Translations under genes and position numbers: made by a program
Source of the DNA: Candidatus Andersenbacteria bacterium RIFCSPHIGHO2_02_FULL_46_16
GTDB taxonomy: Bacteria > Patescibacteriota > Andersenbacteria > UBA10190
Reading direction: 5' to 3'
Assembly: GCA_001817065.1 (NCBI GenBank)
Contig: MHHQ01000016.1
Location: forward strand, 1-54,382
DNA: 54,382 nt
The notes under the pieces: generated by a model
What the model was told of the DNA's origin: nothing
Database searches by the model: none
The model's input: the letters and a program-made list of their open reading frames with translations, nothing else
In this document: in pieces, positions 1 to 54,382 of the stretch
How positions within the stretch are numbered: position 1 is the stretch's first letter
Layout of the letters: each line of letters starts with the position of its first letter

Positions 1-1
1 T

Positions 2-262
2 AACTGTGTTTTTTGCAGCTTCGATCGCGTCTTCGTCTCCTTGAGCGGTTATGTACCGCACGCCACCGATAATGACAAAGATAGCGGCGACAACAGCAGC
101 TAAGGTGAGTAGAGCGTTAACAATTTTTGTGATGGCGCTAATCAGTGTGCCGCTTGAAGTCCCTAAGAATGGCTTCACTGGCGTAAGCCCCCCAGCCAAG
201 GCAATTAAAGGCAATAACAGACTAGCACAAGCTATGGTTAACATCGTTTTTTTGCAGATCAT
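2..262 (-). CDS. VirB2/TrbC-like (CPR T4SS-type) pilin, probable major pilin; 3' end runs off the window
   Basis: Not in the ORF track. Manual translation from ATG at 262 gives MICKKTMLTIACASLLLPLIALA-GGLTPVKPFLGTSSGTLISAITKIVNALLTLAAVVAAIFVIIGGVRYITAQGDEDAIEAAKNTV..., i.e. a signal peptide plus the GGxxYIxxxGDE...AK pilin motif. Perfect SD AGGAGGTGA at 268-276 (minus strand). Confidence 0.85.
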   Translation of the reverse strand, partial: MICKKTMLTIACASLLLPLIALAGGLTPVKPFLGTSSGTLISAITKIVNALLTLAAVVAAIFVIIGGVRYITAQGDEDAIEAAKNTV

Positions 263-410
263 GTATATCACCTCCTGCTGATAATATTTCTTACGCCTAA
301 TAATGAGCATAAGACATGTGAGTAATATAGCACTTTTTCAAATAATTGTGACAAGGATAATTTATGGTCAGGAGAAGAGTGTCCTTAAGATCTGGTGTTA
401 CCAGCCATAA

Positions 411-516
411 TCAAATATTAATGACGGAATTCACTATCCAGGCTGCCAGACCGGCAATAATGATGCCAATTATAGCGTAGGCAATGCTGGCTTTAGCTCG
501 ACGAGTGTTGTCTTCT
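411..516 (-). pseudogene. 3' fragment of a pilin gene, near-identical to the 3' third of 6241..6633
   Basis: Reads EDNTRRAKASIAYAIIGIIIAGLAAWIVNSVINI*. About 5 mismatches over ~85 nt versus ~6260-6348. No start codon or 5' part. Confidence 0.8.
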
Positions 517-579
517 GATTGGAGTTATGCAACAAAGCCGTTTAGTTGTCATATTATTTTCTAAGCATATTATTTATAT

Positions 580-1734
580 TTAAATAGCCCCTTGGAAACC
601 AGGTAGAATCAGATTGTAGATCGCGAGAAAACTAAAACCAAAAACAATAGCACTAACAATAAACAGGCGGGTTAATTGCCGGGCTAAGGTGAGATAGCGA
701 ACGTTGGTAATAAAAGGAAAATGTATCTGGTCGGATAAACGCAGTAGGAACAGAGGCAACAGAATGTCCCAAGTAAAGATAAGTGGATAAAGATAGCGCA
801 GTGTTTGAGATTTGGCGCTGAGGAAAAGACTGCTGGTTGCAGCGGTTATTAGAAAGAGAGTGAGCAGGAACGGCGCGGACACGGGTATTTTTTTGCGGTT
901 ACAGATAAATGACAGAACAGCAAGGAAAATGGAGATGGTGGTTAACGGCGTATAATAAAGCACCCAGAGGGGCGTAAGTTGAAAACCTGGAGAACCGGTG
1001 TCAACAATATGCGAGGCGGTGCTTAAAATAATAGTTTTAATATATTCGATCGGTATAAACCAGAAAAAAGGATTGAACAAGATGGCAAAGAAGATGGAAG
1101 CAGCAACAATTAGAAGGAGGTGCTGGAAGCTAATATAAGCACTCATAAAAACAATGAGGGGCACAGCAATAAAAGTAGTGTCGGGTAGACGAGTCGATAA
1201 ACCTAAGCCAATAATAAAAGAAATAAACCATGCTAAACGCGTGGATAGCGGCCGAGACCGCTTTTCATAAACAAGGAGAGCTAAAAGAAAAAGCAAAGCG
1301 ATCGTGGGGCCGATAACGACATTAGTTGGTGTGCCGTAGAAATAAAGGGGGTGAATGGTGACAATAAATCCCGCTATCAACCACCACGAACTATAGGGGC
1401 GCAGAGTGTGACAGGTGAGCACAATCGAGGCAATCACTAGGGCATTAATGAAAGCGATAGTAGCAAGTAAGCTATATTGGGGGTGGGCGCCAAGGCGAAA
1501 AGCAATAGCGGCTGGTAGAAGGATGGAGGTACCAGGATGTCCACCGTAGCGAAAGTTATCATGGTTATCTTTAAAGTCGATATGAATAGGTAGTTGCAGG
1601 ATGTCGTGTGACAAGTTTTTAACCCGCTCGACCCACTTGACATCATCGGCCAGGGAAATGGTGTGGTAATACGAAACCTGGACAACAAAAGAAACTAGTA
1701 GCACGGCCAGGAAAAAGGTCGATTGGTTTGGCAT
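580..1734 (-). CDS. Multi-TM membrane protein, probable GT-C fold glycosyltransferase (ArnT/PMT-like)
   Basis: Many hydrophobic helices; DD after TM1 (LADDVKW), GHPG loop, late RYLYP motif; lies next to GT4 and TylF genes. Confidence 0.6.
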   Translation of the reverse strand: MPNQSTFFLAVLLVSFVVQVSYYHTISLADDVKWVERVKNLSHDILQLPIHIDFKDNHDNFRYGGHPGTSILLPAAIAFRLGAHPQYSLLATIAFINALVIASIVLTCHTLRPYSSWWLIAGFIVTIHPLYFYGTPTNVVIGPTIALLFLLALLVYEKRSRPLSTRLAWFISFIIGLGLSTRLPDTTFIAVPLIVFMSAYISFQHLLLIVAASIFFAILFNPFFWFIPIEYIKTIILSTASHIVDTGSPGFQLTPLWVLYYTPLTTISIFLAVLSFICNRKKIPVSAPFLLTLFLITAATSSLFLSAKSQTLRYLYPLIFTWDILLPLFLLRLSDQIHFPFITNVRYLTLARQLTRLFIVSAIVFGFSFLAIYNLILPGFQGAI

Positions 1735-1737
1735 ATG

Positions 1738-2532
1738 TTAGGTAGTTTTGATGCCGACCCGACCGGTGTAATCGACACGATGGAGCAAAAGTGGTCTAGC
1801 CTGATGGCTAAAATATTCATTAACCGCCTGACGAGCACCGGCAAAATGACCATAATCGTCGAGGATCAATACTCCGTTAGTAACTAAACGAGGATAGAGA
1901 TGAACCAATTCGTGGTAGGTAGATTTATACCAGTCTGTATCGAGTCTAAGTAAGGATATTTGCTGGGGAGAAGAGGCGGGCAAGGTGTGTTCTACTAATC
2001 CTTCAACATAGACGAGGTAACTATCCGGATAGTGGGTGAGTTGCATGTTTTGTTTTACTTCCGCCAGGGAAGCATAGGCGTAGTCATTATGGTCAGCGTG
2101 TTGCTGATGACGCCAGGTGTGGTGCGCCGGTGAGTTGTCGGAGATGCGGATATCTTCCTTGGTTGGCTCGGTCATGCCCTTAAAAGTGTCATACAGGTAG
2201 ATCGGACGATTGGAAATATGATGCTTCAACAAAGTGAGGGCAATCAACATGGTACTCCCCCCTTTCCAGACCCCGCATTCGACGAAATCACCCGGGATAT
2301 TGTTGGCAATAATATATTCAATTGACTGATAGAGCGAATACATACGTTCCAGAGAGGTCATGGTATAAGGTTGGCATTGGTGGTAAATGGGGGCGAAACC
2401 TGGATCCATATCCTTAGGAAATCCGCGATGGATAGTAATGTTACGGCGGTGGCCGCTAACGTACAACTTGATGCCAAGCGCCTCCGCACCATTTTGTAAT
2501 AAATGTTTAAGTTGAGTGAGGTCGTGTGGCAT
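1738..2532 (-). CDS. TylF/MycF/NovP-family sugar O-methyltransferase
   Basis: Motifs YTMTS.ER, GDFVECGVWKGGS, YDTFKGM, ISLLRLDTDWYKST, LILDDYG. Confidence 0.9.
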   Translation of the reverse strand: MPHDLTQLKHLLQNGAEALGIKLYVSGHRRNITIHRGFPKDMDPGFAPIYHQCQPYTMTSLERMYSLYQSIEYIIANNIPGDFVECGVWKGGSTMLIALTLLKHHISNRPIYLYDTFKGMTEPTKEDIRISDNSPAHHTWRHQQHADHNDYAYASLAEVKQNMQLTHYPDSYLVYVEGLVEHTLPASSPQQISLLRLDTDWYKSTYHELVHLYPRLVTNGVLILDDYGHFAGARQAVNEYFSHQARPLLLHRVDYTGRVGIKTT

Positions 2533-4513
2533 TGGTATCCTTGGTTAGTACTATACCCCATTCATAGCCAAAGCTAGCGGGTAGTAAATAATCGAGAGCG
2601 GCGACGGCAACAAGCAGCGGATGAATGAGGCGAAGCAGGGGTAATAATTTCTCATGCTGGGCGAAATCAAGCGGATTGGATGGTGATAAAGCCAAGTTGT
2701 ATCCGGTCGTGACACGGGAAGGTTGGTGAAGGGTCTTATAGGCAGCGTTGTAGGTCAACTCGATAAGTTCAGTAAAGGCTTTAGAGAATTGTGTGGAATG
2801 AACAATTGTTAAATTAGCCGAAGCACCTAGCTTAACTAGTTCTGTCCAGGCAAAGCCGTCACGAGTGTGCCCGTGCGCCGCCTGATCAATATGAAAGACC
2901 TTATCGGCTAGGTAACGGAATAAATAGAATCCCTGATCGTCAGCCGGTGTGGTAATAAAAATGTGCCCGCTGGGAAGCAGTAGCTCGCGCAGCCGACTAA
3001 GGAACCGGTCGACATCCGTCAGGTGTTCGATAACATCCGATACGGTGATGATTTGGTAGGAGTTAGGCGGCAGTGATTGATCGTAGATATCTGACGTTAA
3101 TACGCGTCCCTGGACAATAGCTCTGGTTTGCTTCGCAGTAGCAGGATCGGTTTCAATGAAGGTCCACTGCCCGCCCATCTTTTCCTGAAGATAACTTAAT
3201 GTACCAACGCCGCTGCCAACATCTAAACAGGTGGCATTGGCTCGCAAATGATGGGCTAAAGCACGACTTAGCCAGCGCCATTTGGCTTGTTTTCGGATAC
3301 TGACATGAAAAACATGCAGTTGCCAGGAAACTTGGACGCGTCGGTAGGCAGAAATAATTCGGTTGGCAACATTGTCCCAGGAATACTTGGTGACCGCTTT
3401 ACTACGCACCTGACCGGCGATGACGCGCGCCGCGATGGGATCGCTTAACAGTTTATTTATGGCTTGTGCCAGCCCCCGAAAGTCTTCAGCCGGATTAGTG
3501 TAGACACCGATATCCCCGAGAATGTCACGATTAACTACCGTATCAAAAGCTACGGTAGGTAACCCAGTGGCCATATAGTTGTAGATTTTACCGTTAGCTT
3601 CGGTCTGGGTGCGCTTAGGAGCCACGGCAATGTCCCCTAAAGCGAGATAGCGGGGGGCATCCTCATAGCGGACACGCCCGGTTATACGAGTGTGATGATT
3701 GATATGTAATGCTTCAGCAAGATGTTGATAAACTGTTTCATTGGGATAGCCCATTAACAATAAGTACACATCGGGGTTGGTGGATAAGACGACCTGGAAG
3801 GCCTTTAGCAGTATGTCTACACCCTTATGGGGGCTAAGTCCGCCTAAATAGACGATGATGGGGCGATCGGTTGGTAATTTCAGGTCATGTAGCAGCTGCG
3901 GATCTGGCTGTTGGGGTTGGAAAATACGAGTATTCACACCGTCATAAGCCATGACAATACGCTTTGGGTTTATCTTAAAGCGTTCAATGAGCTCGCGGCG
4001 CATTTCGGTCGATTGGGCAAGAATAATAGCTGGCAAATGGTCGATTTTTTGCTCTAACGCGTACCAGAAACGTTGTAAGGCGGCTGATCTAGTTAGAATG
4101 AATTTGTGCGCGATTAACTCCCCCGTCAAACTACCTTGACAGTCAAAGACCAGGGGTAAATTGAAGAGACGGCTTATACCCCAGCCGATTAAACATCCTT
4201 CATGTAAATGGCCATGGATGACTTGCGGTTTAAACCGCCAAACGGCTACAACAGCAACAAAAAAGAGCAGGATGTCTAAATAAAATTTATGCCAGCTGGG
4301 GCCGATGGCTTCTTGTTTGTACCACGGAAGTCGCCAGGTACGGATGGTCTTTAAGCCTTTGATATCCCGACCTAGACCATAAGTAGCGATGATAGTTTTA
4401 ATGTTTTTCCGCTGTAGGGCCAAGGCCTGTTCGGCAATATGAACATGACAGCCGCGGTCGGCAAAGAAGGGGGTGGGAGCGATGATCAGGACGCGGGTGA
4501 GAGATGGAGGCAT
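2507..4513 (-). CDS. GT4 glycosyltransferase fused to a C-terminal class I SAM methyltransferase
   Basis: N-part: APTPFFADRGCHV, IHGHLHEG, YLGGLSPHKGVD, EANGKIYNYMATGLP (GT-B/GT4). C-part: CLDVGSGVG, DVIEH, LLPSGHIFITTP. Start placed at ATG 4513 (MPPSL). Confidence 0.85.
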   Translation of the reverse strand: MPPSLTRVLIIAPTPFFADRGCHVHIAEQALALQRKNIKTIIATYGLGRDIKGLKTIRTWRLPWYKQEAIGPSWHKFYLDILLFFVAVVAVWRFKPQVIHGHLHEGCLIGWGISRLFNLPLVFDCQGSLTGELIAHKFILTRSAALQRFWYALEQKIDHLPAIILAQSTEMRRELIERFKINPKRIVMAYDGVNTRIFQPQQPDPQLLHDLKLPTDRPIIVYLGGLSPHKGVDILLKAFQVVLSTNPDVYLLLMGYPNETVYQHLAEALHINHHTRITGRVRYEDAPRYLALGDIAVAPKRTQTEANGKIYNYMATGLPTVAFDTVVNRDILGDIGVYTNPAEDFRGLAQAINKLLSDPIAARVIAGQVRSKAVTKYSWDNVANRIISAYRRVQVSWQLHVFHVSIRKQAKWRWLSRALAHHLRANATCLDVGSGVGTLSYLQEKMGGQWTFIETDPATAKQTRAIVQGRVLTSDIYDQSLPPNSYQIITVSDVIEHLTDVDRFLSRLRELLLPSGHIFITTPADDQGFYLFRYLADKVFHIDQAAHGHTRDGFAWTELVKLGASANLTIVHSTQFSKAFTELIELTYNAAYKTLHQPSRVTTGYNLALSPSNPLDFAQHEKLLPLLRLIHPLLVAVAALDYLLPASFGYEWGIVLTKDTNATRPHST

Positions 4514-4901
4514 TATTTTATAGTAACCAATAATCAGTCCCCGCATCAAAATAATAGAAATTATAAAATAGAAAAATGGAAAGCGAAATAACGTGGAGTA
4601 GCACTATTGCTAGTTTGTGTTTAATCAAACAAATAAGCGTCAGTTAGATCAACTCTGGGGAGCCAGGCAGAATTAGGTTGTACGCGGTAAGAAAACCATA
4701 GCCAAAAATTATTACACTGACGATAAAGAAACGAGCCAAGCGATGGGCACCCGTGAGATTACTGGCACTGACAATGAAAGGAAAGCACAGTTGGTCTGTA
4801 AGGTGGAGTAAAAACAAGGGAAAGAGAATGTCCATGTCATTTAATAATTAAAAGTGAACAGTCGTTCTTTCGGCTATGCTAGGCAGTTGATTTGCTAACT
4901 A

Positions 4902-5069
4902 CGGAAGTCACATTATGAAATGCCACAAATATAGTGACGGGCCCTGTCGGCGCTGCACCCCCACCCGACGGCTTCGGCCTGCCAGGCGGGCAGCCTGCAG
5001 GCGCTCGGTGGGGGTCCCCCGCGCCGCCACCCGTTTATTTAAGAGTGGCATTTCATAATGTGACATCTA
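4902..5069 (+). mobile_element. MITE-A copy 1 (168 bp, TA target duplication)
   Basis: 20-bp perfect TIR GTCACATTATGAAATGCCAC / GTGGCATTTCATAATGTGAC; TA at 4900-01 and 5070-71; four near-identical copies in the window. Confidence 0.9.
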
Positions 5070-5191
5070 TACCTAATCACATGGCTAAAGAACAACAGGG
5101 AAAGAGAATGTCCCAGATAAATATTAACGAATAGAAATAGTGCAGTGCTTGAACCTCCCCGCGGCCTTGCCGCGGGGAATCATCTAGTCGA

Positions 5192-5376
5192 ATTTTTCTG
5201 AGAAAGCATTGAAAAACCCCTCTCGCCCGCCTACCGGCAGGCAGGCTCCCCTTATCAGAGGAGTAGTTGATGCTGCTTCCCCCTAGTATAAGGGGCCTGC
5301 CTGCCGGTAGACAGGGATCAAGGGGGTTTATTACTGATCATCTAGTTATCATGATGGTTTTCAGACAATCTCTGAG
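5192..5376. repeat. Repeat family C copy 1 (REP-like palindromic mosaic)
   Basis: Diverged inverted copy at ~16296-16458; shared GAGTAGTTGATGCTGCTTCCC, GATCAAGGGGGTTTA and TCTAGTTATCATGATGGTTTTCAG. Confidence 0.7.
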
Positions 5377-5629
5377 AGGGCCGCGGCATGAACAAAAAAG
5401 GATAAAGAGGAATCAGTAAAGACAAGACCTAAAGGGGCAGCTTGAATAGGGAGTTTTTTAGCGAATGGGAGTGGGGCATATGAAGGCAGAGTGTTAGATA
5501 GCGAGGTCTCATTTTATAGCACAACTACAAAATAAAGGATCAGGATAGCAGGTGAGACAATAGGGAGACCAATGAAAGTGTAGATAACTTTGATTATACG
5601 CTAACGTTGGGTATGGCGGACGAGGGAAT

Positions 5630-6238
5630 TTACAATGCAAGGATAATTAGATTGACGGCTACGCCTGATAAAGCGATGACAACCAGACCAATTATAGCGT
5701 AGATGATTTGCATCTTGGCTCTACTGGCTTGGTCCTCATCGCCGGTGGAGCTAAAGTACATGACGCCAGCTATAATAATGTAAACAGTTGCGCCGACGGC
5801 GAGAAGAGAAATAATCGCATTAGCTACGGCACGGATACTCACAATCAGGGCAGCGGCCTCTTTGCTAATAACAACATCAACGATCAGACTTGCGGTGCCA
5901 GCGACAAAAATGCCAAGCAAGGCGTAAATGATCTGTCGTTTGGCACGACTTGAGTTGTCCTCGTCACCGGTGGAGCTGATGTACAAGAAACCGGCATAGA
6001 CAATGAATGCTGCGGCTGTTATCCCAACCAGGGATAGAGCAGTGTTAATGAGCGCTAAGATAAAAGGGTATGGGCCATATAATAGATTGGTGAAGGTTTC
6101 AGTACCGAAGCAGGTCATGTTTAAAAAGCCGCAATTGGAAGCAACAATTGGTTGAACTTGAGCGATAACCGGAAAAACACTTAGAGCAAGAACAGTGACA
6201 GCAGCAACGAATAAAAGTGATCGAGTTATGCTAGGCAT
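5630..6238 (-). CDS. Pilin-like protein with two tandem VirB2/TrbC-like domains
   Basis: Signal peptide ending VIA-Q; two repeats AGFLYISSTGDEDNSSRAKRQIIYALLG and AGVMYFSSTGDEDQASRAKMQIIYAIIG. Confidence 0.8.
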   Translation of the reverse strand: MPSITRSLLFVAAVTVLALSVFPVIAQVQPIVASNCGFLNMTCFGTETFTNLLYGPYPFILALINTALSLVGITAAAFIVYAGFLYISSTGDEDNSSRAKRQIIYALLGIFVAGTASLIVDVVISKEAAALIVSIRAVANAIISLLAVGATVYIIIAGVMYFSSTGDEDQASRAKMQIIYAIIGLVVIALSGVAVNLIILAL

Positions 6239-6240
6239 AA

Positions 6241-6633
6241 TTAAATAATATTTATTATAGAATTGACTATCCAGGCTGCCAGACCAGCAATGATGATGCC
6301 AATTATAGCGTAGGCAATGCCGGCTTTAGCTCGACGAGTATTGTCTTCCTCGCCGCGAGACATAATGTATAGAAAACCGTAATAGACTAAGAAGCCAGTA
6401 GCGGTGATGGCAATAAACGATAAAGCAATCATGATGACAGACCACATTAAACCCCAGATAGCGGTGATAGGGGCTTCACCGCCACATCGGATACCCCAAT
6501 TTATACACCACAGTGTTGGAACTCCTCCTAGGGCCGCGGCTTGGGTGTAAAAGGGAAAAAATAGAAGTAATAGCGGTAAACTATATAAGGGCAGATTTGG
6601 CAAAATAGTTGTTGGTGATCGATGTAAATACAT
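6241..6633 (-). CDS. VirB2/TrbC-like pilin
   Basis: Signal ending TQA-A, a Cys pair, and YGFLYIMSRGEEDNTRRAKAGIAYAIIG. Confidence 0.8.
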   Translation of the reverse strand: MYLHRSPTTILPNLPLYSLPLLLLFFPFYTQAAALGGVPTLWCINWGIRCGGEAPITAIWGLMWSVIMIALSFIAITATGFLVYYGFLYIMSRGEEDNTRRAKAGIAYAIIGIIIAGLAAWIVNSIINII

Positions 6634-6668
6634 AATGAAATTAAATAATGTGTGGCATGACTCTTGAT

Positions 6669-7817
6669 TTATAAACTAACCACAACATTAACTATTAGTG
6701 CCGAGATTAACGTAATAAAAATGCCGACAAGAGAGTATGTGATAATTTGCTTGCCGCGGCGTGCTTTGTCTTCTTCGCCGGCAGAGGTGATGTAGGTATA
6801 CCCGCCATAGATGATGGCGGTGGTGGCTATAAGAGCAAGCGGGGCGAGAATGATAACGCCAATTCGGCCAATTAAGGAGATGATGGGATCTGCTCCAACT
6901 CCAGGTCCTAATGGGTCGCCAGCGACATCACGAACAAGACCGACTAATACTCCCGCGTTAACCGCAATAACGAGCCCAATGATGGAAAATATAATAATTT
7001 TTTTAGCTTGTTCTGCTCTCTTTTCGTCACCGGCAGAGAAAATGTACATCAGTCCACCGTATAAAATAGCAGCAGAGCTAGCTATAGCGGTGAAGGACCC
7101 GGCGAATGAAATAAAATTAAGGATGAGCGTTGTGATAGGACCGCCAGGATTAGCCGCGCCAGTATATATCCCTTGTACGATAGAACTGATGGTAACGGCA
7201 AACAGGATAATAAATAACCCAATGATCGCGAAGAAAATGATATTTTTTGCGACAGCGGCTCTTTTCTCATCACCAGCAGACAAAATATACATAATACCGC
7301 CCAATAAGAACGCGGCGCTCGACAAAGGAAAGCCAATTGCATAAAGAAACCAGCTGATTCTGTTTATTAGAGCAATAATTGGATCAGCGAACGCTGCGGC
7401 AGATTCCGGAGTGGCGGCGAGGTAAATCGCTTGGACAGCAATTGAAATCATACCCGCAGCCAGACCGACAAAGAAACCAAGAATAGCGTAGGTGATCATT
7501 TTCTTGGCTTGAGCAGCTCTACTTTCATCGCCGGCTGATAATATATATAGGATACCACCAAGGAGAATCATTAGGGCGCTTAAGGAGAATAAAAGAGCAC
7601 CAATAAAGCTTGTTAGATTGAAAATAAAACCACCAATTGAACCGGAGGCTAAGCCAAGACTTGGTCCTGTTGCCCAAGTAATGGTGTCAGTAATACAAGA
7701 GGAAAGGGATGTACAAACGTCCGGTGAGGCGGCATAGGTTGTTTTTACTTGTATAATAGGCAGAATAATAAGCATTAAAGCCAGCGTTATTATCTGCTTT
7801 GTTGATAAATGTAACAT
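6669..7817 (-). CDS. Poly-pilin with four tandem VirB2/TrbC-like domains
   Basis: One signal peptide (TYA-A) followed by four GGxxYIxSAG(D/E)ExxAxx(A/G)KxxI repeats at ~80-85 aa period. Confidence 0.8.
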   Translation of the reverse strand: MLHLSTKQIITLALMLIILPIIQVKTTYAASPDVCTSLSSCITDTITWATGPSLGLASGSIGGFIFNLTSFIGALLFSLSALMILLGGILYILSAGDESRAAQAKKMITYAILGFFVGLAAGMISIAVQAIYLAATPESAAAFADPIIALINRISWFLYAIGFPLSSAAFLLGGIMYILSAGDEKRAAVAKNIIFFAIIGLFIILFAVTISSIVQGIYTGAANPGGPITTLILNFISFAGSFTAIASSAAILYGGLMYIFSAGDEKRAEQAKKIIIFSIIGLVIAVNAGVLVGLVRDVAGDPLGPGVGADPIISLIGRIGVIILAPLALIATTAIIYGGYTYITSAGEEDKARRGKQIITYSLVGIFITLISALIVNVVVSL

Positions 7818-7834
7818 GGAAGATTAATTAACCG

Positions 7835-8200
7835 TTAAATAACAAGAATAGACCTGATAGTCCATAAGATGATAGCAGCTAGACCGACAACAAATAAGCC
7901 AATGATCGCCCAAGTAATAATTTTCTTGGCGGCGACGGCCTCTTGCTCATTACCAAAACCGCCAATGATTAAACGCATACCGCCAAAGACTAGGGCTAGA
8001 ATGGCAATTAGAGCAGATAAGCGGACGAGCCATCTGGTCAAGCTCATAATAACGGTTCGAATATCTGTCATCTCCGTCCCTAGGGGATTTTCAAATGTAG
8101 CGGCATGTGAGAAAAGGGGTGTGATAAATAGTCCTAAGACTAGAAGCATTAATACGAATTGGCTGTAACGGATGAGGCGGGACATGGGCTTAGTATACAC
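7835..8200 (-). CDS. VirB2/TrbC-like pilin
   Basis: Signal ending SHA-A, FENPLG N-terminus, GGMRLIIGGFGNEQEAVAAKKIITWAIIG. Confidence 0.8.
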   Translation of the reverse strand: MYTKPMSRLIRYSQFVLMLLVLGLFITPLFSHAATFENPLGTEMTDIRTVIMSLTRWLVRLSALIAILALVFGGMRLIIGGFGNEQEAVAAKKIITWAIIGLFVVGLAAIILWTIRSILVI

Positions 8201-8225
8201 TATTATTTATAAGAATTTATTAATA

Positions 8226-9548
8226 TTAACGACTTTGCTGGAGACCGCCAGAGATAGGCTCCTCGGCTGCTGGCTGGACAGGATCAGGCTGAATTAAATT
8301 AATTTGCTCCTGTGCTCGGACGAGGCTGGCATTAATGGTGGCTGCGCCGGTGATAACGTTGTCAATCATAGTATTCATGATAGCATCGATGGCGACGATG
8401 TCCCCTCTTGGCCAAGTGACGGCGGTTAGAGCTTGCTCCGCAAAGACGCCAAGGCTCGGGTCGCGACTTAGGCTAGCGACACCATCACGCCGAGCAGGGG
8501 GAATTTGGTGGTGACGGATAATGGACATAGCTCCTTCGGTGTTGGTCATTTGCCGCAAAAACTGCCAGGCCAGCTCGGGCGACTTGGACTTATTGGATAC
8601 GGCATATGGCCAGTAAGAAGCAAAGTTTTGCACTTTACTGTCAGCGATTTGCGGAACAGGAGCAATATCGAAACGCAAGCGAGGGTTTTTCGCCCGAACG
8701 GTGGGGATATGATAGGAATAGTTAATCATCATAGCAGTTTTCCCTTGTGAAAAAGCGTCAATCGAGTAGTCCTGCTGGATGTTCCAGGTATAAGCCTTTT
8801 TGGATTTATTGGCGAAATCGGTATAAAACGTTAAGGCTTTAACACCAAGCTCTTCAGACAGCCGGACTTTATTGTCATCGTTGTTCAATGACAAGCCGCT
8901 TTGTATAAAGAGTAGCTGGATAATATCAGTAGCACGGCTAATGTTAGTTGCCGTACCAAGAGCGGCAGCGCTTTGCTCGATAACACCTAATCGATTGATA
9001 CGAGTAATGCGTTCCACCACTGCTAAGAATTCATCCCAGGTTCGGGGTGGCCTGGCTATACCGGCGGTACTGAGCAGGTCCTTGTTATAATACAGCGCAA
9101 GCGTATCAACTGAAGTGGGCAAGGCATAGACATGACCATCGCGGATTAAATCATCAGCGACAACATCAACGAATTCTTCGCGTAACGCTCTTTCGTCGAT
9201 AATGTCAGGTGAAGCAGGGCTCATTAAACCGCGCTTGGTCTCGACCCAAGTATGATGAATGACAAAGATATCAGGTCCGCGATCTTCAGCGATGGCGGCG
9301 AGCAATTGATTTTCATAATCAGCCACCGACGCAATTTTACGATATTCAACATCAACGCCTGTTTCCTCCTGGAACGCCGTGATTATGGGCTCTAGGGCGG
9401 TACTTTCTTCCCATAAACCCCAGATAACTAAGGGATTGCCTTTACCGATATTGACAGGTGTAGGACTGCAGCTGACGCCCGTCAGAGTGAATAGACTAAT
9501 AACGGTAAATAATGATGCGCTAATTTTCAACCTTAATGAGGAGGCCAT
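8226..9548 (-). CDS. Extracellular solute-binding lipoprotein (sugar ABC family 1-like)
   Basis: Lipobox-like LTGVSC; GPDIF, YALPTSVDTLALYYNKDLL, PPRTWDEF, FSQGKTAM motifs. Confidence 0.85.
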   Translation of the reverse strand: MASSLRLKISASLFTVISLFTLTGVSCSPTPVNIGKGNPLVIWGLWEESTALEPIITAFQEETGVDVEYRKIASVADYENQLLAAIAEDRGPDIFVIHHTWVETKRGLMSPASPDIIDERALREEFVDVVADDLIRDGHVYALPTSVDTLALYYNKDLLSTAGIARPPRTWDEFLAVVERITRINRLGVIEQSAAALGTATNISRATDIIQLLFIQSGLSLNNDDNKVRLSEELGVKALTFYTDFANKSKKAYTWNIQQDYSIDAFSQGKTAMMINYSYHIPTVRAKNPRLRFDIAPVPQIADSKVQNFASYWPYAVSNKSKSPELAWQFLRQMTNTEGAMSIIRHHQIPPARRDGVASLSRDPSLGVFAEQALTAVTWPRGDIVAIDAIMNTMIDNVITGAATINASLVRAQEQINLIQPDPVQPAAEEPISGGLQQSR

Positions 9549-10065
9549 AATGATAGGGGCTTGGACTAAAGGTTTTATACAATTTTAATTTTAATTCATC
9601 AATAATCGACAAAATCTCGCTGCGGGTAATGCGATTGGCTACCGGCGGTCCGATAGTGGTCTGGGAAAGCAGCCACTCTACAGTAATAATGATACCACCA
9701 GGTTTGGTCACACGCTTAGCCTCACGAATGATTTTTTTAGGATCAGCCTGAGGCAAGATATTAACTAGCAGCGTCCAGTCGGCACTATGAGATTTAATAG
9801 CTTTAGTGGGACCTGCCTCGAGATCAGAACGAATGGTTTGAATGATGTCAGACAATCCCTCGCGTCGGGCTTGGCCTTCTACCTCTCGCAGCATGTCCTC
9901 ACGGATATCAACGCCAATAATATGCCCATGCGGACCAACTACCCGAGCAGCGGGCAGGAGGAAAAAGCCGGGGCCACAACCAAGATGGATAACGGTTTGG
10001 TTGGCACGTAGCTCGCGATCGGTCCAGAACTGATCGGGGCGAAGGAAGGGTTCGGGTTGAGCCAT
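9520..10065 (-). CDS. Class I SAM-dependent methyltransferase
   Basis: VIHLGCGPGFF, IGVDIRE, RVTKPGGIIITVEW. Start placed at ATG 10065; the upstream extension in the ORF track runs through repeats. Confidence 0.85.
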   Translation of the reverse strand: MAQPEPFLRPDQFWTDRELRANQTVIHLGCGPGFFLLPAARVVGPHGHIIGVDIREDMLREVEGQARREGLSDIIQTIRSDLEAGPTKAIKSHSADWTLLVNILPQADPKKIIREAKRVTKPGGIIITVEWLLSQTTIGPPVANRITRSEILSIIDELKLKLYKTFSPSPYHYGLLIKVEN

Positions 10066-10208
10066 ATTTATAAGATACCAAACGGGGCAGGTAGTAACAA
10101 ATTTACGAGAACAAACTTTTCCAGAGTACCCTCCTTTAGCCAAGGCTATGGATGGGTAGGCAACTGCACTTAGGGTAAAACGTAAAGTTAAAAACGAAAA
10201 ATAACAGT

Positions 10209-10316
10209 GTAAACCCCCACACCCTGGCATAAAGGCCAGGGCTTTTCAGCGGAGCTAATATAACAACCATTCATCACCGGCCTTAAAGGCCGGCGCTTTC
10301 TGGGTGTGGGGGTAAA
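10209..10316 (+). mobile_element. Element B copy 1 (~108 bp; IS200/IS605-end-like double hairpin, PATE/MITE-like)
   Basis: GTAAA-CCCCCACACC...GGTGTGGGGG-TAAA with internal hairpins CCCTGGC-aTAAAg-GCCAGGG and CCGGCC-TTAAA-GGCCGG; four copies. Confidence 0.85.
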
Positions 10317-10329
10317 GTTTAAAATATCG

Positions 10330-10745
10330 TGATGATACGAACTATACTAAAGCGGTAACAAACCCTCCAAGCAGACACAAGACACAAATATCCAAAGCCC
10401 AAACCCGCCTTCGGGCAAGGCCTGCCGCAGCGAGGTTCGCAGGAAGGCGACACGCCTAGAGGGGCGGCAAAGCACGGTGGCACAAACGGTTCAGGCTGCG
10501 ACAGAAAGATAACAAACTGCTACTAGACCAAGCAAACCCTACAAACGAAGCGGGTGAAACTTATATATAATTGGCAATTTTTCCCTACGGGATCCCGTTG
10601 GGACAATTTTCCCAGCCGGCGCATAAAGCTACGGCGGGCAAGGCAAGTAATAGCCAATGACACAATTTTCAAACAACGAAGCAGCAATTGGAAATTCTAC
10701 ATGTAGAAATTTCTGCCCTAATGGCAGGCAAGTTTGCCTGCCGCA
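10330..10745. repeat. Mosaic of short REP-like palindromes
   Basis: CCCGCCTTCGGGCAAGGC...CGCCTAGAGGGGCGGCAAA resembles 32858-32895; TCCCTACGGGATCCCGTTGGGAC; AAAGCTACGGCGGGCAAGG resembles 17510-17645. Confidence 0.55.
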
Positions 10746-10756
10746 GTGATTATGTA

Positions 10757-10924
10757 TGGAAGTCACATTATGAAATGCCACAAATATAGTGACGGGCCCT
10801 GTCGGCGCTGCACCCCCACCCGACGGCTTCGGCCTGCCAGGCGGGCAGCCTGCAGGCGCTCGGTGGGGGTCCCCCGCGCCGCCACCCGTTTATTTAAGAG
10901 TGGCATTTCATAATGTGACATCTA
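10757..10924 (+). mobile_element. MITE-A copy 2
   Basis: Same 168 bp; TA at 10755-56 and 10925-26; 8 bp from the gyrA stop codon. Confidence 0.9.
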
Positions 10925-10932
10925 TAGATACT

Positions 10933-13398
10933 TTAGTCAGTCCAGGTAGTAAAAGTGGCGATGCAACCGGATTGAGCGGTTGGCTTCATGACTTTTACTC
11001 CCTGAGTGGCACGGCTTTGCTGGCTGACAGTATTTGAATTAATGCGGATAACCTGACCTTTTTCCGAGATGATCAGAAGATCAGAGGTGGTGAGGTTTTG
11101 TTTGTTAATGATAGCAGCTTGCACTAAACGGCCAGTCTTGGCAGTAATGTGGGCCGTCTTGATGCCAGTTCCGCCACGATGCTGGAGACGATAGTCGGCC
11201 AAAGGAGTTCGTTTGCCATAACCTTGTTCGGTGATAACCAGTACTTGCGGCTTATTAGTAACGCCTGCCGGGATAACGTGCATAGTGACAATATTATCAG
11301 AACTCTTTAGCTTCATACCGTGAACGCCCGCGGCTGTCCGGCCCATCGGGCGAACATCTTTCTCAGAAAAATGAATAGCTTGCCCACTGGCGGTAGTAAG
11401 TAATATAGCATCTTTGCCAGTTGACGTGCTCACCCACTCTAGTGTGTCACTGTCCTTAAGAGTAATCGCTTTTAGTCCGGAACGACGGATATTAGTGAAA
11501 TCTTCGCGCGAAGTCTTCTTAATAATCCCCTGCCGGGTGGCCATAACTAAGTACTCTTCGTTTTCATCCTTAGACGGCAGCGCCTGGACAGCGGTAACCC
11601 GCTCGTTTTGGGCTAATTCAAGGAAGTTCGGTAAGGCCTGGCCTCTGGCAGCGCGGGTAGTGGCAGGTATTTCATAAGCCTTAGTAGTAAAGACGCGACC
11701 GAGATTGGTAAAGAAGAGAAGGTCTTTATGGGTAGTCGTCGCCAGGAAAGTATCGACAATATCTTCTTCTTTTGTTGCCATCCCCTTCACACCCTGACCG
11801 CCGCGATTTTGGACCCGATAGGCAGAAGTGGCAAGACGTTTAATATAGCCACCGCGCGTGACAATGATGACGGTGGGATCGTCGGGAATTAAATCTTCCT
11901 GGGAAAAATTGCTGATTGATTGTTTAAAGACACGTGTCCGCCGCGCGTCACCATAGTTTTCCTTGATGGTCCGATAATCAGATCGGATCATCGTAAGAAC
12001 TTTTTTCGGGTCATTAAGGATAGCTGCTAGTTCAGTAATAAGTTTCTTCTTTTCGGCCAGTTCGTCTTCAACTTTTTGCCGTTCTAAACCAGCCAGGGTT
12101 TGCAAACGCATCTCTAGGATGGCGGTCGCTTGGGCGGCCGAAAAGGTAAAGTTTTTACGAAGATTTTCGTGGGCAGTTTCTTTAGTACGGCTCTTGCGGA
12201 TAGTCGAGATTATTTCGTTGATATGGTCGAGAGCCTTTTTCAGTCCTTCTAAGATATGAGCCCTTTCTTTAGCTCGGTCGAGATCAAATTTTGTCCGTCG
12301 GGTAATAACCACCTGTCGATGTTTGATGTGTTCTTCTAACACTTCTTTTAAGGACAGTACCTTAGGTTGCCGGCCTTGGTCAACTAGAGCGAGCATATTT
12401 ACATGGAAGGTTTTTTGGAGGTCGGTGATGGCGAACAAGCGATTCAAGACTTTGCGCGGATAGGCGTCCTTCTTAAGTTCAATGACAATGCGGACACCAT
12501 CTTTATCCGATTCATCCCGTAGGTCTCGAATACCTTCGATCTTCTTGGTTTTAACACTCTCCGCTATCTTGGCCACTAACACTGACTTGTTCACTAAATA
12601 GGGAATTTCTCGAACAATTATGCGGAACGCCTGGCCTTTGTCTTCTTCTATGTCTGCGAGGGCACGTGTCACTATACTGCCCTTACCGGTAGCATAAGCG
12701 CGTAATATTTCGTGCTGGTCATAAATGGCTCCACCGGTCGGAAAGTCTGGTCCCTTAACAAATTGGATTAAGTCTTCTACGGTGGCGTTAGGATGATCAA
12801 TGAGATGGATCGCTGCATCACATACTTCCGTGAGGTTGTGAGGCGGGACAGTCGTGGCCATGCCGACGGCGATACCTAGCGTGCCATTGATGATGAAATT
12901 AGGCAGAGCACTCGGTAATACAACAGGTTCGTGCCGGGTGCCATCGTAGTTATCCGTAAAATCAACAGTGTCTTTCTCAATGTTGATCATCATCTCATCC
13001 GCTACTTTCGATAGACGAGCCTCGGTGTAACGCATGGCCGCCGGTGCATCACCATCCAGGCTACCCCAGTTCCCCTGCCCTTCAATGAGTTCGTAGCGAA
13101 GGGAGAAGTCTTGAGCTAAACGAGCCAGGGCGTCGTAGACAGCGGTGTCACTGTGCGGGTGGTATTTACCTAGCACATCACCAACGACATTAGCTGACTT
13201 GCGAAACTTAGCAGTAGAACGAAGGCCTTGTTGCCACATTGAGAAGAGGATGCGCCGAGCGACTGGTTTCATACCGTCTCGAACATCCGGCAGGGCTCGA
13301 GAAACGATAACGGACATAGCGTAATCGAGGTAGCTCTGTTGAATTTCTTCGGACAGGTCGCGGCCTATGATTGAGCCAATGGAAGATTTGCTAGACAT
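10933..13398 (-). CDS. gyrA: DNA gyrase subunit A
   Basis: SYLDYAMSVIVSRALPDVRDGMKP, catalytic AAMRYTEARL, GyrA-box QNRGGQG, beta-pinwheel CTD repeats. Confidence 0.97.
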   Translation of the reverse strand: MSSKSSIGSIIGRDLSEEIQQSYLDYAMSVIVSRALPDVRDGMKPVARRILFSMWQQGLRSTAKFRKSANVVGDVLGKYHPHSDTAVYDALARLAQDFSLRYELIEGQGNWGSLDGDAPAAMRYTEARLSKVADEMMINIEKDTVDFTDNYDGTRHEPVVLPSALPNFIINGTLGIAVGMATTVPPHNLTEVCDAAIHLIDHPNATVEDLIQFVKGPDFPTGGAIYDQHEILRAYATGKGSIVTRALADIEEDKGQAFRIIVREIPYLVNKSVLVAKIAESVKTKKIEGIRDLRDESDKDGVRIVIELKKDAYPRKVLNRLFAITDLQKTFHVNMLALVDQGRQPKVLSLKEVLEEHIKHRQVVITRRTKFDLDRAKERAHILEGLKKALDHINEIISTIRKSRTKETAHENLRKNFTFSAAQATAILEMRLQTLAGLERQKVEDELAEKKKLITELAAILNDPKKVLTMIRSDYRTIKENYGDARRTRVFKQSISNFSQEDLIPDDPTVIIVTRGGYIKRLATSAYRVQNRGGQGVKGMATKEEDIVDTFLATTTHKDLLFFTNLGRVFTTKAYEIPATTRAARGQALPNFLELAQNERVTAVQALPSKDENEEYLVMATRQGIIKKTSREDFTNIRRSGLKAITLKDSDTLEWVSTSTGKDAILLTTASGQAIHFSEKDVRPMGRTAAGVHGMKLKSSDNIVTMHVIPAGVTNKPQVLVITEQGYGKRTPLADYRLQHRGGTGIKTAHITAKTGRLVQAAIINKQNLTTSDLLIISEKGQVIRINSNTVSQQSRATQGVKVMKPTAQSGCIATFTTWTD

Positions 13399-13467
13399 AT
13401 AATGAGATGTAACGCGGTAGGTAGATTAGTCGGATAAGAAATAAATAAGAAAATTCTGTGGGCTGAG

Positions 13468-14100
13468 TTAGGGGTTGAGAATGATCGTAGAGAGATTTTC
13501 ACGATCAATTTTATTGGCTAAGATGGTAATCTTTTTATTGTCCGTGCTAGGGCTGACACCCATTTCATGAGCGAACTTAGCAACGGCTTCTACCTGCTGA
13601 TTTAATTTGGGAATAGAAAAGTTTATAGGAATGACTACGTTTGGTTCGATAGTTGATATAAGATCAATGGCAGTATTGGTATCAATGCTGGTGGAACCTC
13701 CAATTGGAACAATGAGTATATCTGTGTCCGCTTGCTCTATGTTCTGAAGTTCTTCTTGTTTTAATTTTCTATTCAGTGATCCAAGATATAGCACAGTGAT
13801 ATTATCAAAAATTATCCTGAAAATGGTTTGCTCTTGATTTGTTCCATCTTTAAACCAACCGATGCCATATGTAGTGATGTTATCAAATGAACATTCACCT
13901 GGGCTATCAACGAGTATATAGTCGCCTTGTATTCCACTGGTGTGCGACATGGTTGAATCGCTAGGATTGGTCATGAAAACGAAGTCGGCTTTAGATCGAA
14001 AAGGAGGTAATCCAATATTTGGTGAATATGGATTGATTACAATAGTTGAATTGCTGTTATATATCTTCACCGTATAATGTCCAGCCCATGTAATAGTCAT
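13468..14100 (-). CDS. Metallo-beta-lactamase-fold protein (degenerate metal ligands)
   Basis: MTITWAGH start, SPGE, YLGSL, DILIVPIGG, IEPNVVIP pattern typical of this fold. Confidence 0.7.
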   Translation of the reverse strand: MTITWAGHYTVKIYNSNSTIVINPYSPNIGLPPFRSKADFVFMTNPSDSTMSHTSGIQGDYILVDSPGECSFDNITTYGIGWFKDGTNQEQTIFRIIFDNITVLYLGSLNRKLKQEELQNIEQADTDILIVPIGGSTSIDTNTAIDLISTIEPNVVIPINFSIPKLNQQVEAVAKFAHEMGVSPSTDNKKITILANKIDRENLSTIILNP

Positions 14101-14284
14101 GGGGCTATTTTACACGAAGTGACAATTATTATCCAATCTTTTTTATTCATAAATTGAGGTAATTTTGATCGGGCTTACGTTGGTGGCGGGAGGTTTTGTT
14201 AGGAATATTCAATTGTCATATGTGAAATGGATATAAGGGAAAATAAATTTGCAGCAATTGAAAGGATATGGCATTATATGCGCT

Positions 14285-15361
14285 ATGAGTGAGGCAATGA
14301 AATCAATCGTAGAACACAGGGAGGACATGCTCAACGTACCGAAAGTTGGGGAAATTGTCAGTGGGCAAGTAATTGATAAGGCTAGAAATGCTTTATACCT
14401 TGATTTAGGACACCTAGGCGTGGGGGTAATTTATGGACGAGAGCTACTGGAAGATAGTGAGAAGTTTCGAGAAACTAAGCTTGGTGATCAATTAAATGCG
14501 ACAATACAAAGTCTTGATAATGAAGACGAGTTAATTGAATTGTCTTTACGATCTATCTCGATTGAACAAAGCTGGAAGGAGATTAAGTCGGTATTGGAAA
14601 CAGGCAGCATTCTTGAAGTGGAAATTCTTGATGCAAATAAGGGAGGATTAATTGTACGAATCCAGGGTGTTACGGGTTTTCTACCAGTTTCACAACTAGC
14701 GCCGGATCATTATCCAAGAGTTGAGGGTGGGGACAAGAATAAAATATTGGAGCGTTTGAAAAGTTATGTGCAAGAAAAGTTCAAAGTAAAAATTATAGGG
14801 GCGGAGAGGGATTCAGAGAAATTAATTGTTTCCGAGAAGGCGGCTATCGGGGACGAGATGAGTCATATACTGAAAGACATCAATGAAGGAGATATTGTTG
14901 AAGGAGCAGTGAGTGGTATCGTAGAATTTGGCATATTTATTAAATTTAATAAGGATGAGAATGAGCTGGAGGGCTTAGTGCATATTTCAGAACTAGCCTG
15001 GCAGCGAATTGATAATCCTGGTGATATTGTGAGTGTGGGTGAAAAGATTAAAGCTAGAGTCATTGGAGTAGATGGGTTACGAATTTCCTTATCAATCAAG
15101 CAACTCCAGGATGACCCGTGGAGCGAAGTAGAGAAAAAATACAAAGTTGGAGATGAAGTTAAGGGCGAGGTCATAAAGGTTACTCCCTTTGGCGGTTTCA
15201 TTAAACTTGATGACGATATTCATGGTCTGGTGCATGTATCAGAGCTACCACCTGAATTTGCGACGGATCCAAGCAGTGTTCTAGAGGTAAGCAAAAAAAT
15301 TAAATTCAAAATTATTTCGTTACAAGCGAAGGAACATAGACTAGGCTTGAGTTTGAAATAA
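14285..15361 (+). CDS. rpsA: 30S ribosomal protein S1 (short, four S1 domains)
   Basis: ANKGGL...GFLPVSQL, FGIFI...EGLVHISELAW, FGGFI...HGLVHVSEL S1 repeats. Start placed at ATG 14285. Confidence 0.9.
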   Translation: MSEAMKSIVEHREDMLNVPKVGEIVSGQVIDKARNALYLDLGHLGVGVIYGRELLEDSEKFRETKLGDQLNATIQSLDNEDELIELSLRSISIEQSWKEIKSVLETGSILEVEILDANKGGLIVRIQGVTGFLPVSQLAPDHYPRVEGGDKNKILERLKSYVQEKFKVKIIGAERDSEKLIVSEKAAIGDEMSHILKDINEGDIVEGAVSGIVEFGIFIKFNKDENELEGLVHISELAWQRIDNPGDIVSVGEKIKARVIGVDGLRISLSIKQLQDDPWSEVEKKYKVGDEVKGEVIKVTPFGGFIKLDDDIHGLVHVSELPPEFATDPSSVLEVSKKIKFKIISLQAKEHRLGLSLK

Positions 15362-15431
15362 TTGTCCAGTCGTTCTATGTCAGACGACGAACAATCCTAT
15401 TGACGAAGTCAATAGTAATTCAGGTAATTTA

Positions 15432-15633
15432 TTTATCCACAGCCCAGAAAGCCACCCTGGTGGTGGTGGTTGAATCAGCTGTCGCCAAGGCTTTGGCCGA
15501 CAAGGTGCGAATGTCATAACCTCGCGCTGCCATTCAAAGCTTTGTGAGTAAGGGGAGGGTAGCTCCGCCGATAGCGGAGCGGCAGTTGGCTGCACGCGGG
15601 ATTTCGCCATCCCACCCAGAGGGATGGGACTCC
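15432..15633 (-). repeat. Element D copy 1 (structured ~200-bp repeat, IS605-end-like; truncated)
   Basis: Shares GTCGCCAAGGCTTTGGCCGACAAGG, CGCGCTGCCATTCAAAGCTTTGTGAG and CGCGGGATTTCGCCATCCC with 17889-18155. Confidence 0.75.
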
Positions 15634-15938
15634 ATAATTTGATTTTGGATTGATGTTGATCATATCAGAGTGATTACCCGGCAAAAATATATTCATCATA
15701 TGTGCATATTTATTAATCAAGGTGAATGATTAATAGTCAGTAGTCACCTGATAAATGCGAAGTGACAGTTCATTTGTTTTGACTGATCAACACGAAGGCA
15801 GGTTCAGTGCTTGGTAATGTGATTTTGACATTACATAAGATGCTGAGCACCATAATCAGCTCGTAGCCCTGTGATATTATGGTTTAGAACTTCACAGGTA
15901 ATGTAGTGAATAGATTATGAGCAGGTGATTCAAATCTA

Positions 15939-16106
15939 TAGATGTCACATTATGAAATGCCACTCTTAAATAAACGGGTGGCGGCGCGGGGGACCCCCAC
16001 CGAGCGCCTGCAGGCTGCCCGCCTGGCAGGCCGAAGCCGTCGGGTGGGGGTGCAGCGCCGACAGGGCCCGTCACTATATTTGTGGCATTTCATAATGTGA
16101 CTTCCA
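15939..16106 (-). mobile_element. MITE-A copy 3
   Basis: Reverse-complement copy; TA at 15937-38 and 16107-08. Confidence 0.9.
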
Positions 16107-16146
16107 TAGTCATCTACGTTCAAACAATCTATACCATTATGGATTG

Positions 16147-16218
16147 TCGGGGATGCGAGATTCGAACTCGCGGCCTCAGCGTCCCGAACGCTGCGCGCTA
16201 CCACTGCGCTAATCCCCG
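16147..16218 (-). tRNA. tRNA-Pro(CGG)
   Basis: CGGGGAT acceptor; anticodon arm CAGCG-TTCGGGA-CGCTG; GTTCGAAT T-loop. Confidence 0.95.
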
Positions 16219-16295
16219 ATCGCCAATCAAAAATACCAGTAAGTTAATTATGACACAATAACAGTTTGGTTAATAAGGCTTTTAATATTAACACT

Positions 16296-16458
16296 GAGAG
16301 AGCGCCTGAAAACCATCATGATAACTAGACGATCAGTAATTAAACCCCCTTGATCTCTGCCTACCTTCGGCAGGCAGGCCCATTATCAGTGGGAAGCAGC
16401 ATCAACTACTCCCCTAGGGAGTGAGAGGGAGTTTTCCAACGTTTTTTGAGAATATTTC
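16296..16458. repeat. Repeat family C copy 2 (inverted relative to 5192..5376)
   Basis: CTGAAAACCATCATGATAACTAGA, TAAACCCCCTTGATC, GGGAAGCAGCATCAACTACTC. Confidence 0.7.
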
Positions 16459-17504
16459 AAGTCTATAAGTTGGAATATGATTATATCTAATTGTTAACGA
16501 TTACTTAGAGATAAGGATTTGACGGGCAATAATTGCTTGGTTGCCTAGCATCGCGTACCTCGTCAGTAAAGGCCGGTTATTAAAAACCGCCGATATTTGT
16601 ATGAAACATTGACGATTTGACGATTGCAGCTGTATACGATTGTTACTGACTCACCGAGAGATGCAATGCTCCAGGACAAATCCGTACATGCGAGATGAGG
16701 CCGACATGGCAGCAATCGTAACTGGGTCCAATTAATATATATGGAGCATATAATATGTTGGGCGCACACAGTATCTCTATGTTTATACCAGGAGACATTA
16801 CATAACGGCTGACGTGAAAAGTTAATCAGCTCTAGCTGGTAAACTGCAGCAAGGAAGTGTCCTAGGTTGCCACAACAAAACTGTCGTTGGCGGTTTATTA
16901 TACGTGCAGCCTGTGATACTGACTTTGAAAGCCAAATGGAGGTTAGGTGTAAACAGAACTGTCTAATACCTCTCGACTTTATGAAGAAGAGCTGTAATAA
17001 TTCTCTAGCATAAATGTTATAGTCCATCACCTTTTGTATCAGTGCTTGAATCTGATCGCAAGGATTTGCTTCCGATGACTCAACCAGAGAAAGCGCTGTA
17101 GTTTTCATGGGTATCTCTTTTAGCTCCAGCAACTTGGTAAAGAAACAACGACGAGTGCATCTTTGCGTAAAGGTCAATGAGTATCAATGTGTAGTAATGT
17201 ATCGTCAGCTCATTATTTGATGTATGGATTTATCAATTCTTAAGCTTATGCCTAATCGTTAATTTATTATTCATGGGCGTGTGGCATACAACATGTTGAC
17301 TAATTACTCCGACATAACCAGGCAATCTTTTTGAATAAAAATAACTATTCATACACTCATCTATTTAGCGTATTGAATGATATGTGATTTGATATTGTTA
17401 GTAATAAATCCATGTGTCGACGTATCTGCGCTACCTGACTAAGTCACCGTAAATAAATAACTTAACCATCTCTCGCCCACTATGCATCAATCTACGACTT
17501 TTTC

Positions 17505-17645
17505 TCCAGCCTTCGCCAAGGCTACGGCCGGCAGGCAATCACGAATCACTCACCGTAGCTTGGCTACAGCTCCTGGTTCGCTCCAGCCGTCGCTACCACC
17601 TTCGCTAAAGCTACGGTGGTCAAGAAAGCTATGGCCGGCAGGCAA
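17505..17645. repeat. Cluster of REP-like palindromes (CCTTCGCYAARGCTACGG type)
   Basis: CCTTCGCCAAGGCTACGGCCGGCAGG, CCTTCGCTAAAGCTACGG and AAAGCTATGGCCGGCAGG in tandem. Confidence 0.6.
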
Positions 17646-17888
17646 TTGGAAAAGCCGTATCTTGGCACGGATTGAACGAGATCTGGCCAAGTTATTTTTG
17701 GATGGTGCCTATCAATAATTTTACTGCTTTACATTCATGACCGACAATTTGGATTGATAGAAAACTCCAATTCTCCAATTCGTGCATTCCTGAATCGGAT
17801 AGTTCAAACTCACTTTCTTTAGCGATTTCTAAACGCACATTTTCCAACATGGTTGATTTTGACGCACCCTCAAGCAGTTCATCAACGG

Positions 17889-18155
17889 TTTATCCCACGG
17901 CGCAGAAAACCACCTCGTCGGTGACGGGGGGTGGATGAATCAGCCGTCGCCAAGGCTTTGGCCGACAAGGAATGGGATAACCCCGCGCTGCCATTCAAAG
18001 CTTTGTGAGCAAGGGGGGAGGGCAGCTCCACCGATAGCGGAGCAAAGTGGGGCAGACAGTTGGTTGCTACGCGGGATTTCGCCATCCCGACTAGGTGGCG
18101 GGATGTCCCGTTATCGTGGGGACCACCTTGCTTGCGGTGGGGTGGGTGCTTCATA
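17889..18155 (-). repeat. Element D copy 2 (hairpins at both ends)
   Basis: On the minus strand it ends ATTCATCCACC...GGTGGTTTTCTGCGCCGTGGGATAAA, the same layout as the right end of element B. A second hairpin lies at ~18123-18146. Confidence 0.75.
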
Positions 18156-18228
18156 TGCAGGAAAATTCTTTTAGCCATTTCTTTGCTCCAAATAGATTGC
18201 AGCCAGTTTAAAAGGTCACTTTAACGGG

Positions 18229-18300
18229 TGGACCAGAGGGGACTCGAACCCCTGACTTCTACAATGCGAATGTAGCGCTCTACCACTGAGCTACTGGCCC
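18229..18300 (-). tRNA. tRNA-Ala(CGC)
   Basis: GGGCCAG/CTGGTCC acceptor with G3:U70; anticodon arm CTACA-TTCGCAT-TGTAG. Confidence 0.95.
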
Positions 18301-18484
18301 AGGTCACCTTGGATTTTACAATGTATAGATAATGGTATCAATACACAAATTTATTTATCAATTTTTCAGCCGCCCGAGCTTGCTCTCACGGGTTAATTTT
18401 TAGTGGGGTGTGCAACGAGCTATAAATGGTGAGCCAAATAATTGTAGCAGTGTGTCCCCTATCTTCATGAATTGTTTTTTGTTG

Positions 18485-18558
18485 TGGACCCAGGGAGACT
18501 CGAACTCCCGACCTTTCGCATGCCATGCGAACGCTCTAGCCAACTGAGCTATGGGCCC
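18485..18558 (-). tRNA. tRNA-Ala(GGC)
   Basis: GGGCCCA/TGGGTCC acceptor; anticodon arm TTCGC-ATGGCAT-GCGAA. Confidence 0.95.
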
Positions 18559-18625
18559 GAGTAAATAGTATAGGTACATTATACAAAACAGTAAAATTCA
18601 ACAACAATAGTAATTATTCTTATAT

Positions 18626-19639
18626 ATGAGCAGCAAACATTCTTGGTTGATAATAATGTGCAGTCTAGGTTTGTTTGTTTTGGCGCTGATTGATAATAAT
18701 CCTGCACAATTGAGTTTGATGACTGCTTTGTCGGCAACGATTTTATTTTTTGATAGTAAGGGCAGGCATATATTGGGATGGGCGTTTGTTTTGATAATAT
18801 GCGTTTTCTCCCAATGGGGTATTGGCCAATTTATTTTGCAACAAGATTTAGGTCTGCGACTGATCGGTGAATCAATTCTGGGCAGCTCAATTAATGGAGT
18901 GGCAAAATTTGGCAACGGTATCGTGCGTGGCTATGGACCCTTCGAGCATGCCAATATATTTGGTGGAATTTGTTTGTTAGCTTTGATTGTGGTGGAGCCT
19001 TTACTCACATATTCCCGCAACACATTAATTAGGAATGTGATAATTTTTACTTTAGGGTTAGGAGTTTTTGTCTCTTTTTCAAGAGCAGCTATTCTTGGAT
19101 GGTTTGTATTAGCTCTAGTGGTAGGAATTTTATATAGAGGAAGACGGCACGCGCGAACGATGGGCATTATTATATTGTTATTCATGATTGTTCTATGGCC
19201 ATTGTTATTACAACGGTTAAACGACAGTCGCGATGTGGCTGTAAGTGAAAGGATAAGAGGTTATTTATGGAGTGCGGAAATAATGAAAACTCACAGCGCT
19301 TGGTATGGTCTTGGGTTATACAACTACAAAATGGAACTTAGAAATTATTTGAATGATCAGGCGATTAGTTATCATCCGTGGGAAATTGATTATGTGCATT
19401 CAGTTCCATTAATGGTTATGGCGCAGACAGGAATGCTTAGTGGCGGCATGCTTATTATCGCTATACTATTTTGGCTAGTAAAAATATTGCCAGGTCGTGC
19501 AGTGATAATGATGGGAAGTTTGTTACCAGTTCTTTCGCTGGACCATTTTTACATTACCCAGCCAGTGGCATTGATGTATTTAACTCTGGCCGTAATCATA
19601 TTAAGGTCTAAAAAAACGAATCAAATAAAATGTGTATAA
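18626..19639 (+). CDS. O-antigen ligase (Wzy_C)-like membrane protein
   Basis: RGYGPFEHANIFGG, SFSRAA, ER..W, GLG..NY and VHSVPL....QTG motifs. Confidence 0.8.
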   Translation: MSSKHSWLIIMCSLGLFVLALIDNNPAQLSLMTALSATILFFDSKGRHILGWAFVLIICVFSQWGIGQFILQQDLGLRLIGESILGSSINGVAKFGNGIVRGYGPFEHANIFGGICLLALIVVEPLLTYSRNTLIRNVIIFTLGLGVFVSFSRAAILGWFVLALVVGILYRGRRHARTMGIIILLFMIVLWPLLLQRLNDSRDVAVSERIRGYLWSAEIMKTHSAWYGLGLYNYKMELRNYLNDQAISYHPWEIDYVHSVPLMVMAQTGMLSGGMLIIAILFWLVKILPGRAVIMMGSLLPVLSLDHFYITQPVALMYLTLAVIILRSKKTNQIKCV

Positions 19640-19646
19640 TGTATCT

Positions 19647-22373
19647 ATGAGTGACTGGCATTTAAAGCAAGTAATGGAGATCGAGCGTGAATTGATGGTC
19701 GAAAAAGCGCGAGGTTTATCAGCCAAGGAAGCAAAAAATCGGCTGGATAAATATGGTGAGAACTTCATCCCATCAGATAAGCGTCGGTCATATATAGTAG
19801 TGTATCTAGACAGATTTAAGGACTTACTGGTGCTGGTCTTGCTACTTGGTGCATTGGCCTCGATCCTTTTAGGAAGGTATGGGGATGCTGTATTGATTAG
19901 TATCGTTATAGTAATAGACGCTACCCTTAGTTTCACGCAGGTGCTACGCACAGAAAATACATTAAGGAAACTTAGAGAGCAGTTGCAGCCAACGGCGATG
20001 GTACTGCGTAACGGGAAGTCGCAGCAAATAGATGCTAGCAAGCTAGTGCCAGGCGACATTATTGAGATCAGGGCAGGAGAACGAGTGCCGGCAGACGCCA
20101 GAATATTTACAGCGAGGAGCTTAAAAGTCCAGGAGGCTGCGCTGACCGGCGAGTCAGATGATAACGAGAAGAATGGGTTGGTACTTAATAAGAGAACTTC
20201 GGTTAGCAGCCGACGGAATATGTTGTACATGGGAACGTTAGTGACTGACGGATCAGGCGTGGCGATTGTGACCGCGACAGGGGTATCCAGTGAGATAGGT
20301 AAAATAGCCCAGGTACTCAAAGTGAGCAAATCGCCCCGATCGTTATTGAGCCGACAATTAAATCGGACTGGCCTGCAAATTGGCGTAGGGGTGATCGTGG
20401 CGATGATTGTGTTGGTTATGGCTGGGATATCAGTTGGTCAAGGTTGGCTGGAGACGACAGTGACGGCTATAACATTAATTGTTAGCGCCATACCAGAAGA
20501 TTTAACAATGATTTTGACCATTGCTTTGACTGTCGGGGTCGCTAAAATTTTGCGACACAAAGGCGTAGTACGAGAACTTAGCTCAGCGGAAACATTGGGT
20601 TCAGCCACGGTAATTTGCACAGACAAGACTGGTACCATTACTTATGGATACATGACAGCATTAAAAATCGATTTGTTAAACGGAAAGTCGATCGATAGCG
20701 GATCACACAGCAATAATCATTGGCATCGTTTGGCATTAACAGGGCTTGTTTTAGCTAATGATGCCCACAGAGCGGTGCAAGGCGGGGATCAAGCAAGCTA
20801 CGTCGGAACGGCGACAGAGAGAGCTGCCTTAGCATTTGCCGAGCTAGGCGGAATACGACAAACCGACACGCGTAGTTCGTGGCGGCAGCGGGATGACATA
20901 AGTTTTAATCGACAATGGAAATATCGAGCAACATTAAATGACCATCCCAGCCAATCGGTTCGTTACTTATTTGTTAACGGAGCACCAGAAACATTGTTGG
21001 CAAAATCCAGCCGTTGGATAACAGCCAGTGGCGATGAGGCAACGATAGAAGCAAAAGACAGGTTTGAATTAGAGCAGAGAATCGAAAACATGGCGGCTGC
21101 TGGCAAAAGGCTACTCGGCATCGCGGTGAAAAGAAATGTATTAGCAAAGGAAGTGGATCAGAGTGATGTCAGTGAGCTACTAATGCTGGGCGTGCTAGTG
21201 ATTGACGATCCAGTCAGGAAAGGCGTGACCGCAGTAATTAAACAAGCCAGGGGTGCAGGCATTAAAATCATATTGATCACTGGCGATCATTTTGAAACAG
21301 CAAAATCAGTGGCACGAGACGTAGGTATCATGGAGGCAGACGATATTTTATTAAGCAGCGATGATATACAGAAAATGACGGACGTGGAGCTGACAGACGT
21401 TTTGAATGATACAACAGTTATCGCGCGAGCAACCCCAATAGATAAGCAGCGGGTTATTAAGGCCTTACAAAGGCAGGGACATGTGGTGGCGATGACAGGC
21501 GATGGGATTAACGACGCAGTGGCCTTAAAGAGTGCTGATATCGGAGTGGCGATGGGAAGCGGAAAAGACATAGCCAAGGAAGCAGCCGATTTGGTTTTAC
21601 TAGATGACAAATTTGAGACGATTGTCGAAGCAATTCAAGAAGGACGAGTACTGCGAGATAATATTAAGAAAGTTTTAGCGTTTTTATTATCAACTAACGC
21701 AGCGGAAGTAGCGATATTTTTTGTCAGCTTAATGCTGGGGATGCCACTGCCGTTATTACCGGCACAAATTTTATGGGTAAATTTGGTGACAGATGGTACG
21801 GCAGATATAGCCTTGTCATTGGAACCTAAGGAGCGAGATATTATGAAACGAAAACCACTGGACCCCCAGGCTAAATTGCTGAACGGGGAGATGCTTTACC
21901 ATATAGTGGTGACCGGAGCGATTGTGACGGCAATGACCATGGGATTATATATTTACTTGTTGCAGGCCGGGCACCAAAACCTAACCTATGTCAGGACAAT
22001 GACGTTTACCCTTATTTCTTTTATCTCTCTATTGTCTGTGTGGAGTTTTCGGTCGCTGAAAGAGTCGATAAGGAGGAGGGGGTTGTGGGGAAACAAGTGG
22101 GTGATAGTTTCCTTGTTAGCATCAGCTGGTTTGCATTTGCTGGCCATCTACGTCCCCAGAATGCAAGAGATATTCAATACAGTGGCCTTAACCTTTCGCG
22201 ATTGGTATTTGATTGTCACGCTGTCTTTAATAGCCGTAGTGCTAATTGATCTAAGAAAAATTATACGAGATATAGTTAGCTGGTGGCGGCCAATGGATAG
22301 CGCGGCTATCAGAAGCGATGATTTGAATGAGGCGGGGATCAAGAAATGGGAAGAAGGACTAGTGGTGGAATGA
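19647..22373 (+). CDS. Cation-transporting P-type ATPase (type IIA-like)
   Basis: LTGES, DKTGT, TGD, GDGINDA, PAQILWVNLVTDG. Start placed at ATG 19647, just after TATAAT at 19635-19640. Confidence 0.95.
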   Translation: MSDWHLKQVMEIERELMVEKARGLSAKEAKNRLDKYGENFIPSDKRRSYIVVYLDRFKDLLVLVLLLGALASILLGRYGDAVLISIVIVIDATLSFTQVLRTENTLRKLREQLQPTAMVLRNGKSQQIDASKLVPGDIIEIRAGERVPADARIFTARSLKVQEAALTGESDDNEKNGLVLNKRTSVSSRRNMLYMGTLVTDGSGVAIVTATGVSSEIGKIAQVLKVSKSPRSLLSRQLNRTGLQIGVGVIVAMIVLVMAGISVGQGWLETTVTAITLIVSAIPEDLTMILTIALTVGVAKILRHKGVVRELSSAETLGSATVICTDKTGTITYGYMTALKIDLLNGKSIDSGSHSNNHWHRLALTGLVLANDAHRAVQGGDQASYVGTATERAALAFAELGGIRQTDTRSSWRQRDDISFNRQWKYRATLNDHPSQSVRYLFVNGAPETLLAKSSRWITASGDEATIEAKDRFELEQRIENMAAAGKRLLGIAVKRNVLAKEVDQSDVSELLMLGVLVIDDPVRKGVTAVIKQARGAGIKIILITGDHFETAKSVARDVGIMEADDILLSSDDIQKMTDVELTDVLNDTTVIARATPIDKQRVIKALQRQGHVVAMTGDGINDAVALKSADIGVAMGSGKDIAKEAADLVLLDDKFETIVEAIQEGRVLRDNIKKVLAFLLSTNAAEVAIFFVSLMLGMPLPLLPAQILWVNLVTDGTADIALSLEPKERDIMKRKPLDPQAKLLNGEMLYHIVVTGAIVTAMTMGLYIYLLQAGHQNLTYVRTMTFTLISFISLLSVWSFRSLKESIRRRGLWGNKWVIVSLLASAGLHLLAIYVPRMQEIFNTVALTFRDWYLIVTLSLIAVVLIDLRKIIRDIVSWWRPMDSAAIRSDDLNEAGIKKWEEGLVVE

Positions 22374-22759
22374 GTTTTTTCGGCTTTAAGACACGCCTGA
22401 AAAGCCAGCCAAGCAATGCCGGCAAATTAGGCGAGGAGAGGGCAAAAGATTACCTGCAAAACAAGGGGATGAAGCTGGTCGCGCGGAACTTCGGATGCCG
22501 ATGGGGTGAGCTGGATTTGATTATGAGAGACGATGAGACGTTGGTGATTGTGGAGGTGCGAGTGAGATCGTCGGCAGAGTACGGGTTGGCGCACGAGACA
22601 GTTAATCATAAAAAACAACTAAAGATAATAAAAGCGACAAAGTTTTATATTCAGCAGGAAAATTGGTGGGGTGATGTACGATTTGATGTGGTGGCGGTCG
22701 TGCCAACAGGGGAAGACAAATTTAGTATTGAGCACATTAAGGATGCATTTAGTGCATGA
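22370..22759 (+). CDS. yraN: YraN/UPF0102 family endonuclease-like protein
   Basis: GKLGEERA, RNF.CRWGELDLI, VEVRVR, RFDVVAV. Confidence 0.9.
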   Translation: MSFFGFKTRLKSQPSNAGKLGEERAKDYLQNKGMKLVARNFGCRWGELDLIMRDDETLVIVEVRVRSSAEYGLAHETVNHKKQLKIIKATKFYIQQENWWGDVRFDVVAVVPTGEDKFSIEHIKDAFSA

Positions 22760-22902
22760 GCTTCGCCAGGCTTCAAAAATTGATATCCGAGACCTCAAAC
22801 CGCGCTAGTCAGGCGCAGTGTTATGGCGTCTTTGCTGAGCTGTTCAGGTAAATGGTTCGTTGGATTGGTTATGATATTACAAAACATTTTTGGATATTTG
22901 GC

Positions 22903-22932
22903 TTGACAAAACAGGTATTATTTTTGTAAGAT
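22903..22932 (+). promoter_or_regulatory. sigma70-type promoter of nusA
   Basis: TTGACA (22903-08), 18-bp spacer, TAAGAT (22927-32). Confidence 0.6.
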
Positions 22933-22945
22933 AATGGCATCAGAT

Positions 22946-22970
22946 ACCGCGGCGAGACTCGCGGTTTTTT
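22946..22970 (+). terminator. Leader terminator/attenuator upstream of nusA
   Basis: ACCGCGG-cgagac-TCGCGGT followed by a T-run, located between promoter and ATG. Confidence 0.6.
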
Positions 22971-23011
22971 AACGAGTAATAAAATTTAATAACAATTAAA
23001 TAAGAAAAGTT

Positions 23012-24337
23012 ATGAGCGATGAACAAACAGTAAGCTTTGGCTCGGCAATCGATCAATTGGTGTCAGAAAAGGGAATCAGCCGAGAAAAAGTATTAGAGAC
23101 AATTGAGGCAGCCTTAGCAGCGGCTTACCGAAAAGACTATGGTGAAAAAGGCCAGGATATTAGGGCTGAGTTTAATGAGGTGGATGGCTCGGCTCACGTG
23201 TACAAAGTAATGACGGTGGTCGAAGAAGATGGAGTAGAGAATCCTGTGGCACAAATTACTCTGACTGAAGCCACGAAACAAGATAAAGAAGCGGAAGTGG
23301 GCAAGGAATACGTGGAAGATGTGACACCGGAAGACCCACATTACGGGCGAGTAGCAGCGCAAACAGCCAAGCAAGTTATTATTCAAAGAATTCGCGAGGC
23401 TGAACGGGAAGCGACCTTTGAGGAGTTTAAAGATAAAGAAGGAGAGATTATCTCCGGCATTGTTCAGCGAGTGGAGGGCGACACAGTATATGTTGATATT
23501 GGAAGAACCACTGGAGTCCTGCCATCAAGCGAACAAGTAAGAGGCGAGCGTTATCGCCCCAACCAACGCATTAGAGTTTTTGTCGTGCGAGTAGACGTGG
23601 CCAGCCGCGAACCGGAAATCGTTTTATCACGCAGCCATCCTGGCATGCTACGACGCTTGTTTGAGCTGGAAGTTCCAGAAATATTTGCCGGAAGCGTGGA
23701 CATTAAAGCGATTGCCCGCGAAGCATCAGAACGGTCAAAAGTGGCTGTTTGGGCGAAGGAAGAAGGTATTGATCCGGTGGGAGCTTGTATCGGTCAGCGT
23801 GGCACGCGCATCCAAACGATCATCGCCGAACTGTCAGGAGAAAAGATAGATATTATCCAGTGGGATGAAGACGCGGCACGCTATATTGCCAATGCTTTGT
23901 CGCCAGCTCGCGTGGTAGCAGTTGATGTGTACGAAAAAGAAAAACGAGCAGTAGCGCACGTGGAGGAACATCAGTTGAGCTTAGCGATTGGCAAGCGGGG
24001 TCAGAATGTCCGCTTGGCTGCCAAGCTCACTGGCTGGAGAATAGATATTGTGAAAGCCGGGGAGGAAGAACCGGTAGAGCTGGAAGCGATCACAGAGAAT
24101 GATGCCCCAAGCAATAATAAGGGAGAGGACGCAGAAAATAAGGAAGATAAGGAAGAGGTAGTCGCAGATGATAACAATGCGGAAAAAGTTGTGGTTGATA
24201 AGGAGCCAGCCGTCAGTGATGGTACAGAAACTGCGGCAACAGATACGGCAGAAATTTCTACGGAAAACGAGGAAGATATTGCCGGGGGAACAGGGACTAA
24301 GGAGTCAGTGTCCGAAGAAAAGAATAATCAAGAGTAA
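23012..24337 (+). CDS. nusA: Transcription termination/antitermination factor NusA, with acidic C-terminal tail
   Basis: GRVAAQTAKQVIIQRIREAER, ELEVPEI, GACIGQRGTRI, SLAIGKRGQNVRLAAKLTGWRIDI. Confidence 0.97.
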   Translation: MSDEQTVSFGSAIDQLVSEKGISREKVLETIEAALAAAYRKDYGEKGQDIRAEFNEVDGSAHVYKVMTVVEEDGVENPVAQITLTEATKQDKEAEVGKEYVEDVTPEDPHYGRVAAQTAKQVIIQRIREAEREATFEEFKDKEGEIISGIVQRVEGDTVYVDIGRTTGVLPSSEQVRGERYRPNQRIRVFVVRVDVASREPEIVLSRSHPGMLRRLFELEVPEIFAGSVDIKAIAREASERSKVAVWAKEEGIDPVGACIGQRGTRIQTIIAELSGEKIDIIQWDEDAARYIANALSPARVVAVDVYEKEKRAVAHVEEHQLSLAIGKRGQNVRLAAKLTGWRIDIVKAGEEEPVELEAITENDAPSNNKGEDAENKEDKEEVVADDNNAEKVVVDKEPAVSDGTETAATDTAEISTENEEDIAGGTGTKESVSEEKNNQE

Positions 24338-24407
24338 ATTATTCAATTGGTGAACTGGCGGCATAGAGCGTAGAGGTTGAAGGCTCGCGCCGCAAGTTAG
24401 AGAAAAT

Positions 24408-24438
24408 ACAACCCTGCCACTATAGCAGGGTTGTTTGG
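24408..24438 (+). terminator. Probable intrinsic terminator after nusA
   Basis: CAACCCTGC-cactata-GCAGGGTTG followed by TTT. Confidence 0.55.
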
Positions 24439-24686
24439 TTTTACAGGAAATATTTTAGGTGTCAGCGAGACAATTAAAACAGACGAGCAGGGAATAGATC
24501 TAAAGGGAAATGATGGTATAGAAGACCGGGTTAGACACAAGTTTTGGCTTTTATTGGCGGCGCCGTAAAAAACGATATTAATGGCCAGTATAAAATACGC
24601 GATTTTATAATAGTTCCGGTTGGTTTACAATAAAGAAATTATCGTGTATATTAATTCGTTATTTATTCCTTAGTGCATACAGTCAC

Positions 24687-26672
24687 ATGGTATATGAATA
24701 TTGGATCGGCGCGACAGCAGTAGTGGCTCTGGCGTTTGCGGGCTGGCGGGCGTGGGCGATATCGGCTCAAGCGGTGGAAGATGAGGAAGCTCGAAATATC
24801 GCACAAGCGATTAGAGAGGGTGCGATGGCTTTTTTAAACAGGGAATACCGGATTTTAGCAGTGGTGGTTGCAGGGGTGGCTTTATTAATGTGGGCAACCA
24901 GATTATTCACGGAGCAAGCGATCGCTTCGCCAATCATTATTTCATTTGTGGTTGGGGCAATATTTTCAGTAGTGACTGGTTATATCGGGATGCGCGTGGC
25001 CACCTTAGCTAACGTGAGGGCAGCAGAAGCGGCAAAAAAGGGTTTAGCGCAGGGATTGAAAGTGGCATTTGCCTCTGGTTCAGTGATGGGTTTGTCAGTA
25101 GTTAGCTTGGGTTTATTGGGTGTGGTAATACTATGGATGGTGTTCAAAGACCCTAACATGGTATATGGTTTTGGTTTTGGAGCATCGGCGGTAGCTTTGT
25201 TCGCCCGTGTAGGTGGAGGAATTTATACGAAAGCGGCTGACGTCGGCGCAGATTTAGTAGGTAAAGTGGAACAAGGAATCCCAGAAGATGATGCAAGAAA
25301 TCCCGCTGTGATTGCGGACAACGTGGGTGATAACGTGGGCGATGTGGCAGGAATGGGAGCAGACTTATTTGAGAGTTATGTAGATACTTTAATCGCCGCC
25401 ATGGCCCTGGGTTTGATAGCGCTGCCCACACACGGAACTTTCGGAGCGATTTATCCTTTGGGTATCGCAGCGTTGGGGATTATCGCTAGCGTGGTTGGGA
25501 TTATGTTAGTGCGAACAAACGATGAGCATAAGATACAGCAAGCCTTTACTCGCGGCGTGTTTGTGTCAGCTGGGTTGTTAATTCTGGGTGCCTGGAAGTG
25601 GACTGATTATCTGTTCGGAGGAGATCTGTCCTTTTTTTGGGCAGTAGTAACGGGACTAATAGCGGGAGTTTTGATCGGACTGGTAACAGAGTATTATACC
25701 AGCCATGAAAGATCACCCGTTCGCTGTGTAGCGGATGCAGCCCAGACTGGTCCGGCGACAAATATAATCAGCGGGCTGGCGCTTGGCATGTTTTCTACCG
25801 CCTTACCGATTGTAGTAGTAGTTGCGGCTATTTTAATCTCGTATAAACTGGCTGGTGTTTACGGAATCGCTATCGCTGCGGTGGGGATGCTATCTACTCT
25901 AGGTATGACCTTAGCGTCAGATACATATGGTCCAGTGGCCGATAATGCTGCTGGCATTGCGGAGATGGCCGGGATGGGAGTAGAGACACGGGAGCGCGCC
26001 GAAGCTTTGGATGCGGTGGGAAATACAACGGCGGCCATCGGCAAAGGTTTTGCGATTGGGTCAGCGGCTTTGACAGCTATCGCTTTAATGGTTAGCTACG
26101 TGACAGTGGCCAAGATAGACGTGGTAGATTTACTGCGACCAACGGTGATGTCCGGACTGTTTATTGGCGGTATGCTGCCTTTTTTGTTTTCGGCATTTTC
26201 GATGCAAGCAGTGGGCAAGTCGGCGATAAAGATGGTGGAAGAAGTGAGACGTCAATTCAAGGAGATTCCAGGAATTATGACCAGAAAGAATAAGCCGGAT
26301 TATAAAGCCTGCGTGGATATTTCAACTAAAGCAGCTTTAAGAGAGATGTTGATTCCGGGACTATTGGCGATTATTATACCGGTGGTAATTGGTTTTACAC
26401 TCGGTGCTGAGGCACTGGGAGGACTGCTGGCAGGCAGCATCGTGACGGGTTTTTTGCTGGCGGTGATGATGGCGAATTCCGGCGGAGCCTGGGACAATGC
26501 CAAGAAATATATTGAAGCAGGAAATCTGGGAGGCAAAGGTTCGGCGACACATAAAGCCGCTGTGGTGGGGGATACAGTGGGTGATCCGTTCAAGGACACG
26601 AGTGGCCCGGCGCTGAATATCTTGATCAAGTTGATGAGTATAGTTGCTTTAATCATCGCTCCTTTGTTATAG
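24687..26672 (+). CDS. hppA: Membrane-integral pyrophosphatase (K+-dependent, Na+- or H+-translocating)
   Basis: [35 protein letters not shown] (Ala at the K+-dependence site), [14 protein letters not shown]. Confidence 0.95.
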
Positions 26673-26682
26673 GGAGTCAGCC

Positions 26683-26990
26683 AATCCAAATAACAAAATC
26701 CAAATTTCAAATCAAGTTCAAATGATCAAATGCCAAAAGGCGGGATGGTAAGCTTGTTTTTCGGGTTGGGATTTTATGCGGTTTTGTGATTGAGTTTTTT
26801 ATGCAACGCAATAGTGCTAATTAATGTGGCTAATCTAAGATATATTCTGGCGGGTCCTGCCGCTCCTGCACCCCCAGACCGTGCTCGCTGACGCTCCGCG
26901 CGCTGCTGTCGGGGACCTTCGTCGCGTCACCCGCCGATAATTGATTAGCACTATTCGCATGCAACGTGATTTGATATTTGGATGGATTTA
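26683..26990. repeat. Degenerate heptamer (CAAAT-containing) tandem repeats with a complementary arm
   Basis: ATCCAAATAACAAAATCCAAATTTCAAATCAAGTTCAAATGATCAAAT... and a later TGATTTGATATTTGGA arm; same type as 32812-32982. Confidence 0.6.
26808..26958. mobile_element. MITE-E (~150 bp, 7-8 bp target duplication)
   Basis: TIR GC(G)AATAGTGCTAATYAAT at both ends; ATGCAAC(G) directly repeated at 26801 and 26959. Confidence 0.75.
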
Positions 26991-27026
26991 GTTTATGGTT
27001 TAACCTTGTATTATTAATAATTTTGT

Positions 27027-28331
27027 ATGGATGTAGAGATTAAACAAGATAAAGAGAAGTCGGAGGTTGAACTCAAGATTAGCGCATCGGCGGATGACTT
27101 TGCGCGGTATGTGAAAGATGCGGCCAAGAAATTATCCAAAGAGAAATCAATAAAAGGGTTTAGGCCAGGTAAAGCACCCATCGAGGTGGTGGAAGAGGTG
27201 TTTGGTCAGGGAAGATTATTAAACGAGGCTATGGATCGAGCGATACCACGATTTTTTGTCGAGGCTGTGCTTGATAATGGTATAGATGCGATAGCTAGGC
27301 CGAAAATTGCGGTGGGTGAAATCGGCCGGGACAAGGGGTTGAAATTTACTGCTACCGCGGCGGTATTGCCGGATGTCACCTTGGGAGACTTCAGTAGGAT
27401 TGAAGTGGAGAAACATTTCATTGAAGTGACCGATCAGGACGTGGACAAGGAGCTGGAGCGCCTGGCAAAAATGCGCAGCACGTATCTTGATGTAGCCAGA
27501 CCAGCCATTAAAGGCGACATGGTGATCATAGATTTTAAAATATCGATCGGGGGAGTGGCTTTGGAGGGAGGCCAGGGTAAGGATCAGATGGTGCATTTGG
27601 GCGAAGGGCATTTTGTGCCGGACTTTGAGGATAAATTAATCGGCATAGCCGCGGGTGAGGTACGTGAATTTAAGATAAATTTTCCGACAGATTACAAGAA
27701 GAATAATTTAGCCGGTAAACAAGCAGATGCTTGGGTACAAGCTAAAGTTGTGCAAAAGAGGGTATTGCCAGAAATTAATGACGCCTTTGCTAAACAACTG
27801 GGCAAATTCACGGATATTGGGGATCTTAAGAAACAATTAAAAGATAATTTCCAGCACGAGAAGACGCACCGCGAGGAAGAACGGCGACGCGGCGAGATGA
27901 CAGAAAAGTTGGTTGAGGGCGCAGCTTTTAGCGTAATTCATGATGTATTGATTGATAAGGAGATAGACCGCCTGTTAGAGGAATTTGAAGAGATGCTGGT
28001 CTGGCAGCAAAAAACAATTAAAGATTATTTGCAGGAAAAAGGTCGGACAATCGAACAAGTCCGAGACGAGATGAAACCTAACGCTTTGAAAAGCGTGAAG
28101 GTTGGGTTAGCGCTGCGGGCATTTGCCAAACAGGAAGAAATTACTGTGGATGAGAAGGAATTAGAGGAGAAGGCACAAGACTACCTGAAGCGGTTTGGTT
28201 CCAGTAAAGAGGCTGCTAAAAAAATTGATCCAGAGGAGCTGCGGGAGCACTTAACTTATATGATGCGCAACCAAAAGGCGATGGAACTGCTGGAAACAAA
28301 GGTGATAATCAAAGAAGTGAAGGGCGCGTGA
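27027..28331 (+). CDS. tig: Trigger factor
   Basis: Signature GFRPGKAP; FKBP domain (GDMVIIDF, FVPDFED, FPTDY). Confidence 0.95.
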   Translation: MDVEIKQDKEKSEVELKISASADDFARYVKDAAKKLSKEKSIKGFRPGKAPIEVVEEVFGQGRLLNEAMDRAIPRFFVEAVLDNGIDAIARPKIAVGEIGRDKGLKFTATAAVLPDVTLGDFSRIEVEKHFIEVTDQDVDKELERLAKMRSTYLDVARPAIKGDMVIIDFKISIGGVALEGGQGKDQMVHLGEGHFVPDFEDKLIGIAAGEVREFKINFPTDYKKNNLAGKQADAWVQAKVVQKRVLPEINDAFAKQLGKFTDIGDLKKQLKDNFQHEKTHREEERRRGEMTEKLVEGAAFSVIHDVLIDKEIDRLLEEFEEMLVWQQKTIKDYLQEKGRTIEQVRDEMKPNALKSVKVGLALRAFAKQEEITVDEKELEEKAQDYLKRFGSSKEAAKKIDPEELREHLTYMMRNQKAMELLETKVIIKEVKGA

Positions 28332-28376
28332 ACAGGACGCGTGACTTGCCGAGAAAAACGTAAGCAACCACTCAAA

Positions 28377-28919
28377 ATGCTAAAACTCGACGGTGATTTT
28401 CTAAAGGTCTATAAGTTCTGCCCGAAATGCGGCGGAACAATGAAGCCGAAAGAACAACGAGGGGAAGTAATGCCGACATGTACAAACCAGATATGCGGCT
28501 TTATTTTTTGGCAAAATTCCAATCCGTGTGTGGTGACCATTATACAAGATGCCCGCGGACTGGTACTGATGACAAAACGGGGGATTGAACCGGATAAGGG
28601 GAAATTAGATTTGCCCGGCGGATTTATGAAGCTGGGAGAGCATCCACTTGATGCAGCCCGCCGAGAAACGCGAGAAGAGTTAGGGGTAGAAGTCGAAATT
28701 ATTGATTTGGTGGGCGTGGAGATGGATAGCTACTTTTACCAAGAAATAAGTGAGGCGACCCTAGTGCTTGGTTTTACAGCAAGGATAGTCAAAGGGAGGC
28801 CATATCCAGCGGATCCGCACGAGATTACTAGTGTGGTATGGGTAGATCCTAATAACAGGCAGCATGATCTGGCTTTCACCAACAATGAAAAGTTTTTAAA
28901 GCGGTTACGGGATACCTGA
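28377..28919 (+). CDS. Nudix hydrolase with N-terminal zinc ribbon
   Basis: FCPKCG...CTNQICG; Nudix box LPGGFMKLGEHPLDAARRETREELG. Confidence 0.85.
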   Translation: MLKLDGDFLKVYKFCPKCGGTMKPKEQRGEVMPTCTNQICGFIFWQNSNPCVVTIIQDARGLVLMTKRGIEPDKGKLDLPGGFMKLGEHPLDAARRETREELGVEVEIIDLVGVEMDSYFYQEISEATLVLGFTARIVKGRPYPADPHEITSVVWVDPNNRQHDLAFTNNEKFLKRLRDT

Positions 28920-29088
28920 CTCTGCAGATATTGAACGGACTGGTTGAGATAGCGGTAATAACCTCGCATTGTTGATACTGGGGCGATAATAACGCTAGTT
29001 TTCATGGAAAAATTAATCCCGATAGGCCAGGGTGCAATTGGCCTTTGGGCACAAACGCTGATAATGATGCTAGGGGACCGTTCTTTGA

Positions 29089-29196
29089 GTAAACCCCCAC
29101 ACCCTGGCCTAAAGGCCAGGGCTTTTCAGCGGAGATAATATAAAAACCATTCATCACCGGCCTTAAAGGCCGGCGCTTTCTGGGTGTGGGGGTAAA
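29089..29196 (+). mobile_element. Element B copy 2
   Basis: Near-identical to 10209..10316. Confidence 0.85.
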
Positions 29197-29273
29197 CTCT
29201 TAGCGACGAAGGGTGGGATTGTTGTATAGTAAGAGAGGAGAAAAGTTAATTTCATTTGATAAATTCTATTTAT

Positions 29274-29897
29274 ATGTCGTATCTAATTCCAACAGTATTG
29301 GAGAAGTCTCAGTTCGGAGAGAGAGCTTATGATATTTATTCACGTTTACTAAAAGAGAGGATTATTTTCTTAGGCGGACCAATCGGGGACGATGTGGCTA
29401 ACGTAATCATCGCCCAAATGATTTTCTTGGAGCATGAGGATCCCAAGAAAGATATTAAATTATACATTAACTCACCGGGAGGTTCAGTGACGTCCGGCAT
29501 GGCAATTTATGACACCATGCAATTTATTACACCGGATGTCTCCACGATTTGTGTAGGGATGGCAGCCAGCATGGCGGCAACGTTGATGGCCGGAGGGGCA
29601 GCTGGCAAGCGGCTGATCCTCCAGAATGCAGAAGTGATGATTCATCAGGTGATGGGAGGAGCAGAGGGGCAAGCCTCAGATATTGAGATAAATGCCAGGC
29701 ATATATTGAAGATAAAGGAACGTCTAAACAAGATATTGGCTCAACATACTGGTCAGCCGGTAAAAAAGGTGGAAAAAGATTCGGATCGAGATTATTATAT
29801 GTCTGCAGAGGAAGCTAAAGAGTATGGACTGGTTGATGAAATTATTACCACTATCGCAAACAGCACAGTAAAATCGGAACAGAAAGCAACTAAGTAA
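29274..29897 (+). CDS. clpP: ATP-dependent Clp protease proteolytic subunit
   Basis: [24 protein letters not shown], catalytic AASM / MIHQ / DRD. Confidence 0.97.
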
Positions 29898-30040
29898 GTA
29901 AGTAAGAGCGTAGCTAGGTAGCATTAATCAACAAAGAGTTTATACTTGGCGGTATTAATCTGCGCAAGGACAGTATTTTGTTGAAGAGGAAATGCAAGGT
30001 CTTTGCTGGGAGCTAAATTTGTTTAGCATGTGTTTATAAG

Positions 30041-30199
30041 TCTGATGGTCTGAAGGCGGTGAGATTATAACTGACAAGTCTGCGTGATAGTTAAGTGACA
30101 AATGACGGTGGTTTATACCAGGAAGAGGAAAGCTGGATATCTTAAAACTAGATTTTCCAGAACGGTGACGATAGCCGTTAGGTGTGACACCAGATCAGG
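30041..30199 (+). ncRNA. Candidate 6S RNA-like structured RNA upstream of rny
   Basis: Ends can pair (CTGAT/ATCAG, GGT/ACC, CTGAAGGC/GCCGTTAG with G.U) around a ~160-nt region in a 440-bp intergenic spacer. 6S RNA next to rny is a known arrangement in several phyla. Confidence 0.35.
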
Positions 30200-30339
30200 G
30201 TTAAGAGGAAGCAGGATTAGTTAAAATTCGTCATAGGAATCAGGCAGTAAACATTATCAGCTCAACTAAATTAGAGCCCTTCTTAAATTACTAATTTATC
30301 CACGACTAATTTAAGTCTGGAAGAAGGAGTTAAAACATT

Positions 30340-31869
30340 ATGACGACTATAACAGCTCTGACACTGGCCGTGGCGGCGGCGGGCGTAGGTGCCGGTATTG
30401 ATTACGTATGGCGTAAGCAGTTTGGCGTTAAATCGGCAAAATCACTGGAGAATAAGTTGGGGCAAAAGCTAGCGGAGGCTAAGAAACAAGTCGCGTATTT
30501 ACGCGAAAAAGCCGAGAGGGAAGCTAGGGAAATAAAATCGAAAGCAGAGCAGGAGCTAGATAAACGACGAGACCAACTAGTTAATTTAGAGAAAAGAGTA
30601 GCCGATCACGAAGGATCGCTGGAAACGAAAATTATGGGACTAGACAAGAGAGAGACGGATTTAAGGAATACACAAGCAAGCCTAGATAAACAAAAACAAC
30701 AATTAGTGGAATTGAAAGCAAAAGAGGAGCACCAGTTGGCGGAAATATCCGGCCTAACACCGGAACAAGCAGAAGCCAGGGTATTGGAGCTGGCAGAAGA
30801 GAGAACTTCTGACGAGATCGTTAGACGAGTGCGTAAATTAGAGAAGGAAGGAGAGAAACGTCTGGAAGATGAGGCCCGTAATATTCTAGCTAATATTATC
30901 CAGCGATACGCTGCATCACATGTCTCTGAGACAACCACTACGCATGTCCACGTGGAAGATGAAAGTATGATTGGACGAGTGATAGGTAAAGAGGGTAGGA
31001 ATATTCAGCATTTAGAGCGTTTAACTGGCTGCGAAGTGGTAATTGATGAAACACCTAATTCGATTATGGTGTCCGGTTTTTCACCAGTGCGGCGCCAAGT
31101 GGCGAAAACTGCCCTGGAGAAATTATTAAGTGACGGGCGCATACATCCAGGACGCATTGAAGAGGTAGTCGAAGAAGCCAAGAAGAAAATCAATGAGGAC
31201 ATCAAGGAGGCAGGAGAAGCTGTGGTGTACGACTTGGGTATCATGGATTTACCGGAACAATTGGTGCAACTGATTGGTCGCTTAAAATATCGCACGAGTT
31301 ATCGACAAAATATCTTGAAGCACAGTTGGGAAGCAGCGCATATTGCGACAATGTTGGCAGAAGAGCTGGGTGCAAACGTGAACGTGGCTAAAAGAGCCAC
31401 TTTGTTACACGATATCGGCAAAGCAATTGACCATGAGGTAGAAGGAAACCACGTAGAAATTGGCGAGAAAATAATGAAAAAGTTCGGCATTCCTGACGAA
31501 ATCATTAAGGCGGCCTCAGCACATCATGAGGACTATCCCTTCGAGACAGTGGAAGCAGTAATTGTTCAGGTGGCTGATGCTATTTCGGCAGCACGACCTG
31601 GCGCCAGACGGGACACGGCGGAAAAGTATATTAAACGCATGGAAGACCTGGAGAATATCGCTGGCAGCTTTGAGGGGGTAGAGAAGGCCTATGCGATCTA
31701 TGCAGGACGAGAAGTACGAGTCTTTGTTAAACCAACCGATATTGATGATTTACAAGCGATTAAACTCGCTCAGGGTATTGCCAAGAGGATTGAGCAAGAA
31801 TTGACTTATCCTGGTGATGTGAAAGTGAACGTGATAAGAGAGATGCGAACAAGCGCCATGGCTCGATAG
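30340..31869 (+). CDS. rny: Ribonuclease Y
   Basis: N-terminal TM, coiled coil, KH domain (GRVIGKEGRNI), HD domain (LLHDIGKA), ADAISAARPGARR. Confidence 0.97.
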   Translation: MTTITALTLAVAAAGVGAGIDYVWRKQFGVKSAKSLENKLGQKLAEAKKQVAYLREKAEREAREIKSKAEQELDKRRDQLVNLEKRVADHEGSLETKIMGLDKRETDLRNTQASLDKQKQQLVELKAKEEHQLAEISGLTPEQAEARVLELAEERTSDEIVRRVRKLEKEGEKRLEDEARNILANIIQRYAASHVSETTTTHVHVEDESMIGRVIGKEGRNIQHLERLTGCEVVIDETPNSIMVSGFSPVRRQVAKTALEKLLSDGRIHPGRIEEVVEEAKKKINEDIKEAGEAVVYDLGIMDLPEQLVQLIGRLKYRTSYRQNILKHSWEAAHIATMLAEELGANVNVAKRATLLHDIGKAIDHEVEGNHVEIGEKIMKKFGIPDEIIKAASAHHEDYPFETVEAVIVQVADAISAARPGARRDTAEKYIKRMEDLENIAGSFEGVEKAYAIYAGREVRVFVKPTDIDDLQAIKLAQGIAKRIEQELTYPGDVKVNVIREMRTSAMAR

Positions 31870-31950
31870 AGACTGCAGTGGGCTGTTAACACCCGGTATA
31901 CAAGGTTTGTTTAAGCGGTATCATAAGAGAGAGAAAACTATTGCTGAATT

Positions 31951-32817
31951 ATGAAATATCAAAGAGTGGGACTACACGTGTCGGCGTCCGGGGGCGTAAT
32001 AAATGCGCCGGATCGGGCGAAAGAGATCGGGGCAGAGTGTTTTCAGTTCTTTTCACGCAGCCCGCGCGGCGGGTTAGCGCCGATGATTAGTGAAGAGGAC
32101 GCAAAGCTTTTTATACAGCGGTGCCAGCAATATGAAATGGAATGTTATATTCATACCCCTTACTACATAAATTTTGCCGCACCCAAGAAGGAACTAGCTG
32201 AAAACACAATCAGGGTGGTACGTGAGGAGATGGAGAGGGCGAGTTTGCTGGGAGTTAAGTATGTAGTAACGCATTTAGGCAGTGCGAGGGATTGGCCAGG
32301 AGCAGAAAAGGGTAAGACACCAGGCGGAGCGTTGAAACGAACGATAAAAGGACTACGGGCCGTGCTGCATGGTAACCCAAAGTTTACCGCGCGTTTGCTG
32401 CTGGAGATCTCGGCGGGCACAGGGTCGGTCATTGGCAATTCTTTTGAAGAGTTAGCGTACATCATAAAAGGCCTCGGAAAGAAAAATATGCAGGTCTGCC
32501 TTGATACCTGCCATATGTTCTCGGCCGGCTATGACATAAGGACGAAAGAGGCATTAGACGAAACAATGAAGCAGTTTCGGGAACTGCTAGGTTTGGAGCG
32601 GCTAAAGCTAGTCCATGTTAATGACTCTAAAACAGGTTTAGGTGAACTAAAGGATCGCCACGAGCATATCGGGGCGGGTAAGATAGGGGAGGAGGGCTTC
32701 AGGACATTACTGGCACATCCTGATTTTCAGAACGTGAATTTTATACTGGAGACAAAACACGATGATTTAATTAAGCAGGACATGGAGAGACTGAAGGAGT
32801 GGAGAGGAGTTAAATGA
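31951..32817 (+). CDS. nfo: Endonuclease IV
   Basis: GLHVS..GG, HTPYYIN, THLG, LLEISAG, CLDTCH, HVNDSK, DRHEHIG, ILET. Confidence 0.95.
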   Translation: MKYQRVGLHVSASGGVINAPDRAKEIGAECFQFFSRSPRGGLAPMISEEDAKLFIQRCQQYEMECYIHTPYYINFAAPKKELAENTIRVVREEMERASLLGVKYVVTHLGSARDWPGAEKGKTPGGALKRTIKGLRAVLHGNPKFTARLLLEISAGTGSVIGNSFEELAYIIKGLGKKNMQVCLDTCHMFSAGYDIRTKEALDETMKQFRELLGLERLKLVHVNDSKTGLGELKDRHEHIGAGKIGEEGFRTLLAHPDFQNVNFILETKHDDLIKQDMERLKEWRGVK

Positions 32818-32982
32818 TCAAGCCCGAAGTTCAAATGTCAAAATCCAAATGTCAAATCCCGCCCTCAGGCGAGGCTCGCCCTGAAGGGCGGCAAATCCAA
32901 AACCCAAATGACCAATGGCCGATATTTTTGCATTTAGTCATTTGACATTGATTTGATATTTGTACTTTGGAATTGGGATTTA
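32812..32982. repeat. Heptamer-repeat inverted structure with nested REP-like palindrome
   Basis: CAAATGT/CAAAATC/CAAATGT/CAAATCC units followed by complementary ATTTGAC/ATTTGAT/ATTTGTA units. Confidence 0.65.
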
Positions 32983-32989
32983 ATAGTTT

Positions 32990-33625
32990 ATGTCCAAACA
33001 GCAGCAACTGGATGATCTGAATAAAGAATGGTCTGCTAAAGCCTTGCCTTTGCAGGCAGGTGCTACACAGGCGGTTCCGGGAGAAGGTAATCCTGACGCG
33101 GATATTTTATTTGTGGGTGAAGGTCCAGGAAAGGACGAAGATGAGCAAGGCCGGCCGTTTGTAGGAGCGGCAGGCAAGTTCTTGACGAATTTGATTGGCA
33201 GCATAGGGCTCAAGAGGGAAGAGGTATTTATTGCGAATATGGTCAAACATAGGCCTCCTGGTAATCGCGACCCTTTGCCAGAGGAGTTGGCAGCTTATGC
33301 ACCGTGGCTGGATAGACAAGTAGCGATTATACAGCCAAAACTGATCGTGACATTAGGCAGGTATTCGATGGCTCATTTTTTAGGTGAAACTTTATCTATA
33401 TCCAAGATTCATGGGCAGGCAAAGAGAAACAAGAAGGGCCAAGTCGTAATTCCCATGTATCATCCGGCAGCCGCGCTTTACCGAGGCAATTTAAGACCGG
33501 TACTGCTGGCTGATTTCCAGAAAATCCTTAAAGTATTAGCCCTAATCACCCAAGGCAGTCCGGTCAATGAAGAGGAAGACCAAAAAGAAGCTGTCTCTCA
33601 CCAAAAACAAGCCGCGCTGTTTTAA
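32990..33625 (+). CDS. Uracil-DNA glycosylase family 4, lacking the Fe-S cysteines
   Basis: VGEGPG, EDEQGRPFVG.AG, RPPGNRDP, IVTLG, YHPAAALY. Confidence 0.92.
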   Translation: MSKQQQLDDLNKEWSAKALPLQAGATQAVPGEGNPDADILFVGEGPGKDEDEQGRPFVGAAGKFLTNLIGSIGLKREEVFIANMVKHRPPGNRDPLPEELAAYAPWLDRQVAIIQPKLIVTLGRYSMAHFLGETLSISKIHGQAKRNKKGQVVIPMYHPAAALYRGNLRPVLLADFQKILKVLALITQGSPVNEEEDQKEAVSHQKQAALF

Positions 33626-33639
33626 GGCTCAACCCTCGC

Positions 33640-34410
33640 TTGTTCTCTAATAGGAACAAAAGTGATACAATGGAAATGTATTTTCTTTTTTCCATGACAA
33701 AACCGGGACCAAAACCTAGTAGAACCTCTAATCCAAGCTGGACGCCGGAGTTGGCTTACGCATGTGGATTAATTGCGACTGACGGCTCCCTTTCTAAAGA
33801 TGGTAGGCATATAAATCTGACATCTAAAGACGTGGAGCAACTCGAGACTTTTAAGAGGTGCATAGGAATTAACAATAAAATTGCATGGAAATCTAGTGGG
33901 TCATATAGAAACAGTTGTACATATGTGCAATTTGGCGATGTTGTTTTGTATAAATGGCTCATTTCTATTGGTATTACGCCAAAAAAGACTTTCACTATTG
34001 GTGTTGTAAATATTCCTGACAATTACTTTGCTGACTATTTAAGAGGTGAATTTGATGGTGATGGATCCACTCATGCTTATTGGGATACCAGATGGCACAG
34101 CAGTGTATCGCTATACTTGACTTTTGTGTGTGCTAGCAAAAAACACTTGAGATGGTTAAGAGGTGGAATAAAAAGAATGTTTAAAGCCGATGGCCTGATA
34201 CGATGTTATACAAATCATGTTCCCTATTTATTGTTTGCCAAAACAGAAGCAAGAAAGGTTTTTGAGGCGATGTATTATTCTGATGCTATCCCTTTTCTGA
34301 AGCGTAAAAAAGACAAATTTGATCGGCAATGGAGTTCTTTGGAGCAGTCACGGATTGGTAAAAGACCCGCAGGTTTTAAGGGGGGTGGTTCAATAATGCG
34401 TATAGCTTGA
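33640..34410 (+). CDS. Free-standing two-motif LAGLIDADG homing-endonuclease-like protein (real start probably 33670-33694)
   Basis: LAYACGLIATDGSL and DYLRGEFDGDGS motifs; no intron or intein host visible. Confidence 0.85.
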   Translation: MFSNRNKSDTMEMYFLFSMTKPGPKPSRTSNPSWTPELAYACGLIATDGSLSKDGRHINLTSKDVEQLETFKRCIGINNKIAWKSSGSYRNSCTYVQFGDVVLYKWLISIGITPKKTFTIGVVNIPDNYFADYLRGEFDGDGSTHAYWDTRWHSSVSLYLTFVCASKKHLRWLRGGIKRMFKADGLIRCYTNHVPYLLFAKTEARKVFEAMYYSDAIPFLKRKKDKFDRQWSSLEQSRIGKRPAGFKGGGSIMRIA

Positions 34411-34444
34411 AAAGAATCTAATGTACCTGTACTGTCTTAAATGC

Positions 34445-34528
34445 GCGGACGTGGAGAAACCGGCAGACTCGCAGCCTTGAGGGGGCTGTGGCCGCAAGGC
34501 CGTGTGGGTTCAAATCCCACCGTCCGCA
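34445..34528 (+). tRNA. tRNA-Leu(GAG)
   Basis: GCGGACG/CGTCCGC acceptor; CAGCC-TTGAGGG-GGCTG; long variable arm GGCC-GCAA-GGCC. Confidence 0.95.
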
Positions 34529-34744
34529 CTTAGATTCGGCTCATAGCCTCGCTCAGTGTAAACACAGTTTAAAACTAGGTTCGCCCCGAACTACGTAGAG
34601 TTTGGGGCGCCCAGTACCATACGTGGTACTGGGCAAGTCATCTCGTCCGCACTAAATTGGACTTCCCTATTTTTTGGAAGCTAAAGCAATGCAGCTACGC
34701 CACTATTTATCGGGAAGGCTTAGCGCTATTATTTGATACATTTA

Positions 34745-34784
34745 TTGTCAGAAATTGACAAATGTGTAATTCGTGTGCTATAGT
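34745..34784 (+). promoter_or_regulatory. Promoter of the TrmB-like gene with an overlapping palindrome
   Basis: TTGACA 34755-60, TGc-TATAGT 34779-84; TTGTCA-N5-TGACAA dyad over the -35. Confidence 0.6.
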
Positions 34785-34793
34785 AGCGGCAGT

Positions 34794-35555
34794 ATGGTCA
34801 ATGATCTTGAACTTGAATTGCAGAAAATCGGGCTTGATGAGCGCGAGGCTAAGGTTTATTTAGCGGCGTTGGAGCTAGGGCCCAGCCCGGTGCAGAAAAT
34901 TGCCCAGCGGGCGGGTATACCTCGTGCCACCAGTTATCTAGTACTGGATGATCTGCGGGATAAAGGGTTCATCACTACGTATGACGAGGGTAAAAAAACA
35001 TACTTTGTTGCTGAATCACCAGAACGACTGACAAATTTGGTAGATGAACGGGAAGCAGATATTAAAAGGCAAAAAGAAGTGATAAACAAACTTGTTCCGG
35101 AGCTAATTTCCCGGGGACAGTTTGAGCGGGGGCAGCGCCCGGTTGTGAGATATTATGAAGGGGCACAAGCTATTGGCGGCTTTGTGAGAGATTTACTGAC
35201 AGGTCGTGGTGGTGAAGTTCTTAATATTTTACATTTAGATCGTGCAATAAAGACATTAGAGCAGACCGGATTTCCAATAGAGAAAGTCCGCGAACGCCGA
35301 GCTAAGAATCGCATCAAGAGCCGTGTTATCTACACAGCTAATAATGGTCCGGTTAAGGGTTATTCAGCGAAGTTACGACAGGCTAAGTTTATCCCTGTGG
35401 ATCAATATCCCCTTGAGGCTGATATTAGTGTACGTGGAGATCGAGTATTCTTTATTCCTTACTCAATACCTTTGAGGGGTGTGGCAATAGAGGATAAAGC
35501 AGTTGCTAATGCCCTTAAAATGGTTTTTGAGTTGCTTTGGGATAAACTAGGGTAA
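34794..35555 (+). CDS. TrmB-family transcriptional regulator
   Basis: LQKIGLDEREAKVYLAALELG, IAQRAGIPRATSYLVL (wHTH), VRYYEG effector domain. Confidence 0.88.
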   Translation: MVNDLELELQKIGLDEREAKVYLAALELGPSPVQKIAQRAGIPRATSYLVLDDLRDKGFITTYDEGKKTYFVAESPERLTNLVDEREADIKRQKEVINKLVPELISRGQFERGQRPVVRYYEGAQAIGGFVRDLLTGRGGEVLNILHLDRAIKTLEQTGFPIEKVRERRAKNRIKSRVIYTANNGPVKGYSAKLRQAKFIPVDQYPLEADISVRGDRVFFIPYSIPLRGVAIEDKAVANALKMVFELLWDKLG

Positions 35556-35570
35556 AATTTGTCAAAGAAG

Positions 35571-35599
35571 TTGACATTTATTGATATTTGGGATACACT
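35571..35599 (+). promoter_or_regulatory. sigma70 promoter of a ~190-nt mini-transcript
   Basis: TTGACA-17 bp-TACACT. Confidence 0.7.
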
Positions 35600-35604
35600 G
35601 TTAT

Positions 35605-35798
35605 TACCTATTATTGTAAGGTACGTTCTTCAGCGCATGGCCTAGTGAGAAAGGAGGATAAAATGGGCGGAGGCTAAATTACCAGGGTGTCGAACGGTAG
35701 TGGTAACAAAGTTCTTTTGGTTCGCTAACCGTTCGACACGACGCAACAGCCCGGGACTAGACATTACACATTGTGAAGTCTGGTCACCGGGCTTTTTT
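35605..35798 (+). ncRNA. Candidate small RNA / minimal mRNA (SD plus MGGG*)
   Basis: Promoter, AAGGAGG at 35651-57, ATG GGC GGA GGC TAA at 35663-77, 12-bp stem 35687-35739, terminator 35748-35798. Confidence 0.5.
35748..35798 (+). terminator. Intrinsic terminator
   Basis: AGCCCGG-GACTAGAC...GTCTGGTC-aCCGGGCT followed by a T-run. Confidence 0.75.
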
Positions 35799-35852
35799 AT
35801 TTATTATATATAACAGATTATGTATGTATTATATTAGCTGATTTAAGCGGAT

Positions 35853-35916
35853 ATTATAGCAATGGTGAAAATATAGTGTCATAAATCTTGACATAATTTT
35901 ACCGTTCTGCTAAGGT
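35853..35916. promoter_or_regulatory. Back-to-back promoters with closely spaced -35 elements
   Basis: Plus strand: TTGACA 35888-93, 17 bp, TGc-TAAGGT 35911-16. Minus strand: ATGACA (35882-77), 18 bp, TGc-TATAAT (35858-53). Confidence 0.6.
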
Positions 35917-35953
35917 GCCCGTTACACAGAAATTTCAGAGGCAGACAGTTATC

Positions 35954-36226
35954 GGACAGCACCTTTCAGAAAACAACGTACATAACCTTTAACGCGGAGC
36001 CCTGGTCACATGAACTGGGTTCAGAGCCTTGGTAGCTCATTTGCCCAAAGTGGCCGGTATCAAAAGCGCTCCATCATCGTTTTAGGTTTCGTTTTGTTTT
36101 CTCAAAGGTGCTTGTTCCAGGAAATTAAAACTGGCGAGTACTTTGACAATTAAATAATTTCCCCTTTAGCTCCGAGCGTAACAGATCAAGAATGGAGTAG
36201 CTTCTGGGGGCTGAAGTGGAAATTAT
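35954..36226 (+). ncRNA. Highly structured 5' leader (long rod with multibranch apex, boxA-like site, second hairpin)
   Basis: GGACAGCACCTTTCAGAAAACAACG pairs with CGTTTTGTTTTCTCAAAGGTGCTTGTTCC; inner AACCT/AGGTT, AACG/CGTT, GGAGC/GCTCC; GTACTTTGACAA at 36138-49; ATAATTTCC/GGAAATTAT hairpin. Confidence 0.55.
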
Positions 36227-36256
36227 GCGTCAACACAGACACAAAGGGGGTAAACC

Positions 36257-36514
36257 ATGATCGTAAGAAATCCGGTAACGGGTACCCGGGGTTCCGATTT
36301 TGTGGATGCCCTGCCCAATGATTGGGACGAGGCATGGAAGTGGGCGGAACAGCGTGCGGGGAGCAGGGGAACGGGTGATGGCTTTGTCTCTCCTGACCTT
36401 CTGCGACGCGCGTACGTGTTCCTTTTTCAGGCGTTCGCCAGTGACTGTGGCGCCATGAAAGAGATCCAAACTCTCACGGTCACCCAGGTTGTCGAGTGGT
36501 ACCTGGATTTCTAG
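36257..36514 (+). CDS. Hypothetical protein (85 aa)
   Basis: ATG with AAGGGGG SD; first gene after the structured leader. Confidence 0.65.
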   Translation: MIVRNPVTGTRGSDFVDALPNDWDEAWKWAEQRAGSRGTGDGFVSPDLLRRAYVFLFQAFASDCGAMKEIQTLTVTQVVEWYLDF

Positions 36515-36794
36515 CAAACCACTCTCGGGATTGCACGGAGGCATGGCTTGACCCAACGAGCCCCCTTACCCTAGTACCAGAGCAAAGTTTGGTGCGGGAC
36601 TTCGCAATCCCTTTCCCTCTTTCGCGGTCAGCGTCAACTGACGTTTGGTCGTGAATGAGGGGAAACTCTAAGGGGGGAGAAATAAGAAATACTGTTAAGG
36701 AGCTGAAAGCCGGTGCCATCTGTGCCTCCTGAAAACCGGCAATGCTTATTTCTCTTTATCACTCGTCCGTCACTTTTTTAGAAGGAACAGAAGG

Positions 36795-37112
36795 ATGATG
36801 AATGAACAAGAAGTGCGTCGGTTGCGGTTTGAAATGTCTACTAAACTCTCTTTGTTGGCTGACGAGAGTGGGGACAAGAGGTTGTCCCTGGCGTCGGTTT
36901 TGCTCGACCCGCTGGCCACTGATGAGGAAGTGGGTGCCGAGTTTGCCGCTGCCAACATGACTGTCTGGCTGGAGAGGGTTCTGGCCGTGGCCGAGCGGAT
37001 CGAGGCTGACGCGAAGGCTGCGGAGGAGGCAATTCATTTCGACCGTCAGACTGATTGGGAGACGGACATCTCGGATGCCGAGCAAGGATGCTCTCCGGAA
37101 CCTCCTTTTTGA
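36795..37112 (+). CDS. Hypothetical acidic protein (105 aa)
   Basis: AAGGA SD; helical body; acidic tail ending EPPF, reminiscent of an SSB-type C-terminal tip. Confidence 0.7.
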   Translation: MMNEQEVRRLRFEMSTKLSLLADESGDKRLSLASVLLDPLATDEEVGAEFAAANMTVWLERVLAVAERIEADAKAAEEAIHFDRQTDWETDISDAEQGCSPEPPF

Positions 37113-37271
37113 ACTCTCGTTAATCAAGCAGGTTGGCAGGAACACCGCGCTTAGTTCACAAGAACTATGCCTGCCGTAAAACACAAGCGGATTGTACTCT
37201 TGACCGTGAGAGGCATTGAGAGGAATCGTGGTTTGCGATTCTCTCTGTGAGCGGTATGGGAGAAAAACACC

Positions 37272-37616
37272 ATGGCGAAAGTTTACTTTGGTTTTGCATT
37301 AGCTGATTCTATGTTCAATGGTGACTGCACGATTGTGCGCCGTCAGTTGACAGCAGAGGAGGCTAAGGTGCGTGTTGATCAGGGAGTAGTGCCCAGTCTG
37401 AATCCGAGTCACAAGGCGACGATTGAAGCGATGCGGACTCGGTTTGGGATTGACGTGGCGATCCCCGAAAAACCGCCGCAAGTTTCTCTCTCCGCTGGCG
37501 ACTCCATTATAGTGATGGGTGTCCGTGGTTTGGCGCGGTTGACTGACCGTCATGAATACACCGCGGAGGAAATAGCGTCAGTGAACTTCGCTTTCGCGGA
37601 GTACGCCGTTAGCTAG
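37272..37616 (+). CDS. DUF1874/STIV-B116/YddF-like protein; candidate AcrIII-1-type cA4 ring nuclease (divergent)
   Basis: 114 aa with GGGAG SD. Pattern KVYFGFA...SM, LTAEEAK, SLNPSH47KAT, FGI, VSLSAGDSIIV, RLTD...YTAEEI, F.F..Y follows the family layout as recalled (KVYLxNAFS..M, SxIGH47xST, L..GD, RLxEG..L..EE). Confidence 0.6.
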   Translation: MAKVYFGFALADSMFNGDCTIVRRQLTAEEAKVRVDQGVVPSLNPSHKATIEAMRTRFGIDVAIPEKPPQVSLSAGDSIIVMGVRGLARLTDRHEYTAEEIASVNFAFAEYAVS

Positions 37617-37801
37617 TTGTTCTTTCCAGCTTCAGCTGGTTTTCCCTAAAATCCTCGGGATAAAAAACCAGGTATCCCCAAAGTCAACTGATTTTGGGGC
37701 TTTTCTTTCAGAATCTTACGTAATATATATCGGTAGGATTCTGGAATCAAAAGTTAGCAAGTTAGGTGCACTGTTCTTTTTTAAGGGAGGCCTTGAAGGC
37801 C

Positions 37802-38482
37802 ATGAACAAGAGAAACTATTGGCTGGAGAAAGTTCCAGTGTGGGCGTCACAAATCGGTCTTCTTTTTAATGAAGCTGAGACGGTGGGGCTGGAGCATAAA
37901 CGGGCGCAAAAGTGTCTGTTTGCGGTCGCATGGCGTATGGGACTGTTGCGCTTTTTGCGGACGACGCGGGAGAAGGAGATAAACGGACTTCTGGTTGACC
38001 AGACAGAACCTCGCTATTGGTGGGGTTCGTGGGAAGCCTGGGAGGCGGGCAAGCGCGGCTGGTTGTCAGCGGCTTTGGCTTGTCCTTTAGATTTTTCCAA
38101 TTTCGTCAAACTGTGTTTGGCGGAGGAGGAAATTGTACGGGCGGCCACCGAGAATCCAGAGATCACGCCAGATACTCCTCCTATGACATCAGAGGAAGAA
38201 GCTGACTTTCTGGAAACTATTGTAGCCAGCGTTGAGAGTCGGCCTCTGGACATAACTGGAGACTACGCCGGTGTTAACACGCTGCGCCATCGCCTGGAGG
38301 AAATTTCTACTTTGTGGTTGCAGCAACGCACGCGCCTTACCCGTCGTGAAAAACGGCTGGCAGAGCAGTGGGTGGAACTCACTGGTTGGCCACCGACTGG
38401 TGTGTGGTCACCTGCCTGGCAGTGGGCGCCATTTTTGCTGGCGAACTTCACCAGGAAGTGGCACCACGCCAGGGTTGAGTGA
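37802..38482 (+). CDS. Hypothetical Trp-rich protein (~226 aa)
   Basis: Long ORF with GGGAGG upstream of ATG 37802; followed by a terminator. Confidence 0.65.
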   Translation: MNKRNYWLEKVPVWASQIGLLFNEAETVGLEHKRAQKCLFAVAWRMGLLRFLRTTREKEINGLLVDQTEPRYWWGSWEAWEAGKRGWLSAALACPLDFSNFVKLCLAEEEIVRAATENPEITPDTPPMTSEEEADFLETIVASVESRPLDITGDYAGVNTLRHRLEEISTLWLQQRTRLTRREKRLAEQWVELTGWPPTGVWSPAWQWAPFLLANFTRKWHHARVE

Positions 38483-38506
38483 GATAGCTTTCGCAGCTTG
38501 TTATTT

Positions 38507-38538
38507 GAGGACTCTTACTCTAGTGGGGGTCCTTTTTT
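38507..38538 (+). terminator. Intrinsic terminator closing the 36.2-38.5 kb operon
   Basis: GAGGACTCTTAC-tcta-GTGGGGGTCCTT followed by TTTT. Confidence 0.7.
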
Positions 38539-38547
38539 CCTTTTTTA

Positions 38548-38925
38548 TTATTGGTCGTTATCCCTAGAGATAAACCTTTGTTCTAATTCCGCTTTGTGTG
38601 CAGCGGGGATATTTTTAAAAGCTTCAACTTGGGCTTTCTCGAAGATAGCACAGAGCTTCATTAGGTCGCTGTCTGAACCGGCGGAACCTTTTGGTTGTCT
38701 CAATCTATCAAACTCATCCGATGCACGTGGCAGTTTAATTCCATTCTCACGCGCAAAATCATTAATGATTATGTAGCTCTTGATGGCATGACTAAGCTCC
38801 TCAACATTTTGTAGCGTATAATCAACTTTTTCGCGTTGATAATCATCCATTCCTCCAAGATTCATAGGTTTGTCAACTTTTTCTTCGGAGCTGGGACGAA
38901 AACTTGATGGTTCGTGTTCGATCAT
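38548..38925 (-). CDS. Hypothetical protein (125 aa)
   Basis: ATG-initiated ORF with protein-like charged composition, convergent on the operon terminator. Confidence 0.6.
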   Translation of the reverse strand: MIEHEPSSFRPSSEEKVDKPMNLGGMDDYQREKVDYTLQNVEELSHAIKSYIIINDFARENGIKLPRASDEFDRLRQPKGSAGSDSDLMKLCAIFEKAQVEAFKNIPAAHKAELEQRFISRDNDQ

Positions 38926-39145
38926 AGTTATTTAGTAAAATAGTAGCACGTACATTAGACCCTCGGTAAGTGGTTTTGTTCACAGGTAGTTTTGTGTCAG
39001 GTTTATTGTAACGGTGAGCTATCTTTTTGATGGCGCTCTCTCAGCTGTGTCGCAATATTAGTTGCGGTGAATTAGATACTTATTCTGATATTTATAGGCG
39101 GATAATTTATATGATATGCTTTCATATATGGGATCAGAATCGAAC

Positions 39146-39921
39146 ATGGAGAGCAATTTTGGTGATGTTAAGGGTGAACAAGGTCAAGAAAATGTTCCTG
39201 CTGAGGTGGTGGCGGAAGGATTAGACGAGGACATACAACCAGTTAATGAGGACGTAATGCAGCGGCGGCAAGTGGAAATAACAAGTGATATGAAAAGTGC
39301 AGAGATCGTGGAACGTTATAATGTGTCGAGAGCGACTGCTTGGCGTGCTTTGAAGCGGGCTGAAAAGGACCCAGAGGGACGGAGCTATAGATGTCACATT
39401 ATGAAATGCCACTCTTAAATAAACGGGTGGCGGCGCGGGGGACCCCCACCGAGCGCCTGCAGGCTGCCCGCCTGGCAGGCCGAAGCCGTCGGGTGGGGGT
39501 GCAGCGCCGACAGGGCCCGTCACTATATTTGTGGCATTTCATAATGTGACTTCCATACATCTTTCTTAACTATCATGTTAAAGAGATTAATATTGATGAG
39601 AATTGGGCGAAGTCGCATCACGAGGAGTTGACTGAAGACGCCGATTTTGGTGCTCGACTGGCAATAAAGAGTATGAAGAGGGTTTCGGGTTCGGTGGAGG
39701 CCTTCCTCTCTCCGCTTTCTTTTGATGACCTGAAGCAAGAAGCATATATTAGATTATGGCAATTATCAGGCAGGGTGGAGGATAGAGATAATTCAAAATG
39801 GAGGCGTGGAGTGGCACTTAGAGCCGCGTCAGATTTTATTCGGACCAATGTTGTTCGCCATCAGAGCCGACGTTCAAAAGCAAACCCAGAAACTATAAGG
39901 GAGTCATTTGAAGAAGAATAG
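39146..39921 (+). pseudogene. HTH plus sigma-70 region-2-like gene disrupted by MITE-A
   Basis: Removing 170 bp (MITE plus one TA) fuses 39146..39387 in frame with 39558..39921, giving ...DPEGRSY-IFLNYHVKEINIDENWAKSHHEELTEDADF... (~201 aa). Confidence 0.8.
39388..39555 (-). mobile_element. MITE-A copy 4
   Basis: Reverse-complement copy; TA at 39386-87 and 39556-57. Confidence 0.92.
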
Positions 39922-39976
39922 TAAAAATGAGTTGGAGAAGTTGAATACCAAGTGTTGAATTCCTTAAATCTACCAA

Positions 39977-40416
39977 TCATATCTTGTCATTACGCTCCGA
40001 TTTTCGTAACACAACATACCACCCCGGATGATATGGGCCATGCGAGTCGTCCATGACGGCGGCGATATTGAGACTGGAATAAATCCGAAATTCTTTTACT
40101 TGCCCATAGTGCAGAGCAGAAAGGCCATCGTAAGCATTAGGGTCTTCGGTGTAATAACCCGCTACCTGATTCAAGAAAAGTAATGTGCAAGATCCGGATT
40201 TGTCGGTAATGTCTGCCACAGAACGGAATATATAACCCTCCTCCGTTAATTGCCGGTAAATTTCTGTGGCTGTTTTTCTGGGTTACCAAAAGTATGGGCA
40301 ATGATATGGGTGAGATCCAGATTGTTTTTTATAGGAACTTTGGAAAGTCCTGCACAGCGTCTCCGGTAATTCTCCGCGTCCAGCCCACCGTCGGATAATG
40401 GCAGATCAGGCTCATT
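39977..40416 (-). pseudogene. 5'-truncated, frameshifted hypothetical gene
   Basis: Minus strand reads NEPDLPLSDGGLDAENYRRRC...FGNPEK, then a frameshift at an A-run (~40273-77), then TATEIYRQLTEEGYIFRSVADITDK...NDKI*. The 5' end abuts the 60-bp repeat. Confidence 0.5.
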
Positions 40417-40472
40417 TGTTCAGTTTCCGCTCGAAAAAGGTTCGCGCAAAGTGTATGATTACAGCACCAGTA
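40413..40472 (+). repeat. 60-bp motif shared with 53651..53710 (putative integrative-element end)
   Basis: 54/60 identity by manual alignment. Confidence 0.75.
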
Positions 40473-40513
40473 GTAACCAATAATCAGTAACTTGTAATCA
40501 GTTTGATGTTGGG

Positions 40514-40585
40514 TGGGCGGTATAGGATTTGAACCTATGGCCTACTGAATGTAAGTCAGTTGCTCTACCACTGAGCTAACCGCCC
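40514..40585 (-). tRNA. tRNA-Val(TAC)
   Basis: GGGCGGT/ACCGCCC acceptor; ACTGA-CTTACAT-TCAGT. Confidence 0.95.
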
Positions 40586-40758
40586 TATTAATAGATGTAT
40601 ACAGTGTTTTTCTATTAACGCAAAGGGGTAATAGTCCGAGCTTCTTTAGTTTGAAAAGACTAGGGACAAAGGCATCACCTGACTCTTGTTATTGGGACGC
40701 TGCTTCGGCTGCGGGTCATAAGTGGGTAATAAACGAACAAATATGATACAATAGATGT

Positions 40759-41451
40759 ATGCACCGGTTAGTCAATATTATTGATACAAAGTGGAGACCA
40801 GAACTGGCATATGCGATTGGCTTGATCGCGTCCGATGGCAACCTACGTAAGGATAATAAAGGAATTTGCTTTGTTTCAAAGGACAGGGAGCTTATAGATA
40901 GGTTTCGTGAATCTATTTCGCTGAAAAAGGAACCTTATAGGAGTGGTCGCGGTGGTACAAAAAAGAAAAATTATTGGACGGTTCAATTTAAGAGTAGAAA
41001 TTTTCATGATTTTCTTGTGAGTGTTGGCGTTACTCCTAAGAAATCAAAGACAATTAAGGCGGTTCAGGTACCAAACTCCTATTTTGCTGATTTTCTTCGT
41101 GGGCTTTACGACGGAGACGGTACTTTTTGGACTACTTGGGATAAGCGATGGCCTCAGAGCTTTGTTTATTATCTTGGTTTTAGTACAGCGAGCCCATATT
41201 TTGTTAGATGGCTTAAAAAGAGAATCGCAGATCAGTTTAAAGTAAAGGGTTATATTCATAATGGTGATGGAGTTTTTACAATCCGTTATGTCAAAGGGGA
41301 TTCGCGCAAATTATTTAAGGCAATGTATTATCGAAAAGGGTTATTATATCTATCCAGAAAATATCTAAAAATCAAAGAGGCGATTGATTATGATGAGCGG
41401 CTTAAAGATATTAGGATTCAGCAGAGGTCAGGTACTATAGTAGCAAGTTAA
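40759..41451 (+). CDS. Free-standing two-motif LAGLIDADG homing-endonuclease-like protein (paralog of 33640..34410)
   Basis: LAYAIGLIASDGNL and DFLRGLYDGDGT; shares WxPELAYA, SKD.E, G.TPKK, WD.RW and AMYY...L.RK with the first copy. Confidence 0.85.
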   Translation: MHRLVNIIDTKWRPELAYAIGLIASDGNLRKDNKGICFVSKDRELIDRFRESISLKKEPYRSGRGGTKKKNYWTVQFKSRNFHDFLVSVGVTPKKSKTIKAVQVPNSYFADFLRGLYDGDGTFWTTWDKRWPQSFVYYLGFSTASPYFVRWLKKRIADQFKVKGYIHNGDGVFTIRYVKGDSRKLFKAMYYRKGLLYLSRKYLKIKEAIDYDERLKDIRIQQRSGTIVAS

Positions 41452-41531
41452 TGGTTAAACAGAATCCTGGTGTCTGGTGGTTGAAACAAATTGTTTTTTT
41501 AGATATGGTCTAAGAACGATGTTGTTGATAA

Positions 41532-41603
41532 GCCGCGGTAGCTCAGTGGTAGAGCACTTCGCTGAAGACGAAGGTGTCGTCAGTTCAATTCTGACCCGCG
41601 GCA
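41532..41603 (+). tRNA. tRNA-Phe(GAA)
   Basis: GCCGCGG/CCGCGGC acceptor; CTTCG-CTGAAGA-CGAAG. Confidence 0.95.
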
Positions 41604-41710
41604 CATAGAAACGAAAAGTGTAAAGCAAAAAATGAAAAACATTGCTTGCAGGCGATTTGTTTACAAGCTATTGATGCGTTGGCAATAATTAGGTACAAAT
41701 AATAACACTT

Positions 41711-41782
41711 GCGGGTATCGTATAATGGCTTTTACACTACCTTGCCAAGGTAGAGATACGGGTTCGACTCCCGTTACCCGCT
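41711..41782 (+). tRNA. tRNA-Gly(GCC)
   Basis: GCGGGTA/TACCCGC acceptor; CTACC-TTGCCAA-GGTAG. Confidence 0.95.
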
Positions 41783-41895
41783 CAAAAAATCCAGAGATTT
41801 TTTGAGCGAGGCTCGTCCCAGCTTTGCTGGGCGGCCCGCTCACTTCTTCGCTCTTCGCTTTCGCAGGAGCTACGAACGGTAAGCCCTTACAAGAT

Positions 41896-42135
41896 TACAT
41901 ATTGTCCGGTCATGTAAAAGCGAAGAAGGACAACCGAACCTATGTCGGTTATTCAGATAATGTTGAAAGGCGCATGGTAGAGCTCACTTGTGGATGTTAG
42001 CGGGATACTAAACATCAAAGTCCTATAAAAATACTATTCACTGAATGATTCGCTGCATATGCTGAAGCTAAGAAAAGAGAAAGTTGATGGAGGAGCGGAG
42101 GAGAAGGAAGAAAGCTAAAACATTATTTACCTATC
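41896..42135 (+). pseudogene. GIY-YIG nuclease pseudogene
   Basis: One frame reads KKDNRTYVGYSDNVERRMVE...*RDTKHQSPIKILFTE*FAAYAEAKKRES*WRSGG, with stops at 41998, 42046 and 42085. Confidence 0.75.
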
Positions 42136-42217
42136 CAATATATAGCGAAAAAGACGTCGCGATAGTCTGTGTGGCCTAGGCAGAAGTGGTTAAAAAGAAA
42201 GTAGCAAGAGAAGGGTT

Positions 42218-42682
42218 TTACGGCCTTCGTTTTATTCGTTCCCAAAAATTATCGTCTGGTGGCCTAGGGGGAGGAGTTGTGTTGTTGGGAATGAGCCGGG
42301 GACAGATACCAATCTTTTGACAGTCGTTCCAGTCGGCTATTGGCTCGCCCATAACGGCAGCTCGGTCAGGGAATGCTCTCTGACAGTCATTAGCACAATC
42401 ATCAGTTTTGGTATAGTCATAGGCATCAGAGGAGTTCTTTGTGTCGTCGCTATAACTTGGAAGAGTGCGCGAGCAAATTGTTACGTGGCTTCGGGCGTAG
42501 CCTATTGTTACAAAATCTGGAGTGACGCATTCGCATGTTGTATTGCATTGCCATTTAGGGACAGTATAGGTTCGAGGAACATTGGCAGACAGTCTCACAT
42601 TGTATTGTTGGGATATTACCAATATGGCCAAGACAAGACTGAGGATTAACAACAAGGATAAGAGTATAAAAAGTCTGTTCAT
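42218..42682 (-). CDS. Membrane-anchored/secreted Cys-rich protein
   Basis: N-terminal hydrophobic helix, eight Cys, Pro-rich tail. Confidence 0.7.
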   Translation of the reverse strand: MNRLFILLSLLLILSLVLAILVISQQYNVRLSANVPRTYTVPKWQCNTTCECVTPDFVTIGYARSHVTICSRTLPSYSDDTKNSSDAYDYTKTDDCANDCQRAFPDRAAVMGEPIADWNDCQKIGICPRLIPNNTTPPPRPPDDNFWERIKRRP

Positions 42683-42764
42683 GGAAAAGGAAATTAATGT
42701 TATTAATTAGTTTTAGTATAATTCATTCATCTCATCTAAGGAAAAGTATTGTGAAGAAATCGAT

Positions 42765-43016
42765 ATGCTTGATTTGATTAGCCAAATAATGATAACGGCC
42801 ACAGGTGTGACCGCTATTTTTTTGGTGGCACGGAAAAATAAGTGGGGGTTTGTGATTGGATTAGCAAGTGCTCCCTTTTGGTTTATTACGTCTTATTTGA
42901 ATGACCAGTGGGGTATTTTTGTTCTGAATATTGCTTATACGCTGAATTAGATATATGGAATTTATGTCTGGTTCTGGCGGGACCGTAAGAAAGGGGAGCT
43001 TGCAGTAAACCCCTAG
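42765..43016 (+). pseudogene. Small PnuC-like 3-TM protein with an internal TAG
   Basis: KNKWGFVIGLASAPFW...QWGIFVL pattern; the frame continues past TAG (42948-50) as IYGIYVWFWRDRKK...*, suggesting a TGG>TAG change. Confidence 0.6.
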
Positions 43017-43123
43017 TAAACCCCCACACCCTGGCCTAAAGGCTAGGGCTTTTCAGCAGAGCTAATACAAAAACCATTCATCACCGGCCTTAAAGGCCGG
43101 CGCTTTCTGGGTGTGGGGGTAAA
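43016..43123 (+). mobile_element. Element B copy 3
   Basis: Near-identical to the other copies; sits within a CCCCTAG...CTGGGGG-cTTTTT hairpin. Confidence 0.85.
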
Positions 43124-43169
43124 GCGCTGGGGGCTTTTTTTATTCGGAGAATGCCCCTAAGCTAACTTG

Positions 43170-43802
43170 ATGTCTAAAGACATGGGACAAATCGTTGATT
43201 TTCTGTTCGAGGTAGGGATATTGGCGGAAACACCGCGCAGTGGTTTTTATTTCCTGGGAAGCGGGAAGCAGTCGGTGGCAGAGCATGTTTGCCGTGATGT
43301 CTTCATCGGCTACGCGCTGGCACAGATGGAAAAGGGAGTAAATGTGGAGAAGGTTTTAAAAATGTGTCTCTTCCATGATTTGGCAGAAGCGCGGACGAGT
43401 GACTTGAATTATGTACACCAAAAGTATGCTAAGGCGAACGAAAGGAAGGCAGTAGGGGACGTAGCCAAGACACTCCCATTTGGCCAGGATATTTTGGAGA
43501 TACTCAGGGAATATAAGCTGCGCAGAACCAGGGAAGCTAAGCTGGCCAAGGACGCGGATAATCTAGAATGGATACTGTCCTTAAAAGAACAGGCAGATAC
43601 AGGGAACGCCAGAGCAAAAACCTGGATTCCATCGGCAGTAAAACGATTAAAGACAAAAACAGCCAAGCGGTTGGCTGGGCGTATTTTAAAAACAGGTTCT
43701 GACCATTGGTGGTTTGCGGATAAAGAGGATGAGTGGTGGGTAAGCCGAAAGAAAAAAGCCAAGCAAGCGGTTGATAAATATGCTAGTACCGCATTCTTTT
43801 AA
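43170..43802 (+). CDS. HD-domain hydrolase (YfbR/5'-deoxynucleotidase-like); C-terminus altered by IS630
   Basis: PRSG, QSVAEH, CLFHDLAEARTSD, KDADNLE. The last codons and stop lie inside the IS end. Confidence 0.88.
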   Translation: MSKDMGQIVDFLFEVGILAETPRSGFYFLGSGKQSVAEHVCRDVFIGYALAQMEKGVNVEKVLKMCLFHDLAEARTSDLNYVHQKYAKANERKAVGDVAKTLPFGQDILEILREYKLRRTREAKLAKDADNLEWILSLKEQADTGNARAKTWIPSAVKRLKTKTAKRLAGRILKTGSDHWWFADKEDEWWVSRKKKAKQAVDKYASTAFF

Positions 43803-44999
43803 TTAACCACACCTAACTCCCGATACAGCTCTGGAAACTTTTCCTGGGCTTTTTTCGTGGTGAACGTCCAGGTAATCTTACGCCGGTGCTGGTTGCGCCA
43901 GGCGGTGATGGCGGCGACCGTGTTTTTCAAAACAGCCTCATCTGCCAGTCTCGTTTTCAGCCCCTGGGTCTTAAGGCAGCTGATTTCACACTCTGCCATG
44001 TTCAGCCAAGAAGCATGCGTTGGCGTGTGATGGAGTGTCACACGGGCGAAGAAGGCAGCTGTTTTCTGGTCGCCCCATACTTTCGTGAGACTGCCACGCA
44101 GATGGGTATTGAGGTTGTCCAGAACCAGGTGGATATGGGCAGCGGTCCGGTGTTCCTCCATGCAGTAGTGCCAGAGAAAGTTGGCCGTGTCGGCGGCTGT
44201 TCGGCGCTCAGTGACCGCGACTGTTCGTTCACCGACCAAAGGATTAACGGCCACAAACAGATTACGCGTGCCGTTTCGTTTGTACTCGTAGTCGAGCCGG
44301 CGCACGGTGCCCGGCGCGCAAGGCTGGCCGCCCCGGGGCGTGCCGAGCAGCTGCTTGGATACTTCGTCAAAGCAATGCAGCTCGTGGCCAGCAGGAAGCG
44401 GTTCAGTGTAGAGCGCCAGGATGTCGTCCATCCGTTCCCGGAAGAGCGGCGTGAGCTTGGGGACGCACCACATTTTTTTCCCGCCAGGGCTTGAGTTCGT
44501 TCTGGATGAGCACTGCCCGGATCGGATTGAGAGACATGATCGATGTTTTGTACGTGGCATTGACTGCCTCGCGCAACGCCCGCAGCGGCCAGTGGTCGGC
44601 TCCGTCGGGAGCGTTCGTGCAGGCCGTGGCGACAATGAAGGCTTCAGCCTCCGGCGTCAGTTTACTCGGCTGCCCACTCCGAGGCAGGTCCTGAAGGGCT
44701 GCTTGTATTGTTGCTCGCTGGCGGTACCGCTTACGCACGTCTCGTACTGTCCAGCTGGAGATTTCTAGCCGCCGGGCAATATCGTTATCCCGCAGCTTCT
44801 GGTGTGACAGCAACAGAATACGAGCCCGGATAATGACGCGGGCATGGTGGGTACCTGTCTTCGTGATCGAGGTGAGATACCGGCGCTCTGGCGCCGACAG
44901 CGCCACGATGTACTTCTTCATATGTTTGTGTTTGTGTGAAGGATTAAAAACACTGACGATAGTATATCATCGGTGTTGAGAATTAAAAGAAGGAGGTAC
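43786..44999 (-). mobile_element. IS630-family insertion sequence (1214 bp)
   Basis: TIR GTACCgcaTTCTTTTAATT / AATTAAAAGAAggaGGTAC; TA duplicated in a CTAG context (43784-85, 45000-01). Confidence 0.92.
43799..44921 (-). CDS. IS630 transposase, two ORFs joined by a -1 frameshift
   Basis: OrfA is the HTH part (RARILLL, PRSGQP). OrfB is the DDE part (CFDE, DYEYKRNGT, VLDNLNTH, HASWLNMAECE). Slippery GGGAAAAAAA at ~44473-44482 (minus strand). Confidence 0.92.
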
Positions 45000-45077
45000 T
45001 AGTACCGACCCAGGCAGGTCGGACAGGGGTAAGGGCTTGGAGTGACCAAGTGGTGCGCGGGAAAATAAATTGGAGAA

Positions 45078-45929
45078 CTACTGGGCGTTTTGAACGGCTT
45101 CCTGACGGACTCGGACTTGTTCTTCGGTAGCATCCAGTTTGTCTTTAAGGTTGCCACTGCGCATTTCGATGAGTTGCTCCTGGTTTTCGCGACGCTTTTC
45201 AAGGTTGAGCTGTCTTTGTTCTTGCGCATTCTGCTGCAACTCCTGACGGTTATCCTGTCGCTGTTCTATGTTTTGTTTGATCTGGTCGCGCCGTTCCTGC
45301 ATGTTTGCTCTTATCTCCTCCTGTCGAGCACCGCGGTTTTGACGAGCAGTTTCCATCATGGCCTTACGAGCAGCCATTAATTCTTCGCGCTGGTCTTTGA
45401 GTTCGGCCACACGTTCTTGCCGTACAGGAATCATGGCTTCCCGGCGGGTGCGCCAGGTTTGAAATCGTTCTAATAGCTTATCTCTAAGCTCCTCGCGCCG
45501 TTCTAAGTAGTTAGTAGCGCGCGTGGTGAGCTTTTCCATACGCTTTTTGATTAGCTCGGTACATTGTTCATCGCCAATTTCCGCGCAAGCGGCTAACTTG
45601 CGGTCCAGCATGTGCAAGTGCTGTTCGTATAGCTGGGCTTTATTCTCTGCTTTTAAAGTAAAGAAACGAATAACGCCATTGCGCATTGTTTCCCAACCAT
45701 AAGACATGCGGTTCACGGTAGGCAAAACTTCCGCAGCCAAGTCTTGCGTGAGGTCTGAATCAGGCAGTTCTGTATCTGTGACGATATCGCCAGCTGTGCC
45801 ATACGGAGAAGGGCTGGGGATGAGGCTGGATAGGGGAGGCATTTGACCGGGAGCTTGTGCCCAAACCGACGGGGCGAATATAACGAGCAGTAAACTGACA
45901 CCAACGAAAGAAAGGTAATGTTTGATCAT
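45078..45929 (-). CDS. Secreted coiled-coil protein (DUF5667-like N-part, Q/R/E-rich tail)
   Basis: Signal peptide ending VWA-Q; LP....YGWE......FFT....KA pattern; long heptad-rich tail. Confidence 0.65.
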   Translation of the reverse strand: MIKHYLSFVGVSLLLVIFAPSVWAQAPGQMPPLSSLIPSPSPYGTAGDIVTDTELPDSDLTQDLAAEVLPTVNRMSYGWETMRNGVIRFFTLKAENKAQLYEQHLHMLDRKLAACAEIGDEQCTELIKKRMEKLTTRATNYLERREELRDKLLERFQTWRTRREAMIPVRQERVAELKDQREELMAARKAMMETARQNRGARQEEIRANMQERRDQIKQNIEQRQDNRQELQQNAQEQRQLNLEKRRENQEQLIEMRSGNLKDKLDATEEQVRVRQEAVQNAQ

Positions 45930-46375
45930 TCTTTAATTATATCACGAATCGGCTGTGCTGATAATAAGTTATGAGACGCTAAGGCAGCGCGAACAGCACC
46001 TTGGGCAGTGGATTCCCACCGGGCTTTTGCTTGTTTGAGCGTAGCGCCAGGACCGATGATGCCAAGGCCGATCGGCAGATTATATTTGAGCTGCAAGCTA
46101 ACGAGGGCTTGAAGGACGACGTGCCCCATGACTTCACCGTGCGTAGTATAGCCGCGTTCAATGTACCCGAGAACGACTAAGCAGTCCGGCTTGATTTGTT
46201 GGATAATTGTTTGAACAGCCAGGGGTATTTCATAACTGCCCGGGACACGGATAGTTTTTAATAAGTTAGCGCGGTAGTTTGTTAACTCTTGTTTGGCCGC
46301 CTTGATCATATTATCAGCGATCATCTGATGAAAGTCGGCGGCAATGATAACGACTTTAATTGGCTGATTGGTCAT
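45926..46375 (-). CDS. ribH: 6,7-dimethyl-8-ribityllumazine synthase
   Basis: VPGSYEIPLA, VVLG.I.RG.T.H, PIGLGII. Confidence 0.9.
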   Translation of the reverse strand: MTNQPIKVVIIAADFHQMIADNMIKAAKQELTNYRANLLKTIRVPGSYEIPLAVQTIIQQIKPDCLVVLGYIERGYTTHGEVMGHVVLQALVSLQLKYNLPIGLGIIGPGATLKQAKARWESTAQGAVRAALASHNLLSAQPIRDIIKE

Positions 46376-46760
46376 AAGAGGAGAATAGTTGCGCGGCCTT
46401 GTGGCTATCTTGTTTTAAGGCTTGGATAAGTTCTAGTGAGGAGGGGAATTTTTTAATTTTTCTAATATAACACAGATTACTTAAACTCAGCTTTTCACCG
46501 TAAAGCTTTTGGTAGGGAAAGTCGATCAGATGCACTTCGACGGAAGAGGGCAGATCGGGAAAGGTAGGCCGCGGGCCGACGTGAAGCAGCGCCAGGTATA
46601 AACGGGATTGAGGAATGATTAGAGCTAGACAGGCATAGACGCCATCCGGCGGACGAGCGGACGGGCTGGCTAATTGCAGGTTGGCGGTAGGAAAGCCTAG
46701 AGCGGTACCACCACCTGCGCCTTTAATTACTTGGCCGATAATTAAGGAATCGTTCGACAT
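46356..46760 (-). CDS. Monofunctional riboflavin kinase (RibF C-terminal domain only)
   Basis: GQVIKG, LGFPTANL, GVYA, VGPRPTF, VEVHLIDF, LYGE, IR..KKF. Confidence 0.88.
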   Translation of the reverse strand: MSNDSLIIGQVIKGAGGGTALGFPTANLQLASPSARPPDGVYACLALIIPQSRLYLALLHVGPRPTFPDLPSSVEVHLIDFPYQKLYGEKLSLSNLCYIRKIKKFPSSLELIQALKQDSHKAAQLFSSYDQSAN

Positions 46761-47319
46761 ATTTGCTTAAGAGGTCTACTTCTATATTAGCTTGGTAATT
46801 GGCTGATACTTGCCCGAACAGGGTGTGCTCCAGGGTGTAGGGCATCAGAGAGACAGTAAAGGTGTCTTGGTTAACGTCGACAAGCGTGAGACTGACACCG
46901 TCCAGAGCGATGGAGCTTTTAGGAATGAGATAACGCAGCAGGTCGGACGGAAGTTGGCAGGTAAATATTTTATCTTGTTTTATTGTTGAGATAACAGTAA
47001 TGGTGGCGAGACCATCGATGTGCCCCATGACAAAGTGCCCGTCTATAGATTGAGTAGGGGTGAGCGGCCGCTCTAGATTGACGGGGCTCTTGGGATGAAG
47101 TTGACCAAGATTGGTGCGCTGGAGAGTTTCCTGCATCAGACGAAAAGTGATTGTTTGGACGGTGTGCTGCAAGACAGTTAAACAAGCGCCGTTGACCGCC
47201 AGGCTATCCCCGGCGTTAACTTTGTCCGCTAAAGGAGTCGCCAGGACGAGGTGTGTGCCACTGGCTGACTCTTGAAGAGATTCAACTAGTCCTTGATGGC
47301 GAATGATGCCGGTAAACAT
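46723..47319 (-). CDS. ribE: Riboflavin synthase alpha chain
   Basis: MFTGII N-terminus, GDSLAVNGACLTV, VNLER, GHFVMGHIDG, SIALDGVSLT, NIEVD. Confidence 0.95.
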   Translation of the reverse strand: MFTGIIRHQGLVESLQESASGTHLVLATPLADKVNAGDSLAVNGACLTVLQHTVQTITFRLMQETLQRTNLGQLHPKSPVNLERPLTPTQSIDGHFVMGHIDGLATITVISTIKQDKIFTCQLPSDLLRYLIPKSSIALDGVSLTLVDVNQDTFTVSLMPYTLEHTLFGQVSANYQANIEVDLLSKYVERFLNYRPSN

Positions 47320-47457
47320 GGCTTAAGGATCATCAATTATCCAGCAAGAAGCAAGGGGGGGAGCGCAAGTTGACCGAAGTGTTTATTAACGTTATGTTGG
47401 GTCGTTGTTCGTTCTTTGGCCAATTTGAGGAAGTTAGTTCTTTTGGGGAGACACGAG

Positions 47458-48267
47458 ATGGAAAGAGAGCTACCGGGTGTATTTGGTGACTTGAGTGATA
47501 TTGAGTGGGTAGAAGGCAAACGAATTGAGTTTGCACCGTCTTCGTACCGGCATAGGCAGGTGGTTGTATGCACGCCTAACCGCCCATTCAAAGCGCGTTT
47601 TGCCAATGGAGAGTTTTCCTACATCGCCTATTGGGAATTGGTACGTGGCGACGGTAGTTGGAACAAGCAAGGAGTGAATGTCGTACCCGTATTGCCAGGC
47701 GAACCGGAACGCTTTCTGATGGTGATTGAACAGCGCGGACCGATGGGTCAGTACGAAGCAGAACTACCGCGTGTGTTAGAGCTGTCGGACGGAAAAACGC
47801 TCGATTTGCGGGTATTTGGCCGATTTAGCTCGTTGGAATTTCCGGGTGGTGGGGTCGAAGAGGGAGAGACGGCGATAATAGCTGGCCTCAAGGAACTGGC
47901 GCAGGAAACAGGCATTCCTGAGCAGCCAGGTACTTTGTTTCTGAACCCTCACCCAGTTTTTCCTTATGTGTGCGACCTAGCGCATGTAAATTACATCGGG
48001 ACAGTGTATCTAAGTTCGGGTGAATTTGCTTCGAAGGTACAGAACGATGGGGGTTTGCACATAGTCGCACTGACCGAGAATGAGATTGAGCGGAACATCC
48101 GTAATGGCGTATTTTGCTCGATGAATGCTGGGCTGGGAATGTGGTATTGGCATCAGAGCTTAGTGCGCCAAGCTCATGAGTGTCAGCGGATATGGGGAGG
48201 AGCACCACCACCAGTTAGTCCAATGCATCTGCTTATCAAGAGAGTTCAGGTACGGATTCCTAGTTGA
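47458..48267 (+). CDS. Divergent Nudix hydrolase
   Basis: LEFPGGGVEEGETAIIAGLKELAQETG; GGGGAG SD; own promoter TTGACC-17-TATGTT at 47370-47398. Confidence 0.75.
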   Translation: MERELPGVFGDLSDIEWVEGKRIEFAPSSYRHRQVVVCTPNRPFKARFANGEFSYIAYWELVRGDGSWNKQGVNVVPVLPGEPERFLMVIEQRGPMGQYEAELPRVLELSDGKTLDLRVFGRFSSLEFPGGGVEEGETAIIAGLKELAQETGIPEQPGTLFLNPHPVFPYVCDLAHVNYIGTVYLSSGEFASKVQNDGGLHIVALTENEIERNIRNGVFCSMNAGLGMWYWHQSLVRQAHECQRIWGGAPPPVSPMHLLIKRVQVRIPS

Positions 48268-48361
48268 GGTTCGGGGATGTGTGGTTGGTTTGTTGACGAT
48301 ACTGCTTAAGACTTAGGCGGTTTGTGTTTCGGGGGGTTTGACAGGGCACAAGAAACGTGTC

Positions 48362-48431
48362 TTGACATATTTTGTGGTTATGTTATCATGCTCTGTTTTG
48401 CCTGATAGAGATGATTCTATCAGGCTTTTTT
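48362..48431 (+). promoter_or_regulatory. Promoter immediately followed by a terminator hairpin
   Basis: TTGACA 48362-67, TGt-TATCAT 48384-89; GCCTGATAGA...TCTATCAGGC followed by TTTTTT at 48400-48431. Confidence 0.5.
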
Positions 48432-48611
48432 GTTGCCCAACTTCGCCTCCTTTAGGCTTCGCTGGGCAGGCCCTTAAAGCCTGATCCAGCGAATAAGTGA
48501 GTTATAGGCAACCCAGGGCTGTTTTAGCAAAATGGGCGTAAAACCCACTTTGTTCCCCAAGGGGATCCCAGCGGGATAAAACGACCACTGTGTTAATCCT
48601 TAAATGCTTTT

Positions 48612-49319
48612 ATGGCCTTATTATTGGCAGCGATATGCATTTTAGGAAACAAACACAAAACAAGAAAAACTATAGCAGAAAGAATCAACTTAATAACCTT
48701 AATGGTCGCCGTGCTGGCTTATTCGTTAGTACCGCAGGTGGGGCTGGCTTTTGAGGTGGACTATACCCAAGCTCCGGCTAAAAAGTTGGTAGCCCAGGTA
48801 CAGATCTTACATAGCGAGGATTTTCAAGATGGTGCCGATGTGGTGCGAGAACCGGAATATACACAAAGAATGGCCGGATCGGTGACAGCCAGCTCTATTA
48901 TTGAAACTAAAGGCGGTGATTGGCGCTCCAGGAAAATGGCTTCAGCAAGTAGCCAGCCGTATACTACGACACGTGTATTGCCGAGCAGTGGCATACCAGT
49001 GGTACTGCAGGGTGAGGCTAGCTATTATAGCCGTGCCGGGTGTTTAGGCTGTAATCCGCTGCGTATAATGGCCAACGGACAGCCTTTGAACGATAATGCC
49101 TTAACGATGGCTATCGGCGCTGACCGAAAGCACTTAGTAGGCTATAGAGCTAAAGTTACCAATGTTAATTCTGGACAATCAGTAGACGTGCTAATAACTG
49201 ACACTGGCGGCTTTTACCAAAGCAAATACGGCAATCGTGTAGCCGATTTAACAATTGCTACAAAACAAGCGATTGGTATAAGTGGGGGACTAGGCCAGGT
49301 CAAAGTAGAAGTTTACTAA
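48612..49319 (+). CDS. Secreted protein with C-terminal RlpA-like double-psi beta-barrel (lytic transglycosylase-like)
   Basis: GEASYY, MANG, V.V.ITDTG, RVADLT, GLGQVKVE. Confidence 0.75.
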   Translation: MALLLAAICILGNKHKTRKTIAERINLITLMVAVLAYSLVPQVGLAFEVDYTQAPAKKLVAQVQILHSEDFQDGADVVREPEYTQRMAGSVTASSIIETKGGDWRSRKMASASSQPYTTTRVLPSSGIPVVLQGEASYYSRAGCLGCNPLRIMANGQPLNDNALTMAIGADRKHLVGYRAKVTNVNSGQSVDVLITDTGGFYQSKYGNRVADLTIATKQAIGISGGLGQVKVEVY

Positions 49320-49363
49320 AGACAAGCGACAACTTAATACTCGAGAAGAAAAAGCAACTGAAG

Positions 49364-49469
49364 GTAAACCCCCACACTGGCCTAAAGGCCAGGGCTTTTC
49401 AGCGGAGCTAATATAAAAACCATTCATCACCGGCCTTAAAGGCCGGCGCTTTCTGGGTGTGGGGGTGAA
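49364..49469 (+). mobile_element. Element B copy 4
   Basis: 2-bp deletion relative to the other copies; sits in the loop of AAAAGC..CTGAAG / CTTCAG...GCTTTTT. Confidence 0.85.
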
Positions 49470-49600
49470 CTTCAGCTGGCTTTTTCGTGGTTATATTGTT
49501 GAGCACTATAATTGTTCTCTAGTCATTGACTGGAGGTCTGTTTTGTGATAATGTTATAAGTGAGCTTGATTCGCAACAATCAAGCTTTTTATAAAACAAC

Positions 49601-50188
49601 ATGTTTAACACTCCTACCCAAACAAAGGGGGGTAGCTGGCTCCAAAGGCTGTGGGCAGTGTCTTGTGACGGAATAGAGTTAATCGTATTGTTTATATTTA
49701 TCGCAGTTAATCTATTCCCGGCACAAACACTGGCTTTTAACAACGAGGTGGGCTTATCGAATTCAGCTTTAGTGTTTGATCTTGATCCGGCACTGGAGGG
49801 CGTGGCGGTAGTAGGAATTGAAGCTTACCCGCAAGCGAAAACATTTGCCCGGGTATTGCAGGAAGAGTCTTTGCAGGTGAGATCTTCACTGACGGCAGGA
49901 AGCAGGGTGCATGTTCTAACGACAGCTTATTCCTCAACCACAGACCAGACAGACGGGAATCCGTTTGTGACAGCGAACGGGGAGAGGGTAGGACCAGGAA
50001 CGATGGCGGCTAACTTTTTGCCAATGGGAACCACGGTGAAGATTGGTGATAATATTTATGTCATTAATGATCGTATGAATGTGCGATACAACAATAAATA
50101 CGTGGTGGATATATGGAAGCCAAATCGGGCAGAAGCCATACAACACGGCGCTAGGATCATGGAGATGGAAGTAGTGACCTTGCCTTAG
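49601..50188 (+). CDS. 3D-domain (MltA-like) secreted protein
   Basis: TAYSSTTDQTDGNPFVTANG, AANFLPMGT, INDRMN, VDIW, A.QHG. Confidence 0.85.
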   Translation: MFNTPTQTKGGSWLQRLWAVSCDGIELIVLFIFIAVNLFPAQTLAFNNEVGLSNSALVFDLDPALEGVAVVGIEAYPQAKTFARVLQEESLQVRSSLTAGSRVHVLTTAYSSTTDQTDGNPFVTANGERVGPGTMAANFLPMGTTVKIGDNIYVINDRMNVRYNNKYVVDIWKPNRAEAIQHGARIMEMEVVTLP

Positions 50189-50323
50189 CTGACCGTCCGG
50201 GGAGCAGGTAGTGAGTCTGGATACAACAATGAAAGTTAATAATATTGACTTATAATACCTTAGTGATTATTATGTTGTTTACCCTTTAGTGGGGCATTTA
50301 ATTAATAGGAGAGAGGAATAGTT

Positions 50324-50893
50324 ATGGATTTATTAAGATATTTTGAAGTAAAACAAATCACCGGCATAGAACGGCCAATCCTTAAACCGGGTGATATTGT
50401 GAAAGTCGAGACAAAGGTGCAAGAAGGTGAAAAGTCACGAGTACAGACTTTTGAGGGGACAATTTTAGGGATTCGCGGCAGTGGTCCTTCGACCAGTTTT
50501 ACTGTGCGCCGCGAGACTGGCGGGTTTGGAGTGGAAAGGGTTTTCCCGCTGTATAGCCCATTAATTAAGAATATTGAAGTAGTGAAGCGGCAGAAGGTAA
50601 GACGGGCAAAATTGTTATATCTCCGACATGTCGGTCGACGCCGTTTTGCCGAGGACGTAAAATCAATGCAGCGCTTGATTAAAGAAGAGGGCGAAAAGAA
50701 GCGATTAGCTGAAGAAAAGATTAAGAGAGAAGCTGAAGCGCAGGCAAAGGAAGAAAGGAAAAAGATAGCCGCGGAGAAAGCGACCGCGGAAGATAAGGAA
50801 GAAAAGAAAGAAGAGAGCGCTGAAGCGGAGAAAACAGATGAGACTTTGAAACCAGCCGTGACTGATAGTATTGAAAAAAGCGACGCAAAGTAA
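50324..50893 (+). CDS. rplS: 50S ribosomal protein L19 with charged C-terminal extension
   Basis: PGD.VKV...V.EGEKSRVQTFEG, FTVRR...G.GVERVFPLYSP, KVRRAKL.YLR. Confidence 0.95.
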   Translation: MDLLRYFEVKQITGIERPILKPGDIVKVETKVQEGEKSRVQTFEGTILGIRGSGPSTSFTVRRETGGFGVERVFPLYSPLIKNIEVVKRQKVRRAKLLYLRHVGRRRFAEDVKSMQRLIKEEGEKKRLAEEKIKREAEAQAKEERKKIAAEKATAEDKEEKKEESAEAEKTDETLKPAVTDSIEKSDAK

Positions 50894-50917
50894 GTACAGG
50901 ATTTAATCGAGATAAAA

Positions 50918-50948
50918 AGATGGCCGCTGTTCAGGCGGCTATTTGTTT
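50918..50948 (+). terminator. Terminator after rplS
   Basis: AGATGGCCGC-tgttcag-GCGGCTATTT followed by GTTT. Confidence 0.6.
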
Positions 50949-50984
50949 GGTATGAATGTAGGCAGGGTCGGAATTATGTAATTT

Positions 50985-51058
50985 GGCGTCGTACCCAAGC
51001 GGCCTAAGGGGAGGGTCTGCAAAACCCTTATACGGCGGTTCGAATCCGCCCGACGCCT
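50985..51058 (+). tRNA. tRNA-Cys(GCA)
   Basis: GGCGTCG/CGACGCC acceptor with U73; AGGGT-CTGCAAA-ACCCT. Confidence 0.95.
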
Positions 51059-51113
51059 CCCAGAAGTTGTATATGAAGGATGCTTTAGTATACTTGCTTT
51101 TGGAAGAGAACTA

Positions 51114-51199
51114 GCCCGGGTGGCGGAATTGGCATACGCGCAACACTTAAAATGTTGTGCCCAAAAGGCTTGCGGGTTCGAGTCCCGCCCCGGGCACCA
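51114..51199 (+). tRNA. tRNA-Leu(TAA)
   Basis: GCCCGGG/CCCGGGC acceptor; CAACA-CTTAAAA-TGTTG; variable arm; encoded CCA. Confidence 0.95.
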
Positions 51200-51244
51200 A
51201 AATCATTATGATTATCGTTTTTATTTTAATCTAACAAAAAAATT

Positions 51245-51628
51245 ATGGAATTTGATTACACTACAACAACAGCAAAAACTTTTGACGAGGCGGTTTTAAG
51301 CGTGCAAGGCGAAATTGCTAAAGCTGGTATGCGAGTTTTACATGTTCATGATGTACAAGAAACTTTAGTCGAGAAGGGTTTTGAACGAGAGCCGTTTAAG
51401 ATTGTTGAATTTTGCAACGCAAAGTTTGCCAATGAGTTTTTGAATAAGGATATTAAAATTGGACTTTGTTTGCCTTGCAAAATAAATGTTTATACTAAAG
51501 ATCGGCAAACTTTCATTTCCGGCATGCGACCAATTGCTCTGTCACAGTTTTTTACACAAGCCGATTTGGGCGAAAGGCCAAAAGAAATCGATCAAATCAT
51601 TCAAAACATTATTAACAACGCCAAATAG
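51245..51628 (+). CDS. DUF302 family protein
   Basis: TFDEAV, HDVQETL, KIVEFCN, IGLCLPCKINVY. Confidence 0.85.
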   Translation: MEFDYTTTTAKTFDEAVLSVQGEIAKAGMRVLHVHDVQETLVEKGFEREPFKIVEFCNAKFANEFLNKDIKIGLCLPCKINVYTKDRQTFISGMRPIALSQFFTQADLGERPKEIDQIIQNIINNAK

Positions 51629-51631
51629 CGT

Positions 51632-52213
51632 ATGAAAAATTTCTTTGATATTATTGCCCCAATATACGAGATAATCCACTTTGGTGCTGAGAAAACCTTT
51701 AGGAAAATAGAGTCAATTGCTTATTTCAAATCGTCAGATAATGTTTTAGACTTGGGTGGCGGAACCGGCAGAATCTCGAGGTTTTTGGCGAATAAGGTGG
51801 AGAAGATTGTTGTCGTTGATTGTTCTCAAAAGATGATTAAGGGTTGCAAGAAACATCCCGGACTTTTGTGTGTGTATGCCCAAGCAGAAGAGTTGCCTTT
51901 TCCAGAACAAAGTTTTAGTAAAATAATAGTGGTTGATGCCTTTCATCATTTTCAAAATCAAAAGCAAGTTGTTAAAGAGATAAAAAAAGTCCTTGTAAAT
52001 AATGGTCAGGTTGTAATTGAAGAATTTAATCCTGTAAAAATGTTTGGTAAATTAATAGTCATTATTGAAAAAATGTTTTGTTTGGGAAGTCATTTGCATT
52101 CTCCGGCTTCTTTGGAGAACTTATTTTCAATGAACGGATTCAAAACGAGAATAGTCAACGAAAATAAAAGTACGTATTATCTGATGGCGGAAAAATCTAC
52201 AAATAGCTTATGA
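51632..52213 (+). CDS. UbiE-like class I SAM methyltransferase
   Basis: FFDIIAPIY, VLDLGGGTG, AEELPFP, DAFHHF. Confidence 0.85.
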   Translation: MKNFFDIIAPIYEIIHFGAEKTFRKIESIAYFKSSDNVLDLGGGTGRISRFLANKVEKIVVVDCSQKMIKGCKKHPGLLCVYAQAEELPFPEQSFSKIIVVDAFHHFQNQKQVVKEIKKVLVNNGQVVIEEFNPVKMFGKLIVIIEKMFCLGSHLHSPASLENLFSMNGFKTRIVNENKSTYYLMAEKSTNSL

Positions 52214-52378
52214 AAAAAACTTTTTTATCACAACTTTCATTTTTATTTTCGGTTTTGGTTTACTCCCCAAATTTTCTTTAGCCCAAGAAATAATGGGTTT
52301 CCCGAGTTCATCTTCCGAGAATGCCACCATACGAAGCCAGCAACAAGAAGAACAGGGCTTAATCAAGGAAATAATTCT
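52210..52378 (+). pseudogene. Frameshifted, deleted remnant of a secreted-protein gene
   Basis: ATGAAAAAAA start, then the shifted frame ITTFIFIFGFGLLPKFSLAQEIMGFPSSSSENATIRSQQQEEQG; a related remnant (CTCCCCAAATTTT) lies at ~54254-54365. Confidence 0.45.
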
Positions 52379-52630
52379 ATGATGAATTTTGGATTTATGC
52401 CTTTTGGTGGATTTGGCTGGATATTTATGATCGTCTTTTGGGGCCTCATCATCTGGGCGATTATTGGCTTAGTAAGAGGCGGTTTTGGAAAGGGTCATAT
52501 GTGTGGACACGATCATGGTGATGACGCGCACGGAAAAGATAAGTCGTCGCTTGAAATCTTAAAGGAACGCTACGCTAAAGGAGTGATTGATAAAAAAGAA
52601 TTTGAGGAGCGGAAAAAAGATTTGGATTAA
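52379..52630 (+). CDS. SHOCT-domain membrane protein
   Basis: TM helix, His-rich linker, LEILKERYAKGVIDKKEFEERKKDL. Confidence 0.88.
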   Translation: MMNFGFMPFGGFGWIFMIVFWGLIIWAIIGLVRGGFGKGHMCGHDHGDDAHGKDKSSLEILKERYAKGVIDKKEFEERKKDLD

Positions 52631-52637
52631 ATAAAAT

Positions 52638-53270
52638 ATGACACAAAAAACTCAACATCAAGATGATTGTTGTGCGGTGGACTTAAATAATGCCGACGGT
52701 AAAACCTTGAAAAAGGTTTTACTTCTGGTTTTGTTTATAAATTTGGGAATGTTTTTTGTTGAGGTAGTGGGTGGTTTAATTGCACATTCAAATGCTCTTC
52801 TCGCCGACTCGTTGGATATGCTCGGAGATGCATTTGTATACGGAATCAGTATCGCGGTATTATTTAAACATCCATCAGTTCGCGCGAAAGCTTCTTTAGT
52901 GAAAGGTATTATAATGCTTTTGCTTGGGTTTTTTGTGGTCGGTGAAAGTATTTTCAAAATCATCAATCCCGTTATTCCGGTTGCCGAAATAATTACTATA
53001 ATCGGATTGCTGGCATTATTAGCAAATGCCGTATCTTTTGTCTTACTTTTGAAACATAAAGCAAAAGACTTAAATGTAAGGTCAGCATGGATTTGTTCCC
53101 GCAATGATGTGTTTGCAAACATTGGGGTAATCATTGCAGGTCTTTTGGTGGCGAGATTTAACTCGATGTGGCCAGATGTTACGGTTGGCTTAATAATAGC
53201 TTTTATTGTTATTCAATCATCATTTCAGATTATCAAAGAATCTTTAGAACATAGCAAGCAACAAAAGTAA
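52638..53270 (+). CDS. Cation diffusion facilitator (CDF) metal transporter lacking a CTD
   Basis: SNALLADSLDMLGDA, NVRSAWICSRND, WPD; N-terminal DCC. Confidence 0.9.
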   Translation: MTQKTQHQDDCCAVDLNNADGKTLKKVLLLVLFINLGMFFVEVVGGLIAHSNALLADSLDMLGDAFVYGISIAVLFKHPSVRAKASLVKGIIMLLLGFFVVGESIFKIINPVIPVAEIITIIGLLALLANAVSFVLLLKHKAKDLNVRSAWICSRNDVFANIGVIIAGLLVARFNSMWPDVTVGLIIAFIVIQSSFQIIKESLEHSKQQK

Positions 53271-53650
53271 CATATTTATAAAATAATTTGTTATCACGGG
53301 AAAATTTGAAATTAAAACGGCGCACCAGTTTTACTGGCCCGAATTTCGCCAAAAGAAATCAGCGGAGCAAGCGGAGGATTCCTCCCCAAACCCCTCCCCC
53401 TCCGCTTGCGCCTTCCAAATTCAAAAAAGATTAGCCGAGTGTTTTGCGAAATCCTTTCCCCAAAAAATTGTTTTCGCAAAACCGAGTCCGCATTGTTCCG
53501 CCACACTGGCCGAAGACTTAGAGGGAAGAACCCCAAAGAAAAATATCCTTTCCACTTTCAAGAAAAATTTCACCCCCGCTAAATCAAAAAAGCAAGAGAC
53601 CTTTTTCTTTGGGGTTGCCGAGGCTCTGCGAGGCAGTGGCGGGGCTGATC

Positions 53651-53710
53651 CATTCGTCCAGTTTCCGCTCAAAAAAAGTTCGCGCAAAGTGTATAATTAC
53701 AGCATCAGTA
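53651..53710 (+). repeat. 60-bp motif shared with 40413..40472
   Basis: CATTYGTYCAGTTTCCGCTCRAAAAARGTTCGCGCAAAGTGTATRATTACAGCAYCAGTA. Confidence 0.75.
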
Positions 53711-53837
53711 TTCAACTTTCAGGAATTTTGGTTGTAGTGCAACGATATGACAAGCGGAAAAAACAAGCAGCAAGTTTATCAGAAATTACGGACTAAACTT
53801 GGATTGGTATAATTGATTTAGCTTTAATTTTTGGCTA

Positions 53838-54230
53838 ATGGCAACGAATTATCGAAAAGTATGGTTAATTTTTGTTTTGTCCCTATTTCTTAACTTTATT
53901 TGGGAAAATGCGCATTCCTACCTTTATACTGATTATAAGGACGGCCGGATAAACGAGACTATTCTTTTGCGTGCCTCTGTGGTTGACGCAATTATAATAA
54001 TTTTCATGACTCTTCCATTTGTATTTATTGAGAGATTAAGGAATGAGAGTTGGATTATTGTCCCGATTGGCGTCTTGATCGCGATAATTATTGAACTGTA
54101 CGCTTTGCGCACGGGAAGGTGGGCGTATAACGAGTATATGCCCTTAATTCCAATTCTCTCTGTTGGCTTAACCCCTACGATTCAACTCGGACTTCTTGGG
54201 TATCTTTCATACCGGCGTATCGTTGAATAA
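53838..54230 (+). CDS. Hypothetical 4-TM membrane protein
   Basis: LNFIWENAH..LY, IIELYAL.TGRWAY...MP...VGLTP..Q pattern; hydrophobic helices. Confidence 0.75.
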   Translation: MATNYRKVWLIFVLSLFLNFIWENAHSYLYTDYKDGRINETILLRASVVDAIIIIFMTLPFVFIERLRNESWIIVPIGVLIAIIIELYALRTGRWAYNEYMPLIPILSVGLTPTIQLGLLGYLSYRRIVE

Positions 54231-54382
54231 AAATGGAGCTAAAATAAAACGGTATGAATAGATGTTTTACCACGATTTTTGTTTTTTAGTCGCGAATTGC
54301 TCCCCAAATTTTTCTTTGGCATAAGCGATAATAGGAAATATCGCAACAGTTACGGATGGCCATACCCCCCCCCCCCCCCCCC

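Follow-up and report, generated by a model that had tools for sequence, protein, structure and literature searches.

The locus downstream of a TrmB-like regulator gene in Candidatus Andersenbacteria bacterium RIFCSPHIGHO2_02_FULL_46_16 is best read as a regulated operon of accessory genes that is punctuated by RNA hairpins, with cis-acting RNA elements in its spacers, a reading to which about an even chance is given. It lies in a window, the whole stretch of DNA that was analysed, of 54,382 nt, and its features are collected in Table 1. The locus is one of a small family of such loci, found in two related CPR families of ultra-small groundwater bacteria; the frame of this family consists of a TrmB-like regulator, a short-RNA unit with promoter P0, a promoter P1 with leader, and a series of small genes, most of them orphans.

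Operon layout and folding of the spacers

A previous interpretation of this DNA (the sequence-only reading) had described four plus-strand ORFs, each with an SD-like site, behind a leader of about 335 nt. All four are real genes, relatives having been found for each, a purine-rich SD-like sequence precedes every one of them, and the distance from the -10 element to ORF1 is 338 nt. Differences to the metagenome relative L013 at codon positions 1/2/3 number 18/11/35 in ORF2 and 6/4/15 in ORF1, a third-position excess. The single promoter of that description was incomplete, as a second conserved promoter with mini-ORF and terminator lies directly upstream (35559-35800), and the single terminator was wrong, as terminator-like hairpins are also found 3' of ORF3, at 37626-37639 and 37676-37699.

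Table 1. Features of the locus, with positions counted from the first letter of the window.
Feature	Position	Strand	Description or basis
TrmB-like winged-helix regulator gene	34773..35555	+	260 aa; Pfam TrmB
Promoter P0	35559..35599	+	TGTCA-N6-TTGACA box, 17-nt spacer, TACACT; promoter scan 10/12
Strong SD and mini-ORF	35651..35677	+	mini-ORF 35663-35677, reads M-G-G-G-stop; 6/6 loci
Long hairpin and intrinsic terminator T0	35686..35800	+	hairpin ~35686-35741; T0 stem ~35748-35794, T run; MFE fold, terminator scan
Operon promoter P1	35877..35916	+	TGTCA box 35877-35881, -35 TTGACA 35888-35893, -10 TAAGGT 35911-35916
Leader RNA	35917..36153	+	long stem 35954-36118, core ~36000-36070, word ACTTTGACAA 36140-36149
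Hairpin hpC	36154..36226	+	TTTCCCC...GGGG..GAAA, directly upstream of first cistron; 7-locus alignment
ORF1	36257-36514	+	
Hairpin hpA	36527..36611	+	abuts hpB; MFE fold
Hairpin hpB	36612..36665	+	TTTCCCTC...GAGGGGAAA, 19-bp stem, one bulged G; 15-copy alignment
Third hairpin of spacer 1-2	36677..36754	+	MFE fold
ORF2	36795-37112	+	
Spacer 2-3	37113..37271	+	stems 37135-37175, 37218-37245
ORF3	37272-37616	+	
Spacer 3-4	37617..37801	+	stems 37626-37639 / 37636-37671, 37707-37746; terminator-like 37676-37699
ORF4	37802-38482	+	
Operon-ending intrinsic terminator	38507..38544	+	12-bp stem, then T run

Spacers 1-2, 2-3 and 3-4 measure 280, 159 and 185 nt, respectively. Folding z-scores against dinucleotide shuffles, the check proposed beforehand, were negative for the leader (-3.75) and for the three spacers (-3.00, -1.96 and -4.16 in the same order), which thus fold more strongly than shuffled controls, spacer 2-3 only marginally since 7 of 200 shuffles folded as well. 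The stems of the sequence-only reading are all readable in the sequence and appear in MFE folds with the exception of 37135-37175. As a control the contig was folded in 679 segments of 120 nt, 36 inside 35556-38560 and 643 outside. Mean z was -1.47 inside versus -0.27 outside and values below -2 were found in 10 of the 36 versus 57 of the 643, with a Mann-Whitney p of 7e-6 for segments that overlap and are not independent. Same-strand gaps of at least 150 nt make up 30% of 849 in the genome on a crude ORF-based count; small genes that were missed inflate this figure. Identity to L013 is 93-95% in the spacers and 80-82% in the coding parts.

Motif and model searches of the genome returned a single copy of each conserved motif and one match to the covariance model R1 described below. 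The stems are therefore not REP/MITE copies, as had been stated, and a dispersed repeat of the REP/BIME/MITE type was rejected; their supposed uniqueness applies within this genome, while homologous hairpins recur in related genomes. Rfam 15 gave only tRNAs in the window at the gathering score, no credible match in 35500-38700 at E up to 10 and no match in five related loci at E up to 1, and no earlier description of the punctuation hairpin was found in the literature searched.

A punctuation module conserved as RNA

Spacer 1-2 carries the punctuation module, hpA followed by hpB, the latter with the family form TTTCYCTC...GAGGGGAAA and a bulged G. In 15 hpB copies from six loci 91.9% of cells are paired, versus 49-57% when slid, nine pairs are changed on both sides, and the covariation score was matched by 0 of 500 shuffles. 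These seed copies were chosen by a pattern demanding both conserved stem ends, so the outer 8 pairs are partly there by construction, and the independent evidence consists of the 11 inner pairs and of those additional copies that the model found. With 42 G.U cells against 8 A.C cells, hpB acts as sense-strand RNA and not as ssDNA, and the alternative of a plasmid-leading, ssDNA-active region offered by the sequence-only reading is not supported. For hpC, 90.1% of cells are paired in seven loci, six pairs are changed on both sides and the covariation score was reached by 0 of 500 shuffles; slid by -1, hpC is still 81% paired because of its C/G runs.

The model R1 matches 36608-36668 at 55.8 bits, and its scores are 50-62 bits on the sense strand versus 11-19 bits on the antisense strand. 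The search for similar cassettes in CPR genomes that had been called for found the hairpin module, as R1 matches, in 9 of 151 related genomes, one to five times per locus. The 17 strong matches, on one contig per genome (five in G044, four each in G002 and G012, three in G021 and one here), are all oriented the same way as the genes. Five of the six family genomes with a regulator ortholog have strong matches, and the remaining 29 family genomes have none in 28 cases and one weak partial match in G006.

A GC-closed hairpin of unrelated sequence precedes every canonical hpB copy, the hpA sequence varying from copy to copy. Compared with L013, which is without 36 apical bases, hpA is 100% identical over 49 aligned bases, and the third hairpin of the spacer has 98.7% identity versus 80% in ORF2 next to it. 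An SD and a start codon opening an ORF of at least 65 aa follow 28-50 nt after hpB in 10 of 16 copies, in 8 of these behind a linker of 28-43 nt with 59-75% A+C; some copies have no gene after them. Most genes of the sister loci are preceded by the hpA-hpB module, and the present locus has one canonical module, before ORF2, and the related hpC before ORF1. The stems preceding ORF3 and ORF4 are lineage-specific with no counterpart in more distant loci, the 86 bases of spacer 2-3 comparable in L013 being 93% identical. A terminator scan found two terminator-like sites in spacer 3-4, and these hairpins after ORF3 may split the operon.

A function of the stems within a polycistronic RNA, as had been proposed, is supported by the better conservation of spacers than genes, the covariation of hpB and hpC, and the G.U excess. 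Judged from the sequence, the hairpins would act on the mRNA: as sites of processing or of exonuclease arrest they would delimit the cistrons and shield their boundaries, and they would keep each ribosome-binding site unstructured, so that a single promoter could serve for even expression of unrelated genes. A sequence-specific partner is suggested by the conserved base and bulge of the hpB stem; no conserved RNA-binding or RNase gene was found in the loci.

Regulator, upstream unit and leader

The regulator is the sole protein common to nearly all loci of the family. It matches Pfam TrmB over residues 16-80 (E 8.7e-16), among solved structures TrmB (3qph) and TrmBL2 are closest, and its identity is 79% in L013 and 42% in G026. 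Orthologs with at least 46% identity are found in 6 of the 35 family genomes, five of which have the hairpin array, and the module lies 3' of one TrmB-like regulator ortholog in seven of the eight loci with upstream sequence. G028 has an ORF1 homolog and hpB without a regulator ortholog within 4.3 kb.

The P0 box follows the regulator gene in five of six loci, G021 being the exception; the TGTCA..TTGACA box type has 36 copies genome-wide versus 1-5 in shuffles and is therefore not specific to this locus. The mini-ORF is present in all six loci as an SD and an ATG with 4-9 codons, the last of them for Gly-Gly(-Gly), before a stop, for which all three stop codons are used, and a genome-wide search for a similar pattern gave two matches only. 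A strongly folding GC-rich stem and a T run stand before P1 in all six loci, in most of them with a stem of the GCCCGG..CCGGGC type. The long hairpin and T0, seen in the MFE fold of 35600-35800, would together end the P0 transcript just before P1, and segment 35681-35800 has the lowest z (-9.7) of the 679 on the contig. P1 itself was not called by the consensus promoter scan and is kept in all six loci, including the ..CTGCTA.. stretch running into the -10. Translation of the Gly-Gly-stop mini-ORF before T0, together with the TrmB-like protein, would probably gate transcription into the array.

The leader is about 200-340 nt long across the family of loci. Its core is common to G021, with 81-82% identity over 57-74 nt, and a ACTTTGACAA-like word occurs in all six loci. 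RNAalifold on six loci gave 0 pairs and no consensus structure for the stem 35954-36118.

Variable cargo genes

Between G002 and G044, which belong to the same genus, the frame and the last gene are common and only the hairpins in between match, the genes thus being variable single-gene cassettes between sites. The same gene also occurs in different arrays, in G021 and G026 and in G012 and G029; around the gene shared by G021 and G026, blastn matches the non-coding flanks only, at 83-90%. Cargo of the sister arrays includes Ro60 (TROVE 6e-14 and vWA_Ro60), a cupin and a receiver domain, the Ro60 homolog of G012 lying 3' of a 570-nt stretch without ORF.

Three of the genes, ORFs 1, 2 and 4, are orphans, real but rare. 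ORF1, an acidic protein of 85 aa and the first cistron in several loci, falls in 4 clusters among 5.8 billion proteins and has homologs in G021 (47%), L013, G028/L014 and L015 (34%); a distant homolog adjoins a LigT 2H phosphoesterase, and Atlas scores of at most 0.87 are at chance level. ORF2, 105 aa, falls in 7 clusters among the 5.8 billion proteins and is 73% identical in L013 with third-position bias; with a pI of 4.24 and a PPF C-terminus it is the acidic protein ending in PPF that had been noted. Neither ORF1 nor ORF2 has a family in Pfam, PHROGs, NCBIfam or PADLOC. ORF4 is Trp-rich (15 W), all-helical and 226 aa long, with 4 representatives among 1.84 billion proteins; its AF2 models, one good out of five, reached a pLDDT of 71.8, and Foldseek gave no match at E <=0.001.

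The presence of an AcrIII-1-like gene was confirmed by profile match and Foldseek for ORF3, a 114-aa protein with the fold of the DUF1874 (AcrIII-1/Crn2 ring nuclease) family. Its AF2 model (pLDDT 90.4, pTM 0.82) gave 16 Foldseek matches at E <=0.001, all those listed from this fold family, with 6scf AcrIII-1 on top (E 9e-7, TM 0.73), followed by 2x4i, 2j85, 2j6b and Csx1-Crn2 8y7f. S46, H47 and T50 do not vary among 33 sequences. In the profile alignment npSHkAT is matched to aiGHQAT of AFV3-109, H47 falling on its His; the conserved His of this G/S-H-x-x-T motif we take to be catalytic in SIRV1 gp29. Against Pfam PF08960 ORF3 scores 18.8 bits (E 0.0019), below the gathering cut-off of 26, and many relatives at 65-80% identity among the matches listed carry a precomputed PF08960 tag. 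Weak matches were obtained to PHROGs phrog_5063, of unknown function, and to PADLOC Csx16. At least 940 relatives exist, with 64-80% identity among the 120 matches listed, and they are present in 7 of 401 genomes of the phylum, a distribution sporadic yet highly conserved and therefore suggestive of horizontal spread. Neither Cas10 (two models) nor Cas1 was found in the genome, which is 98.5% complete, and ORF3 is therefore an orphan ring-nuclease relative. By its modelled fold it would be a relative of cyclic-oligoadenylate ring nucleases and one cargo gene among others. Anti-CRISPR in the strict sense was rejected for ORF3, with no relative in the viral contigs searched, no phage gene or recombinase on the contig, and no Cas10 or Cas1 in the genome.

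Alternative explanations

The sequence-only reading had seen the whole operon as a counter-defence or early-expression module of phage or plasmid origin, in which ORF3 would destroy cyclic-oligoadenylate alarm signals, and this we consider unlikely. ORF3 has the AcrIII-1/Crn2 fold with the conserved His and no home type III system, its relatives are sporadic yet highly conserved, the GC content of the region is 50-56% versus about 40-46% in the flanks, and the family of loci is patchy, all of which would fit such an origin. The viral contigs searched are however without relatives of ORF1, ORF3 and ORF4 and without the hpB motif, and the frame, which is linked to a host-type regulator and kept across two families, lies in the chromosome, so the resemblance to a phage early region is not supported. 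The matches in PHROGs and PADLOC are weak and limited to ORF3, ORFs 1, 2 and 4 match nothing known, and Ro60, cupin and receiver domain in the sister arrays are not known anti-defence genes; the G.U pattern argues against an ssDNA role. Integrase and phage structural genes had been reported as missing nearby, and indeed tyrosine recombinases (PF00589) occur only on contigs C15 and C23 and not on the contig of the locus (C16), where Pfam and PHROGs searches also gave no phage genes. ORF3 is the one gene of the operon that points to an anti-defence role, and it could be a counter-defence cargo gene within the hairpin-punctuated accessory operon, with which this explanation is partly compatible.

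An integron-like cassette array, with hpB as a folded-DNA (attC-like) recombination site and a recombinase encoded elsewhere, is more doubtful still. It would account for the replacement of genes between hairpins in congeneric genomes with the frame kept, for the same gene in different arrays, for the conserved base, variable top and constant bulge of the hpB stem, for the uniform orientation of all hpB copies, and for the copies without a following gene, which resemble empty cassettes. The pairs counted as G.U on the sense RNA are mismatched on the other strand, though, the fixed position of hpB before the SD fits an RNA role, and the genome's two recombinases lie on other contigs. Excision joints were not seen in four DNA runs, weak evidence as these comprised contigs of one strain at low depth, and compared by eye the hpB ends TTTCYCTC/GAGGGGAAA do not read like what we take to be the attC R''/R' consensus. 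Lastly, the stems could be simple terminators, attenuators or chance palindromes without shared function in an ordinary small operon. Three stems do resemble intrinsic terminators, the folding of spacer 2-3 is marginal, the leader has no consensus fold and long same-strand gaps are not rare by the crude measure; against this, conservation is higher in the spacers than in the genes, hpB and hpC covary, and the module is found in nine genomes, always at this locus type. This explanation, already disfavoured, is given very little probability.

Comparison with known systems

Integron arrays (IntI, attI, attC) share with the locus a single promoter, a series of small genes that are interchangeable and mostly orphan, and, between the genes, imperfect hairpins whose ends are conserved and centres variable and which have an extra-helical base. 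They differ in that the locus has no integrase next to the array, pairs in the pattern of sense-strand RNA where attC folding and ends would be expected, and has its regulator, leader and attenuator-like unit in place of integrase and attI. Transcription attenuators with leader peptides of the trp, his and leu type resemble this upstream unit: in both, an SD with a very short reading frame comes before structured RNA and an intrinsic terminator, all ahead of the regulated genes, an arrangement present in all six loci. The peptide here is 4-9 residues long and always has the Gly-Gly-stop end, a second promoter stands between terminator and genes, and the cargo is not glycine metabolism.

The comparison with AcrIII-1/Crn2 proteins (SIRV1 gp29 6scf, STIV B116 2j85, Marinitoga Csx1-Crn2 8y7f) covers ORF3 only, which has the same fold (prob 1.00, TM 0.67-0.73), the same length class and His47 in an S-H-x-A-T motif. 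It has 18-21% identity to the solved members, falls within a tight CPR-centred clade of its relatives, and is chromosomal, not viral and not adjoining a type III system. Operons of Rsr (Ro60), Y RNA and Rtc for RNA repair exist in bacteria, and features reminiscent of them here are the Ro60 homolog in the sister array G012, the LigT 2H phosphoesterase beside the distant ORF1 homolog, and the cutting of RNA-type phosphodiesters in the family of ORF3. RtcA, RtcB and RtcR were not seen, however, the Rfam searches detected neither a Y RNA nor another family of that kind, and most cargo genes are orphans.

Intercistronic stem-loops are known in bacterial operons. In plastids, an intercistronic expression element gives rise to stable, translatable cistrons (PMC2230500). 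The hairpins resemble such intercistronic mRNA elements in being short structured elements between cistrons of one transcript, just upstream of the next ribosome-binding site and repeated along the operon. The elements of the present locus, recognised from sequence alone, differ from these in forming a specific two-hairpin module with conserved base and bulge that is limited to a single type of locus within one bacterial order and linked to one regulator ortholog.

Layout and coding content of the locus

The window is contig C16 in full (54 kb), part of a 1.36-Mb genome of 32 contigs that is 98.5% complete, and the positions of the regulator gene, the four ORFs and the elements between them are collected in the table. 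Between 36000 and 38500 the GC content is 50-56%, against about 40-46% in both flanks. Judged from their sequence the four ORFs are genes, and their differences from the closest relative, the metagenome contig L013, concentrate at third codon positions. ORF3 has 940 relatives; in databases of billions of proteins ORF1 gave 4 clusters, ORF2 7 and ORF4 4 representatives. No family was matched by ORF1 or ORF2, and the protein Atlas labels for ORF1 (integrase-N-terminal) were dismissed as chance level, with scores of at most 0.87 and few features in common. ORF4 is all-helical and had no fold match, the best hit being designed helical repeats at E 0.49.

Features of the regulator-operon region on contig C16
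Feature	Position	Strand	Remark
tRNA-Leu	34445		bound of the region
TrmB-like regulator gene	34773-35555		
P0, upstream promoter	35559-35599		
SD and mini-ORF	35651-35677		
Structured stretch and terminator stem	35686-35800		
P1, operon promoter	35877-35916		
hpC, hairpin before ORF1	36154-36226		
ORF1	36257-36514	+	85 aa
hpA, variable hairpin	36527-36611		
hpB, conserved hairpin	36612-36665		
ORF2	36795-37112	+	105 aa
ORF3	37272-37616	+	114 aa
ORF4	37802-38482	+	226 aa
tRNA-Val	40512		bound of the region

The region is flanked by two free-standing LAGLIDADG_3 ORFs of 256 and 230 aa (33640-34410 and 40759-41451), both adjoining tRNA genes (tRNA-Leu, and tRNA-Val with tRNA-Phe at 41532). The segment 39387-39554, which overlaps the end of a small HTH ORF (39116-39418), was found in four groundwater/soil DNA runs at a contig depth of about 55-300, compared with about 3-7 for its neighbours, and also as a separate 168-nt contig, which suggests an element common to many organisms of the community. 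Four DNA runs compared over 34400-40600 contained the same strain, and no joints or variants were seen inside the operon.

A covarying hairpin recurs between small ORFs

A DNA search of 40 relatives returned a single match, genome G021, and this lay in non-coding parts. There, in an unchanged order, a TrmB homolog is followed by the same promoter, a leader similar to that of the window, a homolog of ORF1 and the same hairpin. The module found between small ORFs consists of the variable-sequence hpA directly abutting the conserved hpB (TTTCYCTC...GAGGGGAAA). Past hpB, 10 of 16 copies have an SD and a start codon at 28-50 nt that open an ORF of at least 65 aa, and in 8 of these 10 the linker measures 28-43 nt with 59-75% A+C. 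In L013, whose regulator is 79% identical to that of the window, the spacers are 93-95% identical, ORF1 82% and ORF2 80%; its hpA lacks 36 nt at the apex and is 100% identical in the bases that align, and identity is 96% for hpB and 98.7% for the third hairpin.

The 15 hpB copies, from six loci, aligned readily and gave a stem of 19 pairs with a single bulged G, in which 91.9% of cells are paired, against 49-57% when the partner is slid by 1-3 columns. Nine pairs have changed on both sides and the covariation score was reached by 0 of 500 shuffles; since the pattern used to gather the copies required both stem ends, the independent evidence lies in the inner 11 pairs and in the copies later found by the covariance model. 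G.U cells number 42 versus 8 A.C cells, and two wobble positions are retained in 10/15 and 13/15 copies, which argues that hpB acts as RNA on the sense strand and speaks against the ssDNA-active region offered as an alternative by the sequence-only reading. Hairpin hpC has counterparts in 7 loci, with 90.1% of cells paired and 6 compensatory pairs. Within the available sequence, only close relatives keep the stems that precede ORF3 and ORF4.

The covariance model of hpB, R1, has a single hit in the own genome (36608-36668) and matches 9 of 151 related genomes. Seventeen matches are strong and confined to one contig per genome (five in G044, four each in G002 and G012, three in G021 and one in the own genome); weaker ones occur in a sister family (G028, G026 and G029), with one partial match in G006. 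Sense scores are 50-62 bits and antisense scores 11-19 bits. In the sister-family genome G026 the frame is complete, the regulator ortholog being 42% identical, and G028 has an ORF1 homolog and hpB with no regulator ortholog within 4.3 kb upstream. The motif matched no Rfam family, and viral contigs had no match for ORF1, ORF3, ORF4 or either of two exact hpB patterns. Literature searches at the level of listings and the openings of abstracts turned up no description of the motif or of DUF1874 in CPR.

Folding of the leader and spacers

Nearly every spacer base had been placed in a stem by the sequence-only reading, and relative to dinucleotide shuffles the leader (z = -3.75) and the spacers 1-2 (-3.00), 2-3 (-1.96) and 3-4 (-4.16) all fold more stably, spacer 2-3 only marginally. 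Across the contig, in 120-nt windows (n = 679), mean z was -1.47 in the 36 windows inside 35556-38560 and -0.27 in the 643 outside, with z below -2 in 10/36 and 57/643, respectively (Mann-Whitney p = 7e-6, the windows overlapping and thus not being independent). The lowest-z window of the entire contig is 35681-35800 (z -9.7), and the structured unit starts further upstream than had been reported. The single terminator described for the operon was also an undercount, terminator-like hairpins being present after ORF3 too. The long leader stem gained no comparative support: a consensus fold across 6 loci had 0 pairs, the alignment being too divergent. A tRNA-like or Y-RNA-like leader core, seen by eye, was dropped as ARAGORN and Rfam gave it no support.

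The regulator and the unit upstream of the operon

TrmB-like proteins are a multi-copy family with members in 35/35 family genomes; an ortholog of this regulator (at least 46% identity) is found in only six, namely the own genome, G012, G002, G043, G044 and G021. In every locus with downstream sequence it is followed by a small-ORF array. Comparison of six loci (the window, L013, G012, G002, G021 and G044) showed in all of them a strong SD and a mini-ORF right past the regulator gene, encoding MGGG, MGGG, MNGG, MGGG, MGGTGG and MKKLVGGGG and together employing all three stop codons. Then follow a structured stretch of 100-250 nt and, shortly 5' of P1, a strongly folding GC-rich stem, mostly GCCCGG...CCGGGC, with a T run. 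In its layout the upstream unit resembles a leader-peptide attenuator, or else a small RNA with a dual function.

A promoter-like box is present at P0 in 5/6 loci (all except G021) and at P1 in 6/6, both reading TGTCA-N6-TTGACA. Such boxes (TGTCA-N5-8-TTGACA) number 36 in the own genome versus 1-5 in shuffles, and this genome-wide abundance rules them out as a locus-specific operator and leaves them not assignable to the TrmB-like regulator. Examples are at C1 5290, C5 6042, C7 15878, C13 12408, C14 9546 and C20 27475, and about ten have in common a longer repeat, TTGTCATTGA(A)TTGACATTTG.., that resembles a dispersed element or else a widespread type of promoter. Upstream of the regulator gene, 34700-34772 holds a TTGTCA-N4-TTGACAA palindrome, making autoregulation possible.

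ORF3 and the variable cargo

The predicted fold of ORF3 is DUF1874 (pLDDT 90.4), with AcrIII-1 of SIRV1 (6scf, TM 0.73), STIV B116 and the Crn2 domain of Csx1-Crn2 as best structural matches. His47 does not vary within the family and is aligned to the histidine of the AFV3-109 motif; fold and histidine agree with the earlier designation of an AcrIII-1-like gene, and the Pfam score falls under the cut-off. Of 401 genomes sampled across the phylum, 7 have relatives, which were also found in several named CPR lineages. Cas10, Cas1 and SMODS cyclase were not found in the own genome; in the SAVED and Cas_APE2256 (CARF) searches the control genomes gave no match. The ORF3 clade comprises highly conserved ring-nuclease relatives circulating in CPR genomes without type III CRISPR, and one may ask whose cyclic-nucleotide signals they would degrade. 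At three loci from three other CPR lineages (L008, L009, L010) a TrmB-type winged-helix gene lies about 4 kb or less from a DUF1874 gene, confirmed in L009 by tblastn (29% identity) and judged in L008 and L010 from visual inspection of the N-terminal sequence. All three are other paralogs, and hpB is absent there.

G002 and G044, of one genus, have the upstream gene, regulator, P1, leader, hpC and last gene in common, and between this frame and the last gene their sequence match is limited to the hairpins. Single genes are shared by otherwise different arrays in the pairs G021-G026 and G012-G029, and in G021-G026 the non-coding flanks are more conserved than the ORF. Cargo recognised in sister arrays includes Ro60 (TROVE plus vWA_Ro60), a cupin and a receiver domain. 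In locus L015 a distant ORF1 homolog (1349-1690, 34%) lies directly 5' of a LigT-type 2H phosphoesterase (1813-2379, E 1.7e-19). Y-RNA genes usually adjoin bacterial Ro60 genes; in L016, from contig C12 of G012, a 570-nt ORF-free stretch (oriented 2450-3022) separates an hpB copy from the Ro60 (TROVE) gene, and it has no Rfam match.

Discussion

The locus is best supported as a regulated accessory operon with cis-acting RNA hairpins as punctuation. The hairpins would probably define, protect and insulate the cistrons, the regulator together with the mini-ORF and terminator would form an upstream gate, and ORF3 would be one cargo gene among others. The counter-defence module of the sequence-only reading draws on ORF3 only; it is compatible with an accessory operon, but for the operon as a whole it is not supported. 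An integron-like array is an attractive reading in view of the cargo replacement at the hairpins, but their pairing is of the RNA type and contig C16 contains no recombinase, in line with the earlier remark that no integrase is nearby.

The accessory operon with punctuating hairpins could be extended to an undescribed CPR "punctuated cassette operon", a scenario we regard as improbable in its entirety. Single genes would be swapped among genomes with or at a conserved, RNA-acting two-hairpin module, as in an integron analogue without integrase; the array would be gated by the TrmB-like protein and by a Gly-Gly-stop mini-ORF signalling problems with translation or tRNA supply; and RNA-centred cargo (ring nuclease, Ro60, and LigT beside the distant ORF1 homolog) would serve an epibiont response to RNA damage or in counter-defence.

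To our knowledge, gene regulation in CPR bacteria is almost unexplored, and the locus offers a compact, testable unit of a regulator, a leader mini-ORF with terminator and a covarying hairpin recurring before interchangeable orphan genes. Should the hairpin serve as a module for processing, stability or translation, it would explain how foreign genes are plugged into one controlled transcript in these reduced genomes, and Rfam would gain a new RNA motif. Should cargo be exchanged at the hairpin, the locus would represent a second path to cassette arrays that does not depend on integron integrases.

What the first reader, a model, noticed from the sequence alone, without database searches (positions are those of the whole stretch)
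37272..37616. Divergent AcrIII-1 (DUF1874) ring-nuclease-like gene
Seen: 114 aa with His at position 47 in S-L-N-P-S-H-K-A-T, an N-terminal KVYF strand, L.AGD.IIV and RLTD...TAEEI. Known (from memory): SIRV1 gp29/AcrIII-1 is about this size, uses catalytic His47 in a GHxxT motif and degrades cyclic tetra-adenylate to disable type III CRISPR; B. subtilis YddF is a homolog. Differences: GH is replaced by PSH and the conserved NR is absent (EKPP), so specificity may differ (another cyclic oligonucleotide). CPR bacteria mostly lack CRISPR and live on host cells, so a chromosomal signal-degrading enzyme could target host or community immunity (inference).
Basis: partly seen in the sequence, partly recalled or inferred. 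Interest (0 to 1): 0.85.

Follow-up and report, generated by a model that had tools for sequence, protein, structure and literature searches.

The report
Divergent DUF1874 ring-nuclease-like gene on island
This small gene truly encodes a protein with the fold and key histidine of the viral enzymes that destroy a CRISPR alarm molecule, but it belongs to a separate, very conserved branch with a rebuilt binding pocket that sits on a small accessory island in a genome with no detectable alarm system, so what it cuts is still open.

Summary
Window 37272-37616 (+) is a real 114-aa gene with His47 in S-L-N-P-S-H-K-A-T.

**Fold and homology**
- A profile-profile comparison with canonical DUF1874 proteins gives 98.1% probability, E 1.1e-13.
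- A homodimer is predicted.

**Active site**
- His47, Thr50 and the lid Arg-Leu-x-acid motif are kept.
- Most cA4-contact residues of SIRV1 gp29 (N8, S11, S49, R66, Q81) are replaced by other clade-conserved residues.

**Family and distribution**
- It is a separate clade: 324 clusters at 50% identity, members 60-80% identical, dN/dS about 0.16.
- It is found sporadically: 0 of 40 close relatives and 8 of 401 genomes of the phylum. Most carriers are Patescibacteria, with a few phage-like or IS contexts.

**Context**
- The gene lies on a roughly 6-kb insertion between two tRNA genes that is absent from the same-genus genome.
- A TrmBL2-like regulator lies upstream here and in 29 of 62 loci.
- No Cas1, Cas10 or CD-NTase was detected in this genome.

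**Verdict**
It is probably a His-dependent ring-nuclease-type phosphodiesterase with altered specificity. The idea that it targets host immunity has no support. I rate it a new variant of a known kind, of moderate interest.

The parts
37272..37616 (+). 114-aa CDS (stop included) of a divergent DUF1874 / AcrIII-1 / Crn2-fold protein
37410..37412 (+). Codon of His47, the putative general acid
   Evidence: Aligns with gp29 H47 in MAFFT and hhalign. His is present in 138 of 150 cluster representatives. The role of H47 in gp29 comes from passages of bioRxiv 10.1101/778746.
37518..37559 (+). Residues 83-96, G-V-R-G-L-A-R-L-T-D-R-H-E-Y: the putative mobile lid loop with R89, L90 and D92
   Evidence: R89, L90 and D92 align with gp29 R85, L86 and E88. 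pLDDT is lowest here, with block means of 77 and 65. The segment is invariant in 30 close homologues except position 88.
37626..37699 (+). Two terminator-like hairpins just after the stop codon (37626-37639 and 37676-37699)
   Evidence: Consensus scan. This is a pattern match only.
34773..35555 (+). TrmB/TrmBL2-like winged-helix regulator, the recurrent upstream partner of the DUF1874 gene
   Evidence: Pfam TrmB E 8.7e-16. The model (pLDDT 90) matches TrmBL2 5bqt at E 1.2e-13. A homologue is present in 29 of 62 loci, upstream in 28 of those 29.
34530..40511 (.). Roughly 6-kb insertion between tRNA-Leu(gag) 34445-34529 and tRNA-Val(tac) 40512-40585. It holds the regulator, the DUF1874 gene and orphan ORFs.
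   Evidence: The two tRNA genes are 98 bp apart in the same-genus genome G001 and 5,982 bp apart here. A contig from another run spans 33749-36132, which bridges the left junction. No listed piece spanned the right junction.
39386..39557 (.). Palindromic multi-copy repeat (MITE-like) inside the island
   Evidence: Inverted repeat I1. At least 11 copies at 98% identity or more appear among the rows shown for the own genome. Contig depth is 136-214 against about 6 in the flanks.

Best explanation
The gene encodes a homodimeric protein of the DUF1874 (AcrIII-1/Crn2) fold. It belongs to a separate, strongly constrained clade found mainly in Patescibacteria.

Shown here:
- The fold, and homology to the ring-nuclease family.
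- Conservation of the catalytic-type His47, of Thr50, and of the lid Arg-Leu-x-Asp/Glu motif.
- A predicted dimer whose interface includes the segment (residues 9-13) that binds cA4 in gp29.
- Replacement of most base- and phosphate-contacting residues of gp29 by other residues conserved in this clade.
- Location on an accessory island beside a TrmBL2-like regulator.

Inferred:
- It works as a metal-independent phosphodiesterase that binds a small phosphate-rich ligand, most likely a cyclic oligonucleotide, at the dimer interface.
- The 83-96 loop closes over the ligand, and cleavage uses the 2'-OH with His47 as general acid, as in AcrIII-1.
- The recognition pocket is different, so its preferred substrate may not be cA4.
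- In the cell it would switch off a nucleotide alarm signal. That could be an anti-defence gene of mobile elements, or a domesticated off-switch, with the neighbouring winged-helix protein controlling its expression.
For: Fold:
- The AF2 model has pLDDT 88.
- Foldseek hits are 6scf AcrIII-1 (E 5.7e-7, TM 0.74), 2x4i, 2j85, 8y7f/8y7g Csx1-Crn2 and 2j6b.

Sequence:
- Pfam PF08960 E 0.0019.
- Profile against PDB finds AFV3-109 at E 0.081, with His aligned.
- hhalign of the clade against canonical DUF1874 gives probability 98.1%, E 1.1e-13 over 108 columns.
- PADLOC gives a weak Csx16 hit, E 2.9e-4.

Active site:
- H47 aligns with H47, T50 with T50, R89 with R85, L90 with L86 and D92 with E88.
- Among 150 cluster representatives, H47 is present in 138, T50 in 127 and R89 in 129.

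Dimer:
- ipSAE is 0.79 against 0.00 for the best of 3 controls. The mark was reached by 20 of 30 proteins solved as pairs of one chain and 1 of 23 solved as single chains.
- The runs agree in at least 96% of their contacts and partner pLDDT is at least 78.
- The interface comprises residues 9-13, 15, 17-25, 81, 83-85, 109 and 111.
- DUF1874 dimers have been solved, so this pass may reflect likeness to known structures.

Basic pocket:
- Basic residues are common among the 150 representatives: R23 in 111, K or R70 in 84, R85 in 85, R89 in 129, R93 in 95.

Selection:
- dN/dS is 0.16.

Mobile or anti-defence context:
- The roughly 6-kb insertion.
- 0 of 40 relatives and 8 of 401 genomes of the phylum.
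- 6 IMG/VR loci. In L082 the homologue lies between a primase and an anti-restriction family gene (phrog_7245, E 7e-68).
- An IS21 pair lies next to it in L012.

Regulator partner.
Against: - No enzymatic data exist for any member of this clade.
- Seven of the 14 residues invariant in my canonical alignment are changed: N8 to F, F10 to L, S11 to A, G46 to S, N65 to K, R66 to P, G89 to R.
- Of the 8 side chains that the paper lists as contacting cA4 (R85, R66, N8, Q81, S11, T50, S49, N13), only R85 and T50 are kept. N13 becomes S.
- The Pfam score is below the gathering cut-off.
- No producer of a cyclic-oligoadenylate signal was detected in the own genome (98.5% complete). Cas1 gave none. Csm1 gave only 19.6 bits over model positions 3-58. 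Cmr2 and SMODS gave none. The SAVED search is uninformative because its control did not ring.
- In five other carrier genomes no Cas10 scored over the cut-off, and SMODS matched in 1 of 5.
- 12 of 150 representatives lack His47.
- The unusually high conservation over the whole 114 aa fits a protein-binding role as well as it fits an enzyme.
- For SIRV2 gp37 a non-Acr role has been reported, namely inhibition of a host lysine methyltransferase (abstract and section 10 of bioRxiv 10.1101/2023.01.10.523387).
Confidence: 0.55

Rival explanations
1. It is an ordinary cA4-specific ring nuclease. It would be an AcrIII-1 if carried by a mobile element, or a Crn2-like housekeeping off-switch. The pocket substitutions would be just another way to hold cA4.
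For: The fold, His47, Thr50 and the lid Arg are the same as in the cA4 enzymes. All characterised stand-alone ring nucleases named in the section I read are cA4-specific (PMC12409355 section 10). There is a weak Csx16 hit. Some homologues lie in phage-like or IS contexts.
Against: Most cA4-contacting side chains are replaced. No type III CRISPR marker was detected in the own genome or in five other carriers. No CRISPR-associated family appeared among the 25 Pfam families listed for each of the two sets of 59 immediate neighbours; 34 and 33 families matched in all, so 9 and 8 were not shown.
Confidence: 0.25
2. It is a non-enzymatic binder on the DUF1874 scaffold. It could be a sponge for a nucleotide signal, or an inhibitor or partner of another protein or of DNA, with His47 kept for binding rather than catalysis.
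For: 37 of 114 columns are invariant in 30 homologues. Identity is 60-80% across deep lineages even though dS is saturated. A protein-binding role is reported for SIRV2 gp37. Csx15 is discussed as a possible sponge (PMC12409355 section 10). Two of 59 downstream neighbours carry an RNA polymerase alpha C-terminal domain.
Against: The most conserved polar residue is the one that is catalytic in AcrIII-1 (138 of 150). No conserved partner other than the regulator was found. The 25 longer forms carry no other known domain.
Confidence: 0.15
3. The protein is exported or transferred by the episymbiont to destroy the immune signalling of its host cell or of neighbouring cells.
For: Only the general lifestyle of Patescibacteria (recalled), and the lack of a detected signal producer in the own genome.
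Against: No extension precedes the first strand of the fold. The gene is rare in the phylum (8 of 401). It also occurs on large contigs labelled Melainabacteria (3.4 Mb) and Bryobacterales (2.4 Mb). No secretion gene is a conserved neighbour.
Confidence: 0.03

Closest known systems
AcrIII-1 (SIRV1 gp29, PDB 6scf/2x4i; DUF1874, PF08960)
   Same: Same length, 114 aa. Same fold. His47, Thr50, Met14, Ala9 and the lid Arg-Leu-x-acid motif align. A dimer is predicted.
   Different: About 19% identity. N8, S11, S49, N65, R66, Q81 and G89 are replaced. There are two-residue insertions before His47, after residue 61 and in the lid. It is not in an archaeal virus. No type III CRISPR is known in its setting.
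Crn2 (cellular DUF1874 ring nuclease; Marinitoga Csx1-Crn2 fusion, PDB 8y7g/8y7f)
   Different: It is not fused to Csx1 or to any known domain. It is not next to type III CRISPR genes.
AFV3-109 and STIV B116 (structural founders of DUF1874)
   Different: These are archaeal virus proteins, and they carry the canonical N-A-F-S, G-H and N-R motifs.
Csx16 (CRISPR-associated cA4 ring nuclease)
   Different: The hit is far weaker than the DUF1874 link, and there is no CRISPR context here.
Acr-Aca type pairs (anti-defence gene with an adjacent HTH regulator). The concept is recalled, not taken from a call.
   Same: A winged-helix regulator lies next to the gene in about half of the loci, and it is often divergently transcribed.
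   Different: The regulator is a 260-aa TrmBL2-like protein with a PLD-like C-terminal domain. It is not a small Aca, and it lies upstream rather than downstream. Regulation is untested.

Membership tests
DUF1874 / PF08960 (STIV_B116-like) superfamily | Characteristic alpha/beta fold of B116, AFV3-109 and gp29 | tested here: met
DUF1874 / PF08960 (STIV_B116-like) superfamily | Score over the Pfam gathering cut-off | tested here: not met
   18.8 bits against a cut-off of 26, E 0.0019. By my count of the table, 49 of the 120 listed homologues carry a precomputed PF08960 hit.
DUF1874 / PF08960 (STIV_B116-like) superfamily | Detectable sequence homology to canonical members | tested here: met
   hhalign of A6 against A5: probability 98.1%, E 1.1e-13, 108 columns.
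DUF1874 / PF08960 (STIV_B116-like) superfamily | Homodimer | tested here: met
   This is a model only. ipSAE 0.79 against a best control of 0.00 (of 3 controls). The mark was reached by 20 of 30 solved pairs of one chain and 1 of 23 single chains. Contacts agree at 96% or more and pLDDT is 78 or more. The pass may reflect likeness to solved DUF1874 dimers.
AcrIII-1 / Crn2 ring nucleases | Catalytic histidine (gp29 H47) at the start of helix 2 | tested here: met
   H47 aligns with H47. The helix spans residues 45-58 in the model. His is present in 138 of 150 representatives.
AcrIII-1 / Crn2 ring nucleases | Canonical invariant motifs N-A-F-S..M, G-H..T, N-R and R-L-x-E-G | tested here: not met
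   A9, M14, H47, T50, R85 and L86 are kept, and E88 is kept as Asp. N8, F10, S11, G46, N65, R66 and G89 are changed.
AcrIII-1 / Crn2 ring nucleases | cA4-contacting side chains (R85, R66, N8, Q81, S11, T50, S49, N13) | tested here: not met
   Only R85 (here R89) and T50 are kept, and N13 becomes S13. The residue list comes from passages of bioRxiv 10.1101/778746. The mapping comes and is sequence-based, not a superposition.
AcrIII-1 / Crn2 ring nucleases | Cleavage of cyclic tetra-adenylate | not testable with these tools
   This needs a biochemical assay.
Crn2 (CRISPR-associated) | Encoded in or beside a type III CRISPR-Cas locus | tested here: not met
   In the own genome: no Cas1, no Csm1 over the cut-off, and no Cmr2. 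No Cas family appeared among the 25 families listed for each of the two sets of 59 neighbours; 34 and 33 families matched in all. In five other carriers, 0 of 5 had a Cas10 over the cut-off.
AcrIII-1 (viral anti-CRISPR) | Carried by a virus or other mobile element | tested here: inconclusive
   Here it is on a 6-kb island with no integrase or phage gene recognised. Homologues occur in 6 IMG/VR loci, one of them next to anti-restriction and primase genes, and beside an IS21 pair. Most of the 61 genome loci show housekeeping neighbours.
Csx16 | Match to the Csx16 model | tested here: inconclusive
   PDLC01147, E 2.9e-4, 19.6 bits. PADLOC models carry no curated cut-off in this tool.

The most novel reading that the evidence does not exclude
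This clade may be a ring nuclease for a nucleotide signal other than cA4. The signal could be made by an as yet unrecognised synthase in Patescibacteria or in their phages or hosts. The TrmBL2-like neighbour would act as its dedicated, Aca-like controller. If so, the ultra-conserved remodelled pocket (F8, D12, R23, N44-P-S-H47, R85, R89, R93, Y96) would define a new ligand specificity within the DUF1874 fold. It would also point to nucleotide-based immune signalling in a phylum thought to be nearly devoid of it.
Probability: 0.15. Interest if true: 0.75.

Novelty: new variant of a known kind. Interest (0 to 1): 0.42.

Why it matters
DUF1874 enzymes are the fastest known destroyers of the cA4 alarm signal of type III CRISPR. 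This clade keeps the catalytic histidine and lid but has a rebuilt binding pocket, and it is held nearly constant across Patescibacteria genomes in which the Cas10 searches run here found none. That offers a concrete way to ask two questions: whether these reduced bacteria or their mobile elements use, or counter, another nucleotide signal, and how ligand specificity is set in this fold. If the protein simply cleaves cA4, it is one more AcrIII-1/Crn2 relative on an accessory island, which would be ordinary.

Tried and rejected
**Searches that gave nothing useful**
- A single-sequence search of the PDB gave only a chance hit, 5ey5 at E 1.5.
- hhalign of the close-homologue alignment A1 against gp29 alone mis-aligned (probability 0.8%). 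I replaced it with a broader clade alignment against a canonical alignment.
- tblastn against phage records found no close relative. The best was an unverified 'Bacteriophage sp.' record at E 3e-4. Plasmids gave only three Planktothrix records at 28-29% identity.

**Tests for mobility or extra function that came back empty**
- I looked for att-type direct repeats at the island ends and found none convincing.
- Among the ORFs I scanned, no integrase or phage family was recognised on the island.
- The other island ORFs have no homologue in the 61 related loci and no hit in PADLOC. Those that I also scanned in NCBIfam, which excludes the ORFs 36257-36511 (+) and 36233-36556 (-), gave only weak sub-threshold DNA-binding and sigma-70 hits for two ORFs and nothing for the rest.
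- Fused or longer forms carry no other Pfam domain: 10 representatives, and 25 proteins of 201-320 aa.
- The TrmB-like partner's hits to Csa3, CasR and CARF3 models cover only its winged-helix domain. I do not read them as evidence of a CARF sensor. Its fold is TrmBL2-like with a PLD-like C-terminal domain.

**Limits of what was run**
- The SAVED search is uninformative because its control rang nowhere.
- No RNA holder was listed among the sequencing runs.
- In the laid contigs, no listed piece spans the right island junction at 40170-40561, where highly repeated sequence breaks the contigs. Runs X3 and X4 gave identical figures and count as one data set.
- The ESM Atlas gave PF08960 clusters whose few labelled members are mostly viral. 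That is a lead only.
- Literature searches for DUF1874 with Patescibacteria, and for 'ring nuclease' with Saccharibacteria, found 0 papers each. A five-term search listed only papers without DUF1874 or AcrIII-1.
- Supplementary figures of the papers (alignments, contact maps) were not seen and may refine the residue lists.

Full report
**Observation**

- Residues 42-50 are S-L-N-P-S-H-K-A-T, with His47 at 37410-37412.
- The other quoted strings (K-V-Y-F at 3-6, L-S-A-G-D-S-I-I-V at 73-81, R-L-T-D at 89-92, T-A-E-E-I at 97-101) are all present.
- Two terminator-like hairpins follow the stop codon.

The gene is real.
- 940 database proteins match at E<=0.01, and the 120 listed are 64-100% identical.
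- Thirty of them align without internal gaps from the same start Met, with 37 invariant columns.
- Across the related genomic loci the sense frame shows median dN 0.32, dS about 2.0 and dN/dS 0.16. This is from 229 of 400 sampled pairs; the other 171 had saturated or undefined dS.
- Because dS is saturated, the high protein identity reflects old divergence under strong constraint, not recent spread.

**What it is**

By sequence alone the link to DUF1874 is weak.
- Pfam PF08960 (STIV_B116-like) gives E 0.0019 and 18.8 bits, under the 26-bit cut-off.
- phrog_5063 gives E 0.0013.
- The family profile finds only AFV3-109 in the PDB, at E 0.081.

Structure settles it.
- The AlphaFold2 model built on 30 homologues has mean pLDDT 88.
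- By Foldseek it matches AcrIII-1 (6scf, E 5.7e-7, TM 0.74), SIRV1 ORF114 (2x4i), STIV B116 (2j85), the Crn2 domain of Marinitoga Csx1-Crn2 (8y7f, 8y7g) and AFV3-109 (2j6b).
- The viral structure library gives the same families.

I then built a wider alignment of the clade (A6, 26 sequences down to 33% identity) and a canonical alignment (A5: SIRV1 gp29, its 16 database relatives and the THSA-485A phage protein). Profile-profile comparison gives probability 98.1%, E 1.1e-13 over 108 columns. Fold and homology are therefore established.

A homodimer is predicted.
- ipSAE is 0.79 against 0.00 for the best of three controls.
- The mark was reached by 20 of 30 proteins solved as pairs of one chain and 1 of 23 solved as single chains.
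- Contacts agree at 96% or more, and pLDDT is 78 or more.
- DUF1874 dimers have been solved, so this pass may only reflect that likeness.

**Active-site anatomy**

The paper on AcrIII-1 (passages of bioRxiv 10.1101/778746) reports the following:
- His47 is the absolutely conserved general acid.
- Residues 82-94 form a loop that closes over cA4.
- R85 locks the closed dimer.
- Side-chain contacts to cA4 come from R66, N8, Q81, S11, T50, S49 and N13.

MAFFT and hhalign give the same mapping onto the window protein.

| gp29 residue | Window residue | Status |
|---|---|---|
| H47 | H47 | kept |
| T50 | T50 | kept |
| M14 | M14 | kept |
| A9 | A9 | kept |
| R85 | R89 | kept |
| L86 | L90 | kept |
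| E88 | D92 | kept as acid |
| N8 | F8 | changed |
| S11 | A11 | changed |
| N13 | S13 | changed |
| G46 | S46 | changed |
| S49 | A49 | changed |
| N65 | K67 | changed |
| R66 | P68 | changed |
| Q81 | G83 | changed |
| G89 | R93 | changed |

- Seven of the fourteen columns invariant in the canonical alignment are kept or conservatively kept, and seven are changed.
- Most replacements are themselves conserved in the clade; position 67 is variable and position 83 is Ser more often than Gly. Among 150 representatives of 50%-identity clusters, F8 occurs in 106, D12 in 107, R23 in 111, N44 in 131, H47 in 138, T50 in 127, R89 in 129 and Y96 in 127.
- His94, which looked like a possible second catalytic His, is present in only 72 of 150, so I do not rely on it.
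- The lid region has the lowest model confidence, as expected of a mobile loop.
- The predicted dimer interface includes residues 9-13 and 83-85, the segments that correspond to ligand-binding positions of gp29.
- This mapping is sequence-based. I had no coordinates with which to superpose.

**How big and how spread the clade is**

- A profile search of 1.84 billion cluster representatives finds 324 clusters at E<=0.001, 231 at E<=1e-10 and 63 at E<=1e-30.
- In one genome per species, 61 loci were confirmed by the two peptide patterns used.
- By record title, 34 are Saccharibacteria, 20 are other Patescibacteria and 7 are labelled otherwise. The 7 include contigs of 3.4 Mb (Melainabacteria) and 2.4 Mb (Bryobacterales), which are too long to be stray small-genome contigs.
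- The gene is nevertheless rare. It was not found in 0 of 40 relatives of the window's genome, including the same genus, and it was found in 8 of 401 genomes sampled across the phylum, the own genome included.

**Context**

The own assembly is 1.36 Mb in 32 contigs and 98.5% complete.

The island:
- The same-genus genome G001 is collinear on both sides.
- In G001, tRNA-Val(tac) and tRNA-Leu(gag) are 98 bp apart. In the window they are 5,982 bp apart.
- Window 34530-40511 is therefore an insertion, or a deletion in G001.
- Contigs from another sequencing run span 33749-36132 without a difference, so the left junction is not an assembly artefact. The right junction is not bridged by the pieces listed.

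What the island holds:
- A TrmB-family regulator at 34773-35555.
- About 1.7 kb of GC-richer sequence with overlapping ORFs on both strands.
- The DUF1874 gene.
- A 238-aa orphan ORF.
- Small HTH and sigma-70-region-2-like ORFs.
- A multi-copy palindromic repeat.
- None of the orphan ORFs recurs in the 61 related loci.

The regulator does recur.
- An unbiased clustering of all ORFs in the loci finds a homologue in 29 of 62 loci, and in 21 of the 42 loci that have at least 2.5 kb on both sides.
- It is upstream in 28 of the 29. Of those, 18 are divergent and 10 co-directional, and 15 lie within 700 bp.
- 15 of 59 immediate upstream ORFs match Pfam TrmB.
- The own genome has six such paralogues. 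Chance adjacency within 6 kb upstream would be about 3%, by my own estimate.
- The regulators are only 18-34% identical to the window's, while their DUF1874 neighbours are mostly 55-75% identical.
- The regulator model (pLDDT 90) resembles the archaeal TrmBL2 over its full length (E 1.2e-13), with a PLD-like C-terminal domain.

Other neighbours and contexts:
- All other neighbours vary and are mostly housekeeping genes.
- In a 68-kb IMG/VR contig, the homologue lies downstream of a primase and is followed directly by an anti-restriction family gene.
- In the Melainabacteria contig it lies next to an IS21 transposase pair.

**Is there a signal to degrade?**

- In the own genome I found no Cas1 and no Cmr2.
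- Csm1 gave only a 19.6-bit match to model positions 3-58.
- There was no SMODS cyclase.
- The SAVED search is void because its control did not ring.
- Five other carriers have no Cas10 over the cut-off, and one has a SMODS match.
- These are a handful of models, not a full defence census.

**Mechanism and rivals**

The best-supported reading is a dimeric, His47-dependent, metal-independent phosphodiesterase of the ring-nuclease type with a remodelled, arginine-rich pocket. I put confidence in this reading at 0.55.
- Whether it still prefers cA4 is open. I give the plain cA4 reading 0.25.
- A binder or sponge role gets 0.15. Arguments for it are the exceptional whole-surface conservation and the reported non-Acr role of SIRV2 gp37.
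- The adjacent regulator suggests controlled expression, as with the HTH partners of anti-defence genes. That analogy is recalled, not tested.

**Comparison and novelty**

According to the passages I read:
- DUF1874 proteins are already known to be scattered through bacterial genomes and mobile elements away from CRISPR loci.
- They are far more common in phages (36 genomes) than in type III loci (7).

A DUF1874 relative on an accessory island is therefore not new in kind. What appears new:
- A distinct clade, sub-threshold for Pfam.
- Conserved replacement of most of the cA4-contact set.
- Its concentration in Patescibacteria.
- The recurrent TrmBL2-like partner.

I found no paper that joins DUF1874 with Patescibacteria, or 'ring nuclease' with Saccharibacteria (0 papers each).

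I rate it a new variant of a known kind, with interest 0.42.

Noticed in passing
window 39386-39557: A 172-nt palindromic, MITE-like repeat. At least 11 copies at 98% identity or more appear among the rows shown for the own genome, on contigs C16, C13, C25 and C32. Contig depth is 136-214 against about 6 in the flanks in other runs. The HTH ORF 39116-39418 runs into it.
   Followed up: partly
window 29089-29197: A second short repeat of about 108 nt. It has 10 copies at 92-100% identity in the own genome and several at 84-97% in the same-genus genome G001.
   Followed up: partly
window 33640-34410 and 40759-41451: Two free-standing LAGLIDADG-type ORFs (Pfam LAGLIDADG_3) lie beside tRNA genes on either side of the island. 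The left one has a 66%-identical DNA counterpart in G001.
   Followed up: no
window 35600-37270: A GC-richer stretch (0.51 in 36001-38000) between the regulator and the DUF1874 gene. It carries similar-length ORFs on both strands (36230-36556 -, 36257-36514 +, 36759-37184 -, 36795-37112 +). The ORFs tested there match no Pfam or PADLOC family, and none recurs in the 61 related loci. Whether it is coding is undecided.
   Followed up: partly
window 39116-39418 and 39628-39921: Small HTH (HTH_11/HTH_23) and sigma-70 region-2-like ORFs flank the MITE-like repeat. They could be remnants of one regulator gene split by the repeat.
   Followed up: no
L082 8001-9333 (IMG/VR contig): The homologue (66% identical) is followed directly by an anti-restriction family gene (phrog_7245, E 7e-68). 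A DNA primase lies at the locus start.
   Followed up: partly
L084 6014-6970 and L085 7650-8606 (IMG/VR contigs): The DUF1874 homologue forms the C-terminal third of a 318-aa ORF. Database forms of 201-320 aa also exist, with no other known domain.
   Followed up: partly
downstream neighbours in 2 of 59 related loci: Two immediate downstream ORFs match the RNA polymerase alpha C-terminal domain, PF03118. This is a possible but thin link to transcription.
   Followed up: no
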